A DNA stretch of 64,000 nucleotides. Origin: an uncultured bacterium. GTDB lineage: Bacteria > Actinomycetota > Acidimicrobiia > Spongiisociales > ZC4RG35. The translations under genes were made by a program, and so were the position numbers. Below, in pieces: positions 1-64,000 of the stretch. The notes beneath the pieces are model-generated. The model searched no databases and was not told where the DNA came from. It worked only from the letters and a program-made list of their open reading frames with translations. Positions within the stretch are counted from its first letter, which is position 1. Each line of letters begins with the position of its first letter. The stretch lies in contig CAWBVW010000004.1 in assembly GCA_963792365.1 (NCBI GenBank), positions 132,183-196,182 of the forward strand, in the 5' to 3' direction.

Positions 1-1022
1 TATTGGTCCCCGAGGACAAGTTCGAGTGCGCCCGTCGGCCATGCCGCAACCCCAATCGCGGCAGGCAGCGAGATGCCCAGGACCACTCGGCGAGCTTGCA
101 CGACGATCAGGTGCGCGGCCGTCCACCCGGACGCAACAACGAGCCGCGGGTAAACGACGGTGTTGACGGCGATGGCTGTGAAGATGATCGCGCGGCCGAA
201 CAGGCTCGCTCCTGCGTATAGGCCCGCATCACTAGGCGAGTACAAACCCTTCACCAGAGATACATCTGCTAGTGAGGCGAACCCCACTGCAGCGGAGTAG
301 CTCACCGCGGCGACCACCCACGCACGGTGGCCAGTGACCCAAGCGAGTCCGCTCCGCAGACTCGCCAACGCGGAGCCACGCTGCGCCGACAGACCCTGCC
401 ACGCAATCAGGACGCTGGGAAGCACAGCCACCGCAAGTGCAGCGAATAGGATCGCTGGACTTCGTGTCCATATGAGCGCAACGAGCGCACCGAGCCGAAG
501 AGCCGAATGCGCTACTGAGAGCCAAGCGATTCGATCGATCCTGTTCGTCCCCTGCAGCACCCCCAGGGCACTTGCCCAGGGGACGAGCATCAAGGCAAAC
601 GCCCCGCCGGCCAGGACGGGCGCAGTAGATGGGAGTTGCATCCAGTTGGCGAGACTCCGGGCGCTCAAGAGGAGCCCCACGGCTCCGAGCGCACTGACTG
701 CCAGCGCACACCAAGCCACAATGGAGACCAGCCTCGCAAGCCGCTCGGCATCCGAGCGAGCGGCCTCTGCGGCTACAGCCGCCTGGAGAGCGCCGAGAAG
801 CGCCCCAAATATCGCCGCAATGTTGAATACCGCCGCGAACTCTCCGTATGCCGGGGGGTTCAAGGACCGCGCAACGACGGTTGGATATAGATACAGCAGC
901 GCATTGGCCATCCCCGTGATGACCATGAATCGAAGTGCAAGAAGGGGAAGGCGCGAGCGGAGATCCTGCAGTCTCCCATGGGATCCGGACGGCGTCTCAT
1001 CGACGACGCCGCTGCCAATCAT
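1..1022 (-). CDS. Wzx/MATE-like oligosaccharide flippase (partial, runs off the left edge)
   Basis: Not in the ORF track because no stop falls in the window. Manual translation from ATG 1022: MIGSGVVDE...LALRFMVITGMANALLYLYPTVVARSLNPPAYGEFAAVFNIAAIFG...DAGLYAGASLFGRAIIF...LELVLGDQ. Many hydrophobic helices and flippase-like ARxLxPxxYG and AGLY motifs. TGATG overlap with the GT2 stop. Confidence 0.75.
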   Translation of the reverse strand, partial: MIGSGVVDETPSGSHGRLQDLRSRLPLLALRFMVITGMANALLYLYPTVVARSLNPPAYGEFAAVFNIAAIFGALLGALQAAVAAEAARSDAERLARLVSIVAWCALAVSALGAVGLLLSARSLANWMQLPSTAPVLAGGAFALMLVPWASALGVLQGTNRIDRIAWLSVAHSALRLGALVALIWTRSPAILFAALAVAVLPSVLIAWQGLSAQRGSALASLRSGLAWVTGHRAWVVAAVSYSAAVGFASLADVSLVKGLYSPSDAGLYAGASLFGRAIIFTAIAVNTVVYPRLVVASGWTAAHLIVVQARRVVLGISLPAAIGVAAWPTGALELVLGDQ

Positions 1023-1864
1023 CACATCTCCCCTGTCTGCTCAACTTGCAGGAGTTCAGGCGGCGGTGACACGCCGAGTTCGATCCGCATTGTTTGCCGG
1101 TCGGCCACTCCATCTTCGAGATCCAACCGAATAGCTTTCGACGGTCGGCCCGTCCGAAATGCGGACTCGACTCGGAGGCGAACGATGAGGACTGTCATGC
1201 GGAGTCCTAGCGCGACAGCCTTGCCGAGGTGACCCGTGACTGACGATGTTCCTACACGCTCCATGTAGTTCACCGGAACCTCGACGAACCGAGCACCTGC
1301 GAGGATCGTCCGGATCATCAATTCTGGACCCAATTGACTCCCTCCAACGGTCAGTTGTGGCAGAACGCGATTGACAACCTCCCTCCGCAACAACCGGTAT
1401 GTGCATCCCACGTCGCTGAGGTGGCCGCACCGAAACAGCAGCATCATGAGCTTCGCGACTAGAGCGTTTCCGACTCGGAGCAGCCATCCCATGTTGGCGC
1501 CATGCCAGATCAGGCTCCGGTGTGTTCGCGTTCCGAAGACGGCATCGCACTCGCTGCTGTATGCAAGGAGTTTCACCACATCTGCTGGACGGAACGTACC
1601 GTCAGGCTCCGCTAGCACGATGAGATCACCGGTTGCCTCCGACAGCCCTCGTCGCGTGGCATAGCCGTAGCCCTGGCGTGGCTCAAAGACCTCACGAGCA
1701 TTGGTTGCCTGAACGGCCTCGGAAGTCCCACGCTCGGCGTTGTTGTTGACGACCACGACCTCATCAACGACGCCAGTCGCGTGGAAGCCCTCAATCACCG
1801 ACCTGATGGAGTCTCGCTCGGCATAGGTCATCAGAACGACAGAGACCGACTTGCCTCCCCACAT
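1022..1864 (-). CDS. Glycosyltransferase family 2 (DPM1/polyprenol-phosphate glycosyltransferase-like)
   Basis: VSVVLMTYAE, EVVVVNNNAERGT, GYGYATRRG, EPDGT (DxD-like), DVGCTYRL and EVPVNY motifs; RBS GGAGG upstream. Confidence 0.88.
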   Translation of the reverse strand: MWGGKSVSVVLMTYAERDSIRSVIEGFHATGVVDEVVVVNNNAERGTSEAVQATNAREVFEPRQGYGYATRRGLSEATGDLIVLAEPDGTFRPADVVKLLAYSSECDAVFGTRTHRSLIWHGANMGWLLRVGNALVAKLMMLLFRCGHLSDVGCTYRLLRREVVNRVLPQLTVGGSQLGPELMIRTILAGARFVEVPVNYMERVGTSSVTGHLGKAVALGLRMTVLIVRLRVESAFRTGRPSKAIRLDLEDGVADRQTMRIELGVSPPPELLQVEQTGEM

Positions 1865-2128
1865 CCTCCTGCCTCCCCTCGACGTGGCACGTATCCCGGC
1901 GCGGGAGCCCAGGTAGCCGGAACCACGAGAAGGTAGCGGATCAACGCCCCTTCAGCGGCCGCCCAGACGCAAGCCGCGCCTGTTGAGCACCGTAACCCTC
2001 AGAGTCGATCGGTCAATGGGGCGCCGGCCCCACACGCCAATCTGAACACAACTGGATCCCAGCGACGAATACGGTGCCCGCTGAACGTTGAGTCAGCCGC
2101 CGTCGGACAGAGCCACTTCCGGACATCT

Positions 2129-2845
2129 TCAGCCTGCGTCGAGCTGAAGGCCGCGCAGCGCGATCTCGACCATCTCGTCGAAGGTGCGTTCCCGCTCGTC
2201 CGAGCTGGTGGCGGCGCCGGTGCGGACGTGGTCCGAGACCGTGACGATCGTCAGGGCTCGAGCGCCGAACTCGGCGGCCAGACCGTAGAGCCCGGCGGCC
2301 TCCATCTCGACTGCGAGGACGCCCATCTTCTCCATCACGTCGAAGGCATCCGGCGTCGGGTTGTAGAACAAATCGGCGGAATGGACGTTGCCGACACGGA
2401 CGGAAACCCCTGCCTCTCGGGCAGCCTGGACGGCTGAGGCAGCCAGTTCGAAGTCGGCGACGGCAGCGAAGTCCCAGTCGTGGTAACGGGTGCGGTTCAC
2501 CGCCGAATCGGTGCAGGCCCCGGTGGCAACGATCACGTCACGGAGCTCGACCTCGGGCGCGATGCCGCCGCACGAGCCCACTCGCACCAACTTCTTGACC
2601 CCGTATTCGGTCACCAGCTCCTTGCCGTAGATCGACGCCGATGGAATACCCATTCCCGTCCCCATCACCGATACCGGCATGCCCTTCCACGACCCGGTGA
2701 AGCCGAGCATGTTCCGAACCGCCGTCACCTGACGGGCTTCGTCGAAGAACTTGTCGGCGATGTACTTGGCTCGCAGCGGGTCACCGGGGAGCAGGATGGC
2801 CTCGGCGAAGTCACCGGGCTCGGCGGAGATGTGCGGTGTGGGCAT
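2129..2845 (-). CDS. deoD: Purine nucleoside phosphorylase DeoD
   Basis: [65 protein letters not shown]. It is the 3' part of ORF 2129..4357; the true start is ATG 2845. Confidence 0.96.
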
Positions 2846-3097
2846 GTAGACCTCGAAGGTGGGCTGGCCCAGACGGTAGTCCCTGTGGGGCCCCCGATCG
2901 CTCTGACGTTCCGTCTCCCCAGCTCGTCCCGGTCGACCCCTCCACATGTCTAGCCCTTCCGTGCGGATCGCCAATGGCCTGGCAAATGACGCAAATCCGT
3001 CGATACGCTTGGCCGCAGGGAGCGGGAGGTTTCGAACGTGGGAAGTGGTGTCGCCGATCGGCATGGCGCCGTCGCGGGCAAGATGGCCGGGACGACG

Positions 3098-6000
3098 ATG
3101 ACAGGGATCCGTAATCCGATCACGACGACGCTCGTCGTGCTCGCCGTGATCGCGCAGCCGCTGCTCCTGCCGGCGCCGGCGATGGCGGTCGACGACAGCG
3201 GCTACGCCACCCGTGGTTACGAACGGCTCGACGGCGACTACGTGCTGATGGCGGTGGAAGAGGCCAAGCAGGGCGGCGCCGATCTCAACGGCGATGGCGA
3301 CGCAGTCGATGACGTCCTCCACGTGTGGAATCGGGTCAACGGCACTGTCCAAAACCTGGGCGTGGCCGTCGAAGCCCAGAACGGCGCATACTCGTACAAC
3401 GGGATCTTCGAGAACTGGAACGTCGCGTTCGAGGACGGCATCGCTGCGTTCCTCGTCACCGAGACCGAACAGGGTGCCACCGACCTCAACGGTGACGGCG
3501 ACACGATCGACAACGTCCTCCACGTGTGGCAGGTCGGTGACGCCGCCCCCACCAACCTCCAGGTGGCACTGTCGGACGCGCTCGCGGATACGACGCCAAT
3601 CACCATCAGCAACGGAACCGTGGTGTTTGGCGTGGAAGAGGTGGCTCAGGGCAACACCGACATCGACGGAGACGGACTGGTGACCGACTCGGTGATCCAT
3701 TCGTGGGATCCCACGAACGGGCTCCAGAGCCTCGGGTACCGATCGCCCTATGGCCAGCTGTACCCGGTGCGGGCAGAAGGAAGCCAGTTCATCTTCCCGA
3801 CCAAAGAGACGAACGGCTTCAGCGACTACAACGGCGACGGCGACAGCCTCGACGAGATCATCTTCATGTGGGATTCGGCCACAGGAGACATCTTCAACTC
3901 CAACCTCTCCATCCAGAACTCGACGGACTACCGCATCGGCGGGGGTCTCGTCTTCATCCCGGCCTACGAAGAAGACTCGGCCACGGACTTCAACAGTGAT
4001 GGCGACTTCTTCGACTTCGTGCCCCACCTGTGGGACCCGTCCGCCGGAAACGCCACCAACTCGGCGATCGGCACCAGCGGCGGCTGGGTCGACTCGCTGG
4101 GGGATGGATCGTTCACCTTCCTCGTCCGCGAGCTCGCCGACGACAACACCGACCTCAACGGCGACGGCGACACGAGCGACTACGTGGTTCACGTCTGGCC
4201 GGCAGGCGACTCCGCTCCCACCAACCTGGGGTTGGCGGCATCCCTGGTCGGCGAACACGCCGCTGGTGACGGGCTCGCCGTGTTCACCGTCGACGAATCG
4301 GCCCAGAACAACACCGACCTCAACGCCGACACCGACACCCTCGACGAGGTGGTCCACGCGTGGAACGTCGGCGAGGGCACTCGCAACCTCGGCGTCACCG
4401 GCATCGCCACCTGGCCTGCGGCCATCACCGGTACCGCTGCTGCCTTCACCGTCAGGGAGACCGAGCAGGGATCAACCGACCTGAACGGAGACGGCGACAC
4501 CGCCGACTGGGTGGTGCACCTGTGGGACGAGTCCACCAATACCCTCGACAATCTCGGGCTGGCCGTCGCAGAGTCCTCGGCACCGATCTTCGCAAGCGAC
4601 GGGACGGTGGCGTTCCTGGTGAGTGAAGCAAACCAGGGCAACGACCTCAACGGCGACGGCTTCACCCTCGGACTCGTCCCCCACCGCATCGACACCGCAG
4701 GGACGGTGACGATCGCCCCCGACGCAGGAGTGGTCACCCCGATGGTTGCGTTCGGGGACACCCTGGCGTACCGCATCCAGGAGAACTTCGTCTTGGCCGA
4801 CCTGAACGGCGACGGCGACCAGGTCGACCTGGTGCTGGTAGCCGACGCCCCCAACCAGGCCCCCATCGCCGAGGCGGGCGGCCCCTATGAGGTAGCGGAA
4901 GGCTCGGGCGTGCAACTCGACGGCTCGGCCTCGTGGGATCCCGACGGCACCCTCGTCTCCTACCAGTGGAGCCCAGCCGACGATCTCGACGACGCCACCA
5001 TCGTCCAGCCGACGTTCACCGCCGTCGACGATGGCGACACCCCATATGCGCTGACGGTCACCGACGACGACGGCGCCATCGCCTCGGATCTCACCACGGT
5101 CACCGTGACCAACGTCGACCCGACGGTCGAGGCCGGCGCCGATCAGACGACGACCGCCGGCGGGGCCGTGTCGCTGGCACCGGCGACGTTCACCGACCCG
5201 GGCACGGCGGACACCCACAATGCAACAATCGACTGGGGCGACGGCACCGTGGACGGCGGAACCGTCGACCAGTCCTCGGGCACGGTATCGGGGTCGCACA
5301 CGTATCTCTCCGACGGCGCGTTCACCGTCACTGTCACTGTCACCGACGACGACGGCGGCGTCGGCACCGACACGATGACGGTCACCGTGGAGCCGGCGAT
5401 CGTCGCAACCGGCACCCTCGTCTTCTCTGGCCAACTCGACCCGGGCGGCGTGGGCCTGTTCCTATACGACATCGACACCGGTGTCGAAACGCGCATCCCC
5501 GGGACCGATGGCGGCAACTATCCCGAGTGGTCGCCCGACGCCACCACCATTGCCTACTCCGCCGGCCGGTCCGTGCAGGTCGTCGACCCGGCAACGGGCG
5601 ACATCACGGTCGTCGTGCCCGACACGGCGGGTCTGTTCCCAACCCGGGTGGCGTGGTCGCCCGACGGCCAGTGGATCGCCTTCGATGCCTCCGACGACAT
5701 CTGGGTGGCACCGTCGGACGGGTCGGCTGCCCCGACGCAGCTGACCTCAGGCTCTTCGGCCGACACCAACCCTGCATGGTCGGCCGACGGCCGCCTCGCC
5801 TTCCGTCGCAACGATGCGCAGCGAGTGTGGGTCGGGACCTTCAACCCGACCACGGTGGCACTCGACGGGCTGGCAGGCCTTCCCAATTCGACCAGCATCT
5901 TCTCCCAGCAGCGCGAGATGGACTGGTCGCCCGACTCGTCGACCATCGTGCTGGGCGCCGCCTTCAACTCGGCGTCCGACGATGAGCTCTTCCTGCTGCC

Positions 6001-9000
6001 CACCGATGGGACGACTACGCCCACCCAGCTCACGACGCTCGCCGGTGACGACACCGCCCCTGCCTTCAGTCCCGACGGCCAGCTCATCGTGTTCATGTCA
6101 GACCGGGCAGGCGGACGCGACCTGTATGTGATGCCCGCTGTCGGCGACGCAGGCGGTGGCACGCTGCTCTACGACCGACCCGACTTCGACGTCTACTCCG
6201 TGGACTGGGCCGACGACGTGGCACCGGTCGACTCCGACGGCGACGGGCTCACGGATGCCGAGGAAGCGGCACTGGGGACCGACCCCAACAACCCCGACAC
6301 CGACGGCGACGGACTCTCCGACGGAGACGAAGTCCTGGTGCACGACACCGACCCGTTGGACGCCGACACCGACGGCGACGGGTTGTCCGACGGAGACGAG
6401 ATCACCATCTACTCGTGCAACCCGCTCGACGCCGACACCGACGCCGATGGTCTGTCCGACGGCGACGAAGTCACCATCCACCTGACCGACCCGGCCAACT
6501 CCGACTCTGACAACGACGGGCTCTCCGACGGCGACGAGATCAACACGTACGGAACCGACCCGCTCAACGGCGACTCCGACAACGACGGGCTCTCCGACGG
6601 CGACGAAGTCCTGGTGCACGGCACGAACCCGCTCAACGGCGACTCCGACAACGACGGGCTCTCCGACGGCGACGAGATCAACACGTACGGAACCGACCCG
6701 CTGACCGGCGACTCCGACAACGACGGACTCTCCGACGGCGAGGAAGTCAACACGTACGGAACCGACCCGCTGACCGGCGACTCCGACAACGACGGATTGT
6801 CCGACGGCGACGAAGTGACCGTCCATGGCACCGACCCACTCGATGCCGACAGCGACGACGACGGCGTCACCGATGGAGCCGAGATCGCGCATGGGTGCAA
6901 CCCGTTGAACCCCGACACCGACGGCGACGGCCTCACCGATGGTGAAGAGGTCAACATCTATGGCACCAATCCGCTCGTCGCAGACACCGACGGCGACGGT
7001 GTGAACGACGGCGACGAGGTGGCGGCAGGCACCGATCCCACCAGCGGCGACACCGACAACGACGGGCTCAGCGACGCCGAAGAGGCGGCGCTGGGCACCG
7101 ACCCGCTGAGCGCGGACTCCGACGGTGACGGCCTCACCGATGGAGAGGAAGTCAACACGCTTCTGACCGATCCGCTAAGTGCAGACAGCGACGGCGACGG
7201 GCTCTCCGACGGCGAAGAAGTCAACACCTACCTCACGGATCCGCTGAACGCGGACACCGACGGCGACGGACTGAGCGACGGGGACGAGGTGCTGCTGCAC
7301 GGCACCGACCCAACCACCGCCGACACCGACGGCGACGGTCTGAACGACGGCGACGAGATCAACACGTATCTGACCGATCCACTGAACGCCGACAGCGACG
7401 GGGACGGGCTGACCGACGGCGACGAGGTCAACACCCACGGAACCGATCCGCTCGTGGTCGACACCGACGGCGACGGACTGTCAGACGGCGACGAAGTCCT
7501 CGTGCACGGAACCGACCCGCTGGCTGCCGACTCCGATGGCGATGGGCTGACCGACGGCGACGAGGTCAACGTCCATCTGACCGACCCACTGAGTTCCGAC
7601 AGCGACGGGGACGGACTCACCGACGGCGAGGAGGTCAACACGTATGTGACCGACCCACTGGCGGCCGACTCAGACGGGGACGGCCTGAGCGACGGCGAGG
7701 AAGTGGCGGCCGGGACCGACCCGAACGACGCCGACTCGGACGGCGACGGTTTGAACGACGGCGACGAGGTCAACACGTATCTGACCGATCCACTGAACGC
7801 CGACAGCGACGGGGACGGGCTCACTGACGGCGACGAGGTCAACGTCCATCTGACCGACCCACTGAGTTTCGACAGCGACGGTGACGGACTCACCGACGGC
7901 GACGAGGTGCTCGTGCACGGCACCGACCCGCTGGTTGCAGACACGGACGGGGACGGGCTCACCGACGGTGACGAAGTACTGGTGCACGGTACCGATCCGA
8001 ACGACGCCGACTCCGACGGTGACGGGCTCACCGACGGCGACGAGGTCAACACCTATAGCACCGACCCGCTGAACCCGGACACCGACGGCGACGGCGCCAA
8101 CGACGGCGACGAGGTGACGGCCGGCACCGACCCGTTGGTCCCGGACCAGGGCGGGGTCGCGTGGGCAGTCGGTTACGACGGCAACGGGCAGCTGGGCGTG
8201 GGCTTCGATCTCCTCGATTCGTCCCCGGACACGGCCCTTGTCTCCGACATCGTCCAGGTCGCGGCCGGTGCCAATCACTCACTGGCAGTCGACAGCACCG
8301 GCACCGTCTGGGCCTGGGGATACAACGGACAAGGCCAGCTCGGCACCGGGTCAACCGAATACCGACAATTCACCCCGACCGAAGTCGAAGGGCTAACCGA
8401 CATCACCCAGATCGCCGCCGGCAGCTATCACTCGCTTGCGGTCGACGCCAACGGCACCGTCTGGGCCTGGGGATACAACTACCAAGGCCAACTCGGATTC
8501 GAGCCAACCTCCTCCTCGTACATCCAGACGACCCCCGTCGAAGTCGGCGGACTCACCGACATCACCCAGGTTTCCGCCGGCAGCTATCACTCGCTTGCGA
8601 TCGACACCAACGGCACCGTCTGGGCCTGGGGATACAACTACCAAGGCCAACTCGGCACCGGGTCAACCGAATACCGACAATCCACCCCGACCGAAGTCGA
8701 CGGGCTCACCGACATCACCCAGATCGCCGCCGGCAGCAACCACTCACTCGCAGTCGACGCCAACGGCACCGTCTGGGCCTGGGGATACAACTACCAAGGC
8801 CAACTCGGATTCGAATCCACCTCATATCCCTACATCCAGACGACCCCCGTCGAAGTCGACGGACTCACCGACATCACCCAGGTTTCCGCCGGCAGCTATC
8901 ACTCGCTTGCGGTCGACGCCAACGGCACCGTCTGGGCCTGGGGATACAACTACCAAGGCCAACTCGGCACCGGGTCAACCGAATACCGACAATCCACCCC

Positions 9001-11786
9001 GGTCGAAGTCGACGGGCTCACCGACATCACCCAGATCGCCGCCGGTGGCAACCACTCACTGGCAGTGGACGTCAACGGCGGCGTCTGGGCCTGGGGATAC
9101 AACTACCAAGGCCAACTCGGATTCGAATCCACCTCATATCCCTACATCCAGACGACCCCCGTCGAAGTCGACGGACTCACCGACATCACCCAGGTTTCCG
9201 CCGGCAGCTATCACTCGCTGGCGGTCGACGCCAACGGCACCGTCTGGGCCTGGGGCGCAAACTGGAGCGGCCAATTGGGCCGAGGGGGCCAACTCCAGCG
9301 GTCGAACCCGGTTCAGCCCACCGGGCTGCCCGACATCGCCCAGGTATCTGCCGGCGGCAGCCACTCGCTGGCCGTCGACACCACCGGCGCCGTCTGGGCC
9401 TGGGGATATGGCTACTACGGCCAACTCGGATTCGAGCCAAGCTCCTCCTCGTACATCCAGTCGACACCGGTCGAAGTCGACGGACTCACCGACATCACCC
9501 AGGTTTCCGCCGGCAGCTATCACTCGCTGGCGGTCGACACCAACGGCACCGTCTGGGCCTGGGGATACAACGGACAAGGCCAACTCGGCATCGGAGTCAA
9601 CCTCCTACCGACAATCCAGTCGACACCGATCGAAGTCGACGGACTCACCGACATCACCCAGATCGCCGCCGGCAGCTACCACTCGCTCGCCGTCGACACC
9701 AACGGCACCGTCTGGGCATGGGGATACGAACTGGTACGGCCAACTCGGATTCGAGCCAACCTCCTCCTCGTACATCCAGTCGACACCGGTCGAAGTCGAC
9801 GGACTCACCGACATCACCCAGATCGCCGCCGGCAGCTATCACTCGCTCGCGGTCGACACCAACGGCACCGTCTGGGCCTGGGGATACAACGGACAAGGTC
9901 AGCTCGGATTCGAGCCAACCTCCTCCTCGTACATCCAGTCGACACCGGTCGAAGTCGACGGACTCACCGACATCACCCAGATCGCCGCCGGCGGCTACCA
10001 CTCGCTCGCCGTCGACACCAACGGCGCCGTCTGGGCATGGGGCGCGAACTGGTACGGCCAACTCGGCCTTCGATCCACGTCGAGCACGACCGAGCCGACC
10101 CCGACCCAGGTGGCCGAACTCACAGATATCGTCAAGATCGCCGCCGGGAATCACCACTCTTTCGCGGTCGACACCAACGGCGCCCTCTGGGCATGGGGCG
10201 CAAACTGGAATGGTCAGCTCGCCGATGGCACCCGGGCGGGTCGAAGCGTCCCGATCCGCATCAACGCTCTGTCGGGGGTGTCGTCGATCTCGGGCGGGTA
10301 CAACCACTCGCTGTTCGTCGGGAACGGGGTGGTGACGCCGATTGCGTTCGACACCGTCTCCCAGACCGTCGCTGCCGGTGGGATCGTCAGTTCCGACGTC
10401 GACGGTGACGGAGCCACCGGGGAGGATCCCGTCGACGTGACGGTGGAGACCCCGGTTGCCGGCGACGTAACGATCACCGAGAGTTCGACGGCGTCGGTGT
10501 CACCATCGGGGTACTCGATGTTCGGCTTCACCGTGGCGATCACTGCCCCCACCGCCTCGGCGTCCGATCCGCTGCGGATCACCTTCGAGATCGATCGCTC
10601 GATCCTGCCTGTGGGATTCACGCTGGATTGGGTGAGCATGTTCCGGAACGGGGCAATCGTCAGAGCCTGCTCAGACGACTCCGGGGCGGCCGATCCCGAT
10701 CCGTGCATCGCGTCGGCAACGTTCGACGCCGACGACGACCTGGTGGTCACCGTGCTCACCTCGCAAGCATCCGACTGGGACGCCGGTGTTCTCGAATCAT
10801 TGCTCCCTGTTCCCCTCACAGTCGACGCCGGTGGACCGCACGTGGCGCTCGAAGGCGATCCGCTCATCCTGCCCGCTGCGGCCATCGGAGGCACCGGAGC
10901 AGTGAGCTTCGAATGGACCTCCGATCCGCTGTCGCTGGATGACCCGAACAGTCCGGCGCCGCTCGTCGACACGGGACTGGCCGACGACGGCGTCTACCTG
11001 GTGACCGTGACGGCCACCGACGAAGCCGGAGCGGTCGCCACCGGTGATACGACCGTCGAGATCCTCAACGCGCCGCCACTGCTCGCCGACGTGGAGGGCC
11101 CAGCCGACCCGGTTGCGCTTGACACCGTGGTGTCGGTGTCAGCCGGATTCGTCGATCCCGGAATGCGCGACACTCACACAGCCACAATCGACTGGGGCGA
11201 CGGCATCATCACGCATGCCACGGTGCTCGAGACCGACGGGTCGGGGACGGCATCCGGCGAGCACGCTTACTCGTCTGCCGGGATCTACACGGTCGCCGTG
11301 ACCGTGGTCGACGACGACGGCGGGGAGGCGAGCACCACCTACGAGTACGTGGTCGTGTACGACCCGGCGGCCGGCTTCGTCACCGGTGCCGGCTGGATCA
11401 ACTCGCCGGCCGGTGCCTACGTCCCAGATCCCGGAGTGGCGGGCAAGGCCACGTTCGGGTTCGTCTCGAAGTACAAGAAGGGCAAGAACGTGCCCGACGG
11501 CCAGACCGAGTTCCGCTTCAAGGCCGCCGGACTCGACTTCCACTCGGCGTCGTACGACTGGCTGGTGGTGACCGGCAACGACTATGCCACCTTCAAGGGC
11601 TCGGGAACCGTCAACGGAGAAGGCGGCTACAAGTTCAGAATCTGGGCCGGCGATGGTGATCCCGACACCTTCCGGATCAAGATCTGGGAGGAGGACGACG
11701 CCGGGAACGAGACGGTGATCTACGACAACGGATTCGATCAGGAAATCGGTGGAGGCAGCGTCGTCATCCACAGCAGCCGCAAATGA
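3098..11786 (+). CDS. Giant secreted multi-repeat protein, ~2,900 aa (signal peptide, DxNxDG repeats, PKD-like, PD40/TolB-like propeller, TSP3-like repeats, RCC1 repeats, C-terminal PKD-like and beta-rich domains); one +1 frameshift at ~9728
   Basis: ORF 3038..10408 reads sensibly to ~9727 and ORF 8436..11786 continues the same RCC1 repeat from 9729. Signal peptide [19 protein letters not shown]|VDD; IDWGDG PKD motifs; WSPDG PD40 motifs. Start may be 3083. Confidence 0.85.
3281..4831 (+). repeat. 10 x D(L/I/Y/F)(N/D)xDxD..D.V.H.W repeats about 53 aa apart (calcium-blade-like)
   Basis: Counted in the translation: [32 protein letters not shown] ... [16 protein letters not shown]. Confidence 0.8.
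6230..8145 (+). repeat. 28 tandem 22-23-aa acidic repeats D(S/T)DxDGL(S/T)DG(D/E)E....TDP (bacterial TSP3-like Ca-binding)
   Basis: Counted in the translation; 66-69-bp DNA periodicity. Confidence 0.9.
8156..10320 (+). repeat. 14 RCC1 repeats (about 51-53 aa), many near-identical at DNA level
   Basis: [23 protein letters not shown]...[15 protein letters not shown] units. Equivalent DNA positions 8422, 8581, 8734 and 8893 give alternating 159/153-bp units. Confidence 0.92.
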
Positions 11787-11816
11787 GAGGGGCAAAGCCT
11801 CGCTGACGCCAACGTG

Positions 11817-12222
11817 ATGCGGGGCTCGCTCCTCTCAATCTCGATCGCCAGGGACTACGGCGCAGCAATGACACCGGTCGCCGAAGCTCGGCTGGTTGCC
11901 GGCCACGGCATCGAGGGCGACCGCTACCAGGGTTCCTCAGGCCGTTCACATGGCGTGCACCAGCGATGTCGGAACCGCCATCGAGTGCGGGCAGGCGATC
12001 GACCCCTTCGAGACGCGCCGCCACCCGGTGGTGTATGTGGAGGCGCTGCCGCGAGGTCGTCGAGGGCAAACACGACACGATCCGCGGAATCTCGTGAAGG
12101 CGCACTTCAGATCTTCCGAGCCGGTGGTACGAGGTGAGCAGTACGACTGCAGCATCAACTGGCGGTTCGAGGATTGGCCCGAGGACGAGAAGTTCCCCAA
12201 ACGTTTGAACAAGGGCAGTTGA
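11817..12222 (+). pseudogene. Degenerate MOSC-domain gene
   Basis: N-terminus MRGSLLSISIARDYGAAMTPVAEARLVAGHGIEGDRY fits MOSC proteins. A second frame continues with GQAIDPFETRRHPVV and NLVKAHFRSSEPVVRG, but the conserved RRN and PC motifs are lost. Confidence 0.55.
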
Positions 12223-12272
12223 AGGCCGTTTGCCGATCCGAGGTCCGAGGATCGGCAGCGTCGTGCGCTCAT

Positions 12273-12311
12273 CAAACGACAGAGGGGGTGCCGACCTGCG
12301 GCACCCCTCTG
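12273..12311 (-). terminator. Intrinsic terminator hairpin
   Basis: Minus strand CAGAGGGGTGCCG-CAGGT-CGGCACCCCCTCTG followed by TCGTTTG; lies downstream of the small peptide gene. Confidence 0.7.
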
Positions 12312-12401
12312 CCTGGTGAGCCCAGGGCGGAGGAGGGAGGAATGGGAGAGAACCGACACCCTGGTCTTTGTTTGTGGGCCCAGTGTCTCCCTTCCACCTC
12401 C
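12312..12401 (-). ncRNA. Candidate structured RNA element (SD copy plus anti-SD tract) in a 3' UTR
   Basis: GGAGGTGGAAGGGAGA (12401-12386) is complementary to TCTCCCATTCCTCCCTCC (~12349-12332). That tract is also enclosed by the stem CCAGGGTG/CGCCCTGG (12364-12357 / 12329-12322). Confidence 0.45.
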
Positions 12402-12439
12402 GTACCGCGTGAGCGCCGGCTGAGCGTTCGCTGTGAACA

Positions 12440-12619
12440 TCACGCATGCCGCGGTGCGGTGCGACGACGAACATCGCCCCGGCGCCAGGATGCAAGCGAG
12501 ATCCGAGGGATCCTGACGAGGCCGCTCCGACGACGCATCGGGCTGGTTCGGCGTGTGGCCTCACGGACACGATCGTTCATGCGAGCGGTCGCCAGGTACT
12601 GATCGGTGATTGGATGCAT
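12440..12619 (-). CDS. Small basic peptide, 59 aa, in an afsS-like position
   Basis: MHPITDQYLATARMNDRVREATRRTSPMRRRSGLVRIPRISLASWRRGDVRRRTAPRHA; RBS GAAGGGAG 7 nt upstream; repeat-containing promoter upstream and terminator downstream. Confidence 0.7.
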   Translation of the reverse strand: MHPITDQYLATARMNDRVREATRRTSPMRRRSGLVRIPRISLASWRRGDVRRRTAPRHA

Positions 12620-12681
12620 GACGGTCTCCCTTCGGATCGCCACCGGCATCTCCGGCGACAGGGACACCATCCGCCACACCG

Positions 12682-12721
12682 AACAAGAAACCGTCCAGAC
12701 CGCGTCAAGAACCTGTCAAAG
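12682..12721 (-). promoter_or_regulatory. Four heptamer direct repeats at 11-bp period (SARP/OmpR-type binding box)
   Basis: + strand AACAAGA (12682), GTCCAGA (12693), GTCAAGA (12704), GTCAAAG (12715). A putative -10 GATGGT lies ~10 nt further along the - strand. Confidence 0.7.
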
Positions 12722-12778
12722 ACCCGAACCCAGGGTTAAGGACCGCCATTTTGGCGGTCTACAGCCCAAAGAAGCTGG

Positions 12779-15700
12779 TCACGACCCCTCGTAGACCGAG
12801 CAATCTTCGGCAATATCGAATCGCTCGCATTCCTCGACGTTGAAGTCACGCTGCCGCCGCGAGCGGGCGAGCGCAGCCAGTTCCTCGGGGTCGAGCGGCA
12901 TTCTGCGGACCACGCCGCCTTCACCCGAGTAATAGAGATATCGGTCGTCAGCGGTGACCGCGGCCACTCCCAAGCCGTTGTAGCGAATCGGAAGCACGAA
13001 CCACTGCTCTCTCGTATCCAGATCCCAGACCCGCAGATTCTCCCCGCTGTGGACCGTGACTCCAAGGTCCTCGCCTGCTGTGGCGTATACCGTCGGCCCC
13101 CCCGCCACAACCGGATTGAAGAGCATCGCATCCTCCATGGATTCACCGTCGCGGACCCTCTGGACATCGATGAAGTAGCCGCCACCGTTCTGGCTGCCGA
13201 ACGCCAGGATCGCGCCGTCGAGGGAGAAGTTGGGAACGAATGGGTATTCGCTTGGGAAGACCATACGACCCAGTTCTCGCCCATCTGGCACCGACTCGAT
13301 CGTCATCCACTCGAGGTCTTGATTCACAGCAACCAATTGCTCGACTCCATCCCCTGCAGGAGAAAACGCTGCCGCAGCAACCCAATGGTCCCACGTCTTG
13401 ACCACATCCTTCGTCACGAGGTTGATCATGCGACCGCCGTCCGGGCATCCGGGGATGTCGCGGCTGGAGATGACGCTCCACTTGCCCTCAGGGTCGATGC
13501 CGGAGGGACGCTCACAATCGGACAGCTCGACGACAGCTTGGCCCGCCATCGTCTCGATGACGCCCGGCTCACCTGGGCCGCCGACGAGATCGCCATTGAG
13601 GGAGGCCTTGGGCGATGACCAGAACTCGATTGGATAGGAAGGGCCTTCTGCAAGGACTCCGCCAGAAGCCAAGTCGAAGAACCGCGGTGTGACGCCGGAA
13701 TCCCCGATCTCCATCACGAGCGCTGTACTTCCTGGCCCCAACAGCAGCTGATCGATGCCACCAGCGGTCGGGAGATTCCCGAGGGCCGGTGATCCGGTCC
13801 CGCTCAGATCCCAGATCAGGGTCTCCTCCGACTGCGCGAAAGACGGCGAGGCGTGAGCCGTCGGGCCAGAAGGCGACATCGAAGACACCACCGGAGTGAC
13901 CTGGAAGATTCACCAGCGAGCCGTCGGAGCCCACCACCGAGACGATGTCGTCATTTCCGTACATCGCCAACAACCGCCCGTCCGGAGAGAACCGCGACGG
14001 GTACCCGCCAGCATGATCGTATGAGACTGACGGTTCCGTTGCGCCGCGATCCCACACCTCCACTCGGTTTTCGGCCTGAACGGTGACGGCCACCCGCCCG
14101 GTAGCCACATCGACTACGAAGGCGGCGCTTGCCGCGATGCTCTCAGGTACGGGCATCTCGCTTGTGATGCGTCCGGTCGCCAAATCGACGTAGTCGAGCC
14201 TCGTCGACTGCCCGAGGTCGTACGCCAGCACGACTTCCCCCGCACGTGTGGAACCGGCCAGGATGGCGTCGTAGTCCGTCGCCGGTGCTCCGGAGCTCTC
14301 GAGATCCCACACGCTGACGCAATCTCCCGTAGGACCGCCCGGTCCCACAGCGAGTCCGTCAGCAAGCACGTGCCGACCGTCAGGAGCGATCTCCACGTAA
14401 AAGGAATCGCACCCACTGGCGAGAGACCGAACCGGCTGGAAAGTCGTGCCATCCAAGATCACGCCGGCGTCATCCGGAAGCTCGTCCTCCGGCGGCGCAA
14501 TGTCGAAGTAGACCACTGCGAACAGGTCGCCATCATCGCTGAAGTCCACGGCGCCGACCGGTCCACCTGCGTCCACCCTTTCGATCGGTTCGAGTCGGGT
14601 CGTGTCGTATACGACCAAGCTGCTCGGGTCATCAGTGGCAACGACTACAAGACGGGACCCGTCGGGGCTCAAGCCGCCCGCCATACCACCATCCTCCAGC
14701 CGCGCGACGAGCCTCGACCCCTGGGTCGTCAACTGAAGAGCCGCCATCACCTCGCCCGGCGTGCGCTCGTTGCCCAGCTGCTCCGACAGTCCAAACGCCT
14801 CCAATGCGAGATTGATGGCGAGATCCGAATCCTCATCGATCGCGACCTCTGCCTTTGTGGCCAAGTCCCGCATCCGCGCGGTGATCGACTCGCTCTTCGG
14901 CCGCCCCTCGCTGCGCCCACGCGAACGAGCCCAGTGCTACGGCCAGCGCCAGGGCACCAGACAGCGCCGTCACCACCCGGCGGCGAGTCCGACGCCGCCT
15001 TGCGATCGTGGCGTCCGTCGCACGTCGGCTCTCGAGGACGAATCGGGCTTGGTTGTCGTCGACAGCACCGGTTCGTGACCGCCATCCCTCGGCCTGTTCC
15101 AGTCGACCACCCGTCAACAGAAGGCCGGGGTCCTCTCCCGATGCGACCCAGTCCTCGGAGGCCATCTCGAGCCGACGCCGGGTCAGCAGATCGTCACGCA
15201 CCTCGTCGACCCACGCCCGGAGACGCTCCCAATGCTGGATCAGTGCCTCATGGGCGACTTCGACCGTTGGATCCCGGGTGGCGGCGTCGCGGTCGAACAC
15301 GAGCAGGCGGTGGCGACCGAAGGCGTCGAGCACGCGCTCGACGGATGCAGTCGGCGCTCCCATGCCCATCAGCTCTGACCTGCGAACGCGACGGCGGGTG
15401 TCCTCGGCCTGCTCCTCGACCGTGACGAGCCGCAGGAACACGTCCCGAGCCGTCGATTGGTCCTCGTCGGAAAGCCCGGCGTAGATGGCGTCGGCACGGC
15501 GGCCGATCGACCCCGACAGCCCGCCCGCCTCGCGGTACGACTCGAGGGTCAGACGATTCCCATCGCGCCGGTCGAACAGCTCCGTCAGCGCGTGCTGCAA
15601 CAAGGGAAGTCCCCCAGCCTCGCCGGCGGCATCGGCCACCAGCGCAGCAACCAGACCTTCCTCGATGACCACCCCCACCCCACCGACCGGCCCGACGATG

Positions 15701-18331
15701 ATCTCAGCCAGCTCGTCACGGCTCGGCGCCGCCACGGCCAGCACCGCAGACTCGACGAGTTCGCCGAACTCGGGGTGACGCAGCGGACGGTCGAAGAAGT
15801 CCGCTCGCAATGTGAGCACCAGCTTCACCCGGGAGGACTCGGATCGGGCCTCGGCGACCAGCGTGTCGAGGAATCGCCGTCGGGTCTCGTCGTCGGCGAC
15901 CTGAGTGAAGACCTCCTCGAACTGATCGACCACCAACAGCAGGTCCGAACCGTCGGGGAGCAGGCGATCCAGCGACGGCACTCAGGCTCTGCCGACCGGA
16001 CCGGACTGCCTCCACCTGCTCGGAGGGTGGTTCCGTCGCCACCCGAGCGAGCGCCCCCTCGAGCTGATCGAACGGTCGGGGACCGGGGATCATGTCCGTG
16101 ATGAGCAGGTCCTGCGCTACGGCTCGCAGACGCGGGATCAACCCGGCACGAACCACCGAGGACTTCCCGATCCCCGACGGTCCCACCAGAACGGTCAGCC
16201 GACGGCCCAGCACCGCAGTCGTGAGGTGATCGACCAGCCCGCCTCGACCGTAGAAGTCCCCCGCGTCGGCCTCCTGGAACGCCGACAGCCCCTTGTAGGG
16301 ATTCCGCACATCGCCCACGGGCGGACGAGGTGCGCCCAGCGCAGCACGGACGTCGTCGAGGAGCTCCTCCACCGTGTCGTGTCGCTGTGTCGGATCGTGC
16401 GCCGTGGCCCGTTCGATCACCGCCGCCAGCGCTCCGGACAGCTCGGGCGCCGGCCGATCGGCGGGGAACGGAACGCCGGAGACCAGTTCGGTCACCAGCA
16501 CCCCCAGCGAATAGATGTCCGAGCTCGGCGAAGGGTCACCGATGACGGCCTCGGGGGCCGTGTAGGCGTCGGCGGGGAACGACACCAAGCCGTGGAGCAT
16601 GCCGACGAGCCCGAGATCGGCGACATAGGGATTGCCGTCTCCGTCCAACAGGACCGACTCGGGACGCAAGCGACCGTGGAACATGTCGGCGCCGTGTCCG
16701 GCCCTTACGGCGCCAGCGACCCGGTCCACCAGATCGAGTATCTCGGTTCGATCGAACTGCCTTGCCTCCATCTCGTCTCGCAGCGTGGAGGCTTGGAGGA
16801 GCCGGTGGACCATGAACGCAGAACCCGGGTCCCGCCAGAAGTCGAGCAGCGGCACCAGGTGCGGGTGGGTGATGGCCGCGATCCGCTGCGCGCCGGCCTC
16901 GAATCGGCGAATGAACCGGGGATCGGACACCAGCTCGGAGCGGAACACCCGCACCACGACCTCGCGCCCGACGGTCGCCTGATACGCCCGATAGAGGGTC
17001 CCCGCGGGACCGTCACCGACGACGTCTCGAAGCTCGTAGCCAGGAACCAGGCCAGTTCGGCCGTCGGGCATGGGTGGAGGAAGACGGTCCGTCAGGAGAG
17101 GGGGATAGTCACGGGGTCGCCCGTCGTCGACGAGCTGGAAGATCTGGGCGGCACCATCGATGCCCCTCACTTCGTGCATCCCCAGGCTCCGCACCGTCCA
17201 ACCTGCCGCCGGGCCCGACGCCAAGGCGCCGTGCGTTTCGGCGGAGACAAGCACTTGGCCGGGATGGGCGACCGCCGCCAACCGCAGCGCCCTGCGGATC
17301 GGCGGGCCGGTCACACCATCATCCGCGACCTCGAGCTCCCCGTGGTCGACCGCTAGTCGCAGCCGCCCCCCGGCGAGCTCGGAGGCAGACCCCACCGCTT
17401 CGGCGACGTCGCGGAACGATCCGTACACGGTGACCCCGCGGATGCCGAGCACGTCCCCACCGTGGCGCGTGACCGCCTGAGCGAACAGCTCGTCACGGGC
17501 AACGAGTGCCGCATCGCGCTCTCGCTGCGACGTGAAACGAATGGTGTCATCGAGCTCCGCCGCGAGCACCGCCCGGCGTTCGATGGCCGCCTTGATCCGA
17601 ACGTCCAGCTTGGGATCCTGGCTCAGAATCGCCAGTTCCAGGTCCCTCAACTCGGGGGAAGGATCGATGCCCAGCTCCTCGGCAAGCATCGTTCTCGTGC
17701 GGCCAAACGCACGCAACGCTTCGCTCTGCCGGCCCGACCGATAGAGAGCCATCATGTGATGTGCCCTAAAGCTCTCCCGCAGTGGGTACTCGGCGGTGAG
17801 CGCCTCCAACTCGCCGACGAGGTCCCGGTGCAGACCGAGAGCGAGATCCGCCTCGACGCGTGCATCGATGGCTGCCAGCCGCATTTCGTCGAGCCGGGTC
17901 ATCTCAGCGGTGAGCAGCGCTCGAGCCTCGACGTCGACATAGGCATGACCCCGCCACAGCGCGAGCGCCTCGCGAAGCGCGGACGCCGCCCGGGCCGGAT
18001 CATCGGCGACCAGTGCAGAGCCGCGCCGGTACAGCTCCTCGAACTCCTTGGCGTCGATCCGGACAGCTGGATCGAGATGATATGAGTCGCCCACCCGCAC
18101 GATGGCGTCGCCCATCTCGCGGCGCAGATTGGAGACGTACGTCGAGATCGTGCGTCGCGCTCCCGGTGCCGGATCATCTCCATAGAGGCCCTCGATGAGC
18201 TGGTCGACGCTGACACCCCTTTCGCCACCGGCCGCCAGCAAGGCAAACACGGTGCGCTGCTTCAGCCCGCCTGGAGACAGCTCCATCCCCTCGCGGTGCA
18301 GAACCGTGGGACCCAGCACCCAGATCTCCAT
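12779..18331 (-). CDS. SARP-family wHTH-BTAD / degenerate class III cyclase-like / pseudokinase / nSTAND NTPase / TM / WD40-like regulator (~1,850 aa); three +1 frameshifts (~15972, ~14893, ~13840)
   Basis: Four consecutive ORF pieces join at the junctions. Motifs: MEIWVLGP, YVSNLRR, ALALWRG, PLRE..MMALYRSGRQSEAL (BTAD); NPYKGLSAFQE, GPSGIGKSS, VVDQFEE, LPLLQHAL, EVAHEAL (nSTAND); TM VVTALSGALALAVALGSFAW; SPDG and GHSGGVFDVAF (WD40). Confidence 0.85.
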
Positions 18332-18414
18332 GGCTGAACCATATGCGATGGTCTCGGCAGGTTGTCGGTCGATCGCCATGGACGGAATGTCTCACGGCGG
18401 CGTCAAACGAATGC

Positions 18415-18450
18415 AAAAAGAAGGGGCCGCCGTCCACGCGGAATCCCCTT
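18415..18450 (-). terminator. Intrinsic terminator after the hydrolase operon
   Basis: Minus strand AAGGGGATTCCGC-GTGGACG-GCGGCCCCTT followed by CTTTTT. Confidence 0.65.
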
Positions 18451-18492
18451 TGCTTTACCCTCGGCGAGGCAGTCCGCCGGTCGCGCGCTGAC

Positions 18493-19200
18493 TCAGGTGA
18501 GGGTTTGGCCCGGTTCTGCCGAGACGACCTCGAAGGCTCCGGACGATGCGTCTGCCATCTCTTCGGGGCGGCCGGTGAGGATCGGGAAGGTGCCGTAGTG
18601 GATCGGCACCACCGACTCCACACCGAGCATCTTGGCGGCCATGGCGCCCAACCCGGCACCCATCGTGTAGTGGCCGCCGATCGGGAGCAGCGCGATGTCG
18701 GGGCTGAAGATGTCCTTGATGAGCGACATGTCGCCGAAAACGGTGGTGTCACCTGCGTGATAGAGCGTCGGTCCGTCCGGGACGTCGAGGATCCAGCCGG
18801 CCGCCTCTCCCCCGGCCACCACACCCTGGTCGCCCGAGATGCCCGACGAGTGCACGGCATCGGTGAGGAACGCCCGGACGCCGCCCGGTCCTTCGACCAT
18901 GCCGCCCTTGTTCGAGCCGACCGTGGTCTCCACGCCCTGGGATTCCAGGTACAGCGCCACTTCGTGGATGGCGAACACCTGAGCTCCGGTCGCCTTGGCA
19001 ACAGCGACGGTGTTGCCCACGTGGTCGAAGTGGCCATGAGTGACGTAGATCGCATCGACGCGATCCTGGGAGTGCTCGGTTTCGGGACAGGCCGGGTTCC
19101 CCTCAAGCCACGGATCGATGAGAATGGTGGTGCCGTCGCCCAACCGGAGCCGGGTCGAGGCGTGCCCGAGCCAGGTGAGTTCGATTCCCTTGAGGTCCAT
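18493..19200 (-). CDS. Metal-dependent hydrolase, metallo-beta-lactamase fold (UPF0173-like)
   Basis: TWLGHAS, LIDPWL, THGHFDH, HSS, YHAGDT, PIHYGTF; start ATG 19200. Confidence 0.92.
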   Translation of the reverse strand: MDLKGIELTWLGHASTRLRLGDGTTILIDPWLEGNPACPETEHSQDRVDAIYVTHGHFDHVGNTVAVAKATGAQVFAIHEVALYLESQGVETTVGSNKGGMVEGPGGVRAFLTDAVHSSGISGDQGVVAGGEAAGWILDVPDGPTLYHAGDTTVFGDMSLIKDIFSPDIALLPIGGHYTMGAGLGAMAAKMLGVESVVPIHYGTFPILTGRPEEMADASSGAFEVVSAEPGQTLT

Positions 19201-19211
19201 GACGATCCTTC

Positions 19212-20258
19212 CTACTTGGCGGACTCGAGAAACTCGAAGAAGACCTGTGACCAGCGTTCGGCGGCGTCGATGAAGGGCCCGTGGCCCGACCCCTCGAACT
19301 TCTCGGCGCGGACCGTGCCCCCTTTCGTGGCATACCGCTCCAACACGTCGCCGATCTGTGTGACCATCAGCTGCGGTGGATAGACATCTGCCCCGGGCCA
19401 ACCCGGCACCATCTCGAGTTGACCGAGCGTCCCCATCTCCCACGGCGAACCGTCGGCGACCACGATGTCGGCGGTCCCATGCGTCCACAACACCGGGGGC
19501 TTGGGATCCAGGTCCACGATGGCCGACCACCCGCCGTACTTGCCCGACAGGGCGTTCAGGATCCCCGAGGTGCCGGGTGCCACCCCGGGCCAGTTCTCGG
19601 AGGGCTGCAGATCACCGGGGTACCCGCCGTCGCCGATCGTCGACAACAAAACCTCGTCCAACAGGATGTCCTCACGAGGTTCGGTGTGGTCGGTGGACCA
19701 GTACGAAGTCCGCAGCACATTGAGCGGAGAGGTCGGGTCCTCAGTCGACCTGTCGCCACGTGCCAACCGCTCCACGAAGTCGGGGCTGCCGGTTCCGCCG
19801 CCGGTGCCGGCCCAGTCGGGGAAACACGGTGTGCCGTCACGATGGCATCCGCCGTAGCCGTACGGAGATACCGGATCGATGAAGGTGAGGGATGCGACCG
19901 GGCGGTCCATTGCGTACATGGCGATGGCCGACCCTCCGGTCGACCACCCCGCCAGGTGCAGGGGCTGTGTGACACCGAGCGCTTCGATGACGGCATGGGC
20001 GTCGTCGGCCCAGTCACGGAGGCCCCGGGTGGCGTCGAGCGGCTTCGCCTCGGATCGTCCGAAACAGCGCATGTCAGGGGCGATGAATCGATACCCGTCG
20101 GGTGCCCGCGGCCACAGGTGCTCGTAGAACCGGCCCGTCGAGAGATTGCCGTGGATCATCAGCACAGGAATCCCGTCCTCGGGGCCGTACTGATACACGT
20201 GGGTCTTCAACCGGGAAGTCTCGATCGTCTCGGCGGTGACGCCATCCAACAGGTCCAT
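19212..20258 (-). CDS. Alpha/beta hydrolase
   Basis: IHGN, APDMRCFGRS, GWSTGG nucleophile elbow, SGHGPF; RBS GGAGGT before ATG 20258. Confidence 0.9.
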   Translation of the reverse strand: MDLLDGVTAETIETSRLKTHVYQYGPEDGIPVLMIHGNLSTGRFYEHLWPRAPDGYRFIAPDMRCFGRSEAKPLDATRGLRDWADDAHAVIEALGVTQPLHLAGWSTGGSAIAMYAMDRPVASLTFIDPVSPYGYGGCHRDGTPCFPDWAGTGGGTGSPDFVERLARGDRSTEDPTSPLNVLRTSYWSTDHTEPREDILLDEVLLSTIGDGGYPGDLQPSENWPGVAPGTSGILNALSGKYGGWSAIVDLDPKPPVLWTHGTADIVVADGSPWEMGTLGQLEMVPGWPGADVYPPQLMVTQIGDVLERYATKGGTVRAEKFEGSGHGPFIDAAERWSQVFFEFLESAK

Positions 20259-20314
20259 CGATACCTCCATCGCTTCGGTTTCCGACCCTACCGACCCGCC
20301 GGAAGCGGCGCCGC

Positions 20315-21274
20315 TCAGGCGAGCACCGAATTGACGAAGGCGTGCATGCGCTCCCGAGCGGCGAGCCCATAGTCGGAGTCGAAGTAGTCGAACGCGTGGA
20401 TGGCGCCGGGCCACACGTCGACCTCGGCCTTGCCCCCGGCCGCCTTCCACCGGGCCGCCATGAACAGCGAGTCGTCGAGCAACGGATCGGCGTCGCCCAC
20501 CACGAAGAGCGCCGGCGGCACCCCGTCGAGATCGGCGAACAGCGGAGACACATCTGGGTCGTCGAGGTCGACTCCGGCGAGGTACTGCGCACGGAACCAT
20601 TCGATGATCGGCGTGTTGATGATCACCGGCCGGTCGCCGAAGCTGCGAGCGCTCGGAGTCATCCGCTGGTCGTAGACCCCGTACGGGAGCACCGCCACCT
20701 GGAACGGTGTGAGACCGTGACGATCCCTGAGTCGCAGCATCGTCGTGACAGCCAGGTTGGCGCCCGCCGACTCGCCGCCGATGGCGATCACCTCGACGCC
20801 GAATCGGTCTGGTGCCTGTTCGACCAGCCAACGCGCACCCGCCTCCGCGTCGTCGGTCGCGGCCGGGTACGTGTGCTCGGGCGCCAGCCGATAGTTCACC
20901 GATGCCACCGTCAGACCGGTCGAGTCCGCCAGCCGGCACAGCATCGGATCGTGGTGGTGGTTGCCGCCCACCACGAACCCACCACCATGGATGTGCACGA
21001 ACATGCCGCGACTGTCACCCGCCGGAGGGATCACCCGTATGTCGATGGGTCCCCCATCCGTCTCGGCGACGAGATCCTCAGACCGTTCGGACCGTTCCAG
21101 CGGTCCGAAGATCGATCTGCCCTCTTCCCGCGCCTGGCGGGCGGCAGGAGCACCCACCTCCCACATCGGTGGCAGGCTCCCGAAGGCCTCCTCGATCTGC
21201 CGATTGAACTCGAGCACCTCGATGGGAGCGACTGCCGGGATCTCCGGAATACCGATTGCGAATTGTGACGACAT
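20315..21274 (-). CDS. Esterase/lipase, HSL family alpha/beta hydrolase
   Basis: HIHGGGF, NYRLAPEH, GESAG, DPLLDD, HAF. Confidence 0.92.
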   Translation of the reverse strand: MSSQFAIGIPEIPAVAPIEVLEFNRQIEEAFGSLPPMWEVGAPAARQAREEGRSIFGPLERSERSEDLVAETDGGPIDIRVIPPAGDSRGMFVHIHGGGFVVGGNHHHDPMLCRLADSTGLTVASVNYRLAPEHTYPAATDDAEAGARWLVEQAPDRFGVEVIAIGGESAGANLAVTTMLRLRDRHGLTPFQVAVLPYGVYDQRMTPSARSFGDRPVIINTPIIEWFRAQYLAGVDLDDPDVSPLFADLDGVPPALFVVGDADPLLDDSLFMAARWKAAGGKAEVDVWPGAIHAFDYFDSDYGLAARERMHAFVNSVLA

Positions 21275-21386
21275 CGCGTGCCCTCCGTCGGCGTCGGTCG
21301 AAAGGTAGTGACATCGTCGCTCCTCGCGCCACGATGTCTCGGTCGTCCGGCTCGTGATGAGTCGGCTGCCGACGCTCCCGGTCGTC

Positions 21387-22913
21387 TCAGATGCGTCCTT
21401 CGAAGATCGCTCGGACGGTTTCGATGGTGTCGGCATCCTCGGGTTTCTTGTCGGGCCGGTGACCCCGCACCCTGGCGAAGCGAAGCGCCATGCCGCTGGG
21501 GTACCGGGGTGACGGAAGCAGTCCGTCGAAGGCGATCTCGACGACCAGCTCAGGACGGACGTACACGGTCGACTTGGTGCGCCTCGTCTCGAGCGTGAGC
21601 AGGTGTTCGGTCTGCCAGGTGAGCATGGCGTCGGTGAGACCCTTGAACGTCTTGCCCAACATCACGAATTCGCCGTTCTCGGTGTCGAGCGCTCCCAGAT
21701 GCAGGTTCGACAGCCATCCCGTTCGTCGACCATGGCCCCACTCGGCGGCGAGGATGACCAGGTCGAGGGTGTGAACCGGCTTGACCTTGAGCCACGACGA
21801 ACCCCGGCGTCCCGCCTCGTAGACGGATGTGATGTCCTTCACCATCACTCCCTCGTGGCGGAGCTTGCGAGCCTGGCGCAGGAAGTCGGCCGCCGCTTCG
21901 GGGTCCGAGGTGACCAGCCTCGGGATCCGCATCGCTGGCGGGACCACGTCGTCGAGCCGCTGCTGTCGATCGGCGAGACTCAAATCCAAGAGATCGTCGC
22001 CGTCGAGGTGGAGGATGTCGAAGAAGAACGGCAGCACCGGAACCTCGTCTCGCGGTGTGTCGGCGCCGAACCGGCTCATCGTCTCCTGGAAGGGGCTCGG
22101 GCGACCCTGCTCGTCCACGGACATCGCCTCCCCGTCCATCACCAGGCTCTCCACCTCGAGCCCGCGCACTGCACCCACCACCTCCGGCACTCGGGCCGTG
22201 ACGTCGTTCTGATTGCGGGTGAACACAGCCACTTCCCCGCCCCGGCGGTGGACTTGGATGCGAGCCCCGTCGAGCTTCCATTCCACCGAGGCCACGTCGA
22301 AGGCATCCATTGCCGTCTCGATCGACTCGGCGGTGGCGGCGAGCATCGGGAGGATCGGGTTCATCACCTCCAAGCCGATCGCCGTGAGCGCGTTGACATC
22401 GCCTGTCATAGCAAGGGCCGCGACACGGCCCAGATCGCCGGACAGCATCGCCGCCCGCCGCACCACGGCCGGCTCGATGCCGCTGCGCCTTATCACTGCG
22501 TCGAGCACCACCCCGTCGAGGGCGCCGTGCCGCACTCCACCCGTCAAGACCTGACGGAGGAACTCCTGCTCCGGCGCGGTCGCTCTCTCGAGCACTCCGC
22601 CCAGCAGCTCGGCCCGTCGTGCGGCAGAGCCCGCCCCTCGTTCTGCAGCGACCTCGGTCAGCGCGGCGTCGACGTCCTCGACCGTCAATGACGGCTTGAC
22701 GGCGGGAGGCGCCTCCACGCCATAGGCCTGTGCGTATCCGACACCGATCTTGCCCTGCCGTGGCTCGCCACTGAGGAAGCCGACGATGATCGGCACCGAA
22801 TCTCCCGCCTTCGACAGCAATCCGGCGATCTCATCCGCCTTCTTCACGCGACTGCGGGTGGCAGCCATTCGCTCGGATACGGAGGCGACCTCGGCGAACA
22901 AGACTGGCGGCAT
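21387..22913 (-). CDS. ligB: ATP-dependent DNA ligase (LigB type)
   Basis: PMLA, EWKLDGARIQVH, MDGEA, FFDILH, EGVMVK, WLKVKPVHTLDLV, LRFARV. Confidence 0.93.
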   Translation of the reverse strand: MPPVLFAEVASVSERMAATRSRVKKADEIAGLLSKAGDSVPIIVGFLSGEPRQGKIGVGYAQAYGVEAPPAVKPSLTVEDVDAALTEVAAERGAGSAARRAELLGGVLERATAPEQEFLRQVLTGGVRHGALDGVVLDAVIRRSGIEPAVVRRAAMLSGDLGRVAALAMTGDVNALTAIGLEVMNPILPMLAATAESIETAMDAFDVASVEWKLDGARIQVHRRGGEVAVFTRNQNDVTARVPEVVGAVRGLEVESLVMDGEAMSVDEQGRPSPFQETMSRFGADTPRDEVPVLPFFFDILHLDGDDLLDLSLADRQQRLDDVVPPAMRIPRLVTSDPEAAADFLRQARKLRHEGVMVKDITSVYEAGRRGSSWLKVKPVHTLDLVILAAEWGHGRRTGWLSNLHLGALDTENGEFVMLGKTFKGLTDAMLTWQTEHLLTLETRRTKSTVYVRPELVVEIAFDGLLPSPRYPSGMALRFARVRGHRPDKKPEDADTIETVRAIFEGRI

Positions 22914-22960
22914 GGCGGTTGAGCCTATCGGTGCCGCCACCGAATAGGGTTCGGTCCTTC

Positions 22961-23767
22961 ATGCGTTTCGCCATCAACCTGCCCAACTTCGGCGATCTCG
23001 CCGATCCGAACCAGATGGTGGACCTCGCTGTCACCGCCGAGAATGCCGGGTGGGACGGATTCTTCGTCTGGGATCACATCGTGATCGCCGATGGCGTGCC
23101 GGTCGCCGACCCTTGGGTCTTGCTTGCGGCCATCGGTCAGGCCACCGACCGGATCGTGATCGGGCCGATGGTCACACCAATGCCACGACGCCGGCCGTGG
23201 GTGCTCGCACGCCAGGCGGCGTCGCTCCAGCAACTGACACGAGGGAGAACCGTGTTGGGTGTCGGGATCGGGTTTCCACCCCAGGAAGAATTCGGGACGT
23301 TCGGCGAGCCGACGGACGAGCGCATCCGAGCAGACATGCTCGACGAGGGTCTGGAGGTCGTCCGGGGCATCTGGTCCGGAGAACCGTTCGCTCACGAGGG
23401 GCAGCACTATCGAGTCGCGGTCGAGACTCGGTTCGCCCCCGTTCCCGCCGACCGAATCCCGATCTGGGTGGCGGGGATGTGGCCCCATCGCCGACCCATG
23501 CGTCGCGCAGCGCGCTTCGATGGGGTGTTTCCGATCTCGGCCGACATGTCCATGCTCTCCCCCGAAGAGGTGGCCGAGATCGTGGCGTACGTGTCGGAGC
23601 ACCGCTCCACGTCTGATGAATTCGATGTGGTGATCGGCGGCCCGTCCACCGACGTCGACCTCGCGGCGTATCGCCATGCGGGTGTCACCTGGTACCAGAT
23701 GACGCCGGAGCTTCCGTCCGAGGAGCGCCGCCAGATGATCGCCGCCGGACCGCCCCGCCTCGATTGA
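22961..23767 (+). CDS. LLM-class (luciferase-like) flavin-dependent oxidoreductase
   Basis: AENAGWDGFFVWDH, DPWVLLAA, TPMPRRRPW, GRTVLGVGIG, PIWVAG. Confidence 0.9.
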   Translation: MRFAINLPNFGDLADPNQMVDLAVTAENAGWDGFFVWDHIVIADGVPVADPWVLLAAIGQATDRIVIGPMVTPMPRRRPWVLARQAASLQQLTRGRTVLGVGIGFPPQEEFGTFGEPTDERIRADMLDEGLEVVRGIWSGEPFAHEGQHYRVAVETRFAPVPADRIPIWVAGMWPHRRPMRRAARFDGVFPISADMSMLSPEEVAEIVAYVSEHRSTSDEFDVVIGGPSTDVDLAAYRHAGVTWYQMTPELPSEERRQMIAAGPPRLD

Positions 23768-25178
23768 CAGGTTGGTGAGAGCCGGTCACCACGGCCGACA
23801 AGACAGAGATGCCGTTGTCGTCGAAATAGCCCGAGTGACCGACCGAGCCTGTGAAGTCGAGTTGCAGGGCGCCGAACGAGGCGTGGGTCGGATTGGCCCC
23901 GTGAACCAGTCGTTGCGGGTCCCCGTCGGCATCCGATGTTCCGCCGATCGCGGCCAGCGCAGAAAGCTCGTCGATCGGATCCCACGGTGCCGAACCGGAC
24001 CACACCCGGGCGCCGGGGGCGAGATGCAACGACGCGACCGACGTTGGAGGCACTCCCGGGCTGCCCACGAGAACCAGATCGTCGACCGCCAGGCCTTCGG
24101 CCGCGGCGATGGATGCCACAACGGACCCGTAGGAGTGGCCGATCACCGTCACATGTGCGTCGGGGCGATGCTCCCTGAGCCAGGTGACGAAGGCGGCCAA
24201 CTCCGTGGCCCCGGCCTGGGCCACTTCGGTATCGAGAGCCGACCAGGCGATGGGGCCGGTGCCGAGCGGTCCGCCACCGGGTGCGTCGTACCCGAGCCAC
24301 GCCACCACGGCCACGGTCGGATCGGCGGCCTGGAGGTCGGCGGCCGCCCGGCGAAGCCGCTCATCGAAGTTGTATTCGGAGGACGTCACGCCCGGCACCA
24401 CGACGGCGATGTGGCGAGCCGAGTCGATCGGTCCGAGAACCTCGACCACCCGGCCACCGCTCTCCGCCGAGTAGGCGAGGAAGACCCTGCCGGACGCGGC
24501 CCACTCACGAAGCCGGTCGCGATGGCGCCGCAGCCTTCCGATGATCGCGAAGTCGACCCCGCGCACTCCCAGCAGACGGAGATACACCCGGAACCGTTCC
24601 AATCTGGCGATACCGTCGGTGAGTCGACCCTCGGCGTGATGCGTCATCGCCACCCGTGCATCCCGGGACAACGCGGCAAGCTCGGACTCCATGGAGTCGG
24701 AGGCCACGATCGATCCCAGCGCCACGGCGGCTTCTGCGAGCCGGATCACCGGTCGGCGGGTCAAGAGCGAGTCCAAGAGAAAGGCAGCTCGGCGATCCTC
24801 ACGATCGAATGCCTCCACCGCCGTCGCGATCCCGACGGTCGCCTGCCGCTCGATCTCGATGGCGGCGGGGTCCTCGGCGATCACGCTCTCGGCCGCCGTC
24901 AGCCGGGCCGACCAGTGGCTGACGGACGCCTGCGCGACCTCCGCCGAGACGGCCAGTTCGGCGACGACGCCGACCGCATTCCGAAGGTCGATGCCGATGT
25001 GGCGACGAGCATCACCCAGGCGAGCCCGGACCGCGGCGTACGCTGCCGAACCCGGTCCCAACCACAACAGGGGATCCGCATCGGCCGGCCAATCGGTGTC
25101 CGCCGCGATGAGGTCCCCGAGGGTGGCCAGGTCCCGTGCGACCCGCCGGAGCGCCGATGGGTCCGGTATCGGGTTCAC
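23685..25178 (-). CDS. Alpha/beta hydrolase (DUF1023/Abhydrolase_8-like) with N-terminal WXG100-like helical domain
   Basis: GRVVEVLG, HIAVVVPG, VAWLGYDAP, GHSYGS, VGSPG, DPI, GHSGYF; helical N-terminus with WLG; GTG start overlaps the upstream stop (GTGA). Confidence 0.82.
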   Translation of the reverse strand: MNPIPDPSALRRVARDLATLGDLIAADTDWPADADPLLWLGPGSAAYAAVRARLGDARRHIGIDLRNAVGVVAELAVSAEVAQASVSHWSARLTAAESVIAEDPAAIEIERQATVGIATAVEAFDREDRRAAFLLDSLLTRRPVIRLAEAAVALGSIVASDSMESELAALSRDARVAMTHHAEGRLTDGIARLERFRVYLRLLGVRGVDFAIIGRLRRHRDRLREWAASGRVFLAYSAESGGRVVEVLGPIDSARHIAVVVPGVTSSEYNFDERLRRAAADLQAADPTVAVVAWLGYDAPGGGPLGTGPIAWSALDTEVAQAGATELAAFVTWLREHRPDAHVTVIGHSYGSVVASIAAAEGLAVDDLVLVGSPGVPPTSVASLHLAPGARVWSGSAPWDPIDELSALAAIGGTSDADGDPQRLVHGANPTHASFGALQLDFTGSVGHSGYFDDNGISVLSAVVTGSHQPVNRGGAVRRRSSGGAPRTEAPASSGTR

Positions 25179-25435
25179 GATGCTTCGAGCGCTACATACC
25201 GATCGAGCGAGCGGTCCAGTGCTGCGGCCAGATCGGCATCCGCAACGGCGAGCTCCTCCATCCGCAACGACAACCGCTCACACAGGTAGGCAAGTGATCG
25301 GCATCCGACCCCGGGCTCGAACGCCACCGGATCGCCGATTCGCCGATGCACGATCGTCGCCGACCGCTCTGACCGAAGCATGTGGGCTCGGCGGAGGGCG
25401 GCCAGCTCGGGAAACGCAACTCTGATTTCAGTCAT
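25175..25435 (-). CDS. Small helical protein (86 aa), WXG100-like, with C-terminal YxxxE
   Basis: MTEIRVAFPELAAL...LAAALDRSLDRYVALEAS; coupled to the hydrolase; -10-like TACGTT upstream. Confidence 0.6.
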   Translation of the reverse strand: MTEIRVAFPELAALRRAHMLRSERSATIVHRRIGDPVAFEPGVGCRSLAYLCERLSLRMEELAVADADLAAALDRSLDRYVALEAS

Positions 25436-25469
25436 CACCGGGCGAACGTATCGACGCCGGCGAGGTCGA

Positions 25470-26051
25470 TCAAGAGGTCTGACCGAACACCGAGACACCG
25501 GCCCGACGAAGCAGTCTGACGGCGAGCGCCATCGGTAGTCCGACCACATTCGACGGGCTCCCCTCCACCGATTCGACGAAGGCACCCGCGGCTCCCTGCA
25601 TGCCGTACGCCCCGGCCTTGTCCATCGGCTCCCCCGAGTCGACGTACGCCCCGATCTCCGTGTCCGTCAGCTCGACGAACCGGACTGCCGTCCGCTCCGT
25701 GTCGGACCACACCTCCGTGTCCGATTCACAACGAGCGACCGCAACGCCGGTGACCACGGTGTGACGATCACCGGACAGGCGCTCGAGCATGGACCTGGCC
25801 TCATGGGGGTGGCCGGGCTTACCCAGCATCACACCGCGATGCACCACCACCGTGTCGGCGGCGAGCACCACACAGCCTGCCTCCACCACGGCGAGGGCCT
25901 TGTCGCGCGCCACCCGCTCGGCGAACGAGCTCGGAGACTCGTCGGGATGCCGGGCCTCCGACACACCGGAAGGACGCACCTCGAAATCGAGGCCGAGGGT
26001 TTCGAGCATTCCACGCCGTCGCGGCGACTCGGAGGCCAACACCAAACGCAT
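25470..26051 (-). CDS. maf: Maf-family nucleoside triphosphate pyrophosphatase
   Basis: LVLASESPRR, AADTVV, LGKP, DKAGAYGMQG, GSPSNVVGLP. Confidence 0.93.
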   Translation of the reverse strand: MRLVLASESPRRRGMLETLGLDFEVRPSGVSEARHPDESPSSFAERVARDKALAVVEAGCVVLAADTVVVHRGVMLGKPGHPHEARSMLERLSGDRHTVVTGVAVARCESDTEVWSDTERTAVRFVELTDTEIGAYVDSGEPMDKAGAYGMQGAAGAFVESVEGSPSNVVGLPMALAVRLLRRAGVSVFGQTS

Positions 26052-26101
26052 GGACCGCACGCTACCCCGTCGGGCCGGGCGTTCGATCGACCGCCGCGCT
26101 G

Positions 26102-26530
26102 TCAGGTTCTGGGAATGGTGAGTACCGGTCGAGTCGACTGGAGGATGATCTCCTGGGCTTTGCTTCCCATGAGCATCTTCCCGACCCGCGAGCGGTTCTT
26201 GATCGTGATCACAACAACGTCGGCTCCGACTCGATCGGCGACCGCATGGATCTCGGTGGCGGGATCCCCAAACGTGACGTGACGTTCCACGTGGAGGTCC
26301 GGCGCCAGCTCCAACACCATACGTTCCATGCGGGTCTGGGCTTGTTGCTCGACCTGCTTGCGCCTGGTGGGGACGTCGTGCGTCGCCAATTCGGCGGACA
26401 CGTCGCTCCCGGTGAGCACTGCCACAGTCACGAGCCGGCCACCGACGCTGCGGGCCAACTCGATCGCCGCCTTGAAGCCGGCCTGCGATGAATCCTCGAG
26501 GTCCATCGGTGCAAGGATCGTCTCAAACAC
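26102..26530 (-). CDS. Universal stress protein
   Basis: TILAPMD, GDPATEI, ADVVVI, LMGSKAQEII, PVLTI. Confidence 0.9.
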   Translation of the reverse strand: MFETILAPMDLEDSSQAGFKAAIELARSVGGRLVTVAVLTGSDVSAELATHDVPTRRKQVEQQAQTRMERMVLELAPDLHVERHVTFGDPATEIHAVADRVGADVVVITIKNRSRVGKMLMGSKAQEIILQSTRPVLTIPRT

Positions 26531-26684
26531 GTTGCCTCTGGGGTCGGTGACGACACCGAGCCTACTCGGGCATCACCGGCGCGCCCCGTCGAGAGCCGAA
26601 CCGGCAACGAACGCCGAACGGGACTGGTGGCCGCCGACGAAAACGCCTCGAAGATTCGAACGCACGCCGTGTACATTCGTTCGG

Positions 26685-27599
26685 ATGACCGAGACCCTGG
26701 TGCATGCCCGCGGACTGGTGAAACGCTTCGGAGACTTCACCGCGGTCGACGGCATCGACTTCGACGTCCGTCGCGGCGAAGTATTCGGGTTCCTGGGGCC
26801 GAACGGCGCGGGGAAGAGCTCGACCATGAAGATGATCGGAACGGTGTCGCCCGTCACATCCGGCGACCTCACCGTGCTCGGCCTGGACCCGGCCAAAGAC
26901 GGTCGCGACATTCGTGCCCGGCTTGGCGTCGTTCCACAAGAGGACAGTCTCGACATGGAGTTGACGGTCGAGGAGAACCTGATGATCTACGGCCGATACT
27001 TCGACCTGCCCAGGGCCGAGGTCCGATCGCGGATCACAGAGCTCCTGGAGTTCGCCCAACTGACCGAACGCCGCACCAGCAAGGTCGACCCCCTTTCGGG
27101 CGGCATGAAGCGGCGCCTCACCATCGCCCGCGGGCTCATCAATCGACCCGAGATGTTGCTGCTCGACGAGCCGACCACAGGCCTCGATCCGCAAGCCCGC
27201 CATGTGCTTTGGGACCGCCTCTACCGGCTGAAGCGTGATGGTGTGACGCTCATCATCACCACCCACTACATGGACGAGGCGGAACAGCTGTGTGACCGGC
27301 TCGTCATCATGGATCGCGGCACGATCGTCGGCGAGGGTTCGCCACGAGAGCTCATCGAAGGCCACACCTCTGGCGAGGTGGTTGAGGTCAGGCTCAACCC
27401 CGATGATGCCCCCGAGACGCTTCACGGGATCGGAGACAGCCAGGAGATACTGCCGGATCGGGTGCTGATCTCGACATCCGACGCCGAGAAGGTGCTGTTC
27501 GTGGTCAACGAACGGGTGACGCCTGCAATGACGCTCGTTCGGCGATCGACACTGGAAGACGTGTTTCTCACCCTCACCGGGCGGACGCTGGTCGACTGA
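26685..27599 (+). CDS. ABC-2 exporter ATP-binding protein (NodI-like)
   Basis: GPNGAGKSS, LSGGMKRRL, LLLDEPTTGLD, TTHYMDEA; start ATG 26685. Confidence 0.93.
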   Translation: MTETLVHARGLVKRFGDFTAVDGIDFDVRRGEVFGFLGPNGAGKSSTMKMIGTVSPVTSGDLTVLGLDPAKDGRDIRARLGVVPQEDSLDMELTVEENLMIYGRYFDLPRAEVRSRITELLEFAQLTERRTSKVDPLSGGMKRRLTIARGLINRPEMLLLDEPTTGLDPQARHVLWDRLYRLKRDGVTLIITTHYMDEAEQLCDRLVIMDRGTIVGEGSPRELIEGHTSGEVVEVRLNPDDAPETLHGIGDSQEILPDRVLISTSDAEKVLFVVNERVTPAMTLVRRSTLEDVFLTLTGRTLVD

Positions 27600-27600
27600 C

Positions 27601-28365
27601 ATGACGACCACGCTGCGAGTGATCGAGTCTCACGCCCGCCGCTACCGCCACACGTGGCGGTCCTCGGTGTTCACGAGCTTCGTCAACCCATTCCTCCTAC
27701 TGCTGGCGATGGGCGTCGGGCTGGGCTCTCTCGTCGACTCGAATGCGGGAGTCGACGGCCTCCCGTACCTTGCGTTCCTCGCGCCCGGGTTGCTGGCGGC
27801 CACTGCCATGCAGACGGCCGCGGGCGAGTCGAGCTACACGCTCATGGCCGGCATCAAATGGATCAAGACCTATGACGCCGCGCTCGCCACACCGGTGACC
27901 GTCGACGATCTGTTGCGCGGCCACATCGGATGGGCGACAATCCGCTGCGCACAGGTCGTCACGGTGTTTGCGGTCGTGGAGATCGCCTTCGGCGCAGTGG
28001 GCATCGGTCCCGGACTCGCCTCGATCGTCCCGGCGGTGATCACCGGCATCGCCTTCACCACACCGATCACCTGGTTCACCGCCTCGCTCGAGAACGACGC
28101 CGCCCTGGCCAGCCTCTTCAGGTTTGGGATCGTCCCATTGTTCCTGTTCAGCGGGACGTTCTTCCCGATCAGCCAACTGCCGACCTGGATGCAGCCGCTG
28201 GCGGTGCTCACGCCCCTGTGGCATGGGGTGGAATGGGCTCGCAACTGGGCGCTGGGAACCGAATCCGCATGGCCGTGGTGGGGTCATGCGCTCTTCCTCG
28301 TCGGGGTGGCCGCCGTCGGCTGGATGGGCGCGGCAAACACTCTGCGAAGAAAGCTCATCAAGTGA
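27601..28365 (+). CDS. ABC-2 permease (NodJ-like)
   Basis: Six TM segments; YLAFLAPGLLA, LFSGTFFPISQLP, PLWHGV. Confidence 0.9.
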   Translation: MTTTLRVIESHARRYRHTWRSSVFTSFVNPFLLLLAMGVGLGSLVDSNAGVDGLPYLAFLAPGLLAATAMQTAAGESSYTLMAGIKWIKTYDAALATPVTVDDLLRGHIGWATIRCAQVVTVFAVVEIAFGAVGIGPGLASIVPAVITGIAFTTPITWFTASLENDAALASLFRFGIVPLFLFSGTFFPISQLPTWMQPLAVLTPLWHGVEWARNWALGTESAWPWWGHALFLVGVAAVGWMGAANTLRRKLIK

Positions 28366-29168
28366 CATCCCAACTCGATCTCAGGGCGACGCCTCCGATC
28401 CTGGTCCGCGGCCTTCGTGGGCATCGCATCATCGAGCGCAACCTGATGGTGACCCGGCGTGCCTGGACGGTGATCGTCTCGGGCTTCTTCGAGCCCGTCT
28501 TCTACCTGTTCTCGATCGGTGTGGGTGTCGGAGCCCTCGTCGGCGACGTGACGGTCGACGGACGCCCGATCCCATATGCCGCGTACATCGCACCCGCCCT
28601 GCTTGCGGCGTCAGCCATGAACGGTGCCGTCTACGAGTCGACGCTGAACATCTTCTTCAAACTCAAGTGGGGCAAGGTCTACGACGCCATGTTGACCACC
28701 CCATTGCGTCCGATCGACATCCTCACCGGTGAGATCGGCTATTCGCTGATGCGAGGCGCGATCTACTCGGTGGGGTTCTTGGTGGTCATGGTGGGCTTCG
28801 GGCTCGCCGAGTCGTGGTGGGCGGTGATGGCGATCCCTTGCGCCTTCCTCATCGGGTTGGCATTCGCCTCCGTCGGCTTCGCCGCCACCACCTACATGCG
28901 GAGTTGGCAGGATTTCGACCTGATCAACCTGGTGACACTGCCGCTGTTCCTGTTCTCGGCGACCTTCTATCCGTTGGACGTGTACCCCGAGTTCTTCCAA
29001 CAGTTCACCAAGATCTCTCCCCTCTATCACGGCGTGAGTCTGATCCGGGGATTCACCCTGGGGATCTTCGAGCTGAGCATGATCGGCCACACCCTGTTCC
29101 TCGTCGCCATGGCGTCGGTCGGGATGGTCGTCGCCCGCCGACGCCTCGACCAACTCCTCCTCACCTGA
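28362..29168 (+). CDS. ABC-2 permease (NodJ-like)
   Basis: FEPVFYL, YIAPALLA, LFSATFYPL, PLYHGV; GTG start overlaps the previous stop. Confidence 0.9.
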   Translation: MTSQLDLRATPPILVRGLRGHRIIERNLMVTRRAWTVIVSGFFEPVFYLFSIGVGVGALVGDVTVDGRPIPYAAYIAPALLAASAMNGAVYESTLNIFFKLKWGKVYDAMLTTPLRPIDILTGEIGYSLMRGAIYSVGFLVVMVGFGLAESWWAVMAIPCAFLIGLAFASVGFAATTYMRSWQDFDLINLVTLPLFLFSATFYPLDVYPEFFQQFTKISPLYHGVSLIRGFTLGIFELSMIGHTLFLVAMASVGMVVARRRLDQLLLT

Positions 29169-29178
29169 CGCCCCGAAT

Positions 29179-29233
29179 CGGGTTTTCGCGCACAAAGGGC
29201 GTGAATAACGCACCTTTTGTGCGCGAAAACCCG
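29179..29233. repeat. REP-like palindrome, copy 1 (inverted relative to copies 2 and 3)
   Basis: CGGGTTTTCGCGCACAAA-19 nt-TTTGTGCGCGAAAACCCG, 10 nt after a stop codon. Confidence 0.85.
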
Positions 29234-29277
29234 GTCGGGGTGTCGTCGGGGGTTGTCGCCGGATAGATTGTGAGGCC

Positions 29278-30237
29278 ATGCTCTCGCCTCGCCTACGGAC
29301 CGACATGTACGCATGGATGAGCCTGACCCGCGCGTTCGACGACACGATGGTGTCGATGTGGAAGTCGGGGCGAGGAGTCGGTGGGACCTTCAGCGAGCGG
29401 GGACACGAAGCCATCTCGGTGGGGGTGGGCATGGCCATGGGCGGCGACGATGTGGCGACGCCCATGCACCGCGACCTCGGCACCTACCTGGTCCGCGGGA
29501 TGGCGCCGGAGCGGATCTTCGGCAACCTGCTCGGACGGGTCACAGGCCCGACGCAGGGACGCGACGCCAACCTCCACGGCCTGGGCGACCTGTCGCTCGG
29601 GTTGATCGGCTTCATCAGCCACATCCCCCAGGCCCTTCCCACCGCGCTCGGGGTAGCCATGTCGTTCCGGCACCGGTCCGAGCCCCGGGTCGCCGTCACG
29701 TTCGTCGGCGATGGCGGCACAACATCCGGCGGCTTCCACGAGGTGCTCAACATGGCCGCGTTGTGGGACGCACCGCTCGTGATCGTGGTGGAGAACAACC
29801 AGTACGCCTACTCGACACCGCTCCACCAGCAGATGCGTGCCATCAACATCGTGTCCAAGGCCTCGGCGCACGGCGTCGACGGCACCAAGGTCGACGGCAA
29901 CGATGTGGAAGCGGTGTTCGAAGCGGCGAGGCGCGCCATCGAGGTCGCCCGGGGCGGAGGCGGGCCGTATCTGATCCAGGCGGACACGATGCGAATGCTG
30001 GGTCACGCGATCCACGACGGCGCCGAGTACGTCCCCGAAGGCATGCTCGAAGAGTGGGGTCGACGCGACCCGCTTGTGGTGCACCGTCGCCGGCTGCTGG
30101 CGGAGAGCGTCGCCACCGAAGATGCGCTCGACTCACTCGACAAGGCGGCCAAGGCACGAGTCGAGTCGGCCGTCGAGGCCGCCGAAGCGGCTGACCTGCC
30201 CGATCCCGACACGCTCCTGGACGGGGTGTTCGCATGA
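29278..30237 (+). CDS. TPP-dependent 2-oxoacid dehydrogenase E1 alpha subunit
   Basis: GHEA, HRD, GDGG...ENNQYAYST TPP motif, VDGND, RMLGH. Confidence 0.92.
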   Translation: MLSPRLRTDMYAWMSLTRAFDDTMVSMWKSGRGVGGTFSERGHEAISVGVGMAMGGDDVATPMHRDLGTYLVRGMAPERIFGNLLGRVTGPTQGRDANLHGLGDLSLGLIGFISHIPQALPTALGVAMSFRHRSEPRVAVTFVGDGGTTSGGFHEVLNMAALWDAPLVIVVENNQYAYSTPLHQQMRAINIVSKASAHGVDGTKVDGNDVEAVFEAARRAIEVARGGGGPYLIQADTMRMLGHAIHDGAEYVPEGMLEEWGRRDPLVVHRRRLLAESVATEDALDSLDKAAKARVESAVEAAEAADLPDPDTLLDGVFA

Positions 30238-31256
30238 CGGGCGACAACTTCGGCTTCACGGAGGCAGAGCATTCCGAGGGGCGAGAGCTCACCTATCTCG
30301 AGGCGATCGCAGAGGCCATCGCACTCGAGATGAAACGAGACGAGAACGTGATGGTCCTTGGAGAGGACGTCGGTGGCGACTTCGGAGGGGCGTTCAAGGT
30401 CACCAAAGGCCTGGCGGCCAAGTTCGGCGACAACCGGGTGTTGAACACTCCCATCGCCGAGCTGTCCTTCACGGGCATGGCGACCGGGATGGCATTGATG
30501 GGCATGCGCCCGATCATCGAGATGCAGTTCGCCGACTTCATCTCGACTGCCTTCGACTCCATCGTCCAGTTCGCCGCCACCACCCACTATCGCTGGCAGG
30601 CAGCGGTGCCGTGGGTGATACGAGCACCGTCGGATGGCGGGATCAGCTCGGGGCCGTATCACTCCCAGAATCCGGAGGCATGGTTCGTCCACACGCCTGG
30701 GCTCAAAGTTGTGGCCCCGTCGAACCCAGCCGACGCGAAGGGTCTTCTCGCCGCCGCCGTTCGCGACGACAACCCGGTGATCTACTTCGAGTCCAAACCG
30801 CTCTACCGGTCGTCGCGAGGTCACGTGCCCGAGGGTGAGCACGTCCTCGAGCTCGGAAAGGCGGCGACGGTCCGAGAAGGCGACGACCTGACGATCATCA
30901 CGTACGGCACCATGGTTCGCGAGGCGTGCGCCGCCGCCGACCGGCTCACCGGGAACGGCGTGAGTGCGATGGTCGTGGACGTGCGCTCCCTCAAGCCCCT
31001 CGACACCGAGGCTGTGCTCACCGCGGCCTCGCGCACCGGAAAGGTCATCGTTGCGCACGCCGCAAACCGGCTTGCCGGGGTGGGAGCTGAGATCGCGGCC
31101 CTCATCGCCGAGGAGGCATTCGAGTCGCTCGACGGACCGATCATCAGACTGGGAGGCGCCGACACGCCGGTTCCGTTCAGCCCTCCGCTGGAAGCCGCCT
31201 ACCGGCCGAGCGCAGAGAAGATCGAGCAGGCAGCCCTGAAGTTGGCGGCGTACTGA
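30234..31256 (+). CDS. 2-oxoacid dehydrogenase E1 beta subunit
   Basis: LGEDVG, NTPIAE, EMQFADF, HSQNPE, PGLKVV, DNPVIYFE, DVRSLKPLD. Confidence 0.93.
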   Translation: MTGDNFGFTEAEHSEGRELTYLEAIAEAIALEMKRDENVMVLGEDVGGDFGGAFKVTKGLAAKFGDNRVLNTPIAELSFTGMATGMALMGMRPIIEMQFADFISTAFDSIVQFAATTHYRWQAAVPWVIRAPSDGGISSGPYHSQNPEAWFVHTPGLKVVAPSNPADAKGLLAAAVRDDNPVIYFESKPLYRSSRGHVPEGEHVLELGKAATVREGDDLTIITYGTMVREACAAADRLTGNGVSAMVVDVRSLKPLDTEAVLTAASRTGKVIVAHAANRLAGVGAEIAALIAEEAFESLDGPIIRLGGADTPVPFSPPLEAAYRPSAEKIEQAALKLAAY

Positions 31257-31392
31257 CCGCTCATCACGTCGCCGCGGGGCCGAGAATCCGACCGTTCTTG
31301 TCGGCCGGCCGGTCGTTTGGCTTGGTCAACGTCATTCGACCTACTCTCTCGTTCGGACGGGTTCCCGTCCACCATCAACGTGGAGGAAACGA

Positions 31393-32523
31393 GTGAAGCG
31401 ACTGAGCCTGATGGCGCTCGTCACGGTGCTCGCACTGGTGCTCGCAGCCTGCGGTGGCGAGGACGAGGGCAGCGAATCGACGGGGCCAACCGAAACAACC
31501 GAGGCTTCGACCGAGACGACCGAAGCCATGACCGACACCACCCACGGTGCGACCGACACCACCGAAGCGATGGACGCCGGCGTGGGATCGGCGGACAACC
31601 CGATCCAGGTGCTCTTCGTTCCGTCGGTGTCCGCCGACGAGATCGTGGCCGGCGGAGACCTGCTCGCAGAGACCCTGTCCAACGCCACCGGCCTCACCTT
31701 CGAGGTCTCGGTCCCGTCGTCGTATGCGGCAACGGTCGAAGAGATGTGCGCCAACCCGAGCGGGGCGATCGGCTTCATCCCGGCCCAGGCGTACGTGCTC
31801 GCCAACGAGCTGTGCGGCGTCGACATCCAGCTGAAGGCCCAGCGGTTCGGCTACACCGAGTACTGGGCGCAATATCTCGTCAGCCGTGACTCCGACGTGG
31901 CGACCATCGAAGACCTGGCCGGGTTGTCGTGGGCGTACCCCGATCCCGGTTCGACTTCCGGCTTCCTGGTCCCCAGCGGTGAGCTCTCGAACCTCGGCAT
32001 CGAGGTCGGAGAAGAATTCGAAGCCGGCAGCCACGACGGAGCGGTTCGCGCCGTGTACAACGGCGAAGCGGACTTCGGAACCTCGTTCTATTCGCCGTAC
32101 ACCGACGTCGAAGGGAACTCCCAATGGGACGGGGAACCCGCCAATGCCGACATCCCCGCCGATGCGGTCGAGAGCTGCGCCATCAACGAGGACGGTGAGA
32201 TCCAGTGTGGTGACTTCGTCGTCCGCGACGCCCGGCGCAACCTCCGAGAGGAACTTCCCGACGTCGTCCAGAAGGTGAAGATCGTCACGGTCTCCGACCC
32301 GATTCCCAACGACGGTGTCGCCTTCGGGCCCGAGTTCCCCGAGAATCTCAAGACCCAGATCGTCGACGCGCTGGTGGCTTTCGCCACCGACGACCCCGAT
32401 GGTTTCGCCACGGCATTCGATGCGTACAGCTGGGACAACGTGGCGTCGACCACCGATGCCGACTTCGACTCGATTCGAGCCATCGTGCAGGCGCTCGGCA
32501 TCGAGCTCGGCGATCTCGGCTGA
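31393..32523 (+). CDS. phnD: Phosphate/phosphite/phosphonate ABC substrate-binding lipoprotein (PhnD family)
   Basis: Lipobox LAAC, FVPS, STSGFLVP, GSHD, DAR, IPNDG; RBS GGAGG. Confidence 0.85.
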   Translation: MKRLSLMALVTVLALVLAACGGEDEGSESTGPTETTEASTETTEAMTDTTHGATDTTEAMDAGVGSADNPIQVLFVPSVSADEIVAGGDLLAETLSNATGLTFEVSVPSSYAATVEEMCANPSGAIGFIPAQAYVLANELCGVDIQLKAQRFGYTEYWAQYLVSRDSDVATIEDLAGLSWAYPDPGSTSGFLVPSGELSNLGIEVGEEFEAGSHDGAVRAVYNGEADFGTSFYSPYTDVEGNSQWDGEPANADIPADAVESCAINEDGEIQCGDFVVRDARRNLREELPDVVQKVKIVTVSDPIPNDGVAFGPEFPENLKTQIVDALVAFATDDPDGFATAFDAYSWDNVASTTDADFDSIRAIVQALGIELGDLG

Positions 32524-32544
32524 CGCCGACACCGACCGATGAAC

Positions 32545-32577
32545 ACGGAGGGGTGGGGTCGAACCCCACCCCTCCGT
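32545..32577 (+). terminator. Strong intra-operon hairpin after the binding-protein gene (terminator or mRNA stabiliser)
   Basis: ACGGAGGGGTGGGGT-CGA-ACCCCACCCCTCCGT, a 15-bp perfect stem followed by TTCT. Confidence 0.7.
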
Positions 32578-32618
32578 TTCTATCGATACCACCGCCGAAG
32601 TAGGGTCACCACTGGCCG

Positions 32619-33368
32619 ATGCTCAAGGTCGAACACCTCACCAAGGTCTATGACAACGGGACCGTCGCCTTGCGTGACGTCAGCTTCGAAGTGCCCGATG
32701 GCCAGTTCCTGGCCGTGATCGGTCTTTCCGGATCCGGCAAGTCGACGCTGCTCCGCTGCATCAACCGTCTGATCGAGCCCACCGAAGGTCGGATCCTCTG
32801 GGACGGAGAGGACGTCACCAACGCCAGTCAAGAAGACCTTCGCCGTTTCCGCCGGCGGGTCGGCATGGTGTTCCAACACTTCAACCTGGTGCATCGATCA
32901 AAGGTGATCACGAACGTGCTCGCCGGCCGACTCGGATACACGAATCCCGCGCTCAGTCTCGTCAACCGATTCTCGGCCGCCGACGTCGCGAAAGCCCTGG
33001 CACAACTCGATCGAGTCGGACTTCGGGAAAAAGCCCGGTCCAGGGCCGATGAGCTGTCGGGGGGCCAGCAGCAGCGGGTCGGCATCGCCCGGGCGCTCAT
33101 GCAGGACCCTCAGATGATCCTGGCCGACGAGCCGGTGGCCAGCCTCGACCCGGTGCTGGCGCACTCCATCATGAGCTACCTCGAGCACATCAACGACGAT
33201 GGAGTCACCGTGATGTGCTCTCTGCACTTCCTGGACCTGGTCCACCGCTACTCGGACCGCGCAATCGCCCTCAACGACGGAATGCTCGTCTTCGACGGTC
33301 TCCCCTCCGAGATCGACGACGATCGCTTCAAGGCGATCTACGGCAAGGAGGCCGAGCGAGTTGGCTGA
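32619..33368 (+). CDS. phnC: Phosphonate-type ABC ATP-binding protein
   Basis: GLSGSGKSTLLRCIN, FQHFNLV, NVLAGRLG, LSGGQQQRV, LADEPVASLDP. Confidence 0.92.
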   Translation: MLKVEHLTKVYDNGTVALRDVSFEVPDGQFLAVIGLSGSGKSTLLRCINRLIEPTEGRILWDGEDVTNASQEDLRRFRRRVGMVFQHFNLVHRSKVITNVLAGRLGYTNPALSLVNRFSAADVAKALAQLDRVGLREKARSRADELSGGQQQRVGIARALMQDPQMILADEPVASLDPVLAHSIMSYLEHINDDGVTVMCSLHFLDLVHRYSDRAIALNDGMLVFDGLPSEIDDDRFKAIYGKEAERVG

Positions 33369-35628
33369 GGTGCGCGAATCCTCGACAGAGGGCGCCCGCC
33401 TGGGTGAAACGCCTCCCGACGCACCCAGACCTCCGCACAAGCGAAAGCCCCGCAGTTGGACTCTGATCCTCGGGATCGTGGCGGCCATCGTCATCTACGC
33501 ACTCGCCTTCGAGTTCACCCAGGTCCGCCTCGACACCATCACCTCCGAGACCCGCCAGCAGTCGCTCTCCAACATTCTCCGGGCCCTGGCGCACCCTGAG
33601 CTCGTCACCTACGACACCTCGGAGGAGATCGTTTCCACCGAGATCGCCATCCCGTGCGGCCCGGCGACGGAGACCAACGCAAGTCTCAGGATCACACCCG
33701 CCTGTGCGGCACCCGGCGACAACGTGACCGTGTCGGGCAGTGGCTTCGAGCCCCGCCAGAACGTGGCAGTGGTGTTCGTCCCGAACTCGGACTTCGACAT
33801 AACCCTGCGGCTTGGACAGAGAGAGGCCGACAACGACGGGAACTTCGAGATCGAAGTCACGCTTCCGGATCGTCCGTCCGAGGACCCCCAGCAGATGTGG
33901 GCCGTCACCCAAGAACGGATCGGCAGCTGGGGCAACCGCATCGAGGTGTACGAGGACACCAACGAGAACGGGGTGGAGGACAACCCGATCCTGGGCGAGG
34001 ACGGGACGAGACGTATCGAGCTCGTCGGGAACCCAGACATTCCCGCCGCCGCACTGGTGAGCCCGGCCAGCGAAGTAGTCCAGTTCGTCACAACCGGCGG
34101 GCCTTTCGAAGCGGTCCAGGGCATCGCCAACGGACAGACCGCGATCCCACTCGGGGAGGACGAGACGCCCGAAACCGACACTCGGATCACCGCCATCGGC
34201 GACGACGGAACGGCGACGATCGAGGGCCAACCCGGGTCCGACCTCAACGGGTGGCGTATCGCCTTCTACGACGGCGCCACCGGCGAAGCACCCCAACCCG
34301 TCTTCATCGCCGACAGCATCCAGCTGTCTCCGCGGGTCTCGGAAACCGCCAAGATCACGTTGGACAAGATCCTCGAGACCGTCTTCTTGGCGCTGATAGC
34401 CACCACCGCCGGTCTGTTCCTCGCCGTGCCGCTCAGCTTCGTAGCAGCACGCAACATCATGCGCGAGATCTCGGTGACTGTCACAAACCTGGGACTGGTG
34501 CTGCTCGCCGTTCCGTTGGGGGCCGCCGCCGGCATCGCCCTCTCCCGGCTCGTGGTGCGATTGGTGGAGCCGATCGGCGAGTCCGCGATCGCCGGCCTCG
34601 CCGGGTTGGTGGTCGCCGGCGCGGCCGCCTGGTTCCTAGTTCGGTCTGGAATCCAGGCAGAGGACACCGACGTTCCCACTCGGCTCGATCGGATCCGCCG
34701 CAACGGACTCGTGGTGCTCGGGGGCGTCACCGGGTTGGTCGCCTTGCTCCTGCTCTCGAGAGAGCTCCAATTGGCTGGCGGTGCCGTCGCTCCCCGTCTC
34801 GGGCCGTTCGACTTCATCGGTGGGTTCTTTGCGGATGTGGGCGAGATCCTGGAGGTTGCGCTCACCGTGATCGCCGCCATCGCCGTCGCCGGAGTGTTCG
34901 CCACCATCGCCTCACGAGCGGGATACGCCATCCGCAGCCGGACTGCAGCGCCACTCCTCCGGACGTTCAATCTGGTCGTCGGAGCGGCCGCCGGAGCCGT
35001 GTGGGCGGTCCTGAGCGCACAGGTCGTGGACTGGTTCTACCGCTTCGACGACCAGACCGTCACCTTCGTGATCCCTGCCATCGTGGGTGCCGTGCTCGGG
35101 CTGTTCGTCGCCTGGCGGGGGATGTCGAAGGGTGAAGTCGATGTGGGCCTGAGCATCTATTACGCGGCACGGACGCTCTTCAACGGACTCCGCTCCATCG
35201 AGCCGCTCGTGATGGCCATCGTGTTCGTGGTCTGGGTCGGCATCGGGCCCTTCGCCGGCTCGCTGGCACTCGCCCTCCACACCACCGCAGCACTGGCCAA
35301 GCTCTACTCCGAGCAGGTCGAGTCGATCTCAGCGGGGCCGATCGAAGCGGTACGGGCCACCGGTGCCAATCGTCTCCAGACCATCGTCTACGCCGTCGTT
35401 CCGCAAATCGTTCCGCCCTACATCTCGTTCACGATGTACCGGTGGGACATCAACGTGCGGATGTCTACGATCCTCGGCTTCGTGGGCGGTGGCGGCATCG
35501 GGTCCATCCTCCAACAGAACGTCAACCTCCTCAACTATCGGGCCGCTTCCGTCCAGATGCTGGCGATCGCAGTGGTGGTCGCCAGCATGGACTATGCCTC
35601 GTCCAGGCTGCGAGAACGCTACGTCTGA
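33361..35628 (+). CDS. phnE: PhnE-family permease with large insertions (755 aa)
   Basis: Core motifs ETVFLAL..PLSFVAARN, RSIEPL, KLYSEQVE, EAVRATGA, YRWDINVRMSTILGFVGGGGIG. Confidence 0.85.
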   Translation: MAEVRESSTEGARLGETPPDAPRPPHKRKPRSWTLILGIVAAIVIYALAFEFTQVRLDTITSETRQQSLSNILRALAHPELVTYDTSEEIVSTEIAIPCGPATETNASLRITPACAAPGDNVTVSGSGFEPRQNVAVVFVPNSDFDITLRLGQREADNDGNFEIEVTLPDRPSEDPQQMWAVTQERIGSWGNRIEVYEDTNENGVEDNPILGEDGTRRIELVGNPDIPAAALVSPASEVVQFVTTGGPFEAVQGIANGQTAIPLGEDETPETDTRITAIGDDGTATIEGQPGSDLNGWRIAFYDGATGEAPQPVFIADSIQLSPRVSETAKITLDKILETVFLALIATTAGLFLAVPLSFVAARNIMREISVTVTNLGLVLLAVPLGAAAGIALSRLVVRLVEPIGESAIAGLAGLVVAGAAAWFLVRSGIQAEDTDVPTRLDRIRRNGLVVLGGVTGLVALLLLSRELQLAGGAVAPRLGPFDFIGGFFADVGEILEVALTVIAAIAVAGVFATIASRAGYAIRSRTAAPLLRTFNLVVGAAAGAVWAVLSAQVVDWFYRFDDQTVTFVIPAIVGAVLGLFVAWRGMSKGEVDVGLSIYYAARTLFNGLRSIEPLVMAIVFVVWVGIGPFAGSLALALHTTAALAKLYSEQVESISAGPIEAVRATGANRLQTIVYAVVPQIVPPYISFTMYRWDINVRMSTILGFVGGGGIGSILQQNVNLLNYRAASVQMLAIAVVVASMDYASSRLRERYV

Positions 35629-35758
35629 ACCCTCCACCCCAGGCTGACAAGAGGATCGTGAGGATGACGACGGCTCGGTGCTTGGAGGTTGGACGCAATC
35701 GAAGCCATGACGGTTCCGGAATCCGACGTGAACGCCGTCACATCTACCATCGCGGTCC

Positions 35759-38110
35759 ATGAGCGAGCAACCCACCGCCGTCAGCGGTTCCATTCTGGGC
35801 GCATCCGTCAAACGTGTCGAGGACCCGCGATTCGTTCGCGGCGAGGGCCAGTACATGAACGACATCCATATCCAGGACGAGGTGTGGATGGTGCCGGTGC
35901 GGTCGCAGATGCCCCACGGGACGATCATCTCGCTCGACATCGAGGACGCCACAGCGATGCGCGGCGTCATCGGCGTGTACGGCCCGGCCGATCTGCCCGG
36001 AACGATGCCGGTGGACTTCGCCGGTCAAACCGACGACACCCTGGTCGATCTCGTGACCTCGGACCGGGTCCGGTTCGTGGGCGACATCGTGGCCGTGGTG
36101 GTCGCGGCCACCGAGCAGCAGGCCATCGACGCTGCCGAAGCGGTGTGGCTGGAGGTGGATCCCCTCCCGGTGGCGGTGACGCCCCACAGTGCGCTGGCCG
36201 AGAGCGCCCCCCTCCTCTTTCCGGATCACGGCAGCAACGTCGTAGCGGCGTTCGACCAGGAGGCACCCGGCGCGCTCACCGACGCCGACGTGATCGTCGA
36301 GCTCGAGATCGCCCATCAGCGGATCGCAGCCATCCCCCTCGAAACCAACAACGCCCTGGCGGTGCCCACGCCGGAAGGCGGCGTCGACATCCGGCTCGGA
36401 GCCCAACAGGTCCACGGCGCCCGAAACGTGATCAGCAGTGCGCTCGGCATAGATCGCTCTCTGATACGGGTCAGGGTGCCCGACATGGGCGGGGGCTTCG
36501 GAGCGAAGATCTACACGTATCGCGAACATGTGTTGTGCGCCCAATTGGCCATGAAGCTCCAACGACCGGTCCGTTGGGATGAGTCACGCACCGAGAACAT
36601 GCTGGCGATGAACCACGGGCGGGCCCAGCATCATCGCGTCGAGGTCGGGGCGCGACGCGACGGAAGGGTGGTCGGGATCCGCTATCACGTGATCCAGGAC
36701 TGTGGCGCCTACCCGGTCTTCGGCACGCAGATGCCCAACTTCACCCGACGAATGTCGTCGGGCCCCTATGACATTCCCGCGATCGAATACCACGGTCGCA
36801 GCGTCGTCACCAACACCACACCGGTGCATGCCTACCGCGGCGCTGGTCGCCCCGAGGCGACGATCTCTCTCGAACGGGCGATGGACGCGGTGGCGGCAGA
36901 GCTGGGCATGGATCCGGCCGAGGTACGGCGACGGAACTTCCGGGCGGCAGGGGCTTTCCCCTGGGTGACGGCGACCGGGGAACGGTACGACTCGGGCGAC
37001 TACCTCCAAGCACTCGATCTCGCCCTGGAGAAGGTCGACTACACGGCCGTGCGAAAGGAGCAGGCGGAGCGACGTGGTCGGGGCGATCGCATCCAACTCG
37101 GGATCGGCATCGGAAGTTATGTCGAGGTGACGGCTCCCGGCGGGCGAAAGGACTGGGGTGCCGTCGAGGTGCACCCCGACGGAACTGCGACGGTCTCGTC
37201 CGGCGCCCTCTCACATGGTCACGGTCATGAGACGACCTTCCCCCAGCTCGCCTCGAGAATCCTCGGGATCCCCCTCGAGGACATCAGGTACGTACAGGCC
37301 GACACGGACCTCGTGGTGCGTGGCGGAGGCACGATGGGATCCCGCTCACTCCAGATGGCCGGGTCCGCGGTTCACCGCTCGAGTGAGGGTGTGCTCGAGA
37401 AGGCACGGCACCTGGTCGCCCACCTGACCGAGGCCTCGATCGACGACGTGGTGCTGTTCGACGACGGACGAGTCGGCATCGCCGGGGTGCCGGACAGCGG
37501 CCGCACGTGGGGAGAGCTTGCCGAGCTGGCGTCCGACCCTACCAACCTGCCGCCTGACATGACGCCGGGGCTTCGGGTCGACGACACCTACGAGCAAGAG
37601 CATGCGAGCGTCCCGTTTGGGACTCACGTCTCTGTTGTGAAGGTCGACACCGAAACGGGCGACGTGAAGCTCATTCGACACGTGGCGGTCGACGACGCCG
37701 GAAACATCGTGAACCACGTGGTCCTAGACGGTCAGATCCACGGCGGTATCGCACAGGGCGTCGGTCAGGCTCTGTACGAGCAGTTCCGCTACGACGAGGA
37801 CGGGAATCCGCTGACCGGCAACCTGACCGGCTACCTCCTCCCGACGGCGGCGACGCTGCCGATGTTCGAGCTCCTGCACACGATCACTCCCTCGACCTCG
37901 AACCCGTTGGGCGTGAAGGGCGTGGGCGAAGCCGGAACCGTCGGATCGACACCTGCCGTATACGGTGCCGTGCTCGACTCCGTGGCACATCTCGGTGTTC
38001 GCCACATCGACATGCCGGTTACGCCGGACAAGCTCTGGGATGCCATGAGGCGGGCGGGCGGCATGGGGACGGGCACCCGCTCACAAGGACCTGTGGATGA
38101 CGCAAGCTGA
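35759..38110 (+). CDS. Xanthine dehydrogenase family molybdopterin-binding large subunit (form II CoxL-like)
   Basis: RVEDPRFVRGEG, GGGFGAK, AYRGAGR, GQIHGGIAQG, GVKGVGEAG. Confidence 0.92.
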   Translation: MSEQPTAVSGSILGASVKRVEDPRFVRGEGQYMNDIHIQDEVWMVPVRSQMPHGTIISLDIEDATAMRGVIGVYGPADLPGTMPVDFAGQTDDTLVDLVTSDRVRFVGDIVAVVVAATEQQAIDAAEAVWLEVDPLPVAVTPHSALAESAPLLFPDHGSNVVAAFDQEAPGALTDADVIVELEIAHQRIAAIPLETNNALAVPTPEGGVDIRLGAQQVHGARNVISSALGIDRSLIRVRVPDMGGGFGAKIYTYREHVLCAQLAMKLQRPVRWDESRTENMLAMNHGRAQHHRVEVGARRDGRVVGIRYHVIQDCGAYPVFGTQMPNFTRRMSSGPYDIPAIEYHGRSVVTNTTPVHAYRGAGRPEATISLERAMDAVAAELGMDPAEVRRRNFRAAGAFPWVTATGERYDSGDYLQALDLALEKVDYTAVRKEQAERRGRGDRIQLGIGIGSYVEVTAPGGRKDWGAVEVHPDGTATVSSGALSHGHGHETTFPQLASRILGIPLEDIRYVQADTDLVVRGGGTMGSRSLQMAGSAVHRSSEGVLEKARHLVAHLTEASIDDVVLFDDGRVGIAGVPDSGRTWGELAELASDPTNLPPDMTPGLRVDDTYEQEHASVPFGTHVSVVKVDTETGDVKLIRHVAVDDAGNIVNHVVLDGQIHGGIAQGVGQALYEQFRYDEDGNPLTGNLTGYLLPTAATLPMFELLHTITPSTSNPLGVKGVGEAGTVGSTPAVYGAVLDSVAHLGVRHIDMPVTPDKLWDAMRRAGGMGTGTRSQGPVDDAS

Positions 38111-39341
38111 CATCCCGCTCATCGCCCTGTTCTTCCTGGCTTTCGGGCTCTCGGTGTTCGTGGCGGCCGGAGAGACCGCCTTCCTGAGGATGCCCGCCGT
38201 TCGTGCCGAAGCGCTTGCCGCCGAGGGCAGCCGGAGCGCAGGCCGACTCGCGGCCCTCGCCGACCGACTGTCGGAGGTCTTGAACGCCATCCTCTTGGTG
38301 GCGCTGCTCAGCCAGATCTTTGCTGCCACCATCGCAGGCATCCTCGCCTCGCGATGGTTCCCGGGTGGTCTCGGCGTGACGGTCTCGTCGGTCGTGCTCA
38401 CGGTGGTCTTGTTCATCTACTCCGAGGCAATTCCCAAGACGTTTGCGGTCCGCCACGCCGATCGCGTCGCCCTTGCATTGGCGTTCCCGCTGTCGTGGTT
38501 GGAGGCCGTGGTCCGCCCTGTCGTCAAGGTGCTCGTGTGGGTCGCCGATCTGCAGATGCCGGGCAAGGGCGTCGTGACCTCACCCACGGTGACCGAAGAC
38601 GAACTGCGCATGCTCGCGGGCAGAGCGGCCCACGAAGGCGAGATCACATCCGAGGATCTTCGGCTCATCGAGCGGGCGTTTCGTGTCGGCGACCGCGAGG
38701 TGGACGACATCATGATTCCCCGCACCGAGATCGTGGCCGTGAACGAGACGACATCGGTCGACGAGGCATTGGGTCTCGCCCTCGAGTCAGGGCATCGGCG
38801 CCTACCCGTGTACAAAGGCAGCCTCGAGAACGTCGACGGAATGGTTCGGCTCCGTGACCTCGTGGGCGTTCCGGAGGAACGGCGCAAGGCCTTACCCGTA
38901 TCCCGCCTCGCCGAGGAGACGCTGGTCGTGCCGGAATCCAAACGGGTGCTCGACCTGCTGACCGAGATGCAGACGAGTGGGATACACATGGCCGTGGTGG
39001 TCGACGAGTACGGAGGGACCGCCGGTCTCGTCACGGTTGAAGACATCGCCGAGGAGCTCCTCGGTTCGATCACCGAACAGCCGAGCAGCGACGACGTGAT
39101 CGAGCTCTCACCAGGACGATGGTCCGTCGATGGCTCTCTGCCGGTGGAGGACGTCGAGGAGCTGTTGGGCGACGATGTCGAAGGAGCCGACTCGAACACC
39201 TTGGCGGGCGTGGTGCTCGCCCTTCTCGGCCGGCTCCCTCAGGTGGGAGACCGGGTCGAGTGGCACGATCACGTGTTCCGGGTGACCGCCGTCCGCGGAC
39301 GTCGAATCGCGCGCGTCGAGGTGATCCGCCACAAGAAATGA
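38097..39341 (+). CDS. Hemolysin/CNNM-family protein (DUF21-CBS-CorC)
   Basis: AAGETAF, SEAIPK, IMIPRTEI, GHRRLPVY, VVDEYGGTAGLVTVEDIAEE. Confidence 0.92.
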   Translation: MTQADIPLIALFFLAFGLSVFVAAGETAFLRMPAVRAEALAAEGSRSAGRLAALADRLSEVLNAILLVALLSQIFAATIAGILASRWFPGGLGVTVSSVVLTVVLFIYSEAIPKTFAVRHADRVALALAFPLSWLEAVVRPVVKVLVWVADLQMPGKGVVTSPTVTEDELRMLAGRAAHEGEITSEDLRLIERAFRVGDREVDDIMIPRTEIVAVNETTSVDEALGLALESGHRRLPVYKGSLENVDGMVRLRDLVGVPEERRKALPVSRLAEETLVVPESKRVLDLLTEMQTSGIHMAVVVDEYGGTAGLVTVEDIAEELLGSITEQPSSDDVIELSPGRWSVDGSLPVEDVEELLGDDVEGADSNTLAGVVLALLGRLPQVGDRVEWHDHVFRVTAVRGRRIARVEVIRHKK

Positions 39342-39357
39342 GCTTTCGGGCGCCGGC

Positions 39358-40035
39358 TCAGGGAAGGGTGAGCTGCTCGCCCCTGGCGTAGCTGACGGAT
39401 CGGCCGGAGCGCATGACGTGGGCCGAACCCGCCCCGTACACCGTCCACCGATCCGGACCGCCATGGATGGCCGTGTTCTCGTCGATTCCCACCAGGGTCA
39501 CGTCCCGGTCACGCATCCGGAGGACCGGCTGCATGAACCGGCCGAAGTGGTCATAGTGCGGAATCACCGAGATCTCCGGCAGCAAGCCCAGAGCCTCCGC
39601 CGCAGAGCGCCGAAAGGCAGGAATCACGGCTCCGATCGCCATCGCTCCGCCAGAACAGCCGACCAAGGCTGCGCCATCCAGCCATGCGGCCACGACCGCA
39701 GCCCAGACGGGCGTGTCCACCAGGGTCTCGACGACATGATGCGGGTCCCCCCCCGACAGGAAGATCATTCCTGCTGCGGAGATATCTTCTGCGAAGTCGG
39801 TCCTCTCCGCGCCGGACCGATCGACGACGTCGAGCGTTTCGACGTACACGTCGAGCCGGCCGTAGTGATCGCGAGCGAGATCCGCCCAATGGCCGATCCG
39901 GTCGGGTCCTTCGAGACCCGCAGCCGTAGGCAGGTGAACGACCCGGTGAGGTCGACCTTCGAGCAGCTCGAGATCGAGTTCCGCCATCACCGGAAGAAAC
40001 TCACCACTTCCGAGCAGAGCAAGCGGACCTGGCAT
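39358..40035 (-). CDS. Peptidase S51/cyanophycinase-like type 1 glutamine amidotransferase-fold protein
   Basis: LLGSGEF, LPTA, FLSGGD, GCSGGAM, IPHYD, GIDENTA. Confidence 0.85.
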   Translation of the reverse strand: MPGPLALLGSGEFLPVMAELDLELLEGRPHRVVHLPTAAGLEGPDRIGHWADLARDHYGRLDVYVETLDVVDRSGAERTDFAEDISAAGMIFLSGGDPHHVVETLVDTPVWAAVVAAWLDGAALVGCSGGAMAIGAVIPAFRRSAAEALGLLPEISVIPHYDHFGRFMQPVLRMRDRDVTLVGIDENTAIHGGPDRWTVYGAGSAHVMRSGRSVSYARGEQLTLP

Positions 40036-40060
40036 GAGAAGTGCAGCCTATCGTCGAGTC

Positions 40061-41191
40061 ATGGAACACTTCGATGTGTGCGTCATCGGCGGAGGGATCG
40101 CCGGCGTGGCGGTCGCCCATTTCCTCGCCCCCAGGCGCAAGATCGTGCTCGTCGAGGGGGAACCGACCCTCGCCTATCACACGACCGGTCGATCGGCTGC
40201 GCTCTACTTCGAGAACTACGGCCACCTGTCGATACGCGAGCTGTCGAAGGCGTCGCGCCGGTTTTTCGAGTCACCTCCCGAAGGCCTCGCCGACGGACCG
40301 CTGCTGTCGCCGCGAGGGGCACTGACGATCGCCCGGCCCGATCAGATGGAGCACCTGGCAGATGTCGCAGCTGAGGGTTTCGCATCCGGGACCGGCATCC
40401 AGGAGCTCTCCGGACACGAGGCGGCCGAGCGGGTCGATGTGCTTCGCCCGGAGCGTCTGGCAGGCGCCTTGTGGGAACCGGACGCAGCAGACATGGATGT
40501 CTCGTCGATCCATCAGGTGTTCGTCCGCGGAACCCGACGGGCCGGTGGTGAGATCCGGACCTCGGCTCCTGTCACCAAGCTCGTTCGGACCGGCGATGTC
40601 TGGACGGTGACTGCCGGAGGCGTTGAGCTGGTGGCCGACGTGATCGTGGATGCGGCTGGAGCCTGGGGGGACACGGTGGCCCAGCAAGCGGGGCTCGAGC
40701 CGGTAGGGCTCGTGCCGAAGCGCCGAACCGCCTTCATGGTCCCGGGACGGGAGGAGTGGAAGGGGTGGCCGCTGGTGGTCGACGTCGACCACGACTTCTA
40801 CTTCAAGCCAGACGGGACCCAGCTTCTGTGTTCGCCCGCCGACGAGACTCCCAGCGCACCGGTGGATGCCCGGCACGACGAACTCGACGTAGCAATGGCG
40901 ATCGAGCGGATCAACGAGGCCACCACTCTCGACATCCGCACCGTTCGCTCTGCCTGGGCAGGACTACGTTCCTTCGTGTCCGACGGTGGGATGGTCATCG
41001 GCTTCGATCCGGATACCGCCGGCTTCTTCTGGCTGGTGGGCCAAGGCGGCACAGGGATCCAGACCGCCCCGGCGGCAGGCATGCTGGCCACCGGGCTGAT
41101 CTGCGACGGCGCGGCCCCCGAGGATCTGGATGTCGACCCGAGTCAGTTCTCCGTCGAGCGCTTCCGGACCTCGAGCACACAACCGAGCTGA
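40061..41191 (+). CDS. FAD-dependent oxidoreductase (DAO family, D-arginine dehydrogenase-like)
   Basis: VIGGGIAG, HTTGRSAA, DAAGAW, WAGLRSF, GQGGTGIQTAP. Confidence 0.9.
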   Translation: MEHFDVCVIGGGIAGVAVAHFLAPRRKIVLVEGEPTLAYHTTGRSAALYFENYGHLSIRELSKASRRFFESPPEGLADGPLLSPRGALTIARPDQMEHLADVAAEGFASGTGIQELSGHEAAERVDVLRPERLAGALWEPDAADMDVSSIHQVFVRGTRRAGGEIRTSAPVTKLVRTGDVWTVTAGGVELVADVIVDAAGAWGDTVAQQAGLEPVGLVPKRRTAFMVPGREEWKGWPLVVDVDHDFYFKPDGTQLLCSPADETPSAPVDARHDELDVAMAIERINEATTLDIRTVRSAWAGLRSFVSDGGMVIGFDPDTAGFFWLVGQGGTGIQTAPAAGMLATGLICDGAAPEDLDVDPSQFSVERFRTSSTQPS

Positions 41192-41214
41192 AAGCGCCGC
41201 CGCACGGACCAGGA

Positions 41215-41269
41215 CGGGTTTTGGTGCACAAAAGGTGCGTTATCCACGCACTTTGTGCACCAAAACCCG
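41215..41269. repeat. REP-like palindrome, copy 2
   Basis: CGGGTTTTGGTGCACAAA-AG-GTGCGT-TATCC-ACGCAC-TTTGTGCACCAAAACCCG, between convergent genes. Confidence 0.85.
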
Positions 41270-41278
41270 ATCTTCCGG

Positions 41279-43585
41279 CTATTCGATCCGTCCGTTCTTC
41301 TCGGTGACGACCTCGTTCCCGGAGATGGCCGAGCCATACAAAACAGAACCTTGGTCCTTCACCGTCACCTTGCCCCTCAACGAGATGATGGTCCCTCGGA
41401 CGACCGACCCGCTCTCGACCGAGGAGTCCTTGTCGCCGAGGACGTTGAAGATCACATTGTCTGCGGTTACGCCACCGACCAGCACGATCGAGGCACCATC
41501 CTTGAGCTTGATCTTCTCGTCCAGGTTGAAAACGAACACCGCGTCCGCTCCACCGGAGATGGTGAGAACCTCGCCCTTCTCAAGCTCGATCTTCTTGCTC
41601 TCGATCACATTCAAACCGGCGTGCCCGACGATAGTCCCGGTGTCCTTGATCTCGGGGAGCACCTGATCAGCCGACAGACGCGCCAGACCGTGGGAACCGT
41701 CGACGGCATCAGCCACCGCCTGGGAGGCGCTCTGAACGCTCACACCACCCGAGACCACGACCGAGTTCGACCGGCTGTTGTCGGCCGATGGGTCGACGAT
41801 CAACGAGCCGAGGATCGAGCCGGAGCCGAACTCCTGCTTCGAAAGTGGACCGAGGACCACGTCGCCCGCGATGGTGGAACCACTGTCGCTGATCTTCACC
41901 TTGGCTGCCGGCAGACCCAGGACCGCCGAGGTATCAGCCAAACCGAGATCGCCGGCCGACATCGCAACATCTCGAATCCGCCCGCCATCCTCCAGGTTGA
42001 TCGCGTTGCCCCCTACGAGCGTTCCCAAGAGGATCGAGCCTGCACCCTTGATCTTGAACTTGGCGTTGGGAGAGAGGACGGTGCCAACCACCGTGCTTCC
42101 TTCCTCGATCGAATTGTCCTCTGACCCGAGGATGTTGATCAGCACCCGATCGCTCACGAGCCCTCCTGCGACGACGAGAGCGCTTCCGTCCTTCAGCTTG
42201 AACTTGCCCGAGACATTGAGCACGAACGCCGCATCCGGTGGTCCCACCAAGGTGAGGGTCTCAGCATTGTCGAGATCGATCTTCTGGATGGCGATGACGT
42301 TGAGCCCCGAGCCACCGGTGATCGTCACCGAGTTCTTGATCTCACCGAAGGTCTGCATCGGATCGAGGACGGAGGCCGCCAGCGCCGCGTAGGCCGCATC
42401 GGCTGCCGCCTCGGACAGATTCCTCGATTCGGTCCCGCCGGAGATCACCACGTCGTTCCCGTTGCGGTTGTCGGCGGATGGGTCTACCACCAGGGTTCCC
42501 GTGAGCAATCCGTCGTCGAAGTCCTGCTGGCTGTTCGGTCCCAGCGCTACGTCTCCCACCAACCCCGTGAATCGGTCGCCGTCTTTCATCTTGAAGTTCG
42601 ATCCGGCCGAGGCGAAGACGCTGAACCCCTCGGCCGCCCCCAGATCACCAGGAGGGCGGTCGAAGGCGATGCCCGTCAGGTTGTCGAGGCCCAAGGAAGT
42701 CGAGCCGTTGTTCGGAGCGAACGACGAGATGATCTGCGACCCGTCCTTCGTGACCCGATAGGCCTTGTTGGTGACGCGGTCTGTGAGCCACAGCACTCGT
42801 GAAGACTCCACCGTGATGCCCTGCACGTCCAGCAGCGGTTCGGCGGCGAATGCGCCGCCGGTGGTGCTGAAGCTGCTCAACAGCGTGCCGCTGGTGGTGA
42901 TGTTGTAGACGGTGAGCGACTCCCTGTCGGTGATCCACAGGGTCCCCGTGTAGGCGTCGTATGCGATCGCCTGCGGCTCGGCAGCCCCAGGGTCGAAGCG
43001 CGAAGTGGGGAATGACGAGATCAGCGTCCCGTTTTTCCTGACGTTGAAGACGTTGGCAGATATTGCGCTGCCCGCCGGCGAGTCCACCACCCAGAGGGTG
43101 TCGTTGTCAGGCGAAACGGTGACTGCAACACCCTCCGCACCCACGGCGCCAAAAGCCTCGGCTGGGATCGTTCCGATCGGATTGCCTTGGCGGTCGTAGT
43201 TCAACAGTTGTCCGGGCGCCTCCGGCGTGCTGGCCTTCTCGTTCGCGCCCCACAATGTGAGATTGGTCGGGTCGATCGCCACGGAGGAGTTGGCCGTGCC
43301 GCCCTCGCGGGGAATCTGGAATGATTGGATCACGGACCCGTCGAGGTTGACGTGATAGGCCCTGTTGGTGCCATCGTCTGTCAACCACAGAGTGGGACCG
43401 ATCACGGGGTCGGCAAGCGCGGGGCCTGCCAGCACAATCAGCGGCGCCAACGCCATCGCCACAACGAGCCACCATGACACCCGCCGGGCAGTAGCCGCAC
43501 CGGCCTCCTGCTGGCGAGAAGTCCTCGATCGACGTGGAACTCGGTCCGAGCCATCGACGCGACGAACAAGCAAGGCACTGTGCAT
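41279..43585 (-). CDS. Secreted protein: beta-propeller plus two tandem ice-binding-like (DUF3494-like) beta-helix domains
   Basis: Signal-like WWLVVAMALAPLIVLAGPALA|DP; propeller blades LWxxD...GTLISSF; two domains starting GDLGAAEGFSVFA and GDLGLADTSAVLG, with an AxxDA helix, TLTxxG.DAxFVxN and VLVGGVTADNVIFNV. Start is uncertain (GGAG before ATG 43585). Confidence 0.72.
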   Translation of the reverse strand: MHSALLVRRVDGSDRVPRRSRTSRQQEAGAATARRVSWWLVVAMALAPLIVLAGPALADPVIGPTLWLTDDGTNRAYHVNLDGSVIQSFQIPREGGTANSSVAIDPTNLTLWGANEKASTPEAPGQLLNYDRQGNPIGTIPAEAFGAVGAEGVAVTVSPDNDTLWVVDSPAGSAISANVFNVRKNGTLISSFPTSRFDPGAAEPQAIAYDAYTGTLWITDRESLTVYNITTSGTLLSSFSTTGGAFAAEPLLDVQGITVESSRVLWLTDRVTNKAYRVTKDGSQIISSFAPNNGSTSLGLDNLTGIAFDRPPGDLGAAEGFSVFASAGSNFKMKDGDRFTGLVGDVALGPNSQQDFDDGLLTGTLVVDPSADNRNGNDVVISGGTESRNLSEAAADAAYAALAASVLDPMQTFGEIKNSVTITGGSGLNVIAIQKIDLDNAETLTLVGPPDAAFVLNVSGKFKLKDGSALVVAGGLVSDRVLINILGSEDNSIEEGSTVVGTVLSPNAKFKIKGAGSILLGTLVGGNAINLEDGGRIRDVAMSAGDLGLADTSAVLGLPAAKVKISDSGSTIAGDVVLGPLSKQEFGSGSILGSLIVDPSADNSRSNSVVVSGGVSVQSASQAVADAVDGSHGLARLSADQVLPEIKDTGTIVGHAGLNVIESKKIELEKGEVLTISGGADAVFVFNLDEKIKLKDGASIVLVGGVTADNVIFNVLGDKDSSVESGSVVRGTIISLRGKVTVKDQGSVLYGSAISGNEVVTEKNGRIE

Positions 43586-43787
43586 GCGCCACTCCCATTC
43601 CTGCCTACGCCCGGAATCCGCTCCCGGCCCGGACGTTCCCCGTACCTGCGACACAAATCGTGTCGCAGTCCCTTCCGATGCTTCCAGCGGAACCCCATTT
43701 CCGCTGGGAGCGACTGGTTCATGCTACCCGGAGCGCCGACCGCGTACAGGTGTAGATCGTTGTCGTCTCCGATCGCGGCCGAGGACG

Positions 43788-43840
43788 GGGTTTTGGTGCA
43801 CAAAAGGTGCGCTATTCACGCACTTTGTGCACCAAAACCC
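43788..43840. repeat. REP-like palindrome, copy 3
   Basis: GGGTTTTGGTGCACAAA-AGGTGCGCTATTCACGCAC-TTTGTGCACCAAAACCC, downstream of the enoyl-CoA hydratase stop. Confidence 0.85.
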
Positions 43841-43862
43841 TCTTCGGCAGCCCTTCTTCGGC

Positions 43863-44627
43863 TCAGAATTGGGGAGGCCGCTTCTCGAGGAAGGCCCGGA
43901 CTCCTTCGGAATGCTCGGGTCCGAGCGCGGCATCGCGCTCCAGCCTCTTCGCAACGAGCTCCACCTCGGACGCGGCGCGTTCTGTGAGGTTGACGATCTC
44001 TTTCATGGCCCGGACCGCCGAGGGGCCGTTGGCGGCGATCTCGGTCACGAGCCGGTCGACACCCTCGTCGAGCTCGCCCGGCTCGTACAGCTGATCCAGA
44101 AACCCGATCGCCCGGGCCTCGACGGCGTCGAAGCTCCGTGCGCTGAACAGCAGCCGCTTGGCTTGACCGGGTCCGAGCAGCCACACCAACCGCCGGAGGG
44201 CGGGATACGGATACAGAAGGCCCAGGCGCGCAGGAGGTATCGAGAACCCCGCCGTGTGGTCGCCGAGACGGATGTCACAGCACACCGCTATTCCAACTCC
44301 CCCTCCGTGACACGCTCCGCGGATGACGGCGATCGCCGGTTTCGGAAACTCGATCAACGCCGAGAACGCAGCTTGGATCACGGCGAGACCCCTGTCGGCC
44401 CCCTCCGGATGCTCGAGCCCTTTCCTCAGCTCTGTGACGTCGGCGCCCGCGGAGAAGACTCGAGCATCGGTGCTCTCGAGGACCAATACTCGGACGGCTT
44501 CTTGCTCGGCTGCCATGTCGAGCAGGCCGGGCATCTGTGCCCACATCTCCTCGGTGAAGGCATTGTGGCGATCGGGGCGATCGATGAGCAGGTTCGCAAT
44601 CGGCCCATCGGTTTCGAGACGCAGCAT
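43863..44627 (-). CDS. Enoyl-CoA hydratase/isomerase family protein
   Basis: RPDRHNA, FSAGAD, PKPAIA, GGGVGIAVCCDIR, EGVRAFLEKRPPQF. Confidence 0.92.
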   Translation of the reverse strand: MLRLETDGPIANLLIDRPDRHNAFTEEMWAQMPGLLDMAAEQEAVRVLVLESTDARVFSAGADVTELRKGLEHPEGADRGLAVIQAAFSALIEFPKPAIAVIRGACHGGGVGIAVCCDIRLGDHTAGFSIPPARLGLLYPYPALRRLVWLLGPGQAKRLLFSARSFDAVEARAIGFLDQLYEPGELDEGVDRLVTEIAANGPSAVRAMKEIVNLTERAASEVELVAKRLERDAALGPEHSEGVRAFLEKRPPQF

Positions 44628-44664
44628 GCCGGCGATTGTGGCATCCGCCCTCGTGTTGCGGGTC

Positions 44665-45591
44665 TCAGGCGGAACGGCTGGCTTCCTCGAATGGCAGCTT
44701 CTGCTTGAAGAGGTGTTCGGGGACGTCGGCGCCCGCGCGAATGAGCGAAATACGCCATCGGGGGGATGAGCCCAGGGCCCACCGCAGGAAGCCGGTCGAG
44801 GCCCGACCGAGCGCCTCGGATCCGGGAGAGACCTTCACGTCGAGCACCGAGCGAACTCGTTCGGGGATGATCGCAACGGCGGCCTTCGCCAACACCACGT
44901 ACCCGGCCTTGATCGCAAAGTCGAGTGGCGGGTCCTGCAGGAAGGCCATCGCCTCCTCCATGCCGGGCGATGCGCCGACCTCGGGGTGGTTCGCGACCCA
45001 ATCGGCGAGCTCCTGAGCCGTCTGCGGGAGGGGATCGGCGTCGAGAAGCCTGCCGATCTCGGCCTGCTCTCGAACGAACTGGTCGGCTTCTGCCTCGAGC
45101 AGACGACGACGCCCGTAGGCCTGATTGGCCGCGAGGAAGGAGTCGGTCAGCGAATTGTGGACCCAGGCTGCAAACCGTGGGGTACCGGCCGTGTATGCGA
45201 CATCCCGGTGCGACCTTCCTTTGACCGGTCGATGGGCACGACGAACCTCGGCAACGGCCGCTTCGACTTCGGGCATCGCTCCGTAGCTCGTGGCGGTCAC
45301 ATAGTTCGAGGTTCTCGAGAGACGTCCGAGCGGGTCGGTGCGGTAACTCGAATGGTCCTTCACCCCAGCAACCACCTCGGGGTGCGCGGCCTGGATCATG
45401 AGCGCCCGGATCCCGCCCACGAATGTCGCCGGATCCCCCATGACCTCCCACGTGACCGAGCCGGGTCCGAACAACCCGAGGTCACCGCGATGGTCGAGGG
45501 TGTTAGCCAGCGGATCGTCGGCATGGGCGAACAGCCCGGTGGTGTTCGCGACCACTCGGCGTCTCCAACGGTCGATCGGGTTCTTCGACAT
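44665..45591 (-). CDS. MpaB/DUF2236 family oxygenase
   Basis: GLFGPGSVTWEV, RALMIQAAHP, GVKDHS, RLSRT, WVH; start MSKNPIDRW. Confidence 0.88.
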   Translation of the reverse strand: MSKNPIDRWRRRVVANTTGLFAHADDPLANTLDHRGDLGLFGPGSVTWEVMGDPATFVGGIRALMIQAAHPEVVAGVKDHSSYRTDPLGRLSRTSNYVTATSYGAMPEVEAAVAEVRRAHRPVKGRSHRDVAYTAGTPRFAAWVHNSLTDSFLAANQAYGRRRLLEAEADQFVREQAEIGRLLDADPLPQTAQELADWVANHPEVGASPGMEEAMAFLQDPPLDFAIKAGYVVLAKAAVAIIPERVRSVLDVKVSPGSEALGRASTGFLRWALGSSPRWRISLIRAGADVPEHLFKQKLPFEEASRSA

Positions 45592-45661
45592 CGCCGACAG
45601 TGTGTCAGGCCCCGACGCCAAGCGGTAGCCCAAGCCGAAGAAGGTGTGCCATGGTGGCGGC

Positions 45662-46276
45662 GTGGCGAATCTCTTCGTGATCGTGGCGACAGCAATCGCG
45701 TGGTGGTCGCTGATCCCCCAGATCGTGCGGTTGGTGAGGACGAAGGATCCGAGCGGTGTGTCGTCGGCATGGCCGGCGATCGGTTTGGCCACCAACGCCG
45801 GATGGACCGCATATCTCTCCGCCCAGGGTCTATGGGCCGCCGTGCCATCGACCGCCGTCATGACGATCTCCTACTCGCTGGTGATCTGGGCACTGAGAAG
45901 CGCCGGAGGAGCCCATCGGCTCGGCGGCGCCGCCGGATTGACTTGGGCGACCACGCTCGTGGCCATGTGGGCGGTCGCAGGTTGGCGCAGTGTCGGCGTT
46001 GCGCTGGCGGCCTCGTACGTCGTGCAGTTCACGCCTGCAGTCGTCACCGCCTACCGATCGGCGGCACCAACAGGTGTTGCCCCCGTGACGTGGGCTTCGA
46101 TCGTAATCGAGTCGTTGCTGTGGGGTGCCTACGGCGTCGTCAACCAGGACCTGCCGATCGTAGCCTACGCGGCGGTCGGTGTCCTCGGCGGTGGGGCGAT
46201 CCTCGCCCGCTACCGGTCGCGGGTGGAGAGTGCCTCGACCGGGGCTGCCGGCAGCGACACCACGAAGCAGGTATGA
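45662..46276 (+). CDS. PQ-loop repeat (SWEET-like) membrane protein
   Basis: LIPQIVRLVRTKDPSGVS and second repeat FTPAVVTAYRSAAPTGVA; about 7 TM helices. Confidence 0.75.
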   Translation: MANLFVIVATAIAWWSLIPQIVRLVRTKDPSGVSSAWPAIGLATNAGWTAYLSAQGLWAAVPSTAVMTISYSLVIWALRSAGGAHRLGGAAGLTWATTLVAMWAVAGWRSVGVALAASYVVQFTPAVVTAYRSAAPTGVAPVTWASIVIESLLWGAYGVVNQDLPIVAYAAVGVLGGGAILARYRSRVESASTGAAGSDTTKQV

Positions 46277-48213
46277 GGACCCAACCGCCGATACTCGAGG
46301 TCCCCGCCCATGAGACGTGCCAACTGAAGCGATACGGACAGCCCGAGCCCCACCGAGGATGGGTTCGCATGGCCCCCCGATGCCCGGCCGTACGGCTGGA
46401 AGATCTCTTCGAGTGACTCAGGCGGAACGCCGTCACCATCATCGAACACGCGCAGCTCCACCTGGTCGTCGCATCGGGCCACCTCGACCCAGATGTTCGA
46501 GCCTCCGTAGCGGAGTGCGTTGGTGATGAGATTCCTGACGATCTGACGGAGTCGCATGGGGTCGGCAAGGGCACGGTCCGTGGCACCGCGCGGGACCGGA
46601 TTCAGGGTCTGACCGGCGGGGCCGACCTTGCGAGCATGACTGGTGAGGACAGGTTCGAGCGACTCGACCACGTCCATCTCCACCGGCTTGACGACCAACG
46701 TCCCGATGTCGGCCCTCGCCGCCACGAGGAGGTCTTCGATGATGCTTCCAAGTTCATTGCTCTGCTCGTAGATGTGGCCCAGGAACTCGTCCATCTCTTC
46801 CGGACCGAAGAACTCTCGATTGTTCCGAAGCTCCTGAGCGAGCCCGACGATTCCGGTGAGCGGTGTGCGGAGCTCGTGGGAGACCGAGGCGATGAACTGG
46901 TCCTTGGAGGCGACGAGCTCCTCGAGTCGCTCCTTCAGGCGCATGACCTCGGACAGAGAATGCTCCAGACGGCCGTTCTCGAGTGAAACACCAAGGCGCC
47001 CGGACAACGTCTCAAGGATCTTCAGGTCCCGATCGGTGAAGGTGCCAACCGCGCTCAACGGGTCGGCGACCAACATGAAGCCGCTGTGTCGCTCACCGGC
47101 CATGAGCGGTGCGACCATGACCATGCGATCGGGCGACGGCGTCAATCCGTTCCACTCGACATGGTCGTCGACGCGGAGGATCGCACCCTCCATTGCGCCT
47201 GTGAGACGTGGCCACACCCCGGCAGCGGCATCGTAGAAGACAGGGACCATCGTCTCGTCGCCCGATGTCGAAGAGACGGTGCGGTAGCTCAATGGACCAT
47301 CCGACGTGAGAATCACGTGCACCGCTTCGGCCTCGAACAAGTCTCTGGCGCCGGATGCGGCGGCCGACACGGCGTCTTCGATAAGCGGCGCTGCATGGAG
47401 TGCCAACGTCAACTCGTACAGCGCCTCGATTCGGGCTCGCTCGTCCCTTTGACTCGTGTATGCCCGATAGGCGATGAACAGGATCGCCGTCGGAACGAGC
47501 GCCAACCAGGCGGACTCCGGGCGAAGGATGAAAAGCGTGACGAGCAGAAGGGCGAGACCGGTGTTGACCGAACCGGCCACGAGCCCGAAACCGATGACCG
47601 ACGCCAGCTCTGAGGGATTGACACCGCCACCGGTCAACCAGATCGCGGCGGTCACCAACGCGTCGGCCACTGCGAAGGCGGCAGCGACCCCGACGAACGC
47701 TGCGAACCAACCCGTCACGCCGAGCGGATCGAAACCTTCGATCAACGCCTTGAACACGGCGTGGCCGACCACCACCTGAGCCGCGAAGCAGACCAGGTTG
47801 AACCAGAGCTTCACCCCGCGTTGACGGCGGACGAAGGTGAGTGCGACGAGATTGCCGATGATGACCGCCACCACGAGGTCGATGGTGCCGGTGAGAAAGA
47901 ACCCGATGACGAGCGGGACATCGCTCAACGAGAACGAATGAGCATCCCGGCGAAACCGCATGTGGACCACGGCGAGCTCCGCCATGGCGAAGATCGGTGC
48001 AAGCACGTACCAAGGGAGCTGGATCGGGAGATTCGCTGCGGGCATCCGATCGACGATCGGAATCAGGAACAGCAGAATCAGCGCAGTGCCCAGACCCAGC
48101 ACGGCGACGCGATGAGTACGGGTGAACACCCATCGTCGGTCCCGAGAGGTTCCTCGGAGCCGATCCCATACTTCGCCGCCGGTGGTGGTTGGACCTGCAC
48201 TCACGGTTTCCAT
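46210..48213 (-). CDS. Membrane sensor histidine kinase (multi-TM, GAF, HisKA, HATPase)
   Basis: SVSHELRTPLTGI, NLITNALRYG, DDGDGV, GLGLSVS. Start may be GTG 48204. Confidence 0.92.
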   Translation of the reverse strand: METVSAGPTTTGGEVWDRLRGTSRDRRWVFTRTHRVAVLGLGTALILLFLIPIVDRMPAANLPIQLPWYVLAPIFAMAELAVVHMRFRRDAHSFSLSDVPLVIGFFLTGTIDLVVAVIIGNLVALTFVRRQRGVKLWFNLVCFAAQVVVGHAVFKALIEGFDPLGVTGWFAAFVGVAAAFAVADALVTAAIWLTGGGVNPSELASVIGFGLVAGSVNTGLALLLVTLFILRPESAWLALVPTAILFIAYRAYTSQRDERARIEALYELTLALHAAPLIEDAVSAAASGARDLFEAEAVHVILTSDGPLSYRTVSSTSGDETMVPVFYDAAAGVWPRLTGAMEGAILRVDDHVEWNGLTPSPDRMVMVAPLMAGERHSGFMLVADPLSAVGTFTDRDLKILETLSGRLGVSLENGRLEHSLSEVMRLKERLEELVASKDQFIASVSHELRTPLTGIVGLAQELRNNREFFGPEEMDEFLGHIYEQSNELGSIIEDLLVAARADIGTLVVKPVEMDVVESLEPVLTSHARKVGPAGQTLNPVPRGATDRALADPMRLRQIVRNLITNALRYGGSNIWVEVARCDDQVELRVFDDGDGVPPESLEEIFQPYGRASGGHANPSSVGLGLSVSLQLARLMGGDLEYRRLGPHTCFVVSLPAAPVEALSTRDR

Positions 48214-48394
48214 ATCGGCAAAACAGCCCTGAACATGCATGACTATTGCTCAGATGGGCCCCGTGACTAGCCCGCCGGCCCTACGCACCGTGGCGGCCTC
48301 GAGCGGTCTCGACTCGGCTCGGATCGAGTGGTTGCGATGCGGTGGATCGAGAGAGTCCAGGGAGGGGCGTGACACCTTCCCGAGGGGATGCGCC

Positions 48395-49543
48395 TCACCC
48401 CTTTCTCGACATCCATCCCGCGATCCGTGCCACCGCCTCGTCGATCTCGGCTGTCGCCTCGGAATAGGAGAGCCTGACAAAACGGTGTCCATGGTGGGGA
48501 TCGAAGTCGACGCCGGGAGTCACGGCAACACCGATCTCATCGAGCCAGCGCCGGCTCAACTCCTGGCTGTCGGCGGCGATGTCCGAGACGTCGAGCCACA
48601 CGTAGAAGGCACCGTCGGCGGGCGCCATCCGGTCGAGCCCGACGCTCCTGAGCCCTCTGATGAGGATCTCGCGATTCGTGCGGTAGCGTGCGACGTTCTG
48701 TTCCAGTTGGTCCGTGGCCTGAAGGGCTGCGAGGGCCGCGAACTGTGAGATCGTCGGAGGTGAGATGAAGAGGTTCTGTGCGAGGCGTTCGATCGGCCGA
48801 ACCAGCGCTTCGGGGGCAACCATCCATCCGAGCCGCCACCCGGTCATCGAGAAGTACTTCGAGAACGACTGAACGACGATGGCCGACTGCGAGTGTCGTA
48901 TGGCAGTGTCCTGCGCCTGGTCGTAGACGAGGCCGTGGTAGATCTCGTCGGACACGAGCGTGACACCGAGATCGTCGCAGTACGTGGTCAGTTCAGCGAG
49001 CTCTGCCGGTGACACCATCGTGCCGGTGGGGTTGGAAGGGCTGGCGAGCACGAACCCGTCGAGCGGCGAATGGGCATCCAACAGATCCGGCGTTGGTCGG
49101 TAGCCCGTGTCGGGGCCGACCTCGATCCCCACCAATTCGAGGTCGAGCGCCCCGATGATGTTGCGATAAGCGGCGTATCCGGGTTCGGTGATCCCGATTC
49201 GTGCGCCCGCATCGAAGGCCGCGAGCACGGCGAGCACGAACCCGCCCGATGCACCGACCGTCGTCACGACGCGCTCCGGTGACAGCTCGACACCGTAGAC
49301 GGCTTCGTGGCGAGCGGCGATCGCGGCGCGCAGCTCGGGAATACCGCGAGCGTCGCTGTACCCGAGCCGATCCGACTCGATCGCACCGATGGCCGCAGCT
49401 CGGGCCGCTTCCGGCGCCGGAGTGGAAGGCTGGCCCACCTCCAGGTGAAGCACGTCTCCCTTCACACGATCACGCTCGGCCGCTGCCTTCATCACCTCCA
49501 TCACAAGAAAAGGCGCGACGTCTGAGCGACGGGACGGACTCAT
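48395..49543 (-). CDS. PLP-dependent aminotransferase class I/II
   Basis: LEVGQP, SPSNPTG, SDEIYHG, SFSKYFSMTGWRLG. Confidence 0.93.
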   Translation of the reverse strand: MSPSRRSDVAPFLVMEVMKAAAERDRVKGDVLHLEVGQPSTPAPEAARAAAIGAIESDRLGYSDARGIPELRAAIAARHEAVYGVELSPERVVTTVGASGGFVLAVLAAFDAGARIGITEPGYAAYRNIIGALDLELVGIEVGPDTGYRPTPDLLDAHSPLDGFVLASPSNPTGTMVSPAELAELTTYCDDLGVTLVSDEIYHGLVYDQAQDTAIRHSQSAIVVQSFSKYFSMTGWRLGWMVAPEALVRPIERLAQNLFISPPTISQFAALAALQATDQLEQNVARYRTNREILIRGLRSVGLDRMAPADGAFYVWLDVSDIAADSQELSRRWLDEIGVAVTPGVDFDPHHGHRFVRLSYSEATAEIDEAVARIAGWMSRKG

Positions 49544-49677
49544 GCGTGCAGGCTACCCGGGGCGCGTGGACCCCAGTCGATGGCGCCCGGCGGGCCTACG
49601 ACCGCAAGTGCACGACGTGTGCCACGACCATCGCGAGAATGAGTCCAGTGGCTGGCACCAGTCCTAGGATCGAGAGC

Positions 49678-50184
49678 ATGAAGATGCCAGATTCCCTCGC
49701 AGGGCAGTTCAACCAACAGATCACACTCGAACTGGCGTCGTCCCTCGCCTACCTCCAGATGGCGGCCTTCCTCGAAGCCCGCAGTCTCAAAGGCATGGCG
49801 GCGTGGATGCGGATCCAGGCCGAAGAGGAGCGAGTCCACGCGCTGAAGTTCTTCGACTACGTGCTCGATCGCGGCAACGACGTCCACATCGGTGGAACGG
49901 ATGCTCCTTCCATGGACTTCGAGAAACCGGTCGATGTGTTCCGGGCCGCTCTCGCCCAGGAGGAGCATGTCAGCGCCGCCATCAAGGATCTCTATCGGGC
50001 GGCGACCGACGAGGCGGACGCCTCCAGCTTTCCTTTGCTCCAGTGGTTCCTCGAGGAGCAGGTGGAAGAGGAGGCGACCGTCTCCGAGATCGTGGATCAG
50101 CTCGAGATGATCGGCGATGACGGCGGGGCGCTGCTGCTGCTCGACCGTGAGCTCGGTGGGAGAACCAACGGCGCAGAAGGGTGA
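49678..50184 (+). CDS. ftnA: Non-heme ferritin
   Basis: QITLELASS..YL, QAEEERVHA, LQWFLEEQVEEE, LDREL. Confidence 0.93.
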   Translation: MKMPDSLAGQFNQQITLELASSLAYLQMAAFLEARSLKGMAAWMRIQAEEERVHALKFFDYVLDRGNDVHIGGTDAPSMDFEKPVDVFRAALAQEEHVSAAIKDLYRAATDEADASSFPLLQWFLEEQVEEEATVSEIVDQLEMIGDDGGALLLLDRELGGRTNGAEG

Positions 50185-50191
50185 CGACTTG

Positions 50192-51256
50192 TCACCGACG
50201 GTCGAACACCAGTCGTCCGTCGAAGACCACCACGACCGGAGCCGTGAGCACCGCCGGGTCGTCGAACGGATCATCTGCGTAGGCGACGAGATCAGCAGGT
50301 GAACCGACGTGAAGGCCCTGACCGAGGCCGATATGGGAGTAGGCGCTGGTTGTTGCCGCCTCCACCGCCTTCCTCGTCGGATAGTCGTATCGGATCAGGG
50401 CCTGCACCTCCAGCCCGATCTCGGCGACGCCGACCGCAAGGTCGCTCCCTGCCAACACCATGACGCCGAGCTCCGACGCCACGGGGAGGAGCCGGCGAAT
50501 GTTCTCGAGCCCTCGACCGAGAAGCTCGGCGCCGGAGCTTCCCGCCTTCATCTCGGCGAGCACCTGCTCCATCCGCAGAATGGTGGGAACCCACACAGTT
50601 CTGTGGCGAGTCATGATCTCGAGGTCCTCCACGGTGAGGAACAGCCCGTGCTCGATCGAGTCGACGCCGGCACGCACCGCCGCACTCGGCACGTCTGGCG
50701 CCATCGTGTGCACTGCGACTCTCGCCCCTCGGCCGTGTGCCCCTGACACGGCTCGAGTCAGCTCCTCCTCGGCGTAGTTCGGCAACGCGCCCCGGCCCTT
50801 GCGTGGCCAGTCGGCGACGATCTTGACCCAGGACCGATCGGAGGCGAGGGTCGCCACCGCTCCCGACAGACGCTCACCGTCGACGACTTCTCCAAACCCG
50901 TCCCAGTATCCACCGGAGGAGCGCACCATCCGTCCGGCCGCCACGACGCGAGGCATGGCGAGGCGTCCGTCCGTGACCATGTGGAGGACGAGATCGTCAG
51001 CCCATCCCTTGTCCAACGCGGCACTCACTCCACCTTCGACCGCTCGAATCCCGCGCCGAGCGATTTCGTCGGGGTCGGCGACGGTCTCGATGTCGAGGCT
51101 GTCGGCGGACAGATGGGCGTGGGCGTCGACCAGTCCCGGAACACAGCGCAGGCCCTCGAGGTCGAGCGCAGGCTCGTCCGCGGCTTCCATCCACCTACCG
51201 TCGTGGGCGGACAGGTCAAACGGCTCTCCCCTCCCGTCGATACCTCGAACTCGCAC
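50192..51256 (-). CDS. Amidohydrolase family protein
   Basis: PGLVDAHAH, WVKI, VAVH, DSIEHG, AGSD, ADLV. Confidence 0.9.
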   Translation of the reverse strand: MRVRGIDGRGEPFDLSAHDGRWMEAADEPALDLEGLRCVPGLVDAHAHLSADSLDIETVADPDEIARRGIRAVEGGVSAALDKGWADDLVLHMVTDGRLAMPRVVAAGRMVRSSGGYWDGFGEVVDGERLSGAVATLASDRSWVKIVADWPRKGRGALPNYAEEELTRAVSGAHGRGARVAVHTMAPDVPSAAVRAGVDSIEHGLFLTVEDLEIMTRHRTVWVPTILRMEQVLAEMKAGSSGAELLGRGLENIRRLLPVASELGVMVLAGSDLAVGVAEIGLEVQALIRYDYPTRKAVEAATTSAYSHIGLGQGLHVGSPADLVAYADDPFDDPAVLTAPVVVVFDGRLVFDRR

Positions 51257-51331
51257 CCGGCCAGCATACGAGTGCGGTGCGGGTCCCAGGGGGGTCGCAC
51301 AATGTCCCAGGAGTTGTTGAATGTAGGAGGT

Positions 51332-52729
51332 ATGCGCCAGCTGTCCATCCTCGTCGCCGTGGCCGTGCTCACGGCCGCGTGTTCACTGATCGACCTCGGC
51401 ACCACAAGCGAGTCGACCGGTGTCACCGGCACCCAGACCACCGATGTCACGTCCTCACAGGAGACGCCGAGGACCGCCCAGCCGGTCTCCGACTGCGCCG
51501 ATTCGGATTCGGACATCGTGCTGCTCTGCCAAGCGATCGATCTGGTCCAGCGGAACTATGTCGACGACATCTCGGACCAAACTCTGATCGACGCCGGTCT
51601 CGAAGGGATTGCAGGGCTGCCGCAAGGAGGCGAAACAGGGGATCTCGCATGCCCTGGGACCGACCCCGTTGCGGGCCCGATCTGCGAGTCCATCGACGCC
51701 ACCGACGCCGATCTGATCACGGGGGTGGAGGCCGCGCTCACCGCGATAGCCGGGGATCTGGACCCGAACAGCGCCTATCTCGACCCCGAGGCCTTGCAGC
51801 TCGCCCAAGACGACACATCAGGTCGAGTCGAAGGGATCGGCGCCTTGGTGAACGCCGAAGACGTCACCGTGTCGGACCCGGTCGAGGCGCAGTGTTCCAC
51901 CATCACGGACACGTGTCGCCTTGTGATCGTGAGCACGTTCGAAGGCAGTCCAGCACGACGCGCCGGCGTTCTTCCTGGAGATGCGATCATCTCGGTGGAT
52001 GGCCGAGACATCGAGGGCTATCACATCGACGAAGTCACCGAACTCGTGCGTGGTCCGGCGGGCACAGAGGTCAGAGTCGGATTCGAACGAGAAGGCGGGA
52101 TCGTCGAGTTCGACATCGTCCGCGAGGCGATCGACATTCCCGTGGCCGAGTGGCAGATGGTGGGCGATGTGGGATACCTACGCCTCAATCTGTTCACAGT
52201 CACGGCCGGAGATCAGGTCCACACGGCGGTGCGTGAGCTTGTGGACCAGGGGGCAACGGCCCTCGTCCTGGACCTACGGGACAACCCGGGCGGGGCCCTG
52301 CAGGCATCCATCGAGGTCACGAGCGAGTTCCTGGCGGACGGACTCGTGGTGATCACCGAGTCACCGGAAGACACCAGAACGTATGAGGTCACAGGCGATG
52401 GGTTCGCAACCAATCCCGATCTGCCCCTGTGGGTGGTGGTGAACGAGGGAAGTGCCTCCGCGTCGGAGGTGACCGCCGGCGTCCTCGGTGAGTCGGGGCG
52501 AGCCACCATCATCGGACAGAACACGTTCGGCAAGAACACGGTGCAGCAGCGTTTTCCGCTCGGCAACGGCGGAGCCATGAAGCTCACCATCGCCAGATGG
52601 ACCACACCCAGCGGCACCGACTTCGGGGCGGTCGGGATCACGCCGGACATCGAGGCGGAGTTCGACTTGTTCCTCGAACCGGCCGAGGTCGTGGCACGGG
52701 TCCTGGAGGTGACTGGAGCGTCAGGCTGA
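51332..52729 (+). CDS. S41 carboxyl-terminal processing protease (PDZ), probable lipoprotein
   Basis: Lipobox TAAC, GIGA, GSPA (PDZ), DLRDNPGG, SASASE, TFGK, KLTIARW. Confidence 0.92.
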   Translation: MRQLSILVAVAVLTAACSLIDLGTTSESTGVTGTQTTDVTSSQETPRTAQPVSDCADSDSDIVLLCQAIDLVQRNYVDDISDQTLIDAGLEGIAGLPQGGETGDLACPGTDPVAGPICESIDATDADLITGVEAALTAIAGDLDPNSAYLDPEALQLAQDDTSGRVEGIGALVNAEDVTVSDPVEAQCSTITDTCRLVIVSTFEGSPARRAGVLPGDAIISVDGRDIEGYHIDEVTELVRGPAGTEVRVGFEREGGIVEFDIVREAIDIPVAEWQMVGDVGYLRLNLFTVTAGDQVHTAVRELVDQGATALVLDLRDNPGGALQASIEVTSEFLADGLVVITESPEDTRTYEVTGDGFATNPDLPLWVVVNEGSASASEVTAGVLGESGRATIIGQNTFGKNTVQQRFPLGNGGAMKLTIARWTTPSGTDFGAVGITPDIEAEFDLFLEPAEVVARVLEVTGASG

Positions 52730-52796
52730 GCGGAGCCGGTCGTTCTTTGGGCGGTGGTCCGCCATTATGGCGGACCTTAACCCTGGGTTCGATCTG

Positions 52797-53429
52797 TCAG
52801 GCGTACGCGACCTGGCAGAAGCCGTGATTGCAGTAGCCGTTGGGGTTCTTCGCCAGGTACTGCTGGTGGTACTCCTCGGCGTAGTAGAACGGCCCGGCTG
52901 GGGCGATCTCTGTCGTGATGGTGCCGAAGCCGCTGTCGGTGAGCGCCTGCTGATAGCGGTCGCGAGACTCGACCGCCGCCTGGTCTTGGGCTTCGGTCGT
53001 GGTGTAGATGGCGGACCGGTATTGGGTTCCCACATCGTTGCCCTGGCGGTTGAGCGTGGTGGGATCGTGGTTCTCCCAGAACACCTTCAGCAGGGTGTCG
53101 ATGTCGACCTCGTCGGGGCGATAGACGATCAAGACTGCTTCGGTGTGCCCCGTCCTCCCGGTACACGTCTCCTCGTACGTGGGGTTGGGCGTGATTCCGC
53201 CCGCATACCCGGCGGCCGTCGTGACCACGCCCGGGATCTGCCAGAAGAAGCGCTCTGCTCCCCAGAAGCACCCCATCCCGACGTACAACGTCTCGGAGCC
53301 ATCCGGGAACGGGGGCAGCATCGACGATCCGTTCACATGATGCACGCCCGAGATCTCGAGCGGTTGTTCGCGCCCTGCAAGTGCGTCTTCGGGAGAGGGA
53401 ATCTCCGCCTTCTGGCGTCTCGACCACAT
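52797..53429 (-). CDS. msrA: Peptide methionine sulfoxide reductase A
   Basis: [38 protein letters not shown]. Confidence 0.97.
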
Positions 53430-53513
53430 GTCTCAAGATGATATGACACGCACCGAACTAGCGAGATCGGTTTGAGAAGGTGCCCATACCTTCATTACCC
53501 TGCAACTCCTCGC

Positions 53514-54662
53514 ATGAACACCCCAAGGGCAGCGCTGGCCCTCATCGTGCTTGTTTTCCTCGCCTCATCCCTCCCGCTCGGGGTGACGCCTGCCCGCGCC
53601 CAAACCGTGGCCGACGCCGAGGACCGTGCCGAAGAAGCTGCGTCCGAACGCGACTCGGCGTACGCAGTGGTTTCGGATGCCGTGGCCAACCGCTCTGCGG
53701 TCGAGGCACAGCTGTTCGATGCGCTGAATCGATACGAGCAGGCAGTGGCGGCGCTCGAAGCCGCGAACCGGAAACTCGATCGTGTGGGCCGGACATTTGC
53801 CGCCGCAGAGGCGGATTCCGTCGGAGTCTCCCAAGAGCTTCGCCAGCAGGCCGTCGCCGCCTACATGGAAGCCGTCGTGCGGCCCGGATCGCTGGTCGTC
53901 GGGACCGACACGGCCGAACAGGCCATGGTCGTCGACCAGGCGTTCACGGCCGGCCAGACCGACAACCTCGCTCGGCTCGACCTGCTGACCGTCCGCCAGA
54001 CGGACCTACAGCGCCTGAGGACGGACTTCCAGTCCGACCGTGCCTCGGTGGAGCGGCTCCAGGCTCAGCTCGATGCTGAGGCGGCTCAGCTCGAGGCTCT
54101 GTTCGCTGAGGCAGATTCCGCCGTGGCGGATGCCTACCGTCGCGCTCAGGCGGCCGACGAGGCGTACCGTTCCGCCCTGTCGGACGTCGAACGAGCGCGT
54201 GCCACTGCGACTCCGCCCCCTCAGCCACCGTCCACCACCGCCACCACGACCTCGACCGCTCCGACCGAGCCGCCGCCGTCGGACCAATCCACGACGACAA
54301 CGACCACAGGGCCCACGACGACCGATCCCCCTTCCGAGCCGCCGACGATCAAACCTGAGGTGGAGCGGTGGCGCTCTCTCGTCGCCGCGTACTTCCCGGC
54401 CGACCTGGTGAACGACGCTCTGCTGATCATGCAATGTGAGTCGTTGGGCGATCCGAGCGCGGCCAACCCGTACAGCGGTGCCTCGGGCTTGTATCAATTC
54501 CTCCCGGGAACCTGGGCGGTGGCGAGCGTGGGCGCCGGATTCGCCGATGCCTCTGTGTTCGACCCCGAGGCCAACATCGCCGGGGCTGCCTGGCTCGCCG
54601 GCTACTACCAAGCCAACGGCTCGAGCCCTTGGGCGCCGTGGGCCTGCCGCTACTACCTGTAG
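53514..54662 (+). CDS. Secreted coiled-coil protein with C-terminal lytic transglycosylase (SLT/Rpf-like) domain
   Basis: Signal peptide ..ARA|Q, long coiled coil, P/T-rich linker, CES, ASGLYQF, DPEANI, WAPW. Confidence 0.88.
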   Translation: MNTPRAALALIVLVFLASSLPLGVTPARAQTVADAEDRAEEAASERDSAYAVVSDAVANRSAVEAQLFDALNRYEQAVAALEAANRKLDRVGRTFAAAEADSVGVSQELRQQAVAAYMEAVVRPGSLVVGTDTAEQAMVVDQAFTAGQTDNLARLDLLTVRQTDLQRLRTDFQSDRASVERLQAQLDAEAAQLEALFAEADSAVADAYRRAQAADEAYRSALSDVERARATATPPPQPPSTTATTTSTAPTEPPPSDQSTTTTTTGPTTTDPPSEPPTIKPEVERWRSLVAAYFPADLVNDALLIMQCESLGDPSAANPYSGASGLYQFLPGTWAVASVGAGFADASVFDPEANIAGAAWLAGYYQANGSSPWAPWACRYYL

Positions 54663-54984
54663 GGCTTCACCTCGTCGGCGCGGTGCCGATCGGCGAACCG
54701 GTACTGCGAGACGTACGACTGTTCGCGGGGTCGAAACCCTGGTGTAACACCGATCGTGCATGCTCAGAGCAGCTAGATCACAGGGGGTCTCACATGGCAA
54801 CAGAGGACTCTCGCCCGTGCGCTGCAACAGGCGCACTTGGAGACCGTGCAGGAGCTGACGCTGGGCTGAGGGGGAACGCTGACAACGTCAGGTGCGGCCA
54901 ATGCGGCACCCGACCGTGCATCAGTTCGCTGATCAGGTCGACGTTCTCCCTCGTCGGCGCTGCCGATGATCGACTTGGGGATGG

Positions 54985-55025
54985 CCCGGATCGATCCGAC
55001 TTCGTAGACGTCGGATCGATCCGGG
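54985..55025. repeat. 16-bp perfect inverted repeat whose arms are themselves palindromic
   Basis: CCCGGATCGATCCGAC-TTCGTAGAC-GTCGGATCGATCCGGG. Confidence 0.75.
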
Positions 55026-55089
55026 GCCCGCGTCGGCTTCTGCCGGTCTGCTGGATGACGACGGCCCAACCCGTGCCATCATGCCCCCA

Positions 55090-57147
55090 ATGGAGGCGAA
55101 CGAGGCACTCGACGGGGCGCATTGGGACGGGTCGGCCACCACTTTCTCTCTCACCAGCCGGCATGCAGACGGGGTCGAACTGGCGGTCTTCGACAGCGAG
55201 GACGCCGAACAACGACATGCGATGTCGGAGATCGCTCCAGGCCGTTTCGAGACCGTACTGAGCGGGGTCGGTCCAGGTACTCGGTACGGCTATCGGGTGC
55301 ACGGCCCGTGGGAGCCCAACCGAGGACACCGGTACAACCCGAACAAGCTGCTGGTGGACCCGCGAGCCCGTCACATGGTCGGACACGTCACACCCTCGCC
55401 TGCCCTGGCCGGCCACTTCCTACCCGATCCGGCACTCGCCAGCCCCCTCGACTCTGCGCCGTACACCCTCAGGTCGGTCGTCGTCTCGAGTGCTTTCGAC
55501 TGGGAGGGGGTGACGAGTCCCAACCGTCCACTCGCAGACTCCGTTCTCTACGAGACCCACGTCAAAGGAATCTCGAAGCTGCACCCCGGGGTGCCAGGAG
55601 AACTTCAGGGCACCTACGCCGGCCTCGCACACGAGGCGATCATCGGCCACCTCTTGGAGCTGGGTGTCACGACCATCGAGCTGCTGCCGATTCATCAATT
55701 CGTCCAGGACCAGCACCTGCTGCAGACAGGGCGCCGCAACTACTGGGGCTACAACTCGATCGGCTTCTTCGCACCCCACTCCGAATACACAGCCACCGAC
55801 GATGCGGTCACCGAGTTCAAGTCGATGGTCAAGGCGCTCCATGCCGCGGGACTGGAGGTGATCCTGGACGTGGTCTACAACCACACCGCCGAAGGGAACC
55901 ACCTCGGGCCGACTCTCTGTTTTCGCGGGCTGGACAATCGCGCCTGGTACCGGCTCGATCCGGCCGACGCGTCGCGCTACCTGAACTGGACCGGCACGGG
56001 CAACACGGTGAACATCGCCGATCCCCACGTGCTGACGCTCGTCATGGACAGCCTCCGCTATTGGGTCCAGGAGATGCACGTCGACGGTTTCCGGTTCGAC
56101 CTGGCAACCGTGCTCGGGAGGACTCATCACGACTACGACCGGCTGTCGGGGTTCTTGGGCGCGGTCGCCCAAGACCCGATTCTTCGCAACGCAAAGCTGA
56201 TCGCCGAGCCATGGGACGTTGGGCCCGGCGGCTACCAGGTCGGCGGGTTTCCCGAGTCGTGGTCGGAGTGGAACGACAAGTATCGAGACGCGGTGCGGTC
56301 GTTCTGGAAGGGGAGCGAGGGAACACTCGCCGAGTTCGCCACCCGGATCACAGGCAGCTCAGACGTGTTCGAGGCATCCGAGCGCAACCCCACCGCCTCG
56401 ATCAACCTCATCACCAGTCATGACGGCTACACGCTCGTGGATCTCGTGAGCTACGAACGCCGACACAACCACGCCAATGGCGAGAACAACCAGGATGGTC
56501 ACCGTAACAACCTCTCCTGGAACTCTGGTGTCGAGGGGCCGACCACCAAGCAAGAGATCATCGAGATGCGCAATCGACGACGGCGGTCCCTGATCACCAC
56601 GCTGATGCTGTCGCAGGGCGTGCCGATGATCCTCGGTGGCGACGAAATCGGACGCACTCAGAACGGCAACAACAACGCCTACAACCAGGACAACGAAACC
56701 TCCTGGTACGACTGGGCCGACATCGACCGAGACATGCTCGCCTTCACGCAGACGGTCGTTGCGCTCCGTCGCCGCCACGAGACCTTTCGCCGGACCGCCT
56801 GGCTCCACGAACACGCCAGTCCGGGAGAGGACCATGTCGGTTGGTTTACTCCCGCCGGCAGGGGCATGGCGGAGGACGACTGGCAGGCACCATTCGCCAG
56901 GTCGGTCGCACTGTTCCTCGCCGGTGACGCAATCCACACTGCGACCGGAGTGGCCTCAGATCGTGACTTCCTGCTGCTGTTCAACGCATATGCGGAAGAG
57001 CTCGAGTTCACCCTTCCCACCGAGCTCGGTTCGATCCGGTGGGAGCTCGCACTGGACACTGCTCTGGCCACCACAGAGCCCGGTCCGGTCGAGGGCGCCG
57101 TGGACGTGGCCGGCTTCGCGGTGGTCGTGCTCAGGAGCATCCCGTGA
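55090..57147 (+). CDS. glgX: Glycogen debranching enzyme
   Basis: [49 protein letters not shown]. Start is 55090 or 55081. Confidence 0.96.
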
Positions 57148-57231
57148 CGGCTCGTACCTTCCGGTGAAGGAGTGAGGTGAAGGAGGATGAGCCGCCTGCC
57201 CAGGGCCTTGGTGCGAGACGTCAAAGGCGGA

Positions 57232-57428
57232 ATCCCCCCTGGCTCCCTGCGGCGGCCAGTCCCCCCAGCGGGGGGACACAACCGCTGGACACACATCACG
57301 GTTGACCAGTGGGGCGACGATCGGGCCACACGGCTCGTGTGGTGTTGGGTCGGGTTTGCGCAGCAAACTCGCTTAGGTCGCCGCAGGCGACCGGCGGACT
57401 GATTCGCCGAAGGCGAAGCAGGGGGAAC
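57232..57428. repeat. Cluster of short hairpins with GNA triloops (REP/MITE-like)
   Basis: GTCCCCCC-AGC-GGGGGGAC, CCACACG-GCT-CGTGTGG, GTTTGC-GCA-GCAAAC, GGTCGCC-GCA-GGCGACC, TTCGCC-GAA-GGCGAA. Confidence 0.6.
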
Positions 57429-57557
57429 TTCACACCCATGACGACAGGGAAGGCACCCGTGTCGCACCGTCGCGCGACAGGACAATGATGGGGTCGCGCA
57501 CGGCCGACGCCGTGGGCGACCGATCCGGGTCGACACGTGGTGGGAACCTGCGGACCG

Positions 57558-58802
57558 TCAATCCAGCCGTTTGCTCTTCGGCACCGCCAGGATTCCCTTG
57601 TCCGAGGCATCCAGATGGCGCTGGGCATCTGCCTCAGCGTCGTATCCGAGTGAAGCGCCCGGCGACACCACCACGTTCTTGTCGAGGATGGCGTTGCGGA
57701 CTCGGGCCCCGGCACCGATCGTCACGTTCTCCAGAACCACGCAGTTCTCCACCACCGCGCCTGGCTCGACCCTCACCCACGGAGAGAGGACCGAGTGGCG
57801 CACGAACCCGCCCGAGATCACGACTCCGTTCGAGAGAAGCGAGTCTGCGACGTCCCCCGCTCCATACTCGGCCACGGCAACCACCTTTGCAGGCGGTGCG
57901 GTGTACGAACTCGTGTAGATGGGCCAGTCGTCGTTGTAGAGGTTGAACACGGGGTCGACCGACACCAGATCCATGTGTGCCTCGAAGTACGAGTCGAGCG
58001 TTCCCACGTCTCGCCAATAGGCGTGCTCACGGTCGGTCACCCCCGGTACCTCGTTCCCGGTGAAGTCGTACACGTGAGCCTCGCCGTCGTCGACCAACGT
58101 CGGGATCAGATCGCCACCCACATCGTGGCGGGAATCGTCCTTCAACGAGTCACGGTGAAGCAGATCGAGCAGAACGTCGGTGGAGAAGATGTAGTTGCCC
58201 ATGGACACGAGCGCGGTCTGCGGATCGTCTGGGATGGGCTTGGGGTCCGAGGGCTTCTCCCGGAATCGCTCGATCTTCGTGGTGGATCCGCGTTCGATCA
58301 CGCCGAACGCGGGTGCCTCGGCGAGCGGGACCCTGATCCCTGCGACGGTCACGCCCGCACCGGTGGACAGGTGGTGTTCCAGCATCTGGCGCGGATCCAT
58401 GCGGTAGATGTGATCGGCGCCGAAGACGAAGATGTACGAAGGTTCTTCGTCTTCGATGATGTTGATGTTCTGCAACAGGGCATCCGCCGATCCGAGAAAC
58501 CAACGCTTGCCCATGCGCATCTGTGCGGGCACCGACGTGATGTAGTTGCCGAGCAGCGTCGACATCCGCCAGGTGCGAGCGAGGTGGACGTTGAGGCTGT
58601 GACTCTTGTACTGCGTGAGTACCACGATCTTGCGGTAGCCCCCGTTCACGAGGTTCGACAGTGCAAAGTCGATCAACCGATAGTGACCGCCGAAGGGGAC
58701 GGCCGGCTTGGCCCGGTCGCGGGTGAGCGGCATCAGCCGCTTTCCTTCCCCTCCGGCGAGCACCATTCCGAGAACGTCTCGGGGAAGGGTGCTGGCGACC
58801 AT
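57558..58802 (-). CDS. glgC: Glucose-1-phosphate adenylyltransferase
   Basis: [46 protein letters not shown]. Confidence 0.97.
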
Positions 58803-58893
58803 GTCGTGAACCTCCTGGCTCGAGCGCAGCCTCCAACCTAGCCAGCCGGGCTCCGCCCCATTGAACCGGACCCGACGATTCCGGCCGAGATGC

Positions 58894-60753
58894 TCAGGCT
58901 GGCTGCAAAAAGGTGACAGACATCGGTGGCACCGACATCCTGATCGAGTGGCTCATGCCGTGCGTTCCCTCGGGCACGGCGTCATACCCATCGCCGACGA
59001 GCCCAGAGCCGCCGAAGGTCGCAGCGTCCGAACAGGCCAGCACCTTCCATTGCCCCCCGGCAGGTGCTCCGATCACATAGTCGTGCCACACCTCGGGTGT
59101 GAAGTTGCAGATGACCAGGACCGGGGGATGGCCTTCGGTCGAGCGGAGGTACGCCAACGTCGACCGTGACACGTCGTTGGCCTCGATCCACTGGAATCCC
59201 TGGGGCCGGATGTCGTCGACGTGCAACGCCGGGGTCGACCGATAGACCCGGTTGAGCTCCGACACCCAATCCATCACGCCTCGATGGATCGGATAGTCCA
59301 GAAGGTAGAAGGGAAGCTCACCCTCGTGGTTCCACTCGTATGGATCCGCCAACTCGGTGCCCATGAACACGAGCTTCTTTCCTGGGAGGCTCCATTGGTA
59401 TCCGAGCAACGCCCTCAGGCCGGCGAAGCGCCGCCACTCGTCGCCGGGGTTCTTCCCGAGTACGGAGCGCTTGCCGTGCACCACCTCGTCGTGGGAGAGC
59501 GCGAGGAGGTAGTTCTCGGTGAACGCGTAGATGCCGCGAAAGGTGAGCAACCGATGGCTGTCCTCGAATCCTCGGTAGATCGGGTCGAGGGAGAAGTATC
59601 GGAGGGTGTCGTTCATCCACCCCATGTCCCACTTGAACCCGAACCCGAGTCCGCCCGTGTCGGTCGGGCGGGTCACCGACGGCCACGCCGTCGACTCCTC
59701 GGCGATCATCTGTACATCTGGGAACCGGCCGTACACCGAGGCGTTGAGCTGTCGAAGGAACTCGACGGCCTCCAGATTCTCGCGACCCCCGTAGCGGTTG
59801 GGGATCCACTCGCCTTCGCGGCGGGAGTAGTCGAGATACAACATCGACGCGACGGCGTCGACCCGCAGACCGTCGATGTGATAGCGGTCGAGCCACGAGT
59901 GCGCAGAACTGACGAGAAAGGCGCGCACCTCGTTGCGGGCGTAATTGAATATGTAAGAGCCCCAATCCGGGTGGTATCCCTGCCGCGGGTCGGCGTGTTC
60001 GAACAGATGCGTGCCGTCGAAGTAGGCGAGACCATGCCCATCGACCGCGAAGTGCGACGGCACCCAGTCGAGGATCACGCCGATGCCGTGCTCGTGCATC
60101 GTGTCGACGAACGCCATGAAGTCCTGGGGCGTCCCGAACCTGGAGGTGGGAGCGAAATAGCCGAGCGACTGATAGCCCCAGGATCCGTCGAATGGGAACT
60201 CCATGATCGGCAACAGCTCGATGTGCGTGAACCCGGTCCGAACCAGATGTTCCGCCAGCCCACGAGCCAGGTCTCGGTAGTTCATCGAGTGCTGACGGGA
60301 CCACGAGCCCAGATGGCATTCGTAGATCGATATCGGTGCATCGGGACCGTTGTTGCGGTGCCGTCCAGACATCCACTCGGAGTCCCGCCACTCGTAGTCC
60401 ACATCCCAGATGACCGAGGCTGTGTTCGGCGGTGTTTCGGCGTGGGTGGCAAACGGGTCGGACTTCTCGAGGATCTGACCGCCGGCGGCGCCGATGGCGT
60501 ACTTGTACGTCTGCCCCGGATGAGCGCCTGCAATGGTGGTCTCCCAGACCCCCGACTCGGAGGGATGCATGGGGTGGGCCTCGGGATTCCATCCGTTGAA
60601 GTCGCCTATGACGGCTACCTTCGCTGCGTTGGGCGCCCAGACGCGAAAGATTGTATCGCCACCATCATGATGGGCCCCCAGCACCTCGTGCAGCCGGTCG
60701 TGTGTTCCGTTGTTGAACAGCCAGCGATCGTCGGAGGTGAATGGGCGAGCCAT
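58894..60753 (-). CDS. glgB: 1,4-alpha-glucan branching enzyme
   Basis: [51 protein letters not shown]. Confidence 0.97.
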
Positions 60754-60858
60754 GACACGAGCGTACAAGCCAGGCGGGCCAAGAGTGACGCAACGGTTGG
60801 GCGACGGCTGAGTTGGCCGACGATCGAGGCGCGGAACGGTGGTGTCACCCTGCTCGGG

Positions 60859-61188
60859 TCATCTCTTGCGGACGGGAAGCCCCTTCCGCTGCCATGCGAG
60901 CATGCCCCCCTTGACGTTGAGCGCATCGAGGCCTGCCGCTCGAAGCTGTCGGGTTGCTCCGGCGGAGCGGTTTCCTGATCGACAGATCACCAGAATGGTG
61001 CGGTCCTGGGCATGCCGACTGATCCAGTCCTTCCGCTGCGGTAGCGACTCGAGGGAAACATTGGTGGCACCCGGAACGTGAGCTCCGCGGAACTCTCCCT
61101 TGGTGCGAACGTCGAGCATCATCGCCCCCTCGTCCTGGAGTCGGCTGGCACCCTCGACGTCGATCGAACTCTTGCTTCGGAAGAACAT
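60859..61188 (-). CDS. Rhodanese-like domain protein
   Basis: LDVRTKGEF..HVPGA, CRSGNRS, GGMLAW; start ATG 61188. Confidence 0.9.
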   Translation of the reverse strand: MFFRSKSSIDVEGASRLQDEGAMMLDVRTKGEFRGAHVPGATNVSLESLPQRKDWISRHAQDRTILVICRSGNRSAGATRQLRAAGLDALNVKGGMLAWQRKGLPVRKR

Positions 61189-61249
61189 GATCGGAGCATT
61201 GTAGTGCGCAAAAGTCCGTACTTTTGATTCGCTCGGCTGGGCGGAACCG

Positions 61250-62056
61250 TCAGGGATCCGCCGGCAATCCGCTGCGGAGCGCCCACCACCCCGCGGCGAT
61301 CGGCACCGTCTGGCCGACTGCGAGAGCCAGACCGAGCACGAGCGTGACTGTGCGGGCGAACCAGATCTGACCCTCGAGTTGTGCCTCGAGCTCGTCGAGT
61401 ACCTTCGTGCCGCGCCGGACCGTGGCGTCGTACTCGGCCAGGATCCAGGTCGATTGCTCCAGCGTCGTGCGTATCGCACCGAGCTCACGAGCGATGTCGA
61501 CGCTCGAACCCGCAAAGGCCGATATCCCGGCAGCGGCGGCTTCGAAGTCGGCGGCCTGGGCACGAAGCTCGCCGGGAATCACGGCGAGTTGGGCGTCCAC
61601 CGCCCGAAGGGAATCGTCGAGGGGAGCGTCCGGGTCGTAGTCGACCCCGACAAATCGGAGCGTGCGCATCACACCATCGATCACGCCTGCCGTGGCGATG
61701 ACCTGCGGCATGGTGGCGCGCAGGGCATCCAGACTCTCGGGGATGTCCGAGGTGACCACGGTCCCCAGATCATCGGCCAGGCCGGCGACGTCGGACAGCG
61801 TTCCGGCCCCTGTCGCCACCGACCCTTCGACGGTGGCAAGGCCATTCGCTGCTTCACCGGTGATCTCGTCGATCGTGGCTGCCGTCTTGCCGGCCGTTGC
61901 AAGCAGGTCTCGGGTGACACCGAGTACCTCGAGGCCGTATTCGGTGCTCGAACCGATGAATCCGGCGCCGAGCCAGCCCACGAGGAGCGCCGAGATCAAG
62001 CCGACGATGCCCGCACCCATCCACGAAACGGCTAACCAACGGGGAATCGGAGGCAC
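61250..62056 (-). CDS. Hypothetical membrane protein (two TM helices flanking a helical/coiled-coil domain)
   Basis: Hydrophobic N- and C-terminal segments, heptad-rich middle; TAGCCT 6 nt before GTG. Confidence 0.75.
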   Translation of the reverse strand: MPPIPRWLAVSWMGAGIVGLISALLVGWLGAGFIGSSTEYGLEVLGVTRDLLATAGKTAATIDEITGEAANGLATVEGSVATGAGTLSDVAGLADDLGTVVTSDIPESLDALRATMPQVIATAGVIDGVMRTLRFVGVDYDPDAPLDDSLRAVDAQLAVIPGELRAQAADFEAAAAGISAFAGSSVDIARELGAIRTTLEQSTWILAEYDATVRRGTKVLDELEAQLEGQIWFARTVTLVLGLALAVGQTVPIAAGWWALRSGLPADP

Positions 62057-62102
62057 GGATCGAGGCTAGTGCAGCCCACCGGGCCGGTGCGATGTTGCGC
62101 CG

Positions 62103-62825
62103 TCAGTCACCGGCCGCTGGTGGCTGCTTCGCCAGGATCGGGATGCTCGCACGCTTCTCCGCATCGAGATGATCGGCGAGGACGCCCGAAGGTCGTGGCA
62201 ACGATGTCTCGGTGCGGAGAATCCGCTCCCCCACCACGATCATGTCGAGGGGAAAGTCGTGCTCGGTCACCGGGATGGCGCCGGTCTCCAATAGCTGCGA
62301 AGGATGGACGGTCGTTGCGATCATCGTGTTGTCGCCGATGAGCCCGGCTTCGACGCAGATCGCGTACTCGAGGTCGGAGTAGCCGCCTCCTTTCCCGAGG
62401 CGGGCGCCACCCGCTTCGACCGCCACCGACCCACACACCACCAGATCGATGTGCTCCATTTCGTCAGGCCCGACCGGCACCCCGTATCGCGCAGCCCCCT
62501 TGATCGTGGCTGCCGCGTGCGGAGGCACATCCAACTCGTCGAGGCTCAACCGCCAGAAGGGACGTGGCTCGGCGAGCCTCGGCACCGCCATGTACAGGGT
62601 TTTTCCGTCGGCGAGCGCGCGCTTGCGCACCGGAAGCTGCGGCGAGTCGGGGTTGGCCTTGATGTGCACTGCCCGGCTCCACTCGTCACTCGACGCAAGG
62701 CAGGCCGCTGCGGCCTCGGCGCCGACGAAGTTGGGGATCCGACCCTCGACCCCGGGGAAGCGGGCGGCCCCGGCCTCCCGGAGGGCGGCCCAGGCGCGCT
62801 CGCGGACCGTCGTCTTGTCAGCCAC
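62103..62825 (-). CDS. 5-formyltetrahydrofolate cyclo-ligase (MTHFSD-like)
   Basis: GRIPNFVGA, KANPDSPQ, GSVAV, RLGKGGGYSDLE, TTVH, HDF. Confidence 0.9.
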   Translation of the reverse strand: MADKTTVRERAWAALREAGAARFPGVEGRIPNFVGAEAAAACLASSDEWSRAVHIKANPDSPQLPVRKRALADGKTLYMAVPRLAEPRPFWRLSLDELDVPPHAAATIKGAARYGVPVGPDEMEHIDLVVCGSVAVEAGGARLGKGGGYSDLEYAICVEAGLIGDNTMIATTVHPSQLLETGAIPVTEHDFPLDMIVVGERILRTETSLPRPSGVLADHLDAEKRASIPILAKQPPAAGD

Positions 62826-63195
62826 GTCGCATGCGCAGAAGCTGATCGACACGCAACAGCCGGAGCATGACGCGGACCCCCACGGGAAGGAACGGCTCGG
62901 CCTCGGACGGTGTGATCATTCGCGGCTGGACCAGCGCGATGTCGGCGCCGGCGTACTCGAGGATCACGCCGCCGGCGTGCATCACATTCTTCACCCAGTC
63001 GGCGTCCCCGCCGTAGGTGAGCGCAAACACGAAGTCGTCGCCGGCAGGAAAGACGTTGATCGGAATCCGGTGCTCCCTCCCCGACATCCTTCCCGTATGA
63101 CGTATGGCGCCGAAGGGCGGTCGACCGGACAACCCGATCATCACGCGGTTGGTGAACACCTTGTTGAGCTTGGCGACGGCCCTGGGAAACGGCAC
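62818..63195 (-). CDS. Nitroreductase-family deazaflavin (F420)-dependent oxidoreductase
   Basis: HTGRMSG, P.NVF, ALTYG..ADWVKNV. Confidence 0.82.
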   Translation of the reverse strand: MPFPRAVAKLNKVFTNRVMIGLSGRPPFGAIRHTGRMSGREHRIPINVFPAGDDFVFALTYGGDADWVKNVMHAGGVILEYAGADIALVQPRMITPSEAEPFLPVGVRVMLRLLRVDQLLRMRRG

Positions 63196-63266
63196 CCGTG
63201 CATTCTCGTGACTTGTTGCCGCCCTGTCACCCGGCAACTCCGACCAGGCTCGGGATAGGGTTGACC

Positions 63267-63947
63267 ATGGCCACTATTCCAACGTCCCTGTTCGACTTTC
63301 TCGAGGATCTCGCCGACCACAACGACCGCGAGTGGTTCGCCTCCAACAAGGGGCGCTACGTCGACGAGGTCCAGGAGCCGGCTCTCGAATTCGTTCGCGC
63401 CTTCGCCCCAAAGCTGGCTGCGATCAGCCCCCACTTCACTGCCGACGCCAAGGTGGTGGGCGGATCGCTCTTCCGGATCCATCGCGATACCCGCTTCTCC
63501 AAGGACAAGACGCCCTACAAGATCAACACCGGCATGCAGTTCCGCCACGAACTGGGCAAAGATGCGCATGCCCCGGGGTACTACATCCACCTCCAGCCCG
63601 GAGAGTCGTTCGCCGGGCTCGGCTTGTGGAGACCGGAGACCCGGGTTGCGTATGACATCCGAGCGGCAATCGACGAGCGCCAGGCAGACTGGAAGCGTGC
63701 CGCCCACGGCAAGGCTTTCCGCGATAGGTGGCAGCTCGCAGGCGACTCGTTACAAAGACCTCCCAAGGGCTACTCGGCCGATCACCCGTGTATCGACGAC
63801 CTGAAACGCAAGGACTTCATCGCGTCGTGCAGTCTCAGCGAGGGGGAGATCACCAGCGATGAGTTCCTGGACACGATCGTCGAGAGGTTCAAAAAGGCCT
63901 CCCTCTTCATGCGATTCCTCTGCGATGCCGTGGGAGTGCCCTTCTGA
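63267..63947 (+). CDS. DUF2461 / TIGR02453 family protein
   Basis: FLEDLADHNDREWF, FRIHRDTRFSKDKTPYK, LQRPPKGY, DLKRKDF. Confidence 0.93.
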   Translation: MATIPTSLFDFLEDLADHNDREWFASNKGRYVDEVQEPALEFVRAFAPKLAAISPHFTADAKVVGGSLFRIHRDTRFSKDKTPYKINTGMQFRHELGKDAHAPGYYIHLQPGESFAGLGLWRPETRVAYDIRAAIDERQADWKRAAHGKAFRDRWQLAGDSLQRPPKGYSADHPCIDDLKRKDFIASCSLSEGEITSDEFLDTIVERFKKASLFMRFLCDAVGVPF

Positions 63948-64000
63948 GCGGCCGGTAACATCGGCGCCACCACCGTACCGAGCCGGGTCCAGAGTCCGGC

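Follow-up and report, generated by a model that had tools for sequence, protein, structure and literature searches.

A predicted membrane-spanning SARP-STAND regulator beside a small gene headed by four 11-nt repeats in an uncultured actinobacterium

A candidate surface-to-gene circuit

We analyzed a stretch of 64,000 nucleotides from an uncultured actinobacterium (the window) and found in it a locus that suggests a compact surface-to-gene signalling circuit of an unstudied kind. Judging from sequence, we consider it reasonably probable (about 0.6) that a large, membrane-spanning SARP regulates its own gene and also switches on a neighbouring small gene, by a logic resembling that of AfsR and afsS. 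To our knowledge, what is known of SARPs concerns almost solely Streptomyces proteins that act in the cytoplasm to activate antibiotic clusters. A 2024 review orders the family into four classes by size and domains (small, medium, large and SARP-LAL), none of them with a membrane anchor or a propeller, and the words 'WD40' and 'transmembrane' occur 0 times in it (PMC10972967). The literature that we searched contained no study of a SARP-pseudokinase-nSTAND1-TM-propeller architecture. If our reading is correct, a STAND NTPase family usually placed in conflict systems would couple an extracellular sensor to transcription, and the 11-bp boxes would provide a direct handle on the regulon of each receptor.

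SARP binding, activation, the signal, the topology and the role of the peptide are steps that we infer, and together they would give the following sequence of events. The regulator is predicted to be a single-pass membrane protein of ~1,860 aa, with the SARP, a degenerate cyclase-like domain, a pseudokinase and nSTAND1 in the cytoplasm, and a fast-evolving propeller-like region outside the cell, past one transmembrane helix. As suggested by the domain families, a signal reaching the outer domain would shift the STAND module to another nucleotide or oligomeric state. SARP domains would then bind side by side to 11-bp repeats overlapping the -35 region and recruit RNA polymerase to two promoters. 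The first would be the regulator's own, leaderless one, with two repeats, the hexamer GACATT and the ATG 6 nt further on. The second, with four repeats ~100 nt downstream of the regulator gene, would drive a ~390-nt transcript for a basic protein of 59 aa whose predicted N-terminal helix is conserved. In this species and its sister, the 3' end of this transcript would form a conserved SD-copy/anti-SD structure, followed by a hairpin. The first-pass annotation had already proposed a self-contained SARP-nSTAND circuit. Its core stands, with repeats placed like SARP boxes and conserved together with the small ORF, and with the same type of box at the regulator gene, but neither a link of the peptide to AfsS nor a 3' RNA beyond two genomes could be maintained, and 'self-contained' is uncertain because paralogues of the regulator share the same box type.

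Domain structure and topology of the regulator

The regulator gene occupies positions 12779..18379 of the minus strand, on which all features described here lie, and conceptually encodes ~1,860 aa, divided over four frames in this assembly. It had initially been described as one ~1,850-aa gene with wHTH-BTAD, cyclase-like, kinase-like, nSTAND, TM and WD40 parts; Pfam and profile searches bear out this domain order but not a single ORF. From the N-terminus, Pfam detects Trans_reg_C (residues 40-91, E 3e-5), BTAD (residues 108-252, E 4e-44), Pkinase (residues 448-644) and nSTAND1, with Trans_reg_C, when scored alone, remaining below its curated cut-off. An OmpR-type wHTH at the N-terminus followed by a BTAD domain places the protein in the SARP family. 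This SARP domain (residues 1-262, 17594..18379) is also recovered by structure matches: a profile built from 18 regulator homologues and compared with the PDB finds EmbR (2fez, E 5.9e-62) and AfsR (8k60, E 1.6e-60) over profile positions 12-281 and 12-336, respectively. The following region (residues 262-445, 17045..17596) shows remote homology to class III cyclases; cyclases make up 8 of its 9 PDB matches (best 3mr7, E 2.8e-5; Rv1264, E 0.0033), and the Pfam Guanylate_cyc match (E 0.19) lies below threshold. PF00211 is present in some of the regulator homologues.

Canonical Hanks-type Ser/Thr kinases carry the motifs VAIK, HRD and DFG. The kinase-like domain of the regulator (16310..17038, Pkinase E 6.5e-19) has VVVRV, HGRLRPES and DLG at these sites, a loss of catalytic motifs that is also seen in the consensus of the homologue family, and we thus refer to it as a pseudokinase; the paralogue C4:537205 retains VAVK, HRD and DFG. 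The NTPase module (15127..16300) is interrupted by a frame break at ~15972, and PF20703 (E 2.5e-87) matches it with profile positions 1-106 in ORF1 and 115-378 in ORF2. This coverage across the break, together with the Walker A motif GPSGIGKSS, which is invariant in all 18 homologues, identifies it as nSTAND1.

A hydropathy scan revealed a sole hydrophobic segment, VVTALSGALALAVALGSFA (14914..14976, mean Kyte-Doolittle value 2.02), which we predict to be a transmembrane helix. The positive charges lie N-terminal of it, in a stretch RRRRTRRR just before the segment, and three paralogues have a comparable hydrophobic segment behind an Arg-rich stretch. The C-terminal ~700 aa (12782..14885) resemble a beta-propeller, with a predicted position outside the cytoplasm. 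The propeller signal of the window protein itself is weak (Pfam Beta-prop_THOC3, E 8e-8, and WD40, E 4e-5, both in ORF3), and Pfam finds no WD40 or propeller match in the last 370 aa (ORF4); the family profile matches WD40 structures strongly (2ymu, E 1e-86). This part of the protein evolves fastest, with 55-64% amino acid identity to the orthologue in genome G003. Intact homologues of the regulator measure 1,824-1,860 aa and share 57-66% identity. Long homologues of this architecture number 623 at E <= 1e-20, and SARP-domain matches are found in 67 of the 101 genomes of the family searched, a sample that includes one genome flagged as unpublished (G053). The genome under study encodes BTAD domains at at least 10 places, among them three further SARP-STAND genes with boxes of the TTGAC type or similar.

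Comparison with known SARP and STAND systems

We compared the locus to characterized systems. Like AfsR of Streptomyces coelicolor, the regulator combines an N-terminal SARP with a STAND-type NTPase and a repeat-type sensor, and the AfsR chains 8k60, 8jke and 8hvr match the homologue profile at E ~1e-60. The AfsR target promoter is described as combining a poor -10 with direct repeats of 11 bp that cover the -35 region (PMC10936776), both of which recur here, and the known or predicted target is a small protein gene in both cases, with 63 aa for afsS (PMC6988585) and 59 aa for the small ORF. AfsR, however, has an NB-ARC/NOD module and a TPR sensor in place of nSTAND1 and a propeller, and our regulator adds a cyclase-like region, a pseudokinase and a transmembrane helix and reaches about twice the length. 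The AfsR box has two repeats rather than four. In agreement with the first-pass annotation, and unlike AfsR/afsS, no secondary-metabolite cluster was found near the locus. Neither Pfam nor NCBIfam has a family that matches the peptide, so that, at the level of families, nothing links it to AfsS. A large SARP of the AfsR type (NB-ARC/NOD plus TPR, ~1,000 aa) was considered as an assignment and rejected on account of the nSTAND1 domain, the lack of a TPR match, the propeller-like C-terminus and the length of ~1,860 aa.

EmbR from Mycobacterium tuberculosis consists of a SARP and an FHA domain, is controlled by a Ser/Thr kinase and couples a SARP domain to kinase-type signalling. Our regulator shares its SARP fold, but the kinase-like domain is fused to the same chain and lacks catalytic motifs, and there is no FHA domain. 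Membrane-bound regulators of the ToxR/CadC type have a cytoplasmic N-terminal winged helix of the OmpR type, one transmembrane helix and an outside sensor, so that one protein reaches from sensor to DNA. The predicted layout of the regulator is alike, except that ~1,100 residues on the cytoplasmic side, a STAND NTPase among them, separate the DNA-binding domain from the membrane and that the activation domain is a BTAD. SARP-LAL proteins (PimR, FilR, SanG) are reported to contain a SARP, a region homologous to guanylate cyclases and an ATP-binding module (PMC3367932, PMC10972967). A cyclase-like region behind the SARP is supported here too, but the NTPase belongs to another family, and pseudokinase, transmembrane helix and propeller are additional. 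Finally, nSTAND1 NTPases of predicted conflict systems are described as having an N-terminal output, a central NTPase and a C-terminal variable sensor (PMC10907252). Family (PF20703) and tripartite logic are thus common to both, whereas the output here is a transcription activator instead of a peptidase, TIR or death effector, and the sensor is predicted to lie outside the membrane.

Frame breaks and integrity of the regulator gene

The regulator coding sequence comprises ORFs of 887, 382, 434 and 370 aa, separated by three frame breaks: one extra base at 15972, within nSTAND1; one extra base at approximately 14888 (14886..14890; the HMM places the switch at 14908); and one extra T in a TTT run at 13839..13841. 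The earlier reading had overlooked these three breaks. We consider assembly indels more likely than a dead gene, because all pieces are under purifying selection and metagenome contigs without the extra base exist at two of the three sites, and the regulator gene is probably intact. All four pieces show dN/dS values of 0.10-0.16 relative to G003, at dS 0.77-2.6. At 15972, one contig from each of the four metagenome runs does without the extra base, and at 13839 one X3 contig lacks one letter. Around 14888, where cover is thin, no changed contig was found among the metagenome contigs.

The regulator could instead be a recent pseudogene in this strain, in which case the small gene would be silent or driven by paralogous SARP-STAND proteins acting on the same box type, three candidates for which are encoded in the genome. 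We regard this as quite unlikely. It would account for the density of +1 breaks (three in 5.6 kb versus ~0.2 expected at the genome-wide rate of 139 candidates in 4.05 Mb of coding sequence) and for the deletion at 13839 being seen in none of the X1 depth of 16.8. The G003 orthologue also has one break, at a different place, and the C5 paralogue is likewise divided over frames towards its N-terminus. Any inactivation would have to be very recent, however, given the low dN/dS in every piece, and the contigs lacking the extra base speak against it. Candidate frame switches occur genome-wide, and the adjoining giant gene changes frame as well (~9715), both of which fit assembly error, and the G004 orthologue runs for 870 aa in a single frame (in an assembly of 540 contigs). 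With so many apparent frameshifts, long genes of this assembly cannot be called pseudogenes by sequence alone.

Putative repeat promoters at the small ORF and at regulator genes

Past the regulator gene lie four 11-nt direct repeats of the TTGAC type (12680..12723), with units GTCTTTGACAG, GTTCTTGACGC, GGTCTGGACGG and TTTCTTGTTCG, which constitute a putative SARP box. The -10-like hexamer GATGGT (12666..12671) follows 8 nt beyond the last unit, and a predicted 5' leader of ~41 nt (12620..12660, placing the transcription start near 12660) carries the Shine-Dalgarno sequence GAAGGGAGAC at 12633..12624 in front of the small ORF. The first-pass annotation had listed four repeats at 11-bp spacing, a putative -10, a strong ribosome binding site and a 59-aa basic ORF in this order, and all of them were recovered. 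The stretch was found in no RNA run. A dispersed ~50-nt element (12722..12773; hairpin GACCGCC/GGCGGTC plus AACCCTGGGTT) accounts for most of the ~55 nt that separate the regulator stop codon from the repeats. This element is not specific to the locus: it has ~26 more partial matches in the genome, with 25 core sites versus 1.7 expected, and coincides with a depth spike and loose ends in the metagenome contigs.

In SARP target promoters, direct repeats are described to lie at a distance of 11 (or 22) bp, and ~8 bp separate the 3' repeat from the -10 (PMC10936776). At the sequence level the four-repeat box has this geometry, which is kept in four genomes. Four-unit arrays are also found in G002 and G004, and a homologous four-unit promoter occurs in the paralogous C5 locus; the hexamer reads GATGGT in G003 and G004, GAGGGT in G002 and GACGGT in C5-type promoters, always at the same distance. 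Between this genome and G003, 42 of 44 nt of the box (95%) and 44 of 46 nt over the leader (12665..12620, 96%) are identical, and the 3' structure discussed below reaches 91%, against a near-saturated dS of 0.77-2.6 in the regulator. The units are degenerate (best pair 7/9), and the proximal one falls outside the strict pattern TTGAC[AG]-N9-NANNNT. Tandem Repeats Finder did not report the repeats, and a sigma-70 scan reported no promoter at the locus.

A second putative box, possibly autoregulatory, lies upstream of the regulator gene (18397..18418) and consists of two direct repeats, TTTTGCATTCG TTTGACGCCGC. The -10-like hexamer GACATT (18386..18391) is located only 6 nt before the ATG at 18379, which implies a leaderless regulator mRNA. 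This two-repeat box is also present at the orthologues in G003, G004 and G002, and two-repeat boxes with a -10 precede the regulator's paralogues; a start codon 6-8 nt past the hexamer is shared by 8 SARP-STAND genes of the genus. In SARP homologues from other genera, we scanned 28 upstream windows for 9-mers repeated at >= 8/9 identity. Period 11 was found in 8 of the 28, periods 6-10, 12-14 and 17 in none, period 15 in one and period 16 in two, with shuffled sequences averaging 0.4 and never exceeding 3. At a threshold of 7/9, period 11 occurred in 17/28 windows versus 0-7 at the other periods. Downstream of homologues in other genera there was no period-11 excess (5/21 windows versus 4/21 at period 10). 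In these genera, the genes vary in their repeated word (TTGAGC, TTGAGT, TTTGCA, TCTGGA, TTGTTCAG, TTGGAGCG), a pattern to be expected of regulators that each read their own promoter.

The sigma-70 -35 consensus is TTGACA as well. Rather than being read by the adjacent regulator, the TTGAC repeats might belong to promoters in general or be bound by another BTAD protein or an unrelated factor, with the adjacency to the regulator being mere neighbourhood. The abundance of BTAD-encoding genes in this genome would be in line with this explanation, as would similar boxes at unlinked loci with no SARP gene nearby (C6:338798, C1:1163377, C1:1209687) and, in G002 and G004, the intervening genes that separate regulator and box. 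We nevertheless consider it unlikely. The hexamer follows TTGACA after 9 nt instead of the ~17 nt of an ordinary -35 element, and the arrangement TTGM-N7-TTGACA is commonest at 11-bp spacing (11 occurrences versus 1-7 at other spacings). The pattern TTGAC[AG]-N9-NANNNT, which the box of the regulator gene fits, has 57 matches among the 8.8 M strand positions of the genome, and 5 of these 57 lie next to the four SARP-STAND genes, within their 8 flanks, although the pattern was chosen after seeing the flanks. The change of repeat word between genes in other genera also argues against a general feature. We therefore retain a SARP box as the preferred reading, but with more than one candidate regulator for the four-repeat box, as the paralogues share TTGAC-type boxes and similar ones exist at unlinked loci.

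Box, -10 and small ORF are found near the orthologous regulator in all four genus genomes that have it (G000, G002, G003 and G004), at distances of 0.16-0.8 kb; in G001 (89% complete), neither a regulator orthologue nor the peptide was found. The earlier expectation of conserved downstream repeats, peptides and CU-rich hairpins among homologues thus holds for box and ORF within these four genomes. It does not extend to the downstream flanks in other genera, to the peptide elsewhere (0 of 11 loci) or, for the 3' structure, beyond two genomes.

The small ORF and its peptide family

The small ORF (12440..12619) encodes 59 aa, starting with MHPITDQYLATARMNDRVREA and continuing into a basic tail, has orthologues in G002, G003 and G004, and evolves as a coding sequence. 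Its identity to the G003 sequence is 83%, with a dN/dS of 0.23 and 10/3/17 differences at codon positions 1/2/3 (n=30; Fisher p 2.4e-4), and it is free of indels in both contigs that cover it (n=2). Start codon, Shine-Dalgarno sequence and the N-terminal 21 residues are kept in four genomes, a helix is predicted at residues 3-25, and a paralogue exists; the C-terminal halves differ strongly between genomes. A profile search of 1.84e9 representatives returned 20 matches, 18 of which are small proteins of 44-81 aa that share the N-terminal motif MHP...LA.AR..D, the others being long and unrelated. All seven MHP-peptide genes found in the four genomes lie within 0.06-2.0 kb of a SARP-STAND gene. 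In the wider family, none of 11 loci is next to a SARP gene, and neither is the G177 locus. MHP peptides form a conserved, unnamed small-protein family of Actinomycetota, for which this locus provides a first regulatory setting.

A structured 3' region

Downstream of the ORF, a copy of the Shine-Dalgarno sequence (12401..12385) can pair with a CU-rich, anti-SD-like stretch (12351..12328), giving a 3' structure at 12328..12401. The fold has an MFE of -89.7 kcal/mol (z -3.85), a stability that none of 200 shuffles reaches. The 3' structure is 91-93% identical in G003 but absent from G002 and G004, and the two available sequences (G000, G003) contain 0 compensatory pairs. The SD-copy/anti-SD pairing noted earlier is thus upheld by the fold, not by broad conservation. 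A GC-rich hairpin (12311..12280) with the tail UCGUUUGAUG follows (12270..12311) and is terminator-like. It had been called an intrinsic terminator; the hairpin is present, but the tail lacks a U tract, and a terminator scan calls no site here. Rfam gave no match at gathering score, and its two sub-threshold matches, which score 18 and 16 bits where 33 and 50 are required, are both on the plus strand.

One could envision that the transcript acts solely as a regulatory RNA, a CU-rich anti-Shine-Dalgarno sRNA masked by the SD copy, and that the 59-codon frame yields no functional protein. Leader and 3' structure are indeed better conserved than the ORF, the fold is stable, and the peptide has divergent C-terminal halves and no known protein family. 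We hold this to be very unlikely, however, in view of the coding-type substitutions, the N-terminus conserved in four genomes and the paralogue, and the 18 small proteins with the same N-terminus. In addition, G002 and G004 keep box and ORF without the 3' structure, which itself shows neither compensatory pairs nor an Rfam match. A gene for a small protein thus remains our preferred reading of the transcript.

A possible wider class of receptors

More speculatively, and with doubt prevailing on our side, SARP-cyclase-like-(pseudo)kinase-nSTAND1-TM-propeller proteins may be one-component receptors that span the membrane and make up a class yet to be studied, each with its own 11-bp word, leaderless autoregulation and neighbouring cargo genes. 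The cargo would consist of secreted products (small proteins and enzymes) and of MHP peptides, and at the window locus the output would be a dual-function RNA, that is, the peptide plus an anti-Shine-Dalgarno 3' domain. In the C5 locus, the four-repeat promoter would drive a 72-aa protein with a signal peptide and an MHP peptide, and this cargo, placed directly upstream of the receptor gene, would resemble a pheromone-receptor loop with positive feedback. Receptor-like proteins of this kind occur in high numbers throughout this actinobacterial family, several to a genome.

The regulator combines SARP, cyclase-like, kinase-like and STAND regions

We analyzed the large regulator gene on the - strand of the window (18379-12779). 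The window covers positions 132183-196182 of contig 4 in a source genome assembly (G000) of 4.4 Mb in 10 contigs that is 94.9% complete; the G+C content is about 65%. The closest protein homologues carry the source names of Acidimicrobiia or Ilumatobacteraceae MAG proteins. Pfam models match Trans_reg_C, BTAD, Pkinase and nSTAND1 (the last divided over two frames), with weak WD40/propeller matches and no Pfam match in the final 370 aa. A profile built from 18 homologues identified EmbR and AfsR structures at E ~1e-60 and also matched bacterial Ser/Thr kinases and WD40 propellers. For residues 262-445, class III cyclases account for 8 of the 9 PDB matches (best E 2.8e-5), with the Pfam cyclase model below threshold. 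Canonical kinases carry VAIK, HRD and DFG motifs; the kinase-like domain has VVVRV, HGRLRPES and DLG at these positions, as does the family consensus. RRRRTRRR precedes a single hydrophobic stretch of 19-21 residues, and the three paralogues contain a comparable segment. These Pfam and profile matches agree with the domain list of the first-pass annotation; its single gene is represented by four ORFs in the assembly. A paralogue on contig C4 of the source genome (G000:C4:537205-542470, - strand) keeps canonical kinase motifs (VAVK, HRD, DFG), and a scan of both its flanks found no TTGAC-type box.

We next compared the regulator with described SARP classes. At the sequence level it has the features of the SARP family, but it falls outside the AfsR-type class, which has NB-ARC and TPR domains, and it resembles the SARP-LAL class only partly, through the cyclase-like region. 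A 2024 review of SARPs (PMC10972967), which sorts them into small, medium, large and SARP-LAL classes, mentions neither WD40 repeats nor a membrane span. Searches of titles, abstracts and matched main-text passages for nSTAND1, for BTAD with STAND and WD40, and for SARP with WD40 likewise did not return this architecture. Automated annotation does use names such as 'BTAD domain-containing putative transcriptional regulator' and 'SARP family transcriptional activator/WD40 repeat protein', and 623 long homologues are found at E <= 1e-20. As far as the literature covered here goes, the architecture is therefore catalogued but unstudied. The new observations are the promoter logic, a putative leaderless autoregulation and the link to a peptide gene.

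Three frame breaks interrupt the regulator gene in the assembly

The gene is represented by four overlapping ORFs of 887, 382, 434 and 370 aa. With intact G000 paralogues as tblastn queries, we recovered one continuous protein with three frame changes of +1 each, which spans 1,862 positions when the breaks are read through as X. Three-frame reading and an HMM on codon-position G+C place the breaks, all on the - strand, near 15972 (HMM switch at 15973), near 14888 (14908) and in a TTT run at 13841-13839 (13840). We regard assembly error as their probable origin, at roughly 70-75%. The competing explanation is a real defect, which would make the regulator a dead gene: three breaks within 5.6 kb are far above the genome-average frame-switch density, and the orthologue in G003, a genome of the same genus, has one break at another place. 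However, the four pieces compared with this same orthologue yield dN/dS values of 0.152, 0.103, 0.144 and 0.158 (dS 0.77 to 2.6), the top database homologues are 1,824-1,860 aa long, and the orthologue in G004, also of the genus, extends for 870 aa in a single frame in an assembly of 540 contigs.

Contigs from four metagenome runs could be aligned to the window; they are 90-99% identical to it and thus come from relatives rather than from the source strain. One letter is missing at 15972 in one contig from each of the four runs, which again speaks against a dead gene. At 13839, one letter is missing in one contig of run X3, which points the same way, whereas this deletion is absent from the contigs of run X1, which favours a real defect. 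No change was seen at ~14888 among these contigs, whose depth is low there (14684-15097). The adjoining giant RCC1/TSP3/PKD gene likewise switches frame near 9715, in what looks like another single-base frame break. Two frames make up this gene (3038-11786, + strand), which also contains PD40 repeats. Across 4.05 Mb of coding sequence, the codon-position G+C model flagged 139 frame switches on the same strand that lack a stop codon within 90 nt, a crude measure taken without a control genome. This count suggests that indel errors are frequent in the 10-contig assembly, and assembly error remains our preferred explanation for the regulator gene.

A repeat box and a small ORF follow the regulator within the genus

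The regulator stop codon (12781-12779) is followed on the - strand by a copy of a dispersed repeat of ~50 nt (12773..12722), consisting of a hairpin and AACCCTGGGTT; elsewhere the genome contains about 26 further partial matches. Core sites of this repeat number 25 in total, with both orientations represented, versus 1.7 expected. The segment is not locus-specific, and its dispersed nature accounts for a depth spike and loose contig ends at this position. Its consensus is about GTTCTGTGGGCGGTGGTCCGCCATTTTGGCGGACCTTAACCCTGGGTTCG; a second window copy lies near 52779 (G000:C4:184961), and matches also occur in G002 and G003 of the genus and in a further genome, G005.

On the same strand, we read four 11-nt units, GTCTTTGACAG, GTTCTTGACGC, GGTCTGGACGG and TTTCTTGTTCG (12723..12680), as a putative SARP box. 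An 8-nt spacer, a -10-like GATGGT (12671..12666), a leader carrying GAAGGGAGAC (12633..12624) and the ATG of a small ORF (12619) follow. Tandem Repeats Finder, a sigma-70 promoter scan and a terminator scan returned nothing at 11700-13000, and Rfam at E <= 10 produced two matches only, both sub-threshold and on the + strand. A check for RNA runs containing the stretch listed none. With general scanners silent at the candidate promoter, the evidence for it is therefore comparative.

Orthologues of the regulator were found in G002, G003 and G004, and none was found with the window query in G001 (89% complete). All three genomes contain a four-unit array of the window type, GATGGT or GAGGGT at equal distance, and then a small ORF. 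The box is separated from the regulator by a same-strand gene in G002 and by an opposite-strand gene in G004, which places the module at 0.16-0.8 kb from the regulator. When G000 is compared with G003, 42 of 44 repeat positions and 44 of 46 leader positions are identical, with synonymous sites in the flanking gene near saturation. Judged from these comparisons, box, regulator and peptide gene form a real, conserved feature. In its central idea, the afsR/afsS-like circuit proposed earlier is largely borne out by comparison. The frame breaks and a linkage confined to the genus limit our confidence in this reading, in which binding, expression and a function of the peptide are predictions.

The small ORF belongs to an unnamed peptide family

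The 59-aa frame opens with MHPITDQYLATARMNDRVREA and leads into an Arg-rich tail. The comparison with G003 reveals 30 differences, which split 10/3/17 among codon positions 1/2/3, and a dN/dS of 0.23 (17 of 49 synonymous versus 13 of 128 non-synonymous sites changed; Fisher p 2.4e-4), and the two metagenome contigs that cover it contain no indels. Over the first ~27 residues the sequence is conserved in the G002 (68 aa) and G004 (55 aa) orthologues, which diverge thereafter; AlphaFold2 predicts a helix at residues 3-25 (block pLDDT 82-88) and little else. A paralogous peptide, MHPMIKYQMTKERIDDLKREA..., is encoded immediately upstream of the SARP-STAND paralogue on contig C5 and of its G003 and G002 counterparts. 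Each of the seven peptide genes found in the four genomes has a SARP-STAND gene at a distance of 0.06-2.0 kb.

When 1.84 billion representatives were searched with a profile, 20 proteins were retrieved at E <= 1e-3, 18 of which are 44-81 aa long and start with MHP.....LA.AR..DL.R.A. All cluster and source names in the family read 'hypothetical protein', no Pfam or NCBIfam model matches the peptide, and a look-alike search of the ESM Atlas returned unnamed small actinobacterial clusters only. On this evidence the peptide is a genuine small protein, and its family has no name as yet. Outside the genus, a scan with a degenerate DNA pattern, checked beforehand on the window, located 12 peptide loci, 11 of them plausible; the 6.6-8 kb of sequence of each of these 11 gave neither a BTAD nor a kinase-STAND match. 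When the peptide profile was run on 251 genomes of the order, one plausible match lay beyond the genus (G177, E 5e-5), in a 3.1-kb locus with no SARP match. The link to SARP regulators is hence particular to this genus. Loci of the wider MHP family are present in public MAG and genome records (L123, L126, L118, L127). The peptide gene of L118 comes directly after the end of a 39-aa hydrophobic ORF, and that of L127 is preceded by a Cys-rich ORF. At two pattern-scan loci the MHP motif extends a long multi-pass membrane protein at its N-terminus.

A structured region 3' of the peptide gene is found in two genomes

The 181 nt past the peptide stop codon are predicted to fold at -89.7 kcal/mol (z -3.85), with GGAGGUGGAAGGGAGAC paired with UCUCUCCCAUUCCUCCCUCC, followed by a GC-rich hairpin of 13-14 bp. 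This region is 91-93% identical in G003, versus 83% for the ORF and 67-76% for the sequence past the hairpin. The two sequences available show no compensatory and five one-sided changes. G002 and G004 are without the structured region, and another gene comes after the peptide gene. The region is probably functional in G000 and G003 but does not belong to the core of the module; a role as an anti-SD switch is speculation. At the corresponding place in G004 (L057, G004:C532) and G002 (L097, G002:C8), a dispersed-repeat copy lies 3' of the peptide gene, followed by a conserved ORF of ~110 aa that starts VE(R/H)(I/V)SE.

Regulator genes share a putative period-11 promoter layout

Upstream of the window regulator we find, in order, TTTTGCATTCG TTTGACGCCGC, CGTGA, GACATT, CCGTCC and ATG. 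Two repeats and a -10-like hexamer with the ATG 6 nt on imply a leaderless mRNA. This layout recurs, with 6-8 nt between hexamer and start codon, ahead of the paralogues on contigs C5 and C8, the G003 and G004 orthologues, both tandem G002 genes and one further G004 gene. It also precedes the genes immediately downstream of the C5 and C8 paralogues, which encode signal-peptide proteins with no Pfam family above cut-off. The pattern TTGAC[AG]-N9-NANNNT occurs 57 times in the genome, 5 times within the eight flanks of four SARP-STAND genes; the resulting P of ~1e-10 is inflated, because the pattern was picked after the flanks were seen. TTGM-N7-TTGACA is commonest at 11-bp spacing (11 versus 1-7 at other spacings).

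As an unbiased test beyond the genus, we searched 101 family genomes for the SARP domain and extracted the 150 nt surrounding the start at each of the 30 top loci, 29 of which gave full windows. Counts refer to 28 of these, leaving out L144 from the unpublished genome G053, which is included in the shuffle comparison and the word reading. A second unpublished genome, G027 (L023), enters only the orthologous-locus reading and the downstream period test; the tallies of the genus orthologue search and of the 101 genomes include both. A 9-mer repeated at >= 8/9 is present at period 11 in 8 of 28 upstream windows, versus two at period 16, one at 15 and none at 6-10, 12-14 and 17. With the cut at >= 7/9 the count is 17 of 28, versus 0-7 elsewhere. 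Shuffles gave a mean of 0.4 and a maximum of 3. The repeated word varies by gene (TTGAGC, TTGAGT, TTTGCA, TCTGGA, TTGTTCAG, TTGGAGCG), which suggests that every regulator reads its own promoter. This periodicity is the published SARP promoter rule (PMC10936776), with a repeat spacing of 11 bp and a distance of 8 bp between the 3' repeat and the -10. By contrast, the 400 nt downstream of 21 homologues show no excess, with 5 windows at period 11 (one of them L023) versus 4 at period 10. A downstream cargo promoter is thus supported only within the genus. By analogy with AfsR, a signal would change the NTPase state and thereby SARP binding, and four repeats would accommodate two dimers, which would fit an oligomerising STAND protein. 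Upstream of a SARP homologue in L141 (G108:C422), three GTCAAG copies at 11-bp spacing on the opposite strand lie immediately upstream of a forward two-repeat box and may represent a divergent promoter.

The C5 locus (G000:C5:714052-720200, - strand; L005, L075) begins with a four-repeat promoter (-10 GACGGT) and GTCCCTGTCGC as in the window, followed by a 72-aa ORF (signal-peptide-like, two Cys), a 56-aa MHP peptide, a two-repeat leaderless promoter, the SARP-STAND gene and, behind a further two-repeat promoter, a 456-aa secreted protein whose VCPO_2nd match is sub-threshold. Among four cargo proteins of the paralogous loci, this was the only match, and Pfam assigned no family to the other three. 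The order of promoter, small ORF, peptide and regulator is repeated in G002:C8, and peptide and box are kept in G003:C10. The arrangement at C5 may represent a signal-receptor loop. TTGAC boxes made of two repeats and followed by a -10-like hexamer, with no SARP gene near, are also located at G000:C6:338798, C1:1163377 and C1:1209687; two of the three precede signal-peptide proteins without a Pfam family, and these boxes may mark remote members of the regulon.
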